From a virus (taxonomy: Duplodnaviria; Caudoviricetes), in IMG/VR virus record IMGVR_UViG_3300010052_000171, positions 1-40,806 of that record: a stretch of DNA of 40,806 nt; one strand, 5' to 3'. How positions within the stretch are numbered: position 1 is the first letter of the stretch; each line of letters starts with the position of its first letter. The notes under the pieces are model-generated. The model was not told the DNA's origin, made no database searches, and was given only the letters and a program-made list of their open reading frames with translations. A program made the position numbers and the translations under genes. This document shows positions 1 to 40,806 of the stretch, piece after piece.

Positions 1-44
1 TCATAATCCTGGGGTCGGGGGTTCAAGTCCCTCCTCCGCTACCA
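1..44 (+). tRNA. 3' half of elongator tRNA-Met(CAT), either the gene cut by the window edge or an att-derived copy; prophage integration site
   Basis: TCATAA anticodon loop, GGGGGTTCAAGTCCCTC T-arm and CTCCGCT-A-CCA acceptor end. Confidence 0.88.
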
Positions 45-1665
45 GCATTGCAGTCCGATTTGCGGATTGTGATGCGTTTCCATCCGATGCGAGGGCCAGG
101 ACACTGGCTAGGCTTCCGGTCACTTCAACCCTTGCGCGATCGGGTGAACTGGGCGCGTCGGCGATGGTGATCGTCTCGATCAGCGAGCGGATCACCGGAA
201 GGAAGTGCTTCGCCTTCTCTCCGTCGGCTAGCGCCTTGCCGAGCAGACCGATCTTGCGTCGATAGGCTTCCACTATGTGCGGGTGCAGGATGATCGGGCG
301 TAGCGCGCGATGTTCGGCGAGCTGGGTCTCGGCGATCGCCAGCAGCTCGCGGCGGCGCTCAATCCCGGTTTGCATCACTTCGACGGCGATGCTCCCGCTC
401 GCCATCGCATCGACGAGGCGGCCGATTTCAGCATTGAGTTCGGCGACGCGCTTCTCGGCCGCTTCCAATCCGCTCGCCATCTTTGCCTGCTCGCGGGCAC
501 GGGCTTCGTGGTAGCGTTTGACGACGGCGCTGACGACATCGGGTGCGAGCAATTTGTTCTGCAGGCCTGACAGCACACGTTCTTCGAGTCGCTGAGTCGC
601 GATTCGGCGGTTGTTCGTACAAATGCCGCCTGCCTTACGGTTGCCACAACCCCAACGATCGCGGCTGATCACGGTATACGCGCCGCCGCATGAGGCACAG
701 CGAACCAAGCCTGAGAAGACATGTTTTGGTCGGCGCTGCTTATGGACGGGGATGCCCTTATTCGCGGCGCGCGCGGCCTGCACTGCATCCCATGTCTGCG
801 CGTCGATGATACGCAGATGATCGGCCTTCACCTCCACCACCGTATCTGGCGCATTGGCGCGCGAGGTGCGCTTCCCGGTTTCGCCGTTCTTGCGCATGAC
901 AACGCGGTTGTAGGCGATCACGCCTGAATAGGCGGGGTTGTGCAGAATGCCGTTCCGGCGCTCGCGCGTGCCGGTCAGGGTTGTCGGCCGCCAAATCGTG
1001 CCGCGAGGCGGAGGGATGCCTTCTGCATTCAGGCGCTTGACGATGGCAAAGGGGCTGTCGCCGGCGATCGTTTCAGCAAAGATGCGGCGGATCACCGCCG
1101 CTTCCTTCTCGACAATCTCCCGGTGCCCCCGCTCGACGATGCCATCGACGATCCGGGGGGCGGCAACATAGCCGTAGCAAATCCCGCCAGGGACAAGGCC
1201 GCGCTCGACCGTGCCGCGTTGGCCACGCCGGATCTTGTTGGCCAGTTCCTTGACGAAGAGCGCGTTCATCGTGCCGAGGAGACCAATGTGCAGCTCGGTG
1301 ATCCGGCCTTCGGAAACGGTGTGGATGCGGCAATCCGCGTCAGCCGCCCGCTCGTAGATCCGCGCCGGTGCGGAAAGGCCCCGAGAAATGCGATCCAGCG
1401 CCTCGGCAACGATGACATCGATATGGCCGCCATCGACGGCGGCGAGCAGCGATTTCAGGCCGGGTCGGTTGGTGGTCGTACCGCTGAGAGCGAGATCGGT
1501 GAAGACTTCGACGACTTCCCAACCTTCGCGTTCAGCCAGGTCGCGGCAAACTCGAACCTGATCCTCGGCCGACCGAAGGTTCTGCATATCGGTCGAGAAT
1601 CGGGCGTAGATTGCGGCGCGAGGGCGAGGGGCGGGGACGGATGCGCTGTGCGGATGATGAGACAT
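1..1665 (-). CDS. Large serine recombinase (integrase)
   Basis: AAIYARFST catalytic Ser, DRISR motif, recombinase domain, CASC...C...C zinc ribbon and coiled coil; likely start MSHH at 1665. Confidence 0.95.
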   Translation of the reverse strand: MSHHPHSASVPAPRPRAAIYARFSTDMQNLRSAEDQVRVCRDLAEREGWEVVEVFTDLALSGTTTNRPGLKSLLAAVDGGHIDVIVAEALDRISRGLSAPARIYERAADADCRIHTVSEGRITELHIGLLGTMNALFVKELANKIRRGQRGTVERGLVPGGICYGYVAAPRIVDGIVERGHREIVEKEAAVIRRIFAETIAGDSPFAIVKRLNAEGIPPPRGTIWRPTTLTGTRERRNGILHNPAYSGVIAYNRVVMRKNGETGKRTSRANAPDTVVEVKADHLRIIDAQTWDAVQAARAANKGIPVHKQRRPKHVFSGLVRCASCGGAYTVISRDRWGCGNRKAGGICTNNRRIATQRLEERVLSGLQNKLLAPDVVSAVVKRYHEARAREQAKMASGLEAAEKRVAELNAEIGRLVDAMASGSIAVEVMQTGIERRRELLAIAETQLAEHRALRPIILHPHIVEAYRRKIGLLGKALADGEKAKHFLPVIRSLIETITIADAPSSPDRARVEVTGSLASVLALASDGNASQSANRTAMLVAEEGLEPPTPGL

Positions 1666-1762
1666 TTGTCGCTTTCGTCGAGTCGGCGTGCGCAGCATCC
1701 TCCGCTGCCATGTCTTCAGCAATGGCAAGCGCAAGGTCGAGGATGCTGAGCGAGGCGATCAT
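1532..1762 (-). CDS. Small helical protein overlapping the integrase start (possible directionality or accessory factor)
   Basis: TGATG coupling to the upstream frame; LDLALAIAEDMAAED amphipathic helix; position directly before the integrase. Confidence 0.4.
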   Translation of the reverse strand: MIASLSILDLALAIAEDMAAEDAAHADSTKATNVSSSAQRIRPRPSPSRRNLRPILDRYAEPSVGRGSGSSLPRPG

Positions 1763-1817
1763 CAGATCGCGTCCAACCCGAACGGTTCAGTTCGGCGGAT
1801 ATCATTTGGACGTGTGC

Positions 1818-1946
1818 TCACCGCCGCCCTCCCGCCGCGCCGAACAATGCGACTAGGATGAAGGGAACAGTGGCGAGCGCGGCCAGACCAAGCAGCGCGA
1901 TCTGGGCGACGCGCTGCCAGCTGCGGGGTTCGCGGGGGGAGTCCAT
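1818..1946 (-). CDS. 42-aa single-TM protein (not in the ORF track)
   Basis: MDSPREPRSWQRVAQIALLGLAALATVPFILVALFGAAGGRR; TGATG overlap with the stop of the GapR-like gene. Confidence 0.6.
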   Translation of the reverse strand: MDSPREPRSWQRVAQIALLGLAALATVPFILVALFGAAGGRR

Positions 1947-2299
1947 CACCGCATCCCCAGCGAAACGAGATAGGTTTCGAGGAGAACCTCAGCCTCTTCG
2001 CGATGGTGCGATTCCATCCGGCGCAGCTTGAGGATCGTGTTGATCGTCTTCGCATCGAAGCCGGTGGACTTGGCCTCGGTGAGCACGTCCTTGATGTCGT
2101 CGAGGATACCCTGTTTCTCCTCGTGCAGGCGCTCGAGGCGTTCGAGGACCAGGCGCAACTGCTCGGCCGAGGATTCGCCGTTGGTCTTGATCGGATCGGG
2201 AACGACCCGCTTCTTGCGCCCCTTGGTCGTGGCCGCGGCAACGACGATCGGGGCGGGCACATGCCGTGCAACGCCGTCGGCGCCGCGCTGAAGGCGCAT
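1946..2299 (-). CDS. gapR: GapR/DUF2312 family nucleoid-associated protein
   Basis: AEQLRLVLERLERLHEEKQGILDDIKDVLTEAKSTGFDAKTINTILKLRR...EEAEVLLETYLVSLGM matches the DUF2312 signature. Confidence 0.88.
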   Translation of the reverse strand: MRLQRGADGVARHVPAPIVVAAATTKGRKKRVVPDPIKTNGESSAEQLRLVLERLERLHEEKQGILDDIKDVLTEAKSTGFDAKTINTILKLRRMESHHREEAEVLLETYLVSLGMR

Positions 2300-2310
2300 G
2301 GTCAGGCCGC

Positions 2311-2457
2311 TCACAGGATGCCGGCCAGATGAAGGAGGGCGCGCCCCGGCACGAGTGCGAAGGCGACGGCACCGGCCCACAGGTCGAAGCGGTCGAAGCC
2401 GAGCGGCGGCGGCGAGCAATGCTCACATGCGCACGGGCCAAGCGTGGAGGCGCGCAT
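2311..2457 (-). CDS. Small hypothetical protein
   Basis: Start overlaps the upstream stop within the early operon; CACEHC motif and hydrophobic tail. Confidence 0.45.
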   Translation of the reverse strand: MRASTLGPCACEHCSPPPLGFDRFDLWAGAVAFALVPGRALLHLAGIL

Positions 2458-2912
2458 CAGAACAGGTCGCCGTTGCTGCAGCGGGTGCAAATATCGTCGC
2501 CCGCCCAGCGACACCCGCCCGCGCAGGCATCGTCCTGGGTGCACCCGCAGCCGCGACAGATGCGGGGGTGACGCTCAGCCGGCTCGGTCGCGAGCTGGAA
2601 GTAGACTTCGGGGTCGAACGCGAAGACGCCGGCGAACAGATCGAGCGTGAAGCGGTGCCGCGCGACGATACCCGGGGTTTCAAGCTGACGCAGCAGGTCG
2701 CGCAGCTCGGCGAGCTGCGCGCCGCGGCCGATCTGACGCGAGCGAATGCCATGCCGGTACACGTTGACCGCGATCAGCTCGGCGACTTGGTCGATGGTCA
2801 GACCGGCGGCTTTTCGGCGAAGCGCCAGATAGGTGGAAGGGGTGAAGGGCTGGGGTTCGCCGATCGGCGGCGGCGGTGGCACAGAACAGCCGAGCACAAG
2901 CGCGTGCAGCAT
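2457..2912 (-). CDS. HTH-like protein with a C-terminal Cys-rich zinc finger
   Basis: YLALRRKAAGLTIDQVAELI (XRE-like) plus ICRGCGCTQDDACAGGCRWAGDDICTRC. Confidence 0.75.
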   Translation of the reverse strand: MLHALVLGCSVPPPPPIGEPQPFTPSTYLALRRKAAGLTIDQVAELIAVNVYRHGIRSRQIGRGAQLAELRDLLRQLETPGIVARHRFTLDLFAGVFAFDPEVYFQLATEPAERHPRICRGCGCTQDDACAGGCRWAGDDICTRCSNGDLF

Positions 2913-2915
2913 GGA

Positions 2916-5636
2916 TCAGGATCCTTTCTTCTGTTTGTCGGGATTGGGATTCTGGAAGACCCAGCAGTTCACGGTCTTTCCGGTGACCGAGTTGACCGCC
3001 TTGTTCTCGAGGAAGCGGCGGGCCTTCGACGTCTTTAGAAGGCGCTTCAGCTCTTGCTGGGTGCAGTTCCAGCGCAGGCCGTTGGCCGAACAGCGGGTCT
3101 CGAACTGGACCAGGCTGATTGCGTGAACGTCGCTCCCGCGCGCGTGGTCGATCGGGTTGTCGGGCGCGAGCTGGAAGGCGCAGTCCTGGGCGTGGAAGTG
3201 GTCGAACCGCTCCCAGAAGAGGACGACGGTGGCGTGATCGGCCTCGGTAACGCGATGACGCTCAACCAGCATGTCGAGGATCAGGCTGTGTGCGTCGGCG
3301 ACGTCGCGATCGGACAGGTTTGATACGACCAGGCGCATCGCGTCGAGCATAGCGGCGAGCTGGGCGTGGTTCTGGGCGAAGCGATAGTCGCCGCATCCCG
3401 GATGCCGGAGCATCGCGGCCTCGTGCCGGGCGAATGCATCGAAATAGGCGGCGAGGATCTGCTCCTCGCGCCGCACGACATGAACCGCGAACCCCGATAC
3501 GTCGCCGGCGTCGGTGGCCTTCAGCGCATTTGCCGCTGCCTTGCCCTGGGGCGAGAAGCGACCCTTGTCGAAATGCAGGCCCATGATGCGCTCAGTCATC
3601 GCGGGCGAGCCCTCGACGGTGGCGTTCTGGGCAATAACGAGCGCACCACGGAACGGCGGCTCGAACGTCTCCATCCCGCTGTTGGCAATGGCGCGGGTGC
3701 GAACGGCACGGCCGTTATAGGCGGTTTTCAGCTCATCCCATTCGAAGCGCCGGGCATGAGAGGTTTCCTGATTGCGGTCGCCTTCGATCAGCACCACGGG
3801 CAGGTTGCCGACCTGGCCGAGCGTGCGCGCTATGCCGGCACTGGTTGCCTTGGTCGGGTCGAACCCCTCATACCCGCGGCGCGCCAGCAGCTTCCACAGG
3901 AACTCCAGCAGGCCGGTCTTGCCGCTGCCCGGCGCGCCGGTCATCTCAAGGAAGCCGAGGCTTTCCTGTTTGGCGCGAACCTGTTCGGCGAACAGGGAGA
4001 GCACCCAGAAGGCGAGCACGACCAGCCCCTTGGGGCCGTAGGCGGTGACCAGCGGCGCGGTCCATGACAGGTCGAGCTTGTCGGAATCGTAGGCGATGCG
4101 GAGCATCCGCTCCGACGTGCGCAGCTTTACCGATCGCTTGCCGAGGACGAAGTAATCCTCGTCGTTTGGCTCGTAGACGCGGCCCTTGTGCACGGCGATA
4201 TCGCCGAAGATCCATGCCTGATGGTCGATCGAGTAGCCGGTGAACTGGATCGCCTCGACAACCTGAATGTTCGCCCATTGGCGCTGCATCAGCCGCACGA
4301 TCTGGAACTGATTGCCGGTCCACAGGGCGCCAGGTGCGACCGAAGCGAGCCGCTTCATGAAATCCGCGGATCCCGCGCAGGCAGCGCCGGAGAATGTCGC
4401 CTTCACCGTGGCGCGATCCGACGGAAAGTCGACGCGCAGGAAGTATGCGCCTTCCTCAAGGTTCGGGTCGCGCTGGTAATAGAGGGTGCGGAACGTGCAG
4501 TTTGCGACCTCCTCGATCTCAACCGCGCGTTCGGCCGCCTTGTGCCACTGCTGATCGAATGGGAGGGTCTTGAAATACTCCAGCTCGGGGTCGGTGCTTT
4601 CCAGCATCGACGCCAGCTCGCCCTGGATGCGCTCGATCGAGAACGTCGCCCAGAGTTGGCGCCCGCCGAATGTGACGGGGAAATTGGCGAGCTTTTCCCG
4701 CTCGTAGATCAACAGCGCCTTGGCCGTGGCCGTCGGCGCGATGGTGACCTCACCGTTCCAGCGATAGGTGGCGAGATCCTCGGGCGTCAGCTTGTCGCGC
4801 TGCGCCAGGTCGTTCCAATCGAGCTTCTCGCCCTCACCATCGGGGCGGACCTGCGCCGCGCCGGAGCGCCAGCCGTCTTTCGTCGCCTGTTTGTGGAACT
4901 TGCGCGTGTAGTTGACCCCGGCGCGGCCGACATCGAACGCCCAGATCAGGCGCGGCCCGGCAAGGTTCAGCTCGCCGCACACCTTGCGCAGTTCGGCCAG
5001 GAAGTGTTCGGGATAGGCGTTGCAGGTGAGCGACGACACGGCCCGGACGTTGCCGGACTGCACCAGCGCGATCGTGTCGAAGATGCCCTCGGCAATCCAC
5101 AGCTCGTCCGCGAGCGCCAGATCGCGCATGGTGACGCCGGGATAGATCCAGCAATGACCGCGATAGCTGGAGCCGTAGGAGAAGACGGCCTTCTTCTTCC
5201 CGAAGCGTCCAGGCTGATCGATCAGCCGCTGCCAATGCCCGCCGCCGGGCAGGGCAAAGCGCACCGCGGCCGATCCGATGCCCAGATCCTGATCGCGATA
5301 CCATTCCTGCGTATACGCGCCGCGCAGGCCCAAAAGGTTGAAGCCGCGCGCGGATGAGAGATAGGCGTCGGCGGCGGCGTGGGGGTTTTCGGGTGTCTGC
5401 TTGTGCCGCTTCGACCAGTTGTCGAAGATCTCCGGGTACAGCTCCTTGACGTGCTTCTCTTCGCCGCAGCGATTGACGCGGCCGCATTTGATGACCCAGG
5501 GCGCGTCGGCGCGGGCATAGGCCTCACGCTTTCCGCATTTGCCGCACTTCCCCTCCTGCAGCCACGCGCCCTTGTCCTTGAAGCCGTAATCGGCCTTCAG
5601 GCGCTTGAGCACTTCGGTGAGCAAATCGTCGCGCAT
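2916..5636 (-). CDS. Bifunctional DNA primase-helicase (zinc finger, Toprim, P-loop)
   Basis: CGKC...C...C zinc finger, IAEGIFD and AFD Toprim motifs, DWND, Walker A GAPGSGKT. Confidence 0.9.
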   Translation of the reverse strand: MRDDLLTEVLKRLKADYGFKDKGAWLQEGKCGKCGKREAYARADAPWVIKCGRVNRCGEEKHVKELYPEIFDNWSKRHKQTPENPHAAADAYLSSARGFNLLGLRGAYTQEWYRDQDLGIGSAAVRFALPGGGHWQRLIDQPGRFGKKKAVFSYGSSYRGHCWIYPGVTMRDLALADELWIAEGIFDTIALVQSGNVRAVSSLTCNAYPEHFLAELRKVCGELNLAGPRLIWAFDVGRAGVNYTRKFHKQATKDGWRSGAAQVRPDGEGEKLDWNDLAQRDKLTPEDLATYRWNGEVTIAPTATAKALLIYEREKLANFPVTFGGRQLWATFSIERIQGELASMLESTDPELEYFKTLPFDQQWHKAAERAVEIEEVANCTFRTLYYQRDPNLEEGAYFLRVDFPSDRATVKATFSGAACAGSADFMKRLASVAPGALWTGNQFQIVRLMQRQWANIQVVEAIQFTGYSIDHQAWIFGDIAVHKGRVYEPNDEDYFVLGKRSVKLRTSERMLRIAYDSDKLDLSWTAPLVTAYGPKGLVVLAFWVLSLFAEQVRAKQESLGFLEMTGAPGSGKTGLLEFLWKLLARRGYEGFDPTKATSAGIARTLGQVGNLPVVLIEGDRNQETSHARRFEWDELKTAYNGRAVRTRAIANSGMETFEPPFRGALVIAQNATVEGSPAMTERIMGLHFDKGRFSPQGKAAANALKATDAGDVSGFAVHVVRREEQILAAYFDAFARHEAAMLRHPGCGDYRFAQNHAQLAAMLDAMRLVVSNLSDRDVADAHSLILDMLVERHRVTEADHATVVLFWERFDHFHAQDCAFQLAPDNPIDHARGSDVHAISLVQFETRCSANGLRWNCTQQELKRLLKTSKARRFLENKAVNSVTGKTVNCWVFQNPNPDKQKKGS

Positions 5637-5738
5637 CGCGGGTGTCGGTTCTTTCGGGCAAGCGGAGGGCGTTCCCGGAAGCGCGTCGCGACCGGGTGGT
5701 TGGTTCGATCAGGGCGCCGGAATGGCGCGGGTTGGAGG

Positions 5739-6062
5739 TCAGCCGCTCAACGGAGCGGCCCGCGTCGGGTCTTCGGCCGCCGGCGGCCGCTCATCATTGG
5801 CGGGCGCGGGCGCGTCGTCGTTCGCCGGCGGCGGCGCCCAATTCCCGACGGGCAGGTGAATGTTGGGGTTCGGCCGCGCGCTGGGCCGCACTGTGCGAAT
5901 GACGCTCAACTGCGCGACGAAGGTGTGGCCGCAATCGACGTCGTCGCAGACCAGGCGCAGCTCGCGCACGATCGGTGTCACCTGCACGCTGTCACGCACG
6001 ATCGATCGCGCGCCGCAATGCGGGCAGTGGATGCCGGGTAGTCTCGGCTTCTTGGCAGTCAT
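5739..6062 (-). CDS. ogr: Ogr/Delta-family late transcription activator
   Basis: IHCPHCG...LVCDDVDCGHTF...PSARPNP. Confidence 0.92.
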   Translation of the reverse strand: MTAKKPRLPGIHCPHCGARSIVRDSVQVTPIVRELRLVCDDVDCGHTFVAQLSVIRTVRPSARPNPNIHLPVGNWAPPPANDDAPAPANDERPPAAEDPTRAAPLSG

Positions 6063-6556
6063 GGGATGGACCCCTCCGCGTTTTCCACCCGTGGCCCCGC
6101 GCCATGGGTATGGAAGTTCGAGAGATGCCGACCGACGACCGCCATCGACGATTGGGCTTCTTCAATTTCGGTTTCGGCGCGATGGACCTCACGAGGCCCG
6201 GCGCCGGGATGTGTGACCGCGAGCGCGGCCGCGATGGCCTCACCGCTTTCCTTCGCTGCCGTTGCGACCGCGACGGTCAGGGCGAGCCGATTGGCGACCC
6301 GTTCACTGACTTCGCGGTCAAGGAGCTGGAGATAGGTGTCAGAGATCGGCGCGCATTCGCCGCCGGCCTCAACGAAGGCCGCGTCCAGTGCGACGCCCTG
6401 GGCGACGGTTGGGTGTGCCTTGGCCAGCGGGTGCGACCATTTGCGCACGAGCCGTTCACTGCGGCCAACGATCGCGGCCATGCGTGGATAACCTAACGTC
6501 CCTGCGATCGTGCTGATCGCCTTTGGGAAGGAGAGGGGCGCGCGAGCGAGTGTCAT
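6059..6556 (-). CDS. CII-like phage regulator
   Basis: N-terminal HTH-like segment (MAAIVGRSERLVRKWS); located between cro and ogr with overlapping start and stop codons. Confidence 0.6.
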   Translation of the reverse strand: MTLARAPLSFPKAISTIAGTLGYPRMAAIVGRSERLVRKWSHPLAKAHPTVAQGVALDAAFVEAGGECAPISDTYLQLLDREVSERVANRLALTVAVATAAKESGEAIAAALAVTHPGAGPREVHRAETEIEEAQSSMAVVGRHLSNFHTHGAGPRVENAEGSIP

Positions 6557-6876
6557 ATGCGCCCCGCTGTTGGGTGCAAAACGGCGCCCCGATCGCACGC
6601 GACGACCGGTGCGCCGTCGGATACGAGGCCACCGGGACAAGAGGAGCCGGTGGCGATGGTGTCGCGAGGGTAGATGTCGGGACGGAGTTGGTGGCGGGAC
6701 ACCCCTGTTGCCGTTTCAACGGCGATCACGTGCTGCGGCGGGAGCGGTTTCCCGCCGGATATCCACTTCCAAACCGCTGCCTGCGTCACTCCACAAACGC
6801 GCGCAAATGCGGCCTGAGAGCCGACATGCTCGATAGCGTGTTTGAGTGCGTCGATAGGGGTGAGGTGCTCGACCAT
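6553..6876 (-). CDS. cro: Cro-like (YdaS family) regulator
   Basis: GSQAAFARVCGVTQAAVWKW...IAVETATGVSRHQLRPDIY. Confidence 0.88.
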   Translation of the reverse strand: MVEHLTPIDALKHAIEHVGSQAAFARVCGVTQAAVWKWISGGKPLPPQHVIAVETATGVSRHQLRPDIYPRDTIATGSSCPGGLVSDGAPVVACDRGAVLHPTAGRI

Positions 6877-6887
6877 GACAATCAGCT

Positions 6888-6948
6888 ACAACCAAAGTTG
6901 TGGATGGTCAACAACCATTCTTCCCTTTGGGGCAACAACCTAAGTTGT
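6888..6948. promoter_or_regulatory. CI/Cro operators
   Basis: Palindromes ACAACCAAAGTTGT (6888-6901) and ACAACCTAAGTTGT (6935-6948), plus a half site ACAACC at 6911, between divergent cro and cI. Confidence 0.8.
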
Positions 6949-6959
6949 AGGTATTACGC

Positions 6960-7454
6960 ATGATAAGGGGCGACCGCATTGCAGCGCGCATCGACGCGAT
7001 CGGCACATCACAGAGCGCGATAGCGAGAGCCCTGGGCATTTCTCAGCAGGCGGTGGGGAAGCTTATCCACGGCGAAACCCGCAATACCTCCAAGTTGGTA
7101 CAGCTTGCGCGTGTGTTGCTGACCACGCCGGCATACTTGGAGGGAGAAGTCGATGATCCCGATGAAGGTTATGTCGCCCCAACACCTCTGCCCGTCCAAC
7201 TGATCACGATGCAGGTTGCGCTACCTAGTGAAGCCGCGTTGACGCGGATGTTCGAAGGGCTGTTGCGGCCGCTCGATCGGGATTTGACCGTGGCCGAGCT
7301 AGCTCGAACTCTCGCTCGGCGGCTGCCAACTGGTCTCGCGCAGCTTCAAGATCTGATGCCCGCACCCGCGACGGCCGAAGCGCGCGAAGCCGGTGCAGAT
7401 CCTCAAGTTCGCGCCACAGATCGTCCCGCGTCGCCGCCAGAACCGCACACATGA
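6960..7454 (+). CDS. cI: CI-like XRE repressor with no S24 peptidase domain
   Basis: SQSAIARALGISQQAVGKLIHGET HTH; divergent from cro. Confidence 0.85.
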   Translation: MIRGDRIAARIDAIGTSQSAIARALGISQQAVGKLIHGETRNTSKLVQLARVLLTTPAYLEGEVDDPDEGYVAPTPLPVQLITMQVALPSEAALTRMFEGLLRPLDRDLTVAELARTLARRLPTGLAQLQDLMPAPATAEAREAGADPQVRATDRPASPPEPHT

Positions 7455-7515
7455 CATCGCACCGGGGGCAGGCCAATTCACAACCAGGCGTGAGCCGGAA
7501 GACGGGTGCGTTCAT
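7225..7515 (-). CDS. Small Cys4 protein, paralog A, antisense to cI (candidate SOS antirepressor)
   Basis: PVFRLTPGCELACPRCDVMCAVLAATRD is homologous to ORFs at 32995 and 37139; LexA box upstream. Confidence 0.75.
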   Translation of the reverse strand: MNAPVFRLTPGCELACPRCDVMCAVLAATRDDLWRELEDLHRLRALRPSRVRASDLEAARDQLAAAEREFELARPRSNPDRAAATALRTSASTRLH

Positions 7516-7536
7516 TCGTTCTCGGTTCGATTCGTT

Positions 7537-7551
7537 GTTCTCTGCACGTTC
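7537..7551. promoter_or_regulatory. Alphaproteobacterial LexA (SOS) box
   Basis: GTTC-TCTGCAC-GTTC fits GTTC-N7-GTTC; further GTTC units at 7518 and 7525. Confidence 0.75.
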
Positions 7552-7593
7552 TCATCGCGGCGCGTTTCCAACATTGGAAGAGGGCTAAGCGGT

Positions 7594-8160
7594 GTGAGCG
7601 GGCCGCCTCCCTCAACCACTCTTTCGAGTACACCGGTGACTCCGTGGCCAGTCGCGCAGTTTCGCGAAGCGCCATTGATGATGTGGTCAACCTCAAACCG
7701 TGTTGTTCACACGATCTCGAGGCAGTATTTCGGCTACCATTATGTGTGGTGCAGTCCGGCCTTTGATGCATCAGCGCTAGGACGTTATTCCCTCAGCTCC
7801 CAGCAGCCACCCTCATCTGACCCGGTATCGATCTACCGGGAGCAGCACGCCGCCGTCGTCCGGCGCGATGAGCACAATGCAAAAGTCGCCAGCCAAAAGG
7901 CGACGCTGAAGGGTGTCGCGCTGAAATTGTCCGCAAGCGGCACTATATCCGAGTATGAGTTTGAGGAGATCGTTACGTTTGTCGACCGGACTACGATCGA
8001 TGACTGGGTGCCGGTGATCTACGCTATCCCCTTTGCGCCGATCGCCGCTAAGGTCCTCGCCGTACCCAGGTCGGAACGCGCGAGCGCCGCCCCCGAGTAT
8101 GTGGTACCCAATCTACTCGACAGCGAGTTTGATGTGATCGAGCCAATGATATGTCGTTGA
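7594..8160 (+). CDS. Accessory hypothetical protein (start uncertain)
   Basis: GTG after a purine-rich stretch; globular-looking sequence HYVWCSP...PPSSDP...EYVV. Confidence 0.7.
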   Translation: MSGPPPSTTLSSTPVTPWPVAQFREAPLMMWSTSNRVVHTISRQYFGYHYVWCSPAFDASALGRYSLSSQQPPSSDPVSIYREQHAAVVRRDEHNAKVASQKATLKGVALKLSASGTISEYEFEEIVTFVDRTTIDDWVPVIYAIPFAPIAAKVLAVPRSERASAAPEYVVPNLLDSEFDVIEPMICR

Positions 8161-9035
8161 GCACCCTGAATCGATTTGAGCCGCCGAAGGCGAAGGCCAT
8201 CCTGGCCGAAGCTATCCTATCGCATGGGTTGGACGTACCGCCGTCGATTCCGCAGAGTTATCCTGAAGAAGTCACCGAACTTATCAATGAGGTTCGGCAT
8301 CGGCTGGAAATTGATGACTCTGACAACTCGTCGAGGACCAAGACTCGTATCACCGAGATACTGTCGCTTGAGGTGACGCGAATTGCGTCTGCTGGGCGAG
8401 ACTTGAAAGAGGTGGCGGAAAATCTAGGGCAGAAGGGGCAGCTTCCCCTTGGTGCTTACAAAATTCATATCGTTGACGGCATCCTTCGTGAAATGAAGGA
8501 AGCCAAAAGCGTTATCGAGAGAGTCATTCGAGAGGCTGACGAGGTTCAGCATATAACCGGAACAGGCCCGCTTTCGAATAGCGCTACGGGCCTAACGCTG
8601 ATTATGAAGTGGGTTCGAACCGAGAAATCAGCATTCTGGTACCTATTGGATGCACAGCGCACAAAGGACACCTTACGTGTTGCGGGCATCTATCGAATTG
8701 ACCCGGAGGCAATTGACCTAACCAATGCTGCGACTCCGTTAGATGTATTGAAGCGGTTCGTAGCAAGATACGGACTGCCATTTCATGTAAAGGGATTGCC
8801 GGGTGATCATTTCTTTCTGGAGGATGTTCGAGTCGATGATCCGCCAAGTGAGGCAACTAGGTCTGTGAACACAAAGGGTGTCAAAAGGTTCGCAAAGTAT
8901 CTAGAAACTGGCTACGAAGTTGGTGTGTCTAAAATGGGCGCGGGCGGGCCGTTCAATTTGCTAAAAGAGTCGCGGATTGTTGCTGCGTACGCGATAAACG
9001 TCTCCAAGTATCTTGAGGACAGGCCTTCGCGGTAA
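8151..9035 (+). CDS. Accessory hypothetical protein
   Basis: 294-aa ORF in AT-richer DNA, overlapping the upstream gene. Confidence 0.75.
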   Translation: MSLSTLNRFEPPKAKAILAEAILSHGLDVPPSIPQSYPEEVTELINEVRHRLEIDDSDNSSRTKTRITEILSLEVTRIASAGRDLKEVAENLGQKGQLPLGAYKIHIVDGILREMKEAKSVIERVIREADEVQHITGTGPLSNSATGLTLIMKWVRTEKSAFWYLLDAQRTKDTLRVAGIYRIDPEAIDLTNAATPLDVLKRFVARYGLPFHVKGLPGDHFFLEDVRVDDPPSEATRSVNTKGVKRFAKYLETGYEVGVSKMGAGGPFNLLKESRIVAAYAINVSKYLEDRPSR

Positions 9036-9155
9036 GCGTTGGAGTGAAAAGCCCAATTGGGCGCGCTGGCCGTTGGCGTGCTGTCGCTTGCGATATCGAA
9101 CCTGCTAACGCGCAAGAAGGAACGCGACTAGGCGCGCCCGGGCGCTGACAGCTCG

Positions 9156-10145
9156 TTAGAGGACCAGGTTCCTCAGGACCTGTAGCGCGTCGAGCAATGG
9201 CTTTACCCAACCAAACTCCCCTGGGTGCTTGCCGAGCAGGAGTTTGAGCGGCTCATAGGCAAGGGCGACTAGTCCGACAACGGCACCACCGCCGACCAGC
9301 GCGCCCGTTCCCTTGTCGAATGCCTGGGTTGTGGCCGATTGGATGCCCGCCAATCGCGCGGAGATCATCCGCGCAATCGATTTGTAGATATTGCTGGCGC
9401 TGCGAAGCAGGCCGAACGAGCTGAGCTGATCGGGTATCGCACCATCGCTCTGCAGCTGCTCTTCGATCGCCTGCTTGAGGTCCGGCCGTACGATTGAATC
9501 GGTCTGTTCCTTGATAATCTCCAGAGCGCGGTGCGCTGCCATTCGGGCGTCGTTTGAAATCTCTTCGACACGATTGCTCTGTTTCAGGAACTTCTCCCAC
9601 CCTTCAAAGCGACTGAGCAGGCGTCGGACGTTGTCCGCGAAGCCGACGATCTCGGCCACGAGCAGCTCGTCCAAGCGTTGACTCAGTGCAGGCAACATCG
9701 TGGTCAGGGTATGAAGATGGCAACCGATCCGAACCGCGCTCGATTGTGTCATGGGCTGCTTCAGGCATTGATGTGTGGCGTTGAGCTTCCGCAAGAAGGT
9801 CTCGCCGATATTGCTTCCATGAAGTCGGATACACAGGCGATCGGCATCGTCGGCGCAGTCGAGCCTGATGGCTTCGGCAACGGGGTCCAAGACCACCGAA
9901 GTATCGTTGCTCAATGTAAGCTGCCCTTCATGCACCTCGGTATCCAGCGGACCGATTTCAGGCTTGAGATCGGCGCGTGAAAGGTTCTTTCGAACTGAGG
10001 TGAGGTCCGGGGGAGGTGAGTCGCTCTTGGGTTCGAACCACATGGACTTGCATTTGTAACAACGAACCTGCCGTCCAGGGGGACGAATCGCGTTGTCCGG
10101 CACAACGTATCGAGTGCTGCAGCTCGGACATTGAAGAATCGTCAT
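9156..10145 (-). CDS. MJ0042/ZitP-type zinc-ribbon protein with a C-terminal hydrophobic segment
   Basis: MTILQCPSCSTRYVVPDNAIRPPGRQVRCYKCKSMWF; GALVGGGAVVGLVALAY. Confidence 0.8.
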   Translation of the reverse strand: MTILQCPSCSTRYVVPDNAIRPPGRQVRCYKCKSMWFEPKSDSPPPDLTSVRKNLSRADLKPEIGPLDTEVHEGQLTLSNDTSVVLDPVAEAIRLDCADDADRLCIRLHGSNIGETFLRKLNATHQCLKQPMTQSSAVRIGCHLHTLTTMLPALSQRLDELLVAEIVGFADNVRRLLSRFEGWEKFLKQSNRVEEISNDARMAAHRALEIIKEQTDSIVRPDLKQAIEEQLQSDGAIPDQLSSFGLLRSASNIYKSIARMISARLAGIQSATTQAFDKGTGALVGGGAVVGLVALAYEPLKLLLGKHPGEFGWVKPLLDALQVLRNLVL

Positions 10146-10187
10146 GCGTCTAGTGTAGCGTATTAAGACGGAGGCGTAATGACTAGA

Positions 10188-11228
10188 CTAGTCGGTCAGC
10201 TCGAGCTTGAGCGACGTCGTGAATCCTCGGTCGCTCACGCTATGGGCTACCTCTCCGACCAACCACGGCGTTGCGTCAATCTCAGCCTTGAACCCGCTCA
10301 CCGTGACCTTCTGCTCGGGCATCAGGTCTGCACGGCCGAGCGCGAGGGAATAGTCGAACGTTGCGGCCTGGCGAGCACTGCGCGCTGAAGCCGCCCTCGC
10401 TGCGGAGCGGGCCTGTGCCTCGGTGGCGTAGGTTCGGGACAGCTTCTTCGCGCCGTCTTCCTTGCCGACGGTAATCTGCTTCTTCTTCGCCTCGCCGCGA
10501 TCGTGCCAACTCGCGGTAACGCCGCCCGCGTCATCGCGCTTGGACAGGCGGTAGCTGTGCCGATCGCCATCCCGCCGGCGGAGCGTGACTTCCCCTAGCG
10601 GCTTGCCCGAAGCGCTCTGCCCCTCGCCGATCGGGGCGAGGATCAGGGAACCGCCCTTGATCGTGGCGACGGCGTCGTGCTCACGCCCGAGCCTGCGCAT
10701 CAGGGCCATGTCGCTTTCCCGGCTCTGAACAACCGACTTGAGCTGGATCGACGCCAGGGCGGGCGCGCAGCGCGCCTGCAGTCCGTTCTTCCCGGCAATC
10801 TCGGTCACCACGGCGCCGAGTGTCGTATCGTGCCAGCTCTTTTCCCGGCGCGCCTTCAGCTCGCTGGTGAAGTCGGCCGATCGCGCGGTAATGCGCACCT
10901 GGTCGGGCGGACCGCTATGCTCGATCTCATCGACCTTGAAGCTGCCCTTATCGACCAGGCCCGGCGTCACGTCGCGGCCCTGCGCCCAGCCGAGCTGCAG
11001 TGTGAGCACCGCGCCGGCCCTGGGCATCTCAAGCTTGCCGTCGGCGTCGTCGAGCACCAGCTCGAGCTGGTCGGCCTCATCGCCGCGTTTCTCGGTCAAG
11101 GTGAGCGAGATGAGGCGCGGGCGCACCTTGGCGGTGATGTCGAGCAGCTTGGCGGCGGCATCGAAGATCGCGCCGCGCAGATCCTGTCCGCCCACGGTCA
11201 GGCGAAAATCGGGGATGTTGGCGCTCAT
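10188..11228 (-). CDS. D: P2 gpD-like baseplate hub / late control D
   Basis: RLISLTLTEKRGDEADQL, VDEIEHSGPPD, QSRESD, FTTSLKLE. Confidence 0.93.
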   Translation of the reverse strand: MSANIPDFRLTVGGQDLRGAIFDAAAKLLDITAKVRPRLISLTLTEKRGDEADQLELVLDDADGKLEMPRAGAVLTLQLGWAQGRDVTPGLVDKGSFKVDEIEHSGPPDQVRITARSADFTSELKARREKSWHDTTLGAVVTEIAGKNGLQARCAPALASIQLKSVVQSRESDMALMRRLGREHDAVATIKGGSLILAPIGEGQSASGKPLGEVTLRRRDGDRHSYRLSKRDDAGGVTASWHDRGEAKKKQITVGKEDGAKKLSRTYATEAQARSAARAASARSARQAATFDYSLALGRADLMPEQKVTVSGFKAEIDATPWLVGEVAHSVSDRGFTTSLKLELTD

Positions 11229-11608
11229 TCCTCGTAGACGCAGAGCAGGTCGACTGCGAAGTCGATGCGGCGGGGCGTGCCGTCGTCGAACATATGCTTA
11301 TGCCGTTCGTCGATGGCGGTGATGACGTAGGAGCCGTAGACGCGGCCTGCGCCATCGACCAGCGGCCAATGCTCGCCGGTGTTCGCCATATCGCGCAGCT
11401 CGTCGAGCGAGGCGCGACCTTGCGACAATTCCGCATAGGCCGCGCCGCTGATTGAGATGGTGTCGTTGCCCGGGCCGACGAACTGGACAGCATCGCGCGC
11501 GCCGACGCGCTTGCTGCGCTCATGCCGCCAGTCGGCACGCCGCTGAAGCTCGTCATAGGCCAGCGTCGGCACATGGAAGGGGAACATGCCCAGCGACATC
11601 AGGATCAT
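11225..11608 (-). CDS. U: P2 gpU tail protein
   Basis: LMSLGMFPF...QFVGPGNDTISISG...GTPRRIDF. Confidence 0.92.
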   Translation of the reverse strand: MILMSLGMFPFHVPTLAYDELQRRADWRHERSKRVGARDAVQFVGPGNDTISISGAAYAELSQGRASLDELRDMANTGEHWPLVDGAGRVYGSYVITAIDERHKHMFDDGTPRRIDFAVDLLCVYEE

Positions 11609-14103
11609 GCGTGTTCGTCCCAGTCAGGGTTGTCGCCGAAGCCTGATCCCTTTTTGCGCCGCTCGATATCCGCAAGAAGCCGGCGCAGCTTCTCCATGAG
11701 CATTGCTTCGTCCATGCCGGGCGTCGCGTGGAGGTGGATTTCGTACGTGTCGCCAGTGGTCACCGCGTTCGCAGACGCTGGCGCGCTATTCGCGGTGGAT
11801 GCACCAGGCGCTCCCGCGCCGCCGGCGACCGCTGGCACAGCCAGGCCGAGCGCCACGGCGCTACCGATATCGCGGGAGAGCGAGGTCAGGCGCCGGATCG
11901 GTAGATCCCGATCGCGATCGATCCCGTTCGCCAGCCCTTCCATCATGAAGCCGCCAAAGCCCATGAAGACGCGTGAGGGGGACTGGATGCCGAGCTTCTT
12001 CTTGAACCAGTTGGCGGCCGACGTCGCCGCGTTGACGATGGTGGAGTAGAGCGCGCCGAGCATCCCGGTGATGCCGTTGATCAAGCCCTGAATAAGGTTG
12101 CGGCCCGCCTCCATCATCTGACCGGGCAGGGGGCCGCGCAGGAAGGCCATCACGCCCGTAAAGGCGCGGATGAACATGCCGACCGGGGTGAAGTTCATGA
12201 TGACCTGGCCGAGCGCGGAGATCCCCGCGCTCACAATCGACTTGATGCCCTGCCAAACGCGCGAGAAGAAGCCGGTGATCGCGCCCCAATTCTTGTAGAT
12301 CAGGTAGACTGCACCCGTGAGCAGCGCGATTGCCGCGACCACCGCGAGTACGATCCCGACGAGTGGCAGCATCCCGATGTTGAGGAATGCGGCCGCCGCG
12401 CCGAGCGCGTAGAATGGCGCGACCAGGCCGGCGATGACGATCGCGCCGCCGCCCAGCACGACGAACAAGCCGGCGAGCAGCGCGGCGGTGATTGCCATCC
12501 CCTTCGCAAAGCCGGGGTTGGCGCGCGCCCAGCTCGCGAACGCCTTGGCGGCACCGCCGACCTTCTGAGCCAGCTTGATGGCTGAGGGGAGCAACAAGGT
12601 GCCGATGGTGATGGAGACGCCCTGCATTTCCGTGTTGAACTGGCGGGACTGTTCGGCGGCATCCTTCATGCGTTCGGCGAAATCGGCGTCGGTCGTGCCG
12701 CCGGCGGCGCCGGCCTCGGCGCGGATCTGGCGATACTCCTCGAGGTTCTGGATCAGTGGTCGAAGCGCACCCTGAACCTGGGCGTCCTCGAACAGGTATC
12801 CAAGCTTGGACAGATCGCCGCCGAGCGTCTTGTTGGTCAGCTCCGCGATTGCCTCAAGCGGGGTCTTGCCCTGCGCGTAGGCCATTTTGAGTGCCGCGGG
12901 CAGGTCGACGCCATAGTTCTTCTGGAACGCGCGCACGGTGGCGGGAGAGCTGATCTTTTGCAGCAGGTTGGCGACATTGGTTGCCGCCGCCTCGGACGAT
13001 CCGGCACCCTTGCGGGCGATCTGCAACGCGGCGGCAAGGTCGGCCACCGCCGGCGCGCCGCTTTGGCCGAGCGCCTGGCTGGCCGCGGACAAAGCGGGGA
13101 AATGCTGCGCCATATCCTTGATCTCGAACGCGCCGCGCTTGCCCGCTGCGGCCATGATGTCGATCACCTTGCCGGTTTGGGCCACGGGTACCTTGAGATT
13201 GTCGTTGGCGGCGAAGGCAGCGGCGGACAGGTCGGCAATCTCCGCCTTGTAGGCGGTCGCGGCGCGACCAATGGGCTGCATCATGTCGACGGCCTGGCGC
13301 GGATCGAGGCCGAAGCCCGACAGTGTATCGATGCCGGCGCGGATCGCCTCAGGCAACTGGTTCGCCTTGGACGCGATTTCCAGGACGGTATCACCCATCT
13401 GGCGGGCTGCCTCACGCGACAGGTTCGCCTTTTGCGCGATGTCCGTCATGCCGGACTCATGTTCCATCGCAGCGCCGGTGGCGCCGGTGATGGGCTGCAG
13501 CAGCGATTGGCCCGTCGCCATCGCCGACATTCCGCCCGCCGCCATACCGGTGGCCAGGTTCATGCCCCGGCCGAAGCGATCCCGGGCCGCACCGAAACGC
13601 TGTGCGCGGTCAGTCGCCGCGCGCAGCCGGCGATCCTGCTCGGCCAGCTCTTCGTTCGTGCGGGCGATGTCGCCGCGCAGACGCCGTTCGTGCTGGGCGA
13701 GCTTGCCGGTTTCGATGCCCGCGGCGCCGAGCCGATCGCGGAGCTGCTGGAGCCGCATCGACTGGTCGACATGCTCGGCCTTGAGTGCGGCGGATTCGCG
13801 TTTGGCCTTGGCGAATTCAGCGGTGAGCTTCCTGGTCGGGGTTCCGGCGGCGTCGATCTGTCGGGCGAGGGCAGCGACGCGCGCCTGTGCCTGCGTCATG
13901 GCCGCTTCCGTTGTGCGGAGGCCCGCCTTCAGCTCACGGAAGCCGCCGATATCCGCCTGCGCGCGGTTGAGTTCGCGCAGGCGGTCACGGGTCAGCTTGA
14001 ATGCCTGGGCGGCCTTGGCCGATCCGCCGGCGATATCGCGCAGCGGCCTAGTCGCGCGGTCGCCGGCCTCGAGCAGCATGCGGATACGGAGATTGCGGTC
14101 CAT
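11605..14103 (-). CDS. T: Tape measure protein
   Basis: Long Ala-rich helical protein, IYKNWGAITGFF, LGIQSPSRVF; start MDRNLRI. Confidence 0.93.
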   Translation of the reverse strand: MDRNLRIRMLLEAGDRATRPLRDIAGGSAKAAQAFKLTRDRLRELNRAQADIGGFRELKAGLRTTEAAMTQAQARVAALARQIDAAGTPTRKLTAEFAKAKRESAALKAEHVDQSMRLQQLRDRLGAAGIETGKLAQHERRLRGDIARTNEELAEQDRRLRAATDRAQRFGAARDRFGRGMNLATGMAAGGMSAMATGQSLLQPITGATGAAMEHESGMTDIAQKANLSREAARQMGDTVLEIASKANQLPEAIRAGIDTLSGFGLDPRQAVDMMQPIGRAATAYKAEIADLSAAAFAANDNLKVPVAQTGKVIDIMAAAGKRGAFEIKDMAQHFPALSAASQALGQSGAPAVADLAAALQIARKGAGSSEAAATNVANLLQKISSPATVRAFQKNYGVDLPAALKMAYAQGKTPLEAIAELTNKTLGGDLSKLGYLFEDAQVQGALRPLIQNLEEYRQIRAEAGAAGGTTDADFAERMKDAAEQSRQFNTEMQGVSITIGTLLLPSAIKLAQKVGGAAKAFASWARANPGFAKGMAITAALLAGLFVVLGGGAIVIAGLVAPFYALGAAAAFLNIGMLPLVGIVLAVVAAIALLTGAVYLIYKNWGAITGFFSRVWQGIKSIVSAGISALGQVIMNFTPVGMFIRAFTGVMAFLRGPLPGQMMEAGRNLIQGLINGITGMLGALYSTIVNAATSAANWFKKKLGIQSPSRVFMGFGGFMMEGLANGIDRDRDLPIRRLTSLSRDIGSAVALGLAVPAVAGGAGAPGASTANSAPASANAVTTGDTYEIHLHATPGMDEAMLMEKLRRLLADIERRKKGSGFGDNPDWDEHA

Positions 14104-14113
14104 CGCGGCGCCT

Positions 14114-14290
14114 TCAGCTTTTGTCGGTGCGGATCCGGCGTTCGGCCTGGGCACGCCAAGCCATGAGTTCGACCAGGTCCATTGCGGCCATGGCGGAGGG
14201 CGGCCAGTGGAAGACGACCGCCAGATCCGCCATCGCGTCCTCTACCCGGTTTGGGAGGAGGCCTGCTTCGCGGCCGTCGGCAGCAAAAAA
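14114..14290 (-). CDS. E': gpE' frameshift extension
   Basis: MADLAVVFHWPPSAM...ELMAWR in the -1 frame after the slippery site. Confidence 0.88.
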   Translation of the reverse strand, partial: FFAADGREAGLLPNRVEDAMADLAVVFHWPPSAMAAMDLVELMAWRAQAERRIRTDKS

Positions 14291-14571
14291 TCCATGACCT
14301 CGCCGCCGAACTGCATCAGATCGGCGGGATCCAGCACGGCGTTCTTGTGGATGACCGGCATGGTGATGCGTGGCGCGAGTTCGTGCAGCGCGTTCACGTC
14401 GAGTTGCGACAGCGCCATCAGCGTGAGGCCGCGCAGCTCGGGCGATCCGGGCTTTCGCACGATGATTTCGGTGCCGGCGGTAACGATCACCTGGTCTCCG
14501 ACCTTGACGTCGTGATCGAGGGTGAAGCGGCGGATCAGCGGGGCATTGTCCGCTACGGGAGGCGTGTCCAT
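14242..14571 (-). CDS. E: Tail assembly chaperone gpE
   Basis: RKPGSPELRGLTL...LDPADLMQFGGEVMDFL. Confidence 0.9.
   Translation of the reverse strand: MDTPPVADNAPLIRRFTLDHDVKVGDQVIVTAGTEIIVRKPGSPELRGLTLMALSQLDVNALHELAPRITMPVIHKNAVLDPADLMQFGGEVMDFLLPTAAKQASSQTG
14284..14290 (-). other. Programmed -1 frameshift site TTTTTTG
   Basis: GAT TTT TTG in gpE, the same T6G site used by P2. Confidence 0.85.
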
Positions 14572-14585
14572 CGTCGATCGCTCCT

Positions 14586-15101
14586 TCAGAACTGGCCAAG
14601 GGCGGCGCGATGCGCGGCCATGAGATCGACGCCGTCGACGATCAGGATCCCGCCAAGCGGGTCATCCTCGATTTCGGTCCGGCCGTTCCAAATCTCCTTG
14701 TAGTAGGCGCAGGCGGTCTTGACCTTGAAGTCGCCCATCTCGCCTGCCTGCAGATCCCCGCGGTCGATCTCCTCATGACGGCCGCGCGCCACGATTTCGA
14801 TGATGTCGGTCGCGCCGGTATCGTCGTTCTTGAACGAACCGACCCAGCGGATCTGGACGCCGGTTAGCGTCGGCAAGCCATATTGCCGGATGATCTGGCG
14901 GATCGGGCCGCCATAGGTGTGCTCGATATCGAAGTCATCGCCGGCGCCCATGTCGAGCTTGACCGCGCGATGCATGCCGCCGCCACGCCACGTCTCGAAC
15001 TTGCGGGCGAGGGGCGGGAGCTTCATCGACTTGGTCTCACCGATGTAGCCGATACCGTCGATGATGGTGTCCATCTTGGTGAGGACGCGGGGAAGGCCCA
15101 T
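14586..15101 (-). CDS. FII: Tail tube FII
   Basis: MGLPRVL...WRGGGM...GVDLMAAHRAALG. Confidence 0.93.
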   Translation of the reverse strand: MGLPRVLTKMDTIIDGIGYIGETKSMKLPPLARKFETWRGGGMHRAVKLDMGAGDDFDIEHTYGGPIRQIIRQYGLPTLTGVQIRWVGSFKNDDTGATDIIEIVARGRHEEIDRGDLQAGEMGDFKVKTACAYYKEIWNGRTEIEDDPLGGILIVDGVDLMAAHRAALGQF

Positions 15102-15143
15102 GGTTGGTTCTCCGAAGGATTGAGGGTGTCAGCGGTGGCCCGA

Positions 15144-16319
15144 TCAGGCGGCGAGCCCGACCAGCTCGGCGAAATCGGCGAGATACTCGTCGGTGATCTC
15201 CTGGCGGAGCAGGAGATTCTCAAGCGGGGGGACCGGCGTGTATTTGTAGCGGATCAGCAGCTTGCCGGCCTTCAGGCTGTCGACCGGGTTCATGTCCGCA
15301 TCGAACCACGCCGTTGCGCCCAGGATGAAGCCGGCACGGGCGAGCTGGCGAAACGTCTCATTGATCTGCTCGACGATGTCGCGCGCGAGGCCGGGGTTCA
15401 GCGGCTTGTCGATCGCCCAGATCATGCCCATCGCAATTGAGTCGGCCAGGATCTGCGCGGTGCGGGTCGCGCCCTCAAAGACGAAGTCCTTGTCCGTACC
15501 AGCGGGATCCGCAGTGGTGCGGTTGCCCCAGAAGCGGAGCCGCCCGTTGATGCTGACGATCGTGGTGATGCCGGCTTCGTTGAGCTGGTTCGCCTCGGTA
15601 TCGACCGACTGGAAATCGAAGCTGATATCCTCGGTTGTGCCGACCACGCCCTCAACGGGCACGTTCGACAGCGTCTTGTGCCAGCCCTGTTCCTGGTCGA
15701 TCCGCGCGCGCAGCCCGAGTGCGCGGCCGATCGCGAAGCTGCTGACGGTTTGCGTTCCCGACTTGGCGAGGAAGTCGGGCGCGATCAGCATCAGCTCGCG
15801 CCGGTCGAAACTCTCCCGATAGGCGATCTTCGCGGCGACGGTTTCGCCGTGGCAAAAGGCATAGGTGAAAGCGCGGAGTTTCTTGCTGATCTCCGCCAGC
15901 TCGTCCGCCACATCCTCACTATCGAGGCCGGGTGCGCCGATGATGCGCGGCTTCAGGCCGAGCTGTGCCTCGGCGCCCAGGAGGAGCTGCAGGCCGGCGA
16001 TGACGTTGTTGTCGGTCGCTTCCTGCTCACTGACCTCACCCGCGGCGACACCCGGCGCGACGCGAACCAGGACGATCGGCGCGCGGACCTGATCGGCAAT
16101 CGCCTGAAGCGCATTCCGGATCGTGCCGGTGGCGCCCGCCTTGGCAATCGCATCTACGATTCCCGAGGACTGGATCTTCACGCGGGTATTGAGCGGGAAG
16201 GTAGCGGCATCGGCGGCGGGGCCGGTGACGACCAGGCCGATGACCGCAGTGGCAACAATAGCGGCCGATCGCGCCGCGGTGGCGACCTCGGTAACGCCGA
16301 TTCCGTGCTGAAACGTCAT
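15144..16319 (-). CDS. FI: Tail sheath FI
   Basis: KPRIIGAPG, GWHKTLSNV, FWGNRT, YTPVPPLENL. Confidence 0.95.
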   Translation of the reverse strand: MTFQHGIGVTEVATAARSAAIVATAVIGLVVTGPAADAATFPLNTRVKIQSSGIVDAIAKAGATGTIRNALQAIADQVRAPIVLVRVAPGVAAGEVSEQEATDNNVIAGLQLLLGAEAQLGLKPRIIGAPGLDSEDVADELAEISKKLRAFTYAFCHGETVAAKIAYRESFDRRELMLIAPDFLAKSGTQTVSSFAIGRALGLRARIDQEQGWHKTLSNVPVEGVVGTTEDISFDFQSVDTEANQLNEAGITTIVSINGRLRFWGNRTTADPAGTDKDFVFEGATRTAQILADSIAMGMIWAIDKPLNPGLARDIVEQINETFRQLARAGFILGATAWFDADMNPVDSLKAGKLLIRYKYTPVPPLENLLLRQEITDEYLADFAELVGLAA

Positions 16320-16329
16320 GGGTTTCCTC

Positions 16330-16713
16330 TCAGTTGGACGTTGGAACGGGGAAGAGGGCGCGCTGCGCGTGGACGGGAATGGTGAAGCTCACCGGCGTGC
16401 GGTGGCCTGTCGCATCACGCGCGATGCCGGCGATGGTGAGGGCAAACACCCCGGCGAAACCTGTGCCGGCGATGCCCACCCGGGTCAGACGCAGTCGCCG
16501 CTCCTGGCGCGAAAGCGCGAGGGCGGTGGCGGCAAAGAGCTGGACGCGGGTCAGCGCGTTCATCGGCTGATCGAGCAGCTCGGGCAGCAGCGACCCATAG
16601 TCGCGGCGGCAAACGCGCGTCCCGACCGGCGTGCCCAGGATATCGCCGATCGATTGGCGCAGATGGTCCATGCCGGAGAGCGGCTTGCCGGTGGCGCGAT
16701 CCATGCCGTTCAC
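16330..16713 (-). CDS. W: Baseplate wedge gpW (gp25-like)
   Basis: GMDRATGK...HLRQSIGDILGTPVGTRVCRRDYGS. Confidence 0.92.
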   Translation of the reverse strand: MNGMDRATGKPLSGMDHLRQSIGDILGTPVGTRVCRRDYGSLLPELLDQPMNALTRVQLFAATALALSRQERRLRLTRVGIAGTGFAGVFALTIAGIARDATGHRTPVSFTIPVHAQRALFPVPTSN

Positions 16714-17273
16714 AGCGGCGCTCCTGACTGGCCGCCGCCGGGCTGTACCTGTCCGTGCTTGTGGCCCTTCAGGCTGATCGCATCGGCCTTGACGTCGGTG
16801 TCACTGGCGATCTCGCCGGCGGCGTGGAGCTTCGCGTCGAGCTGGACGTCCCCGGTGACCTTGAGCTTGCCGTCGATCTCGACGTCACAGACCAGTTTGG
16901 CAGTGCCGCCATCAGGGAGGACGACGTCGAGCTTCTGTGCTTCGGGATCGTAGGAAAGCCGCGCGCCGTCGGCGAAGACCAGGACGACAGTGCGACTGTC
17001 GCCGGGGGCGGGGTTTGCGTTGCTGGGGAGACCGCGCAGGACCAGGCCGGCGAGGGTGTCGCCTTCGGGCGCGAGGACAAGAACCTGCTCGTCCACGCTG
17101 GGCGGAATCCAGATGTGCGTGTCGCCCGCGGCGCCGGTCAGCCAGGGCAAGTCGCCCGTTTCGATATCGCCGATCTGAACTCGACAGGTGGCTGCGGCAA
17201 AGTCGACCGACTTAACGGTCCCGAGGCGCAGCATGTCGCCAAGGAGGCGTTGGGTATCGGCAGGGTCGCTCAT
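16710..17273 (-). CDS. V: Baseplate spike gpV
   Basis: RLGTVKSVD, PPSVDEQV, C-terminal SLKGHKHGQVQPGG (HxH). Confidence 0.93.
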   Translation of the reverse strand: MSDPADTQRLLGDMLRLGTVKSVDFAAATCRVQIGDIETGDLPWLTGAAGDTHIWIPPSVDEQVLVLAPEGDTLAGLVLRGLPSNANPAPGDSRTVVLVFADGARLSYDPEAQKLDVVLPDGGTAKLVCDVEIDGKLKVTGDVQLDAKLHAAGEIASDTDVKADAISLKGHKHGQVQPGGGQSGAPL

Positions 17274-17320
17274 CGCGCCGTTATTGCCGAGCCGCCGGGC
17301 ACCGCGCCTTTGTCGGGGCT

Positions 17321-17339
17321 TGTAGAGACCTATTCTACA
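17321..17339. promoter_or_regulatory. Late promoter activator site upstream of V
   Basis: TGTAGAGACCTATTCTACA, one of four copies. Confidence 0.8.
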
Positions 17340-17387
17340 AAATGGAGCGGGAATGGTAGCATTCGCCACTAGCAAAGGGGGGCGATC

Positions 17388-17855
17388 ATGTTGGGGATTG
17401 ATTGGGGCAGCCTGTTCTCACCAGCCGGAGTAGTAGCCGTCGTAGTTGGCGCAGTTGGCAAAACCTTGTTCGACAAGTGGTTCGGCCATCGGCTCGATCA
17501 GAGGTTGGAACGACAGCGCTACGAGCAGCGCATGCGCGAGCAAGCGGCAAAGATTGCAGAGGTCGCGGCGGTCGGGCCGTTTCTGCCGTCCGGGGGGGAA
17601 GACGATGAGACATTTCGCAGGCTGCGGCAGCTCGCCTACGAGCTGCTCCTTGTGCTCCCCGATAATGTGTATCGCGAGTTCGTTGCAGGCATGGCCCGCA
17701 AAGGCGGGAAGAATGACTTCACGGCACTGTTGGCTGTGAAGGAACACCTGCAAGGCTCGCCAACGAACCTTACCGCCGAAGATGTTCTGTTCTTCCATCC
17801 CAAGGGCGGCGAAGGAATGCGAAAACTGGATACAAAGCAGGAGCCACTAGGCTGA
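17388..17855 (+). CDS. Moron, hypothetical protein with an N-terminal TM segment
   Basis: Opposite strand to the tail genes; AGVVAVVVGAVG followed by a charged helix. Confidence 0.75.
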   Translation: MLGIDWGSLFSPAGVVAVVVGAVGKTLFDKWFGHRLDQRLERQRYEQRMREQAAKIAEVAAVGPFLPSGGEDDETFRRLRQLAYELLLVLPDNVYREFVAGMARKGGKNDFTALLAVKEHLQGSPTNLTAEDVLFFHPKGGEGMRKLDTKQEPLG

Positions 17856-17857
17856 AC

Positions 17858-20410
17858 CTAGCCGCGCAGCCTAACTACGCCATTGAGGTTCTCCGCCCGC
17901 TTCGTTGCTGCATCGACATCCAGCACGCCATTGGTGACGCCGAACTCGCCGGCGGGCAGCGTTCCGGTCTGCAGCACGCCACCGCTGAGCCATTGCGTGA
18001 ACCAGCTCGCCGCGATCAGGCGATGGCGGACGATATCGTCGTCGGCATTGTCGGGCATGTCGAAGATCGACATGCCGGCGATATCGCTGGCGCCATCCGC
18101 CAGGACCAGGGTGCGCACGCCGGCGACCATGCGTTCGTCGAGCAGGCGCTTGGCCGGAATTAGCAGGCCCGAGCGGTTGCGGGTCATCATCGTGTGGCCG
18201 ATGCCGGTCGGGTAGAGGTGGTCCGACAGCCGCACCAGGCGCACCGGGTTCGCCGGGCAGGCCGCGTTGATCTCGGCGATGATGGTGGCGGCGCCGACGC
18301 CGCGCAGATCGGTCGTGGCAGTGTAGGTCTGCGCCCCGATCTGCAGCGACTTGTTGACGGTCGAGCAGTCGCCGATGTTCTTGCCCAGCGAGTAGTTCGA
18401 CCCGTCGAGGTTGAGCACCCAGCCGAAGCCGTGACGATCCAGCTCGCCAAACACAGCCTCGGCCAACGCGCCGTCGATCGACACGCCGGGCGTGGTGGCG
18501 AGGACGTACATGCCCGGATCGCTGAAGGTGACTGCGCCGCTGACATCGCCGACGATGTCCCAGGGGACGCGCTGGATGGCGCGGCGCGGCATGCCGGCAT
18601 AGCCGTCCACCATGGTCGAGCCGACGGAGATCATATGAATCTTGCTGTCGCGGACGAGGCAGGTGTTGCGGACATCGCCGCCGAACGAGCCGAGCAGCGC
18701 GATCGCCGAGCCGCTGATCTGGTTGCAGGTCACCGTATCGAGCTCGAGCGTCGCCGCCGCGTCGGGGTTGGGCGAGTTGTGCGCCAGGATGAACGCCGCC
18801 GTCGTCGTGTCATTCTCACGGATGCACTCCATCGCCCTGAACCGGATATGCTGGCGCGGTGAGATGCCGATGCCGAAGAAGGGCACGGTATGGAGCGGCC
18901 CAGCGATGCATCGCAGGTCGTAATAGTGGTTGCGTGTCGCGTGCGGCGAACCGCCGGCGCGATCGATGTGGACGCCATATTGATTGGCGTTGTCCTGGCG
19001 CAGCGTGGCGCGGCCAACGCCTCCGCTGAAGGTGTTCTCCAGGATCCGTTTGTTGCTGCCCGCAGGCTCATGGAAGACGGTATCGAGACCGTTTCCTTCG
19101 ATGGTCTGGTAGTCGACCATCACCAGGCCGCCCAGTGCTTCCTTATGGTTCTTCGCGGTCACGCGCGTCACGACCTGGCGCGAGAAGTTGCAGAGGTGCG
19201 ACGGCGCGAAATTGTAGAGGATGGAGGCGAGCGGCTCCGAATAGAGCGTATGTGTCGCCGCGACGATGCCGGCATGCGCCTTGCCAGCGCCGGCCTCGAG
19301 CACATCAGCCGGATCGGGACGATCGAGGAAGACGTCCATGTCCTCGGGCGACAGGCAATTGCGTTCGTCGATCCCGGTCTGTGACAGCAAGGTGTAGTTG
19401 TTGACGGCGGTGCCCCAAGCGACCTTTGGCCAGTTGACCCCGGCGGTGACCTCCTCCGGATGCGAACCGGGCAGCGATCCCTTGGTCATATGGATGGCGG
19501 GCGGGAGGGCGTTGAGGTCGATCGTCCCCGGCGCCACGACGTAGAAGCCGCCCTCGGCGATATCGGCGCCGATCGTCGCATTGCGGACGACAAAGCTGAT
19601 GCGGTCGAAGCCGGGGAAGCGCACCGTTTCGATCTTGCTGATCAGGTACTTGTGCCCCGGGCGGCGTTCTTCGACGCGGATCCAGTCGAACAGGTCGCGC
19701 GGATAGGCGGTGCGCACCGAGGACATGAAGACGCCGGCCTGACGGTCCGCCTCGGCGGTAAGTGCGGCCTCCACCTGGCGAGCGACGTCGGCCTTGTTGG
19801 CGGTACTGCGGCGCAGCGGCCCCTTTTTGAGGCCGCCAACCGCATAGGGGAAGGTGGTGTTGAAGTAGCCGCCAATTGCGGTGCCGTTCGGGTTCAATCT
19901 GACCGGGACGTAGCCGATGATGGCGCCCGTCGCAGGATTGGCGAGCGGAATCTCCGAGGGTTCGGGCGCGACGAGCGGGGCGACGTTGAGATAAGTGTTG
20001 TTGCCCTTCTCAATCGCGAAGACCGACTGGAGGACCCCCGCCGCATACGAACCGAAACGACAGCGCAAGCGCTGCTCCGCGCCGGAGATATCGCTGCCCA
20101 GCTCATGCAAGCCAATTTCATCGGGCAGAACGACGGGATTGCCGAGGGAATCGACCTCGAGGAACACGGGCTGACCCAGGCGCGCCGGCGCGGTGCCGGC
20201 GGCGGGCGGATTGATGAAGGGGCCAAGGCTGGCTGCGGCCGCGAGGGCGTCGTTCGCGGCGGATTGCGCCAGTGCGATCGAAGGGGCGGCCGCGGCTGCG
20301 GCGATGCCTGACATGCGGGCACGCTTTACCTCGCCATCCTCGTCGAGGATGACGACCCATTCGTTGCCGTCCGGATTTTCCTTGGGATCCTTGGCGGAGA
20401 TCTTTGCCAT
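17858..20410 (-). CDS. Putative tailspike / receptor-binding protein
   Basis: About 850 aa directly after the tail fibre gene; Gly/Asn/Thr-rich beta-type centre. Confidence 0.65.
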   Translation of the reverse strand: MAKISAKDPKENPDGNEWVVILDEDGEVKRARMSGIAAAAAAPSIALAQSAANDALAAAASLGPFINPPAAGTAPARLGQPVFLEVDSLGNPVVLPDEIGLHELGSDISGAEQRLRCRFGSYAAGVLQSVFAIEKGNNTYLNVAPLVAPEPSEIPLANPATGAIIGYVPVRLNPNGTAIGGYFNTTFPYAVGGLKKGPLRRSTANKADVARQVEAALTAEADRQAGVFMSSVRTAYPRDLFDWIRVEERRPGHKYLISKIETVRFPGFDRISFVVRNATIGADIAEGGFYVVAPGTIDLNALPPAIHMTKGSLPGSHPEEVTAGVNWPKVAWGTAVNNYTLLSQTGIDERNCLSPEDMDVFLDRPDPADVLEAGAGKAHAGIVAATHTLYSEPLASILYNFAPSHLCNFSRQVVTRVTAKNHKEALGGLVMVDYQTIEGNGLDTVFHEPAGSNKRILENTFSGGVGRATLRQDNANQYGVHIDRAGGSPHATRNHYYDLRCIAGPLHTVPFFGIGISPRQHIRFRAMECIRENDTTTAAFILAHNSPNPDAAATLELDTVTCNQISGSAIALLGSFGGDVRNTCLVRDSKIHMISVGSTMVDGYAGMPRRAIQRVPWDIVGDVSGAVTFSDPGMYVLATTPGVSIDGALAEAVFGELDRHGFGWVLNLDGSNYSLGKNIGDCSTVNKSLQIGAQTYTATTDLRGVGAATIIAEINAACPANPVRLVRLSDHLYPTGIGHTMMTRNRSGLLIPAKRLLDERMVAGVRTLVLADGASDIAGMSIFDMPDNADDDIVRHRLIAASWFTQWLSGGVLQTGTLPAGEFGVTNGVLDVDAATKRAENLNGVVRLRG

Positions 20411-20420
20411 CGGTCGATCC

Positions 20421-21464
20421 TCAGATGCGCATGATGAAGTGGAGGGCCAGCGAAGGCTGGGTGACATCGATCGTGATCGCGTGGACGTGGGCGCCGCCGG
20501 GTTCGACCGTCACTTTGTTCTCGCTGGCCGCACCCGTCGGCCCGTTGATCGCCAGGGTGAATTCCTTGATCGTCTTGTCCGTGCCGCCGCCGGCGGTCTC
20601 GGTCTTGTAGGTCGTGCCGAGGGTCAGCGATGGTCCGTTCGCGGTGGTCGCACCGTTGGCAGCGAAGTTGTGGGTGTGCGCGTCGGCCGTTGCGTTGTGG
20701 GTGTGCTCACCGCCGTTCGCGGTGTTGACCGTCTTGCTGAACGCGCCGGTCGCGGTGCCCTGGGCGTGGACGCCGCCGGCGCCGATCACTGTGCGGTCGC
20801 GCAGATCCGGCGTGACGATATCGCCGGCGCCGTCGCTACGGGCGACGGTCTGCCCGTTGCAGATCGCCCAGCCATCGGGGACCGTCTCGGCCGAGCCGTA
20901 CCACATGCTGATGAAGCCGATGCCGATCACGGCGGCGAGCGCCTCGCGCAGCGCGGCGGGGGTGACGGCGCGCTGCTCATCTTCACCCGCGACCGCTTCC
21001 GCTGGCGTCGCTAGCTCGACGACGCCCGCCCGAGTGGTGGTCGCGGGGGGATTGAGGAAGTTGGTGTCGCCGAAGGTGATCGAGCTGACGTCGCCGGTCG
21101 GGAACGCCATGTCGACGGCGAGGAGCATGGTTGCCGCCGCCGCCTTTTCGAACAGCGGCTCGGCCTGGCCATAGACGGCGAACAGCGTGCCATCCTGAAG
21201 AAACAGCCCGAAGCCGCGCACGGCGTAGCTGAGCGGTGCCGGATCGCGCACGATCATATGGACGATATTGTCGCCCACCGCTTCGCCCGAGACCGTCTCG
21301 ACCGAACGGAACTGACCGGGGAGCGCGGTCAGGGTCGGTGCGGCGACGAAGGTCTGATCGGTCAGGCCGACGCTGGTGATGCCGAGATCGATGTCATCAT
21401 CGATCTGGGCGGCGGTGAAGCGGGCGAGGCCCGCCGTGGTGATGATGAGCGGGAGCGCGGTCAT
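20421..21464 (-). CDS. H: Tail fibre gpH-like protein with a collar domain
   Basis: FGLFLQDGTLFAVY, PPATTTRAGVVELAT, GWAICNGQ...TPDLRDR, QPSLALHFIMRI. Confidence 0.88.
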   Translation of the reverse strand: MTALPLIITTAGLARFTAAQIDDDIDLGITSVGLTDQTFVAAPTLTALPGQFRSVETVSGEAVGDNIVHMIVRDPAPLSYAVRGFGLFLQDGTLFAVYGQAEPLFEKAAAATMLLAVDMAFPTGDVSSITFGDTNFLNPPATTTRAGVVELATPAEAVAGEDEQRAVTPAALREALAAVIGIGFISMWYGSAETVPDGWAICNGQTVARSDGAGDIVTPDLRDRTVIGAGGVHAQGTATGAFSKTVNTANGGEHTHNATADAHTHNFAANGATTANGPSLTLGTTYKTETAGGGTDKTIKEFTLAINGPTGAASENKVTVEPGGAHVHAITIDVTQPSLALHFIMRI

Positions 21465-22120
21465 GGCGTTTCATCCAGGAAGCTGCCTGCATCGTCCTGT
21501 AGCGGTTCGCCGTTCTCGTCCTGGAGCAGGCTTTGCCAAGGCTGGCTTTCGTTGATCGTGATCTCCATCGGCGCGCGGACGAGCCCAGCGACACGCGAAG
21601 CGCCCTGGATCCCGACCGCCGCCTCGGCCGTGAGCTTCTGAACCAGGGTGAAGTGCTCGCGTAGCGGCTTGGTCCGCGCGACCTCCGCGATCAGTTGCTC
21701 GGCAAAGGCTGCGGTCGCTCGCCGCCCGCCGGGGGCCGAGCCGTCCGCAAGCACGAGCGGGAGGATGACATCGAAGGTGTGCGGGGTGCCCCGCGGTGCG
21801 GTCTCATGCCACTCGACGATTTGCAGCAGATTGTCGAACCGGGCCATCACCGCTTCGACCGATGCGCGCGTACCTTTGATGCGATGTTCGGCGATCGAGT
21901 TGGCGACGGCCGCGCGCTTGGTGGCGTCGGCCCATTCCGGGTCCCAACTATCGACCGACAGCGCCCAGGCTAGCCAAGGGAGCAGCGGCATCGGGCAGCT
22001 AGCCGGATCCCATAGTTCGGATAGGGGGAGAGGTACGTCGGAGACGCGGGCCGTCACCGCCGCGAGGCCACGCTCGAGCACAGTCGCGTTCGGGGGAAGC
22101 AGGTTCGACTCAGTCGTCAT
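21461..22120 (-). CDS. I: Tail protein gpI
   Basis: LLPPNAT.LE, LWDPASCP..LLPWLAWALSVDSWD. Confidence 0.93.
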   Translation of the reverse strand: MTTESNLLPPNATVLERGLAAVTARVSDVPLPLSELWDPASCPMPLLPWLAWALSVDSWDPEWADATKRAAVANSIAEHRIKGTRASVEAVMARFDNLLQIVEWHETAPRGTPHTFDVILPLVLADGSAPGGRRATAAFAEQLIAEVARTKPLREHFTLVQKLTAEAAVGIQGASRVAGLVRAPMEITINESQPWQSLLQDENGEPLQDDAGSFLDETP

Positions 22121-23018
22121 AGCCGCCGTGCGTGATGACGATGCCGGTGCACCAGGCGGCCTGAGTGAGATTACAGACGATGTCCGCCCAGCCGGGCAGC
22201 ACCACGCGCTGAACGCCGGGGACGGTCAGCGCGGCCTTGATGCTGGAATCGTTGATGTTGCGGCCGAGCTTGCGGTTCTCGGCGAGATAGGCGTCGAGGC
22301 GGTCGCGTGCGGCCTGCAGCACGACGGTGCGATCGGGGCCGGCAAAGGTGTAGACTGTGGCGGCGATCGCGAACTCGACGATCTCGGCCGATACGACCGT
22401 CACTAGGTCGCCCATCGGGCGGATGCGGTTGCCGGCGACGGGGGTCAGGACGGCTGCGACCGCGGCCAGTGTCGCTTCGGGAGCGGTCCCGTCCCCGGTA
22501 CGCGACAACAGGCTGACCCTGACCTCTCCGGGGGCGGGGGAGGTTGCGCTGGCATCGAGCACATCGGGGTGAGCGCTCTTCGCATGGAAGACATAGGCCA
22601 GCTCGGGACCGGCGCAGGAGAAGCTTTCTGCGGCGAGCACGATGCGCTGACGAAGGGAGTCGTCGTCCTCATAGGTCGGATCGACGCCGTTGCCGGGATC
22701 GCCCTGGTTGACGACCTGGCGGAACACACCGACGCGCAGCGCGATCTGATCGAGATCCGCGCCCATGGCATAGGCGAGCATCAGCGAGCGGGCACGATCG
22801 TTGAACTCGCCGCGCAGCAACAGTTCGCGATAGGCCCAGACCTCGAGCAGCTTCACGGCGGGATCCGCAGAGACGATCGCGTCCCAGCCGTCGATCAGGC
22901 TTTCCGCGAGTGCGAGATTTGCCGCATAGATGACGTCGTACGAAAGCTGCTCGATCACTGTCGGCGCCGGGAGGCGCGACAGATCTACGGCGGAGGAGCT
23001 GGCGGCGGTGTCGGACAT
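22110..23018 (-). CDS. J: Baseplate gpJ
   Basis: VDLSRLPAPTVIEQL, AGPELAYVFHA, ALTVPGVQRV. Confidence 0.93.
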   Translation of the reverse strand: MSDTAASSSAVDLSRLPAPTVIEQLSYDVIYAANLALAESLIDGWDAIVSADPAVKLLEVWAYRELLLRGEFNDRARSLMLAYAMGADLDQIALRVGVFRQVVNQGDPGNGVDPTYEDDDSLRQRIVLAAESFSCAGPELAYVFHAKSAHPDVLDASATSPAPGEVRVSLLSRTGDGTAPEATLAAVAAVLTPVAGNRIRPMGDLVTVVSAEIVEFAIAATVYTFAGPDRTVVLQAARDRLDAYLAENRKLGRNINDSSIKAALTVPGVQRVVLPGWADIVCNLTQAAWCTGIVITHGGYDD

Positions 23019-23065
23019 CGGCGCCATGTCGCGGCCCGGAGGGATGGGGGGCTAGGGCCGAAGCC

Positions 23066-23084
23066 TGTAGAGACTATCTCTACA
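23066..23084. promoter_or_regulatory. Late promoter activator site upstream of J
   Basis: TGTAGAGACTATCTCTACA. Confidence 0.8.
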
Positions 23085-23165
23085 AGCGACGCCGTCAGCA
23101 AATCGCAATTGATGCGAGGCTAGCCTTAGGGCAGTTCCTCAGATGGCGTCAGAAGAGGGGCGGAA

Positions 23166-24047
23166 GTGGCGGTCAACAAATCAGTCGAGATGCGACTTTC
23201 TGAGCGCTATCACGCGACTCGAAGAAACTACCTATTCTCCGTCACGCTCCTTCTCGTGCTCACTATCGCTGCACCGGCGAAGATTCACATTCCCGGATTT
23301 GGAGAGGAGGCGCAACTCGCGAGTGCCCTGGGCTTTGTCGGCCTATGGCTCGCAGCGTTGATGTTCGGTTACGACTTCTATGTCGAGCATGCGCTGTCCA
23401 AGATCCGCAACAGCGATGTGCTCGTTGCCGTTGAGGATGAGGATATCGTTCGTGGTCTACGTTCCCGGGTGGACGCTCTGGCCGGGCTAACACGTAGTCT
23501 TGAGAAACGCGCCAGCGAGTTGGATCGCGTGTTTATTGACTTGGACCGAGCTGGGGTAAGGGACGCCCAGCTTGAGATCGATAGAATCGTCGAGAAGCTT
23601 CGGCCTGCGTTGGATGAGCCTATGATGCTGCTAAAGACGATGGATCACCTCCCATTCGACTCTAATGTATTTGGAAGCAAATCAGCATTCGCGGCATACG
23701 TGAAGCAATTTGAGAAGCCGTTTGAAGAAATACTGAAACGGAATCTGGCTGGGCCATATAATGAAGTGATGCGGCAACGAACCCATGACCAAACAATTCT
23801 TCAGCAAGCGATGACAAAGATTGCAGCCGACATCCCTGCCTTGAAGCAAGCTATAGAGGAGGACGGGGGTCAACTCGATAGACTTACTAGCGAGTTCCGA
23901 AGAGTCGGATCAGCGGTTCACAGAACGCAACGGATCGCGTTCAAGTTTAAGGACACCTGGCTGTCTTGGCTTCTGTTCGGTGGGGTCACGGTAGCGATGC
24001 TCTGGCGAGTAGTGCCGCAGGTCCCGTGGGGAAGCGTTCAGTTCTAG
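23166..24047 (+). CDS. Moron, membrane protein (2 TM, coiled coil, 1 TM)
   Basis: Hydrophobic segments at both ends, AT-richer DNA, antisense to the late genes. Confidence 0.78.
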   Translation: MAVNKSVEMRLSERYHATRRNYLFSVTLLLVLTIAAPAKIHIPGFGEEAQLASALGFVGLWLAALMFGYDFYVEHALSKIRNSDVLVAVEDEDIVRGLRSRVDALAGLTRSLEKRASELDRVFIDLDRAGVRDAQLEIDRIVEKLRPALDEPMMLLKTMDHLPFDSNVFGSKSAFAAYVKQFEKPFEEILKRNLAGPYNEVMRQRTHDQTILQQAMTKIAADIPALKQAIEEDGGQLDRLTSEFRRVGSAVHRTQRIAFKFKDTWLSWLLFGGVTVAMLWRVVPQVPWGSVQF

Positions 24048-24716
24048 TCAGCCGGTGCCCATTGTGACGTGATCTAGCAGTGCTGTGATTAGCACCTCCC
24101 TTTCAATTTCTGAGAGCCCAATCAGCTCGCGCTTCGCGTAGCGCACTGCGCGCGCCCGCGGTGACGGACGATCGCTGCGTCCCTCCTGATGCACCCGCGC
24201 AATTTCGGCCGCGCGGCCGCTGAAGCCGATCCATGCTTCATTCTCGGTCGCGCCGCTGCGCAGGAAGCGGCCGCCGCGCAGTTTGCGGAACATGGCGCGC
24301 TGGCGAATCGATCCGCGCCGGCGAAGTCGTCCCTTGGATCCGGCTAGGTCTGACGTCGGAAGCCATTTAGCGACCTTGTCCCAGAAGAAGCTGCGGATCG
24401 CGCCGGCCTCCTGGTCGAAACCGGTGATCAATGGCCCCTGGCGGACCCAACTCGCCATGGTGACCAGGCGCGGCTCGGTCGCGCCCTTGGGATAGAGGAA
24501 GCGAAGGGGATAGGCACCAGGCGCCGCGGCCTGCTTTTCCCTGCGGGGCGCGAAGCTGGAGCCGTCGGGCGCGAGCTGGCGGGCGATGCGATCGCGTTGC
24601 GAGGCGGCGATGGTGCGCGCGACATTGCGGAGCAGGCCGCGGCGCTCGCCGGCCGACAGGCCACGCAGCATGGCGCCGCATAGCTCTTCGATCCGCTCGA
24701 GGCCGTTCTCCGGCAT
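24048..24716 (-). CDS. S: Virion morphogenesis gpS
   Basis: RIARQLAPDGSSFAPR...AMFRKL...IARVHQEG...YAKRELIG. Confidence 0.9.
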   Translation of the reverse strand: MPENGLERIEELCGAMLRGLSAGERRGLLRNVARTIAASQRDRIARQLAPDGSSFAPRREKQAAAPGAYPLRFLYPKGATEPRLVTMASWVRQGPLITGFDQEAGAIRSFFWDKVAKWLPTSDLAGSKGRLRRRGSIRQRAMFRKLRGGRFLRSGATENEAWIGFSGRAAEIARVHQEGRSDRPSPRARAVRYAKRELIGLSEIEREVLITALLDHVTMGTG

Positions 24717-25186
24717 CAGACCGAAGGGTCCGGGTCGATCAGGATCTGTTGAAGCGCTGCGCCGGCGGCGTCGAACGCGGGCGCCGGATAGCCATCGCCA
24801 AGGTGGGTGGCAGCGAACTTGCCATGCGCTTCGCTCCATTCGACCAGGACGCGTTCCGACAGCTCAAGGTAGATCGATACGTCCGCCGAAGCGGCGTCGA
24901 GGATTTCGGACTCATAGGTGAGCGGTTCATGGGGCGCGCGCTCGAGCAATTCGGGTTCTTCCCGCTGGATCCAGAACAGTATGGGCAGGATCAACGCGTC
25001 GACGTCGCCGGCGTAATCCTGCACGACCAGGTTCAGCGTGTAGCGATATTGGAAGGAGAGCGAGCCGGTCGCCCGCGACACCACCTTGCCCTTGTCGATG
25101 AACATCGAGAGCAGGTCCGGGTTTTCCTGCAAGGCGGGCACCTTGGCCAGGAGCAGGCTACGCAGCGAGTTCGGCTTGTGGAGCAC
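24716..25186 (-). CDS. R: Tail completion gpR
   Basis: KPNSLR...NPDLLSMFIDKG...SFQYRYTLNL. Confidence 0.92.
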   Translation of the reverse strand: MLHKPNSLRSLLLAKVPALQENPDLLSMFIDKGKVVSRATGSLSFQYRYTLNLVVQDYAGDVDALILPILFWIQREEPELLERAPHEPLTYESEILDAASADVSIYLELSERVLVEWSEAHGKFAATHLGDGYPAPAFDAAGAALQQILIDPDPSV

Positions 25187-25188
25187 GC

Positions 25189-25518
25189 CTAATCCTTCGG
25201 CGTCGCTGCCGGCGTCGGGCAGGTGCCGGGCGCGATCCAGTTGACCAGGCGAAGGTTGCGATCGAACAGGTCACGATAGCGGAGCGCCAACCCCTTAAGC
25301 GGCGCGCGCACGGCATCGGGGATTGTTGCCGCGACATTGGTCGGGAACGCCGCCGCCGGGGTAGGGCAGATGAGCAGATCCGCCGGCGGCGTTTCCTTCA
25401 CCGCCACCGCGACGATCTGGGGCGCGGCGCGCTCGACGGTGCTAGCGCAACCCGCCAAGGTCGTTGATGCCAGCAAACCAATCGCCATCAACGCGATCAT
25501 CCTGACCGATCCGATCAT
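25189..25518 (-). CDS. o-spanin (Rz1-like lipoprotein)
   Basis: Signal peptide with lipobox LAGC, Pro-rich PPADLLICP, overlaps the 3' end of the i-spanin gene. Confidence 0.8.
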   Translation of the reverse strand: MIGSVRMIALMAIGLLASTTLAGCASTVERAAPQIVAVAVKETPPADLLICPTPAAAFPTNVAATIPDAVRAPLKGLALRYRDLFDRNLRLVNWIAPGTCPTPAATPKD

Positions 25519-25948
25519 CGAGCTTCTCCATTTTCGTGGTGGCGCGCGCGCGATCCGTCGCGTTGCGGGAGGCGGTGGCGACATCGGCCGCCGCCTTCGC
25601 GTCGCGCTCAGCCTGCGCCTTGGCGAGCAGGTCGGCGGTTCTCGCGTTGGTCTGAGCCTTGAAGGCCGCGAGATCCTGCACCGCCTCAATGCAGATTTGG
25701 CCGCGCGCCTTCTTGACGCGGCGCTTGCCCTTGTCGGTCGATACCTCGACCGTGGTGGCGTCGGGGGACGTGCCGGTGAAGGCGCAAAGCTGGGTGCCCC
25801 ATGCCGCCCAGGCGTCACGATCGGCGCGGGCGCGGCGTGCGTCGGCATAGAACCAGCCCGCCACCGCCGTGAGCGCCAGGAGGACGTACCAGCTCGTGCC
25901 GAGAATGCCGTGCAGCGCCCTGGCGCCGCCGGTGAGCAGCTTGATCAT
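25442..25948 (-). CDS. i-spanin (Rz-like)
   Basis: N-terminal TM plus Ala-rich helical region, directly after the endolysin. Confidence 0.75.
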   Translation of the reverse strand: MIKLLTGGARALHGILGTSWYVLLALTAVAGWFYADARRARADRDAWAAWGTQLCAFTGTSPDATTVEVSTDKGKRRVKKARGQICIEAVQDLAAFKAQTNARTADLLAKAQAERDAKAAADVATASRNATDRARATTKMEKLDDRIGQDDRVDGDWFAGINDLGGLR

Positions 25949-26403
25949 AGCCCCTCCTCCTTGAGCCAGGCGGCGACGTCGAAGGACGGGCAGGCCTTCA
26001 GCCACTCATGCGGCTCGACCTGTCCGTCGCCGTCGCGATCGGGCGACAGGTCGCGATGACCGCAGATCCGCGCGTTCGGGTAGCGGACCTTTAGCTCGAG
26101 GATCAGCGCCCGAAGCGCGGCGCGCTGTTCGGGCGTGCGCGTGTCCGTGGCATTGCCCTTCGCATTGACGCCGCCAGCGTAGCAGATCCCGATCGAATTG
26201 GCGTTGTGGCCCTGGACGTGCGAGCCGACCTCGTCTTCGGCGCGGCCAACCTCCCGCGTGCCATCGAGCCGCAGGAAATAGTGATAGCCGATCTTCCGGA
26301 ATCCGCGCTGGCGGTGCATCCGATCGATATCGGCGGCGGTAACGTCGCGGCCCTCGGGCGTCGCCGCGCAATGGATGACGATCAGGTCGATGCGGCGCAT
26401 CAC
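25945..26403 (-). CDS. Endolysin, N-acetylmuramoyl-L-alanine amidase (T7 lysozyme-like)
   Basis: IVIHCAAT, IGYHY, NSIGICYAGG, GHRD, KACPSFDV. Confidence 0.95.
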   Translation of the reverse strand: MMRRIDLIVIHCAATPEGRDVTAADIDRMHRQRGFRKIGYHYFLRLDGTREVGRAEDEVGSHVQGHNANSIGICYAGGVNAKGNATDTRTPEQRAALRALILELKVRYPNARICGHRDLSPDRDGDGQVEPHEWLKACPSFDVAAWLKEEGL

Positions 26404-26759
26404 TTGCCTCCCTTGCCGATGAAGCGGTCGCGGATCAGCGCAGGCAGTCCGCCGATGACGTCGGACAATCCGGTGATGAAGCGAGGGGTGGCCTCAAATG
26501 CGATCATGCCGAAGGTGAAGGCGATCGCCTGAAGTACGAATGGATCGGCCAGCCCATTGAACCAAAGCGGCCAGAGCGCGCCGATCGCGCGGGTGGCGAA
26601 CCAGCTCACCACGATCCCGACGGCGAGCTGCACGAAGCGCTCGCGCCAGGTGAGACCCTGTTTCCAGGCCATGCCGACCGCGGCGCCGATCGCGCCGGGG
26701 GCAAGGCCCGAGAGGAGCGTCAGGAGCGCCTCGACCACGGCATGAAGCTTGTTTTCCAT
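26400..26759 (-). CDS. Holin
   Basis: About three TM segments and a basic C-terminus; directly upstream of the endolysin. Confidence 0.8.
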   Translation of the reverse strand: MENKLHAVVEALLTLLSGLAPGAIGAAVGMAWKQGLTWRERFVQLAVGIVVSWFATRAIGALWPLWFNGLADPFVLQAIAFTFGMIAFEATPRFITGLSDVIGGLPALIRDRFIGKGGK

Positions 26760-26760
26760 A

Positions 26761-26976
26761 TCAACTCCAGAGTTGGACGACGTCGCGGGTGACGGGCGCG
26801 GTGGCCGCGACAGGCGGCACCTCGATCGGGGTTCCGGTCGGGAGCACGGCGCCAAGGCCGGCGACGCCGCGGTTCGCGGCAAGGACGGCGGGCAGCGCGG
26901 TGTGGCCCAACCGGCGTTCGCGCCAGAGCAGGCCGTCGAGAGTGTCGCCTTGGCGAGCATGGATGACGTCCGCCAT
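26761..26976 (-). CDS. X: Tail protein gpX
   Basis: ARQGDTLDGLLWR...VLAANRG...VQLW. Confidence 0.9.
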   Translation of the reverse strand: MADVIHARQGDTLDGLLWRERRLGHTALPAVLAANRGVAGLGAVLPTGTPIEVPPVAATAPVTRDVVQLWS

Positions 26977-27455
26977 CAGATCAGGTCCACGACGGTGCGG
27001 CCTTCGCCGCGCAGATCGCGCACGGCGTGGATCATGTCGCGCCGCAGTTCGCCGATCGCCGGATCAAGTTCGTCGACCTGGCGCTGTCCCGCCCCGGTCA
27101 GGTCCGTGTCGCGATAGCGTTCGACCAGCTCCACCTTCGCGGCCGCCGCGATTGCGGTGAGATAGAGCAGCACGAGCTGGCTCTGCCCGTCGATCTGGTC
27201 GGCGGGCACATTGGCGAGCGCGACGTAACCGCCGGCGACATGGGCCGACTTCCACGCGGTGAGCTGGCGGTTCACGGTGATGATCGCGCGCACGATGGCG
27301 CCGCGCAGCCGCTCCGGGGTCACGGCTTCCCGAACCTTGATCTCCTTGCGGATCTCCGCGGTTTCGACATCGGGATACCAGCCATCGTTGGTGATCGGCG
27401 TTTCTGGTGCCGGCGCGACGGGCGGGGTCGGCGTGCTGTCGAAGACGAAGCTCAT
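26976..27455 (-). CDS. L: Head completion gpL
   Basis: ITNDGWYPD...ERYRDTDLT...RTVVDLI. Confidence 0.9.
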   Translation of the reverse strand: MSFVFDSTPTPPVAPAPETPITNDGWYPDVETAEIRKEIKVREAVTPERLRGAIVRAIITVNRQLTAWKSAHVAGGYVALANVPADQIDGQSQLVLLYLTAIAAAAKVELVERYRDTDLTGAGQRQVDELDPAIGELRRDMIHAVRDLRGEGRTVVDLI

Positions 27456-27679
27456 TGCATGACCGCCCAGCCAATGACGCAGGCGGTGGCAAAGTAGAGC
27501 GTGAACCCGATCGTCAGGGTGCCAATCGAAAGGCCGAGCCAATGCCAGGCGGGACGATCGAACATATTGCCACCGAGCCTGGGCGCGGTCACGAAGGTGC
27601 CGGCGATACCGAGCGCCACCAGCAACAGGCTTGCCAGCATCACCAGCGCGCCGACGAGACTGATAATCAGAGCGAGCAT
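27452..27679 (-). CDS. Small 2-TM membrane protein between M and L
   Basis: Very hydrophobic 75-aa ORF whose stop overlaps the L start (ATGA). Confidence 0.65.
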   Translation of the reverse strand: MLALIISLVGALVMLASLLLVALGIAGTFVTAPRLGGNMFDRPAWHWLGLSIGTLTIGFTLYFATACVIGWAVMQ

Positions 27680-27789
27680 GGCAATCCTCAGGAGAGTTTC
27701 GGGGGTGGGGATCGGGTCACTGGCGGCCCTCAGGCACGAGGCCCCTCCCGCCATGCGCGATCCGCCCCCGACGCCGGGGGGCGAGCGGG

Positions 27790-28644
27790 TTAGCCGGATT
27801 TGGCCGGCGGATTGGTGGGCGGGGCGAGCAGCCTTTCGAGCTTCTTGATCCGGTCGCGGACGCCGACACGCTCATTGAGCTGGTGCGCCCGCTTGAACTC
27901 GGCCAGCGCGGCGGTGGCCTGGGCCGAGCGCATCACCGGACCTTCGGCTTCGTCTTCGGAGACGCGCAACCGCTCGAGGCCAATCGTCTTGTGCAGCTTT
28001 GCGCGGATCTCGTCGTGCATGTCCGCATTTGCTGTCAGCTCGGCGACGCGGGCGAGGATCGGGAAGGAGAAGGCTTCGCCCGCCTGCTGAATCCGGAGCG
28101 CTGCGCCGGCGATCTCCTCAACGATGAATGCCGGGGCCGAACGCTCATAGCGCGCGGGCAGTGACAGGCCGTGGGCGAGGACATGCTCGACCAGCACCAT
28201 CGCGCCATCGAAGTCGCCCGTGTCGATCCGCCAGATCATGACTGTGGGGAGCACGTCTTCCTCAAGGCCGGTGCCGGCGGCGACCAGGCCTTCGACCCAG
28301 GCGGCGTAGTGCGGGAGCATTTCGCGCTTCGCCTCGATCTTCGCCTCGATCGACTGAATATCGCGCAGGCGGCGCAGATCGGTCTGCAGGCGCAGGTTGA
28401 TCTGCGCGGTCGCGCGCTCGGCCGCGGTGCCCGGGTCGAACTCCGGTGCGGGTTCTGCGACGGGTGCGGCGACGGACTGCGCGAGCGCGCGGTCCCGTGC
28501 GGCGCGGGCGGGCGTCATCGTGAAGGGCAGGGGCGCCGCCGGGATGTCGGCGTGCCCGCCCTCGCTCTCAGATGCGATCGGTTGTGGGTCGGTGGACGTC
28601 GCAGTGGCGGCGTGACGTTCCCGATGGAGGCGAGCTGGGCTCAT
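27790..28644 (-). CDS. M: Terminase small subunit gpM
   Basis: DLRRLRDIQSIEAKIEAKR, TVMIWRIDTGD, DEIRAKLHK, IKKLER. Confidence 0.92.
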   Translation of the reverse strand: MSPARLHRERHAATATSTDPQPIASESEGGHADIPAAPLPFTMTPARAARDRALAQSVAAPVAEPAPEFDPGTAAERATAQINLRLQTDLRRLRDIQSIEAKIEAKREMLPHYAAWVEGLVAAGTGLEEDVLPTVMIWRIDTGDFDGAMVLVEHVLAHGLSLPARYERSAPAFIVEEIAGAALRIQQAGEAFSFPILARVAELTANADMHDEIRAKLHKTIGLERLRVSEDEAEGPVMRSAQATAALAEFKRAHQLNERVGVRDRIKKLERLLAPPTNPPAKSG

Positions 28645-28689
28645 GATCGATCCTGTTGAGTGAGGGCGGACGGGGGCAGGGCGGAAGGC

Positions 28690-29745
28690 TTAAGGCGCCT
28701 TCGGCCCGAGCTGGATGTTCTCGATCAGGCAGGCCTTGCCGTATTCCTCGACCATGAAAGCGTCGTTGATGCTCTCATAGTTCTCGATCTGGTCGAGAGC
28801 CGGCTCATCCTTGATCGCGCGGCGCGCGGTGCCGATCTGCCAATAGTAGGACAGGTTCTTGAGGCTGGTGATCAGGATCGCATTCGGCGGGAAGAACGGC
28901 ACCTGCATCGTCGGCTTGCCGCCGAGCTGGCGGCTCGACAGGATGATGTCGCGCGCGACCTGTTCGGTCGCCTTGTCGCCGGCCTCCGAGACGATCTTGA
29001 AGTATTTCTCGTGCACCAGGTCCGAGCCGACGATCACGACCAGGTCGGTCGCCGTGCGGAACCGCTCGTGTAGCAGGTTCTGGATCGCGTCGAAGACCAG
29101 CGCGTCGAGATTGACATAGTCGGCCGTGCCGACGTCGGATACGTAGACCTTGAGGTCGTCCTTGGACCCGTGGCTCATCACGCGGGCGGGGGCATAGGTC
29201 CGCATCTTGTAGAGCCAGCCATAGTTGACGTCCTGGAGCAGTGGATAGGTGACCCGATTGGTCTCCGCCGCCGCATTGACGCCGTTGAATCCGATGGTGA
29301 TCACATCCTCGGCCTTCTGCACGACGACGGCGTCGCGGCAGAGCTGCTGGAACTCGGGCCGGTGCGCCCATGCGTCGAGCAGGCCATAGCCCCAGGCATA
29401 GTCGTAGTCGGTCTTGCGGCAGTGGTACTGGTCGATCGCGTCGCTGCCGGTCGGGTCGGTCGGCGTGCGGCGGTTGCCGGCGGCGCGGTTCGTGCGGCTC
29501 GCCAGCGAGCGCGAGATGCCGACGCCGACACGGGCACCCTGTTGCTCGACCACCGGAACCACATTGATCCGGCTCATGAAATCGGAGGTCAGCGCGAGCT
29601 TCGCCTGCAGTTTCTGTTCGATCACCGGGGCGACGGCGAACTGCTTCAAATCCCCGGGGATGGCGGTGAAATCCTCAGGCAGATTGTTGAGCCGCGCGAG
29701 CTGACCCACGTAGCGGTTGAAGAGGACTCGGGTGTTCGGCTGCAT
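28690..29745 (-). CDS. N: Major capsid protein gpN
   Basis: LDAWA, IGFNG, PLLQDVNYGWL, VPFFP, NYESINDAFMVEEY. Confidence 0.96.
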   Translation of the reverse strand: MQPNTRVLFNRYVGQLARLNNLPEDFTAIPGDLKQFAVAPVIEQKLQAKLALTSDFMSRINVVPVVEQQGARVGVGISRSLASRTNRAAGNRRTPTDPTGSDAIDQYHCRKTDYDYAWGYGLLDAWAHRPEFQQLCRDAVVVQKAEDVITIGFNGVNAAAETNRVTYPLLQDVNYGWLYKMRTYAPARVMSHGSKDDLKVYVSDVGTADYVNLDALVFDAIQNLLHERFRTATDLVVIVGSDLVHEKYFKIVSEAGDKATEQVARDIILSSRQLGGKPTMQVPFFPPNAILITSLKNLSYYWQIGTARRAIKDEPALDQIENYESINDAFMVEEYGKACLIENIQLGPKAP

Positions 29746-29793
29746 GGGGCGACTCCGGGTGGCGTGGGGGCGTGATGGTGGTGCGGGGCGGGA

Positions 29794-30630
29794 TCAGCAG
29801 TCGGTGGCGAATTGCGCGTCGGGGGCCGCGCCGGTGGCGGGCTGACGGCTAAAGCCATTCTCGGGCGTGCTCTGCAGCTTGCCTTCCAGGGCGGAGAAGC
29901 GCGCGTCGAGCGCAGTCAGGGCGTCCGCATTCGGCTTGATCGCGGCGGCGACCTGCTCGACCACCAACTTGCCCATTTCAGCGGCGAAGCGCGCGGCGTC
30001 GAAATTGTCGTTGGCGGGCTTGACCGGCTGTTCCTTGGGCTTCTCCGGCTCCTTGCTGGTGAACATCGCGCCCAGCTTGGCGAAACCCTGCGCGATCGCG
30101 TCGCTGATCGAAGCGCTGTCCGGTGCCGCCGGCTCGAACTCGACAGCAATCGCTTCGGTGCCGCTCGAGTAGAGTGTGCGGTAAACCGCCGCGGACCGCG
30201 AGAAGCTGAGTTTCTGCGTCGCGATGCTGGCGGGATTGTCCGTGAAGGCGATGTTCACGAGGCCGATCTTCTGCGCCCCGCTATAGTCGGGCGTGAGTTC
30301 CACCGATGGGAAGGGCTTTTGCCCCTTCGCGGACAGATCGACCAGCGCGTCATGGGCGTCGATCTGCGCATACAACGCGCGGCGCTTTTCTGTATTGCCG
30401 GCGATGGTGATGTCGTCGGTCTGCGCCCGCACCGCGATCACGTCACCGTAGCGGTTGAACGGCGGTTCCGGGCTGAATCCCGAAATGTGCTCGATATTGA
30501 TGCCCGGCGTGTAGGTCTCGATGTTGAAGGTCGCGACGATCTCGTCGACCATTTCGGCGGTGACCGTGCGGCCGTCGCTGATCGTCTGACCCTCGACGAA
30601 CGCTCGGAAGAACTTGCTCTTGGTGCCCAT
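29794..30630 (-). CDS. O: Capsid scaffold/protease gpO
   Basis: SKFFR..VEGQT.SDGR, INIEH, TDNPAS, C-terminal TDC. Confidence 0.93.
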   Translation of the reverse strand: MGTKSKFFRAFVEGQTISDGRTVTAEMVDEIVATFNIETYTPGINIEHISGFSPEPPFNRYGDVIAVRAQTDDITIAGNTEKRRALYAQIDAHDALVDLSAKGQKPFPSVELTPDYSGAQKIGLVNIAFTDNPASIATQKLSFSRSAAVYRTLYSSGTEAIAVEFEPAAPDSASISDAIAQGFAKLGAMFTSKEPEKPKEQPVKPANDNFDAARFAAEMGKLVVEQVAAAIKPNADALTALDARFSALEGKLQSTPENGFSRQPATGAAPDAQFATDC

Positions 30631-30730
30631 GATGCTGCGGTCCCTCGGATCTGTTCGATGGTGGCGGCCGCGGCCGCGCTGACATCGGCGAAAGGGGACG
30701 AAGGGGCGGCGCTTCTCAAGCGTGGGAGCT

Positions 30731-30749
30731 TGTAGAGAGGCACTCTACA
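30731..30749. promoter_or_regulatory. Late promoter activator site upstream of O
   Basis: TGTAGAGAGGCACTCTACA. Confidence 0.8.
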
Positions 30750-30851
30750 GGGTGTGTCCCATGAAGTTTCACATGACTGAGAAGGGTGGCCGTAAGTTGT
30801 TTTGCCAACAGAAACGTGGAACAACTTTATGGTTAATCGGGGAGGCGAATC

Positions 30852-32036
30852 ATGGCTATCGTTGACGCGAAAGACTTTCTCAATTCCAAATTGGCGGCCA
30901 AGGCTCAGATCACCAAAAGAGGGGAGCGTCATCGTAAGGAGAAGTATTGCACTTATCCAACTCCTCCATCACCTGTTGTAGTTTTCGGGGTCGGCCCAGA
31001 TAGAGATGCGGGGCAGGGAGTAGGTCGCCGAAGCTGCGATGAAGTGATTGTTACGGAGGGATATAATTACTCGGCGAGTGCTGCGGTTACCTCAACCCGT
31101 ATCGTAAAAGGTGAGCATCCTGTCTTCGGTGCTATCGAGCCTACCGGAATTCCAGAGAATGTAAGGTCTCAGCGTGTCGAGCTAATCAACGGAAGCAAGA
31201 GCGTTCGTCAGACGTATCAGGAGCAGTTCGCGGTCGCTGCACGCGAGTCTGTCACTAGAACATTAACCCACACTGTGCAGACCTCGACCGCGTTTGGAGC
31301 AAATGCAACTTTTGGTGCTTCTGATGTAGGAAGTAAGCAAATTAGCGTTTCGCATACGATCCAAATCACTAATAGCGAGGTGGTTGCTACTCTCATCGAG
31401 AGAACGGTAACCAGGACAACAACGCAGACCTTCAATATCGATCCTGCTGCTAGCGTATCGATAGAGGCATTTGTCTATGAATCGCCTGCGCGTATCCCGT
31501 TCACCATGAAGGTAATCCTGGATGGTGATCTGGAACAGAACGTGAGCGGCGTTTCGGTGGCGAGCGACCTGCTATCGGAAGACGAGCGTATGTTCGTCAT
31601 CGAAGGCTATGTGGATCTGGTCGCAGCATCGAACTTGTTCATCCGGATCAAGGACATTCCACCCGACGGTGTGCCTGAGAGCGATGAAGCGGTGTTGAAA
31701 GTCATCACAGTCGACGGAGATCTGGTGTCGACGGAAAGCCTCCGCGCGTACATCGCCGACAATTTCGTCGCCGCGCATGAATTGCCCGAGGTGCACATGT
31801 CGCCGCTGATTGGCGATGGTCCGGTAATCGGTCCGCCAGACGGCATCCATTATCAGGTGCTGTATAGCTACCCGCGCTACGAGCCGACACCTGCGTGTGG
31901 GTTCAATGACCTCAGCATTCCGAATCAGGGTGAGTTCAACGTCGAGGTCAGAGAGTACAGCCACTACATCGGCGGCTCCCTTGTCCGGCAGTGGCGTGAC
32001 GAGGTTTCGACCTTCAGCCGATGCCACCTCCCTTAG
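30852..32036 (+). CDS. Putative aerolysin / ETX-MTX2-like beta-pore-forming protein
   Basis: Ser/Thr-rich alternating beta strands flanking an amphipathic hairpin, then FNIDPAASVSI...RIPFTMKVILDG. Confidence 0.65.
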   Translation: MAIVDAKDFLNSKLAAKAQITKRGERHRKEKYCTYPTPPSPVVVFGVGPDRDAGQGVGRRSCDEVIVTEGYNYSASAAVTSTRIVKGEHPVFGAIEPTGIPENVRSQRVELINGSKSVRQTYQEQFAVAARESVTRTLTHTVQTSTAFGANATFGASDVGSKQISVSHTIQITNSEVVATLIERTVTRTTTQTFNIDPAASVSIEAFVYESPARIPFTMKVILDGDLEQNVSGVSVASDLLSEDERMFVIEGYVDLVAASNLFIRIKDIPPDGVPESDEAVLKVITVDGDLVSTESLRAYIADNFVAAHELPEVHMSPLIGDGPVIGPPDGIHYQVLYSYPRYEPTPACGFNDLSIPNQGEFNVEVREYSHYIGGSLVRQWRDEVSTFSRCHLP

Positions 32037-32042
32037 GGGCTC

Positions 32043-32741
32043 TCAGGCGATCAGCCGAACTTCCTGGCGGATCGCGGCGATGGCGGGTTCGTCCGCAGGG
32101 GCGACGCGGCGCTCATCGAACAGGATGTAGAACAGGTCGAAGCCGGAGCTGAGCAGGAACAGCCACAGGTCGCCGCGCCCCATCACCTTGGTGACGTCGG
32201 CGCCCAGCTCGATCGAGCGGAGCTTTGGTTTCGTCATACCGGGGATGTCGAACACGGGGCGTTCCTCCCGCTGTTCGAAACGGCGCACCTCCTCAAGGAA
32301 GCGCCGGCCGCGCTGGGTTTCGCAGATGAACGGTTCCTCAGCCTCGACCTTGGCACGGAGTTGCACGAGGCGGGCCGGATCGTAGAAGCCGTATTTGCGG
32401 ATTGAGGGGAGGACTTCGGTTGTGATCCACCGCTTCATCGCTTTGGCCACTGGCTTGCGGCTGGTCAGCAGCAGGCTGTAGAAGCCGCTTTCGTTGATAA
32501 TGGTAACCGACTGCCGGCCACCAAGGGTGTCCATAATGTGGACACCCTTTTCGTAATCCTCGAGCCGAGAGATTACCTGGCGAGGATTTGCGAGATCGAG
32601 GGATCTGGCCACATCGTCACCGACCCACCACGGTTCGCCGTCTCGCATAATCATACGGATGCGGGCCTGCTCGAAGCTGATATAAGCATTGCTTACACCA
32701 GCTTCGGGATGATCCTTGGTCCGATGGGCGAGCGTGTTCAC
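32043..32741 (-). CDS. BRO-N domain protein (antirepressor-like)
   Basis: FEQARIR...GEPWWVGDDVARSL...INESGFYSLLLTSRKPVAK..KRWITTEVLPSIRKYG. Confidence 0.9.
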   Translation of the reverse strand: MNTLAHRTKDHPEAGVSNAYISFEQARIRMIMRDGEPWWVGDDVARSLDLANPRQVISRLEDYEKGVHIMDTLGGRQSVTIINESGFYSLLLTSRKPVAKAMKRWITTEVLPSIRKYGFYDPARLVQLRAKVEAEEPFICETQRGRRFLEEVRRFEQREERPVFDIPGMTKPKLRSIELGADVTKVMGRGDLWLFLLSSGFDLFYILFDERRVAPADEPAIAAIRQEVRLIA

Positions 32742-32911
32742 TTGGCCAAGCCCTTATCGACCAAACGCCGAATGGCCTCGGGGCGGCTTTCGTCCTCGCT
32801 GCGCGCCGCGTCCAAGCGGGCGAGCTGCTCGTCCTGCATGCGCACGCCGATCATCGTTCCTGCCTTTGGAGCGCGGTTCTTTTTCGTGTAATCACGAATT
32901 GACTTGGTCAT
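32738..32911 (-). CDS. Ribbon-helix-helix regulator 1
   Basis: IGVRMQDEQLARLDA...SRPEAIRRLVDKGL. Confidence 0.85.
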   Translation of the reverse strand: MTKSIRDYTKKNRAPKAGTMIGVRMQDEQLARLDAARSEDESRPEAIRRLVDKGLAK

Positions 32912-32936
32912 AATTTTGGCGATAACACGAAAATCA

Positions 32937-32975
32937 GGCCGGAAGGAAGCGGCAACTTCCAACCGGCCCTAACTC
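32937..32975 (+). ncRNA. Conserved leader hairpin, copy 1
   Basis: GGCCGG-AA-GGAAG-CGGCAA-CTTCC-AA-CCGGCC followed by CTAACTC; covaries with the copy at 37081. Confidence 0.6.
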
Positions 32976-32994
32976 GAACCACGGAGCTTACCCG

Positions 32995-33189
32995 ATGGCC
33001 CAAGCTACAAGCGGCAATAGCACAAATCCGCCGGTGTATCGCGCGACGCCGGCATGCGAACGAAACTGCGCGATGTGCGACATCATGTGCGCGGTAATCG
33101 TTGCGACGCGGGATCAGCTTCGCCGTGATCTGGCCCGCGCGGAGGCGGAGGCGCTGGCGATCATGCCGGGACCGATGCGTCTGAACTGA
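32995..33189 (+). CDS. Small Cys4 protein, paralog B (64 aa)
   Basis: NSTNPPVYRATPACERNCAMCDIMCAV; GGAG upstream. Confidence 0.8.
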   Translation: MAQATSGNSTNPPVYRATPACERNCAMCDIMCAVIVATRDQLRRDLARAEAEALAIMPGPMRLN

Positions 33190-33203
33190 CAAGGAAACAG
33201 GCT

Positions 33204-33222
33204 TGTAGAGACCGCTTCTACA
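33204..33222. promoter_or_regulatory. Late promoter activator site upstream of P
   Basis: TGTAGAGACCGCTTCTACA. Confidence 0.8.
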
Positions 33223-33272
33223 AGGCCTGTGAGGCGATGGCGGCGCGTGCGCGTGGCTAGGTTCCGGCCGCC

Positions 33273-35381
33273 ATGCCGCCGATCGACGACACACTTCCCG
33301 CTTCGACCATGCCGATTCCGGTCGATGCGCGCCGCCAGGCGCGCAGCCTGTACTGGCGCGGGTGGGGGATCACCCAGATCGCCGACGAGCTCGCGCTGAA
33401 GCGGCCGACCGTGCAGGCGTGGAAAGACCGCGAGAAATGGGACGATGCGCCGTCGATCGCCAAGGTCGAGGACGCCCTCGAGTGCCGGCTGAACCTGCTG
33501 ATCGCCAAGGAGAGCAAGACCGGCGGCGATTTCAAGGAAATCGACCTGCTGATGCGTGCCGTCGTCTCGGCGGCGCGCGTGCGCCGTTATGAGGCGCCGG
33601 GCGGGCACGAGGGCGACCTGAACGAGAAGGTCGGCAACCGCAACGCCGGCGAGCGCAAGAAGGCGGCGAAGAACCATTTCACGGCCGAGCAGGTCGAGCA
33701 GCTCGAGGCGATCTTCGAGGAGGAGCTGTTCGGATACCAGGAGGATTGGTGGGCGGCGAAGGATCAGCGCACGCGCATGATCCTGAAGTCGCGCCAGATC
33801 GGTGCGACCTGGTATTTCGCGCGTGAGGCGCTGCTCGACGCGTTGCGTGGCGGGGGTAATCAGATCTTCCTCTCCGCGTCGAAGAACCAGGCGCATATCT
33901 TCCGCGGCTATATCATCCAGTTCGCGGCGCGCGTCGGGGTGAAACTGCAGGGCGACCCGATCGTCGTCACTGCCGATACGATGCCGGAGGGCGAGCCGGC
34001 GGCCGAGCTGATCTTCCTGGGCACCAATGCGCGCACGGCGCAGGGTTATCATGGCAATTTCTATTTCGATGAGTTCTTCTGGACCTATGGGTTCGAGGAG
34101 CTGAACAAGGTCGCCAGCGCGATGGCGATGCACAAGCGCTGGCGCCGCACCTATTTCTCCACTCCGTCGAGCGTGGCGCACCAGGCGCACCCCTATTGGA
34201 CGGGCGAGCGCCGAAACCGCCGGGTCAAGAAGGAGGATCGCGTCACGATCGATGTCAGCCATGCCCGGCTGAAGGCGGGCGTGCTGTGCGAGGACAAGAT
34301 CTGGCGCCAAATCGTGACGATCGAGGATGCGGCGGCGCGCGGGTGCGACTTGTTCGATATCGACGAGCTGCGCGTTGAATATGCGCCGGACGAGTTTGCG
34401 AACCTGCTGATGTGCCAGTTCGTCGACGACAGCCTGTCGGCGTTCAAGTTCAACGAGCTGCAGCGCGCGACCGTCGATGCGATCGTCGATTGGCGCGACG
34501 TGGACTTGCTCGGCAAGCGGCCTGTTGGCCAGCGCGCGGTGTGGGCGGGATACGACCCGCAGGAGAGCGAGGAGGGCGACAATGCCGCGTTGGTGATCGC
34601 GCTGCCCCCCGAGGGGCCGGGTGGCAAGTTCCGGCTGCTCGAGCGCTATCAGCTCCGCGGCCTCGATTTCCAGGCGCAGGCCGAGTTCATCATCGGGCGG
34701 CTCGCGCGCTACAACTGCACCTATCTGGGGATCGACGCGACCGGGGTGGGGGCGGCGGTCTATCAGCTGCTGCGCGACCGCATGCGCGGCGTCGCGAAAA
34801 TCGAGTATTCGCTTGAGACGAAGGCGGCGCTGGTGATGAAAGCGCAGCACAGCTTCGCGCGCGGCCGCATCGAGTTCGACGCGGGGTGGATCGACGTCCA
34901 GTCCGCGTTCCTCTCAATCAAGAAGGCGCTGACCGGATCGGGCAGGGCGATCACGTTCAAGGCGAGCCGCAGCGAGGATAGCGGGCATGCCGATCTGGCC
35001 TGGGCCGTCATGCACATCCTGATCAACGAACCCCTGGACGGCAAGGCGCGGCCGAAGACGCGCATGGAGATTATCGATGGCGAAGCGGAAGACGCGGCGG
35101 ATGTCGCGGGCGGAGACGGCGGCGGCTTCGCGTGGAGCCATTGTCGAACAGAAGAACGATGCGGGTGGAATGGCCTTCAGCTTTGGGGATGCGGAGCCGG
35201 TGCTCAACCGCCGCGAGTTGCTCGACCTGTTGGAGTGCCCGCACAATGGCCGCTGGTACGAACCCCCTGTACCCGTCGATGGGCTGGCCCGCGCGTTTCG
35301 CGTGTCGCCGCACCACAGTTCCGCCATCTACCTCAAGCGCAACCTGCTGGCGGCGTCGTTCAAGCCCTCGCCGTTGCTTAG
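33273..35381 (+). CDS. P: Terminase ATPase subunit gpP, reading about 100 aa into the portal gene
   Basis: LKSRQIGATWYFAREA, FLSASKNQA, YFDEFFW, GHADLAWA. Confidence 0.95.
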   Translation: MPPIDDTLPASTMPIPVDARRQARSLYWRGWGITQIADELALKRPTVQAWKDREKWDDAPSIAKVEDALECRLNLLIAKESKTGGDFKEIDLLMRAVVSAARVRRYEAPGGHEGDLNEKVGNRNAGERKKAAKNHFTAEQVEQLEAIFEEELFGYQEDWWAAKDQRTRMILKSRQIGATWYFAREALLDALRGGGNQIFLSASKNQAHIFRGYIIQFAARVGVKLQGDPIVVTADTMPEGEPAAELIFLGTNARTAQGYHGNFYFDEFFWTYGFEELNKVASAMAMHKRWRRTYFSTPSSVAHQAHPYWTGERRNRRVKKEDRVTIDVSHARLKAGVLCEDKIWRQIVTIEDAAARGCDLFDIDELRVEYAPDEFANLLMCQFVDDSLSAFKFNELQRATVDAIVDWRDVDLLGKRPVGQRAVWAGYDPQESEEGDNAALVIALPPEGPGGKFRLLERYQLRGLDFQAQAEFIIGRLARYNCTYLGIDATGVGAAVYQLLRDRMRGVAKIEYSLETKAALVMKAQHSFARGRIEFDAGWIDVQSAFLSIKKALTGSGRAITFKASRSEDSGHADLAWAVMHILINEPLDGKARPKTRMEIIDGEAEDAADVAGGDGGGFAWSHCRTEERCGWNGLQLWGCGAGAQPPRVARPVGVPAQWPLVRTPCTRRWAGPRVSRVAAPQFRHLPQAQPAGGVVQALAVA

Positions 35382-36132
35382 CCGCGCTGCGTTCGAGGCG
35401 TTCGCCCAGGACTATCTTGTCTTCGGGTTCGGCTTCCTCGAGGAGCGGCGCAATGTCCTGGGCGGCGCGATGCGGTACGAGCATGCGCTGGCGAAGTTCA
35501 CGCGCCGCGGCGTGGATGCCGGGCGCTTTTTCTTCGTGCCGGGCGGCGTGCAGGAAACGGAGTTCCGGCCCAGCAGCGTGTTCATGCTGCGCCAGCCCGA
35601 CGTGAACCAGGAGATTTACGGCGTCCCTGAGTATTTGAGCGCATTGCAGTCCGCTCTGCTGAACGAGGCGGCGACGCTGTTCCGGCGCCGCTACTATCTC
35701 AACGGGAGCCATGCGGGGTACATCCTCTATGCCACCGGCGATATCGACGCCGACGATACCGACAAGCTGCGCGACGCGCTGAAGCGGTCAAAGGGGCCGG
35801 GCAATTTCAAGAACCTGTTCGTCCATGCGCCGAACGGGAAGGAAGGGAGCCTGAAGATCCTGCCGATCGCGGAGGTGGCGGCCAAGGACGAGTTTCTGGG
35901 CATCAAGACCGCGACGCGTGACGATGTACTTGCCGCGCATCGTGTGCCGCCCCAGCTCCTTGGCATCGTGCCGGCGCAGGGCACAACGCCGGGCAACCCG
36001 CTGCAGTCGATGGCGATGTTCGTGGTGCTGGAGATCCAGGCGCTGCAGGCGCGGTTCCTGCAGCTCAACGAGGACATTGGACGTGAGCTGATCGCGTTCG
36101 ACAATGCGGCATTGAATATTGCCTCAGATTAG
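35077..36132 (+). CDS. Q: Portal protein gpQ (PBSX family)
   Basis: FSFGDAEPVL, WYEPP, QEIYGVPEYL, SKGPGNFKNLF, AAHRVPPQLLG. Confidence 0.95.
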   Translation: MAKRKTRRMSRAETAAASRGAIVEQKNDAGGMAFSFGDAEPVLNRRELLDLLECPHNGRWYEPPVPVDGLARAFRVSPHHSSAIYLKRNLLAASFKPSPLLSRAAFEAFAQDYLVFGFGFLEERRNVLGGAMRYEHALAKFTRRGVDAGRFFFVPGGVQETEFRPSSVFMLRQPDVNQEIYGVPEYLSALQSALLNEAATLFRRRYYLNGSHAGYILYATGDIDADDTDKLRDALKRSKGPGNFKNLFVHAPNGKEGSLKILPIAEVAAKDEFLGIKTATRDDVLAAHRVPPQLLGIVPAQGTTPGNPLQSMAMFVVLEIQALQARFLQLNEDIGRELIAFDNAALNIASD

Positions 36133-36143
36133 GCCGGAAGACC

Positions 36144-36866
36144 TTATCTTGGAGGGATAAAGCGCAATGATATGTCTGCCATCAGCCTTCTAGCTGCCTT
36201 GAAGGACTCTGGAAGTGCGTCGAATTCGGGCTCAAGATGTTCGGGAGCGACCTTGTACTCACGGGCGTTCGGTCCAATCGCTAGATCAACATTCAGCTGG
36301 GCAACGGTCATGCACCCTCGAATGAGAAATAACTCGCGGCCTCTAAGCGGCCGCCATTCGGCGCGTTCAACCTCTGGGTAGACGCTGAACGCTGCTCTCT
36401 CCCTATCGTTCATGCTCGCGATCATTCCCTTTATCTTATTGTCTTCAAATGATCGCACGTCGGCGTGGTGAGCAAATCTGTTCCGAACACTCTTCATGAG
36501 GCGGATGTCGGCGGCAGTAGTAGGACGAATCCATGACAAAAGTTGCAACAGCATTAGCCGGTCGCTAGCAGTTGCAAGCAGGCCATTGCCTTCATGCACG
36601 GACTTCCATCCCCCTGGCACCTTCAAATTGAAGTGTTGCTCCATGCACGACAGCATTAAATCTTCGGCCAACGCGAAGAGCAGGATTGCAGCGGATCTAT
36701 CTGACTCCCCGACAGCTACCTCGAATACCGCTGTCACTCGCTCAAGCTGCATTTCGTGCTTTGCAGCTGCTTCGCGAGCCTGAGTTACAGCAGCATCATA
36801 GAGTGTCTTAGCTAGTCTCTCGACGCGCTCCTCAGATGCTTCGTTCGTGCCGCCCTCGCTGCTCAT
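36144..36866 (-). CDS. MtlR-like HEPN-fold protein
   Basis: ESDRSAAIL...DIRLMKSVRNRFAH (Rx4H motif). Confidence 0.7.
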   Translation of the reverse strand: MSSEGGTNEASEERVERLAKTLYDAAVTQAREAAAKHEMQLERVTAVFEVAVGESDRSAAILLFALAEDLMLSCMEQHFNLKVPGGWKSVHEGNGLLATASDRLMLLQLLSWIRPTTAADIRLMKSVRNRFAHHADVRSFEDNKIKGMIASMNDRERAAFSVYPEVERAEWRPLRGRELFLIRGCMTVAQLNVDLAIGPNAREYKVAPEHLEPEFDALPESFKAARRLMADISLRFIPPR

Positions 36867-37057
36867 GAGTTGCGGTCATGCTCCAGCCGCTCAGCCAGTA
36901 TCGTGCGGATGGCTACGGACCGACTTAACCCGTGGGATTGAGCCCATACATCCAGCTTCTGACGTAAATCATCCGGCAGTCGCACGGGTACAACCGGAGC
37001 CCTACCTGTCGCTGGTCGGCCTCTTGTTTTGGGTATTACCTTTATTGACCCGCTCAT
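36863..37057 (-). CDS. Ribbon-helix-helix regulator 2 (CopG-like)
   Basis: RGRPATGRAPVVPVRLPDDLRQKLDVWA...SRSVAIRTIL. Confidence 0.85.
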   Translation of the reverse strand: MSGSIKVIPKTRGRPATGRAPVVPVRLPDDLRQKLDVWAQSHGLSRSVAIRTILAERLEHDRNS

Positions 37058-37080
37058 ATTTTGGTGATACCAAAAATTCA

Positions 37081-37119
37081 GCCCGGCGCAAGGCTGCAAC
37101 CTTGCGCCGGGCCTAACTC
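37081..37119 (+). ncRNA. Conserved leader hairpin, copy 2
   Basis: Perfect 13-bp stem GCCCGGCGCAAGG-CTGCAA-CCTTGCGCCGGGC followed by CTAACTC. Confidence 0.6.
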
Positions 37120-37138
37120 AAACCAGGGACAGAACCCC

Positions 37139-37333
37139 ATGGCGCAAGCTGCTCGCACCAATAGCACAAATCCGCCTGTCTATCGCACCTCACCTGCATG
37201 CGAGCGCGGCTGCATACAGTGCGAGGTCGCCTGTGCCGTTGCGACTGCGGTTGTAGTCAAGCTGCGCGACGAACTCGCAATGGCGGAAGTAGCTGCGTTC
37301 TTGCTGAACCCGGGGCCGCAACCATTGCACTGA
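37139..37333 (+). CDS. Small Cys4 protein, paralog C (64 aa)
   Basis: NSTNPPVYRTSPACERGCIQCEVACAV; same length and upstream spacing as paralog B. Confidence 0.8.
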   Translation: MAQAARTNSTNPPVYRTSPACERGCIQCEVACAVATAVVVKLRDELAMAEVAAFLLNPGPQPLH

Positions 37334-37487
37334 TCGCACGCCGCCTGACCAGCGAAGACCGGGTGGCGCAATCCGGGTGGCGGCCCGGTTCACCGACGAG
37401 GTTACGCTCGCCACGACAGATAGGCCAGTCCGGCCGTCCCGCACCCGGCGAACCGGGCGGGAATCCTAGAAGAGCGAGAATTCCAAC

Positions 37488-37535
37488 ATGTCCAGTACCA
37501 GCGTTCAGCCCGTGGCCCCCGCCGCGGGGTGCTAA
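37488..37535 (+). pseudogene. Possible 5' remnant of a phage DNA adenine methylase
   Basis: MSSTSVQPVAPAAG then a stop; recalls the N-terminus that precedes YIGGK in D12-class methylases found after P2-like portal genes. Confidence 0.35.
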
Positions 37536-37631
37536 CATCGATATACGATAGCAGGTAGGCGGCTTAAAGGAAACGCTTACGAGGCAGGTGTCGGAGGCTT
37601 TTGCAAAGCCAAAACACCGAGAGTTTTCACT

Positions 37632-38171
37632 CTAAATTTTGATTAGACTCCTGGTTATGGCTTTGAAGTGAAAATACTTTAACTTGTCCTCCGGCGATCC
37701 ATTAAATTGGATTGAGGCCTCAATTAACTTGCCGGACTTGTCGTAAATAAGTTTGTATTCTTCGACCAAATAAAGATTTGGAGATGCAGATGATCTGCAA
37801 GACTTTGTGTCGGTGCATTTAGCGACAACTAAATAATCTTTATCTCTTACGGTGACTCTGTGGCTGTATCCATTGAATAGAAACATAGGTGATCGGGCGA
37901 GTCCTTTTAAGGGTATTGCAAGTTTTATGATTCCAATGTCTGAGCATCGAAATTCTATGTTGTAACAATTTTTCACATCGCCGCTGAATTGTGGCATCAG
38001 GTAACCGCCGCTGCCGGAAACGGCCAGGCTTCCGATGCTATACCTTCCGCGATCCAGGGTCATGTATACATTTGATTTTTCATCGAAGTATGCAACGGAT
38101 TTTAATTTTATCTCATCCATGGAGTATAGTTGCTGAAATAGCAAAGCTACCAGGGGAGCGATGTTAATCAT
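37632..38171 (-). CDS. Putative Rhs immunity or partner protein
   Basis: AT-rich ORF 10 nt downstream of rhs, with a hydrophobic N-terminus. Confidence 0.7.
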   Translation of the reverse strand: MINIAPLVALLFQQLYSMDEIKLKSVAYFDEKSNVYMTLDRGRYSIGSLAVSGSGGYLMPQFSGDVKNCYNIEFRCSDIGIIKLAIPLKGLARSPMFLFNGYSHRVTVRDKDYLVVAKCTDTKSCRSSASPNLYLVEEYKLIYDKSGKLIEASIQFNGSPEDKLKYFHFKAITRSLIKI

Positions 38172-38181
38172 GCTACCATCC

Positions 38182-40806
38182 CTATCTGCAAATTCTGGTT
38201 CCTGTGCACTGCACTATCCTCCTTGCCATCTCGTTATATGGATCTTGATGTGCACGTTCCCCTGGTGGGACTGAAAGTCCTCCTAGTCCAAATTTGGATA
38301 TTTCTTCTGCGGATCTGTGAGGGGCTTCGTGAAGAAATTCTCGTTGCCGTCGTTCATTCTCAGCTCTTTGGTAGGCAGGGCTCAATCCCATATTTCCTAT
38401 CGACCCAGCGAATACGTTTATATTCCCCTCATCAGAATTCATGTACCCTCCCCCGATATTGGGGAAGAGATTCGTGGATTTAGTTTCGAGACCCCACAGA
38501 ATATCACTCTTTGTAAATGTAGCTGTTGTTGGGTCGTTGTCGCCAATCTTGACCGTGACAGAGTACTTCCAGCCGCTTGGGAGGGCGAGGGCGGATTCGT
38601 ACGCGGCTTGCAGAGATAGCCGTATTGGCTCGTAGAGTTCCAACTGTTGGGCGTTTAGCGGAACCAAGGTGTGGGACTGCGGATCCTGAATTTGATCAAT
38701 CGTACAAATTGGTACTCCTGTGGCGCTCGAGCATTTGCGGCCGCTATAATCACGATTATTCATCGGATCATTTCCGACATACGCGTAGAGGTTGATGTGA
38801 TCATCATACCCTATCGGATCGGTCTGGAGAAACCGTCCTAGCGTGGGCGAGTAGATCCGGGCTTTGTAATGGTACATGCCAAGCTCAGGGATCCAGGCTT
38901 GGCCGGTATATTGGAACCGTCCGGTATTGGACGTGCCTGAGCCACTAAACCCATTGGGGATACCGTATTCGTCATAACCATTTACCGCGATGCGATTACC
39001 GCCTCCATCGGAGATCGCGACGATCGACCCTTGATGGTCCGCGAACAGATAGCGCGGAGACGTGAGGCTTGAGCCAATGTACTCGACTAGCGGATCGTCC
39101 TGTCCCGCAGTCGGGCCGTGGATATAGCGCTTGGACATCGCGCCGGTCCCGTCATACTCGGCCACCAGCTCGTCACCATCGTACAGGAACTGTGTCGTGC
39201 TCGTTCCCTGCGTCACCTGTACCAGGCGCCCTAAGGGATCATAGCTCAACGTGGCGAGTGCGGGCCCGGCGCCGGCCGTCTCCAACCGGTTCTCAATGTC
39301 GTAGGTGTAGCCCTTCGTCCCGTCCGAGGTCAGATTGCCGTTCGCATCGTAGGTGAAGGAGGCGCTGCCAGCTGCGGTGTACTGGTTCAGCCCATTTCGC
39401 GCATAGCCGCGATCGACATTCGCATAGCCATTGAACCGATACTCGTCATTGTCCCGCGTACGCGAAACGATCTGACGAGCGGGATTATGGCTGAATGATG
39501 TCGTGACATTCGCGGTCGCGTTCTGGAACGTATGTTCGAGAGCCACCAACTGCGACATGCCGTTATAACCGTAGGAGGTTGCTGCCCCCCAGGCTCCCGC
39601 ACTCCACCGCAGCAGGGTCGCGACGTCACCTTCGGCATTATAGGTGGTATAGTTGAGGTTGGTGCCGCCCGACGTGTTGTTGAAGTAGAAGCGATCCAGC
39701 CCGTCCCATGCGGCATTGACGTGCTGGCTGTCGGGATAGGTGATCCGCGTGCGATTGCCGTTGGCGTCATGCTGATAGGTAAGCGTGCGACTGGTCCCGC
39801 TCATCGCCGTCGTGCTTGAAGTCGGCCGCCCGAACCCGTCCCAGCTGCTGAGCACCGCATCCGCGCCTGTCGCGGAGTCGAACCGGGCTGCCGTCTGCAG
39901 GCCGCGCAGATCATAGGCATAATGGACCGGCCGAGCCCCACCACCAGGGTAAGTCTTGCTCGCGACCCGGTTCAGCGCGTCATAGCTGTAGGCGATCGTC
40001 CGCCCGTCACGCTTGCGCAAGCTCGTGCGGTTGCCGTTGGCGTCGTACCCATATTGTTCATAGTCCGCCGCGTTCGCGGTTCCGGCTGTCGTGGATGACG
40101 GGAAGATCCACTGCCTCTGACGATCGAAGCCGTCATAGGTGAACTCGGCGCGGTTGCCGTTGGCGTCGATCACCGTCTTCCGCTTGCCGTTCGGCGTATA
40201 TTCGTAGCGGGCATAGTCGATCTGGACGTCGGTCCCGACCGCTTTCTGCACTTTCAGCAACTGCCCGGCCGCATCATAGAAGTTCCGCGTGATCCGGTCC
40301 GGGCCCGAGCTTCCCGCGGTACCCAGGCTACACGCACTCGCGGGGAGGGAGCCGAACACCGTAGGGTTCATCCGCACCGCGGTACATTCCAAGCGGCCGA
40401 CACTGTCGTAGCTATACTGGGTCACCCACCGGACTGTGCCGGCCGCGCCCTTTGCTATTTGCTCCAGGATCTTCCGCCCCATGAGATCGTAGACGATCTC
40501 CTTCCGCGTGAAGACGGTAAATCCAGACCAAACAGCGGGAGCGACGGCTTCGGACTGCCAGCTCGCCAGTACTCCCGTATCCACGCGAACGAGTCGGCCG
40601 CTTGCGTCGTAGATGTTGCGCACCGCAAGGTGCTCATTGCCGCCCGGACCGTCGGGGTCGGGGGCGATGGTGCCCGTCACCCGTCCTGACGCATCATATC
40701 GGATCGCGCTGGTGAAGGGCGAAGCGTAGGTTTGCGCGAACGTTGGCGCGCTATGCAGCGCCATGATCATGGCCATGGCGCCAGTGCAGATCCGGCTGCA
40801 AATCAT
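38182..40806 (-). CDS. rhs: Rhs/YD-repeat protein with a variable C-terminal domain
   Basis: YD repeats, RFQYTGQ...YKARIYSPTLGRFLQTDPIG...YAYVGNDPMNNRDYSG core, HEAPH in the C-terminal domain. Confidence 0.93.
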   Translation of the reverse strand: MICSRICTGAMAMIMALHSAPTFAQTYASPFTSAIRYDASGRVTGTIAPDPDGPGGNEHLAVRNIYDASGRLVRVDTGVLASWQSEAVAPAVWSGFTVFTRKEIVYDLMGRKILEQIAKGAAGTVRWVTQYSYDSVGRLECTAVRMNPTVFGSLPASACSLGTAGSSGPDRITRNFYDAAGQLLKVQKAVGTDVQIDYARYEYTPNGKRKTVIDANGNRAEFTYDGFDRQRQWIFPSSTTAGTANAADYEQYGYDANGNRTSLRKRDGRTIAYSYDALNRVASKTYPGGGARPVHYAYDLRGLQTAARFDSATGADAVLSSWDGFGRPTSSTTAMSGTSRTLTYQHDANGNRTRITYPDSQHVNAAWDGLDRFYFNNTSGGTNLNYTTYNAEGDVATLLRWSAGAWGAATSYGYNGMSQLVALEHTFQNATANVTTSFSHNPARQIVSRTRDNDEYRFNGYANVDRGYARNGLNQYTAAGSASFTYDANGNLTSDGTKGYTYDIENRLETAGAGPALATLSYDPLGRLVQVTQGTSTTQFLYDGDELVAEYDGTGAMSKRYIHGPTAGQDDPLVEYIGSSLTSPRYLFADHQGSIVAISDGGGNRIAVNGYDEYGIPNGFSGSGTSNTGRFQYTGQAWIPELGMYHYKARIYSPTLGRFLQTDPIGYDDHINLYAYVGNDPMNNRDYSGRKCSSATGVPICTIDQIQDPQSHTLVPLNAQQLELYEPIRLSLQAAYESALALPSGWKYSVTVKIGDNDPTTATFTKSDILWGLETKSTNLFPNIGGGYMNSDEGNINVFAGSIGNMGLSPAYQRAENERRQREFLHEAPHRSAEEISKFGLGGLSVPPGERAHQDPYNEMARRIVQCTGTRICR

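Follow-up and report, generated by a model that had tools for sequence, protein, structure and literature searches.

LexA-controlled antirepressors of non-cleavable phage repressors are known and include Tum, AntC and GfoA/GftA (PMC3121763, PMC9437464, PMC11323111). The Gifsy antirepressors also act on non-cognate repressors, which is a precedent for crosstalk (PMC3121763). In Bacillus phage phi106, which carries an extended arbitrium system (AimR-AimP-AimX-AimC-AimL), the small gene aimX has a LexA site, overlaps aimC by 30 bp in antisense, and acts as a protein (bioRxiv 10.1101/2025.11.23.689978). AimX has been modelled on the C-terminal helical domain of AimC, and stop-codon alleles in phi106 and phiW23 lost function while recoding of the overlap was without effect (bioRxiv 10.1101/2025.11.23.689978). 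In the TF-smORF modules of VP882-like and Aeromonas phages, a transcription factor is counter-oriented to a small cI-inactivating gene (PMC10432266).

The locus described here lies in a window that comprises the whole 40,806-nt viral record IMGVR_UViG_3300010052_000171. This record is rated as a provirus of 100% completeness; it is P2-like and belongs to the Sphingomonas type. A 96-residue reading frame, ORF A (7225-7515, minus strand), is embedded antisense in the 3' end of a cI gene whose product has no peptidase domain. We estimate a probability of roughly 0.7 that ORF A is a LexA-repressed antirepressor, for which the C-terminal domain (CTD) of CI is the predicted binding site.

P2-type capsid, terminase, tail and baseplate genes are present in the window together with genes for a serine recombinase, a primase-replicase and an Ogr protein. 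Relatives of the locus occur in Sphingomonas genomes, which makes a sphingomonad the most likely host. The early operon starts with a cro-like gene (6553-6876, on the same strand as ORF A) and continues through a cII-like gene (6059-6556) and ogr (5739-6062) to the primase-replicase gene (2916-5636). Along the window, the control region thus reads replicase, ogr, cII-like and cro on the minus strand, followed by cI on the plus strand (6960-7454). Two operators of the form ACAAC-N4-GTTGT (6888-6901 and 6935-6948) lie between cro and cI; a third copy at 899-912 is within the serine recombinase gene and may be due to chance. A GapR-like DNA-binding gene (1946-2329, minus strand) also belongs to the early operon and is present in many related prophages too.

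Several other features of the element were noted. The cargo slot after cI holds two overlapping plus-strand genes without a known family (7678-9035) and a minus-strand gene for a zinc-ribbon protein (9156-10145), and its contents differ in every related locus examined. Another cargo gene (30852-32036, plus strand), located between the scaffold and Bro-N genes, encodes Ser/Thr-rich beta-strand runs that by eye recall ETX/MTX2-type pore formers; its product has no Pfam, NCBIfam or PADLOC match, and PADLOC gave 0 matches among 8 cargo proteins. A TGT-N13-ACA inverted repeat ahead of the terminase gene (33204-33222) is close to the Ogr-type site, TGT-N12-ACA. At the right end (37632-40806, minus strand), an RHS-repeat gene and its low-GC neighbour are probably a polymorphic toxin-immunity pair of the host.

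CI is a 164-residue protein with an N-terminal HTH that matches PHROG repressor families. Pfam assigns HTH_3 to residues 9-60 and nothing else, and Peptidase_S24 (PF00717) has no match in the entire provirus or in five of five related viral records. The initial annotation had described CI as an HTH protein without a Ser-Lys peptidase domain and the Cys4 gene as lying opposite the last 230 nt of cI; both descriptions hold, the latter with an overlap at 7225-7454. No SOS route other than ORF A was found in the provirus or in the five related records.

The CTD spans CI residues 78-136 (7191-7367), as defined by the alignment, an AF2 model (pLDDT 82) and the complex model described below. It is predicted to consist of an extended segment followed by two helices, has six invariant hydrophobic residues (L94, F98, L102, L118, A119 and L122), and is likely an oligomerization domain. 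The tail beyond it (7368-7454) evolves without selection in the cI frame (pN/pS 2.8) and is missing in four relatives (L054, L055, L056 and L060), where cI ends directly past the CTD. Searches for the fold of the CTD with Foldseek against the PDB, VIA-align (best Z 4.9) and PDB profiles returned generic helical matches only. The ESM Atlas gave no usable match. An RHH-like fold was suspected from the strand-helix-helix pattern and found no support in the PDB fold and profile searches.

ORF A carries a C12-x3-C16-x2-C19-x3-C23 motif (7447-7482, minus strand) that is likely metal-binding, followed by a hairpin of two helices (residues 21-46 and 53-73 in the AF2 model). The four cysteines are invariant in 50 of 50 aligned rows, and in most loci the start codon is 11 codons ahead of the first of them. 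An intact Cys4 reading frame occurs in the same antisense frame in all 19 viral loci found with the CTD alone and in 29 of the 30 genome loci, which were the top-ranked among 55 matches to the CTD query. The sole exception, L050, is cut at a tRNA-Arg gene such that cI is kept and the ORF A start is lost. The 68 locus records reduce to 47 that are distinct by ORF A sequence, or 46 after removal of L050, which is without ORF A. Synonymous shuffling of cI leaves the antisense frame open in 45% of recodings, so about 21 of these 46 related loci would be expected to have an open frame by this measure (46 seen). Openness by itself is consequently modest evidence, and selection is the stronger argument.

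Ratios of pN/pS were computed on the 211 of 1035 locus pairs that are 68-93% identical. Purifying selection acts on ORF A codons 2-44 (0.26-0.30), both where they lie outside cI (codons 2-20, 0.26) and where they oppose the CI tail (0.30, versus the 2.8 of the cI frame). At the other end, codons 77-96 are selected in the cI frame only (0.28 for cI versus 2.3 for ORF A). Between them is a zone of about 21 codons (7288-7350) in which helix 2 of ORF A (residues 56-76) is antisense to CI helix 111-131, and here both frames have ratios below 1 (0.68 for ORF A and 0.56 for cI). The overlap therefore divides into a zone that belongs to ORF A, a zone that belongs to CI, and a dual-coding zone. For CI Pro123, all 46 loci use CCA or CCC and no other codon, which restricts ORF A to Leu or Trp at the opposing position. 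ORF A is a selected protein-coding gene. Comparison with Pfam, PHROG and NCBIfam assigned it to no family at a score above noise. Foldseek and profile searches against the PDB found generic helical matches only, and the GenBank phage and plasmid collections gave one weak match each, either unannotated or covered by cI.

The LexA box (GTTC-N7-GTTC, GTTCTCTGCACGTTC, 7537-7551) is of the alphaproteobacterial type and sits 21 nt above the ORF A ATG, in agreement with the perfect box that the initial annotation placed about 20 nt upstream of the Cys4 gene. It is the only perfect match in the 40.8 kb window. Shuffled sequences contain 0.95 on average and at least one in 69 of 100 cases, so this match alone means nothing and was not used as evidence. 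The comparison of loci is more informative. A perfect GAAC-N7-GAAC lies 56-86 nt upstream of the first cysteine in 29 of 46 distinct loci (background 0.007 per stretch), with the boxes at distances of 62-71 nt, and one further locus has a box with a single mismatch, for a total of 30 box loci. In a second, family-level set, the perfect box is found in 22 of 27 further loci (background 0.002). Conservation of the box in related prophages, which the initial annotation had proposed as a check, is thus apparent in both sets at backgrounds below 0.01. The spacers vary (23 distinct among 30 aligned boxes), as expected of a site that is read by a protein. The same motif occurs upstream of lexA (4/4) and recA (4/4) in Sphingomonas genomes that carry the cassette, and GTTC-N7-GTTC has been named the alphaproteobacterial LexA motif (PMC8565304), which was also the initial assignment. 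On the ORF A tree, a single supported clade (98/94) contains most of the box loci. Since the box is missing in 16 of the 46 loci, SOS control is not family-wide.

A second site with one mismatch, ATTC-N7-GTTC (7514-7528), reaches the start codon of ORF A; it is not conserved and may be due to chance. A scan for the sigma-70 consensus found no canonical promoter for ORF A. Spacing only places a putative promoter at 7551-7579 on the minus strand, with TTCCAA (7579-7574) and GATGAG (7556-7551) separated by 17 nt. An element of the form TTCC[TA]A is located 19-24 nt above the box in 23 of the 30 box loci, and TTCCTA/TAGGAA occurs in 25 of the 30 and in none of the 16 boxless loci. The element may serve as a -35 sequence, with transcription starting within the box. 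It is also found inverted and as a palindrome, and it may instead bind another regulator. The window has TTTCCTACA above its box (7566-7579), and elements resembling TAGGAA-N2-TTCCTA were observed above the boxes of L078, L080, L081, L084, L086, L091, L099, L100 and L105.

The N-terminal domains of CI form three groups (33, 7 and 6 loci) with no blastp link at E 1e-6. Mapped on the ORF A tree, these HTH types require 12 changes, compared with a shuffled mean of 12.3 (46 columns, with many unresolved forks). Between the window and L004, for example, identity is 88% in the CTD and 87% in ORF A and 18% in the HTH. In these comparisons, ORF A, the CTD and usually the box move together, while three unrelated HTH types exchange. 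Two ACAAC-N4-GTTGT copies are present in all seven loci with an HTH that shares at least 55% identity with that of the window and in 0 of 39 others. The operators thus follow the HTH exactly, while ORF A and the box follow the CTD.

The CTD is present in 49 of 401 Sphingomonas genomes sampled, and ORF A in 27 of 401 genomes sampled at the family level. The family set of 30 loci was reduced to 27 by removal of two duplicates (L076 and L104) and of L102, which has no Cys4 motif. In 24 of these 27, a long ORF resembling an HTH repressor runs antisense to ORF A in the same frame; 15 of the partners match the CTD profile, and the other nine form a diverged group judged by eye, of which one has a PHROG regulator match. 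The remaining loci are two stand-alone short forms and one in which cI has been lost. Members of the diverged group (L095, L097-L099, L101 and L105, and also L096, L100 and L103) have an ORF A and a CTD that have both diverged past the reach of the CTD profile; they keep the overlap frame and mostly the box. Genome G003 carries one typical and one diverged locus, and in L092 ORF A and the box persist beside a decayed cI. P2-like elements carry the cassette, as do elements with Erf/RecE, DnaB or other terminase genes, and L111 has no clear phage genes nearby. The cassette had no match in 400 other alphaproteobacterial genomes sampled. It is real and conserved, and it probably brings about induction in the SOS response.

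ORF A was initially labelled one of several Cys4 paralogues, and the window does contain two stand-alone relatives on the plus strand, B (32995-33189, tblastn E 6e-11) and C (37139-37333, E 0.002). Both have 64 residues, with the Cys4 motif and helix 1 only, and no LexA box. A gene for a small RHH (CopG/Arc-like) protein is divergent from each of them, at 32738-32911 (minus strand; RHH_1 E 0.001, below the Pfam cut-off) and 36863-37057 (minus strand; RHH_1 E 0.00015, 22 bits versus a cut-off of 20.5), and the first is followed by the Bro-N gene (32043-32741). In B, C and the short forms L093 and L094, the Cys4 motif is retained together with helix 1, the principal interface in the complex model, and a small RHH-like gene lies opposite each of the four. 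B retains M22 and V25 and may act as another key, one that does not depend on SOS. A recurrent module of an RHH gene, a short inverted repeat (by eye), and a short Cys4 paralogue with a MAQA leader can be seen at 32738-33189, 36863-37333, L093 and L094. It thus occurs twice in the window, with one copy beside Bro-N just ahead of the terminase gene. Many long and short Cys4 forms end in LH, VH or RH, and in ORF A the codons for this ending lie opposite those for CI P-S-E-A. An internal deletion in the overlapped gene may have given rise to the short forms.

Other regulators are found at boxless loci. In 5 of the 16, a GerE/LuxR-type HTH gene on the opposite strand starts 10-106 nt from the ORF A start, and GerE scores above cut-off in all five (L059 at 1922-2374, L062, L065, L066 and L069). 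These proteins have 148-173 residues and an N-terminal HTH, and no autoinducer-binding domain was detected in them. Their position makes them a possible SOS-independent input. The window itself has no counter-oriented LuxR-type regulator. Five boxless loci (L031, L032, L046, L058 and L070) share another motif, approximately GCCGTAGCCGGCACGGGAGC, just above the ORF A start codon.

A structural model predicts that ORF A contacts the CTD. The input was the CTD (78-136), ORF A residues 1-78 and a Zn ion that was placed by choice, and both alignments were drawn from the same loci. The model has an ipSAE of 0.66, versus 0.00 for the best of three controls. Of 157 solved complexes, 116 attain the ipSAE mark, compared with 2 of 215 mismatched pairs; these figures carry over to the present case only roughly. 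The contacts recur between runs, with an agreement of at least 94%, and the partner pLDDT is 82 or higher. At the core of the interface, V21, M22, V25, L26 and T29 of ORF A are placed on R96, M97, G100, L101, T124, G125 and Q128 of CI. The 25 best contacts lie off the diagonal of shared codons (residue sums 116-173 versus 187), so the shared nucleotides are not their direct explanation, and no similar complex was found in the PDB that would make memory an obvious cause of the model. Binding of ORF A to the CTD is thus supported as a prediction. The invariant residues L94, F98, L102, L118, A119 and L122 are absent from the listed contacts, and the model consequently does not depict ORF A displacing a CI subunit, which is the action modelled for AimX. 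Their absence from the list hints that ORF A could bind the outer face of an intact CI dimer.

The initial annotation read ORF A as an antirepressor released by SOS, and this reading is supported by a box that matches the host lexA/recA motif, by selection on ORF A, by its linkage to the CTD, and by its modelled position on that domain. CI likely holds the prophage silent through the two operators beside cro, which track the HTH type in the locus comparison. The conserved box suggests that host LexA likely binds there and represses a minus-strand promoter whose start is inside it. Upon DNA damage, RecA-driven LexA cleavage, an established pathway, would release ORF A. The N-terminal segment and helix 1 of ORF A would dock on CI residues 90-106 and 121-135, as in the model, and would stop repression by CI. 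Expression of the cro-cII-ogr-replicase operon would follow. The convergent transcript may contribute, although its role is likely secondary.

The predicted complex is silent on the direction of the effect, and a co-repressor would look identical. ORF A could thus be a damper that limits SOS induction, or it could act on host LexA or RecA, as GIL01 gp7, a small phage protein, acts on LexA (PMC11323111) and as the DinI half of Tum would suggest. A list of modelled contacts without the invariant hydrophobic face of the CTD is compatible with either role. We nevertheless consider both unlikely, since a prophage with a non-cleavable CI and no S24 protein needs an inducer, ORF A is the only gene in the window with a perfect box, and LexA-repressed small genes described beside non-cleavable repressors were antirepressors (PMC3121763; bioRxiv 10.1101/2025.11.23.689978).

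If the RNA rather than the protein were the switch, then the transcript released by LexA would silence cI by collision or as antisense RNA and read into cro-cII-ogr-replicase, with the protein as an accessory. The convergent geometry of ORF A and cI would permit this, and neither an intrinsic terminator nor a T4 run was found on the minus strand from the end of ORF A to cro. However, protein-level selection is strong and preserves all four cysteines, the stand-alone paralogues retain the protein without any overlap, and silencing of cI mRNA would on general grounds leave existing CI in place. We rate this reading low mainly because the AimX-AimC stop-codon alleles were inactive and recoding of the overlap changed nothing (bioRxiv 10.1101/2025.11.23.689978).

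With four cysteines in a P2-like phage, ORF A might also serve as a late activator of the Ogr/Delta type or as some other Cys4 transcription factor. This is very improbable given that the cysteine spacing differs, the phage has its own Ogr, and the cassette is also found in elements without P2-like genes nearby. As a paralogue of Ogr or an Ogr-type finger, ORF A was rejected on an hhalign probability of 0.3% against the Ogr of the window, and the Ogr_Delta profile gave no match to it. Hardly credible is a box that controls the plus-strand cargo (7678-9035) with ORF A as an incidental antisense frame of cI, for although LexA boxes can serve divergent promoters and cargo genes at the box loci checked begin 87-181 nt away from the start of ORF A, the cargo is unrelated between loci while the box-to-ORF A distance is fixed, and codons 2-20 of ORF A are under purifying selection outside cI.

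The antirepressor reading has a further implication. Because the target domain and the antirepressor share DNA, recombination in the linker between HTH and CTD can change immunity without separating them, and this may be the purpose of the arrangement. Tentatively, and with more doubt than confidence, we propose a self-contained lock-and-key cassette in which the CTD and its antirepressor occupy the two strands of one 140-250 nt stretch. The HTH, which sets immunity, and the promoter, which may be governed by LexA, LuxR-type, RHH or other regulators, would both be swappable. ORF A, B and C would be master keys, possibly with the Cys4 motif as a metal or redox gate. If so, then one helix each of the CTD and ORF A is coded by the same bases, and immunity and induction cue evolve as separate plug-ins. 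Heteroimmune prophages would share the lock, and ORF A, B and C would therefore induce co-resident prophages.

The cassette offers a testable answer to the question of how the peptidase-less repressors of sphingomonad prophages are switched off. ORF A belongs to no curated family and is usually hidden under an annotated HTH gene. Together with cI it provides a natural, long antisense overlap in which the two products are predicted to bind each other and selection can be measured in either frame. Such a case is relevant to the origin of overlapping genes and to the question of how repressor and inhibitor remain matched as immunity diversifies. One protein that occurs beside a LexA box or beside LuxR-type or RHH neighbours is also a ready series for studies of SOS-independent induction.

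P22 immI, with mnt, arc and ant, has an antirepressor gene beside RHH regulators. B, C, L093 and L094 resemble it in lying beside RHH genes; B and C differ from it in encoding 64-residue Cys4 proteins. The five boxless loci with a counter-oriented LuxR-type gene at the ORF A start resemble TF-smORF modules, which provide a second, SOS-independent induction route in VP882-like and Aeromonas phages (PMC10432266). Unlike in the TF-smORF phages as described, the small gene in these loci is the cI-overlapping ORF A. A literature search, with most subscription journals outside its scope, found no paper on the cassette. Within that scope, neither the Cys4 family nor a 140-248 nt overlap with a dual-selected helix pair was found, nor was free HTH exchange or the use of alternative regulators at an ORF A-type gene.

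Tum of coliphage 186 (also in Fels-2 and PSP3), AntC of N15, and GfoA/GftA/FsoA of Gifsy and Fels-1 share with ORF A, as read here, the combination of LexA control and a non-cleavable repressor (PMC3121763), and coliphage 186 is P2-like, as is the window. The Gifsy antirepressor genes lie far outside the immunity region, whereas ORF A is inside cI (PMC3121763). Tum is fused to or paired with DinI (PMC3121763); ORF A has no DinI part, and the family searches that left it without a Pfam, PHROG or NCBIfam assignment gave no sign of Tum or DinI homology above noise.

The likeness to AimX-AimC is more extensive. In both, a small gene with a LexA site is convergent with the repressor gene and antisense over its 3' end, a cro-like gene is divergent from the repressor, and the actual or candidate antirepressor has been modelled on a C-terminal helical domain of the repressor. 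Some members without the LexA site occur in the AimX family and here. The two also differ. The overlap is 30 bp in phi106 versus 140-248 nt here, although other AimX candidates may overlap longer, and the helix pair selected in both frames is a feature of the present locus. AimX has 29-80 residues, versus about 96 and a Cys4 motif in ORF A, and its hosts belong to another phylum with another LexA motif. No AimR or AimP match was found by Pfam among the 45 window ORFs scanned, and the position that these arbitrium genes would occupy, beyond the ORF A promoter, holds unrelated cargo that differs between loci. Judged by arrangement and by the published description, the locus probably works like AimX-AimC; it is not a member of the arbitrium module. 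Among the systems compared, phi106 AimX is a closer precedent than Tum and the nearest architecture to that of ORF A and cI.
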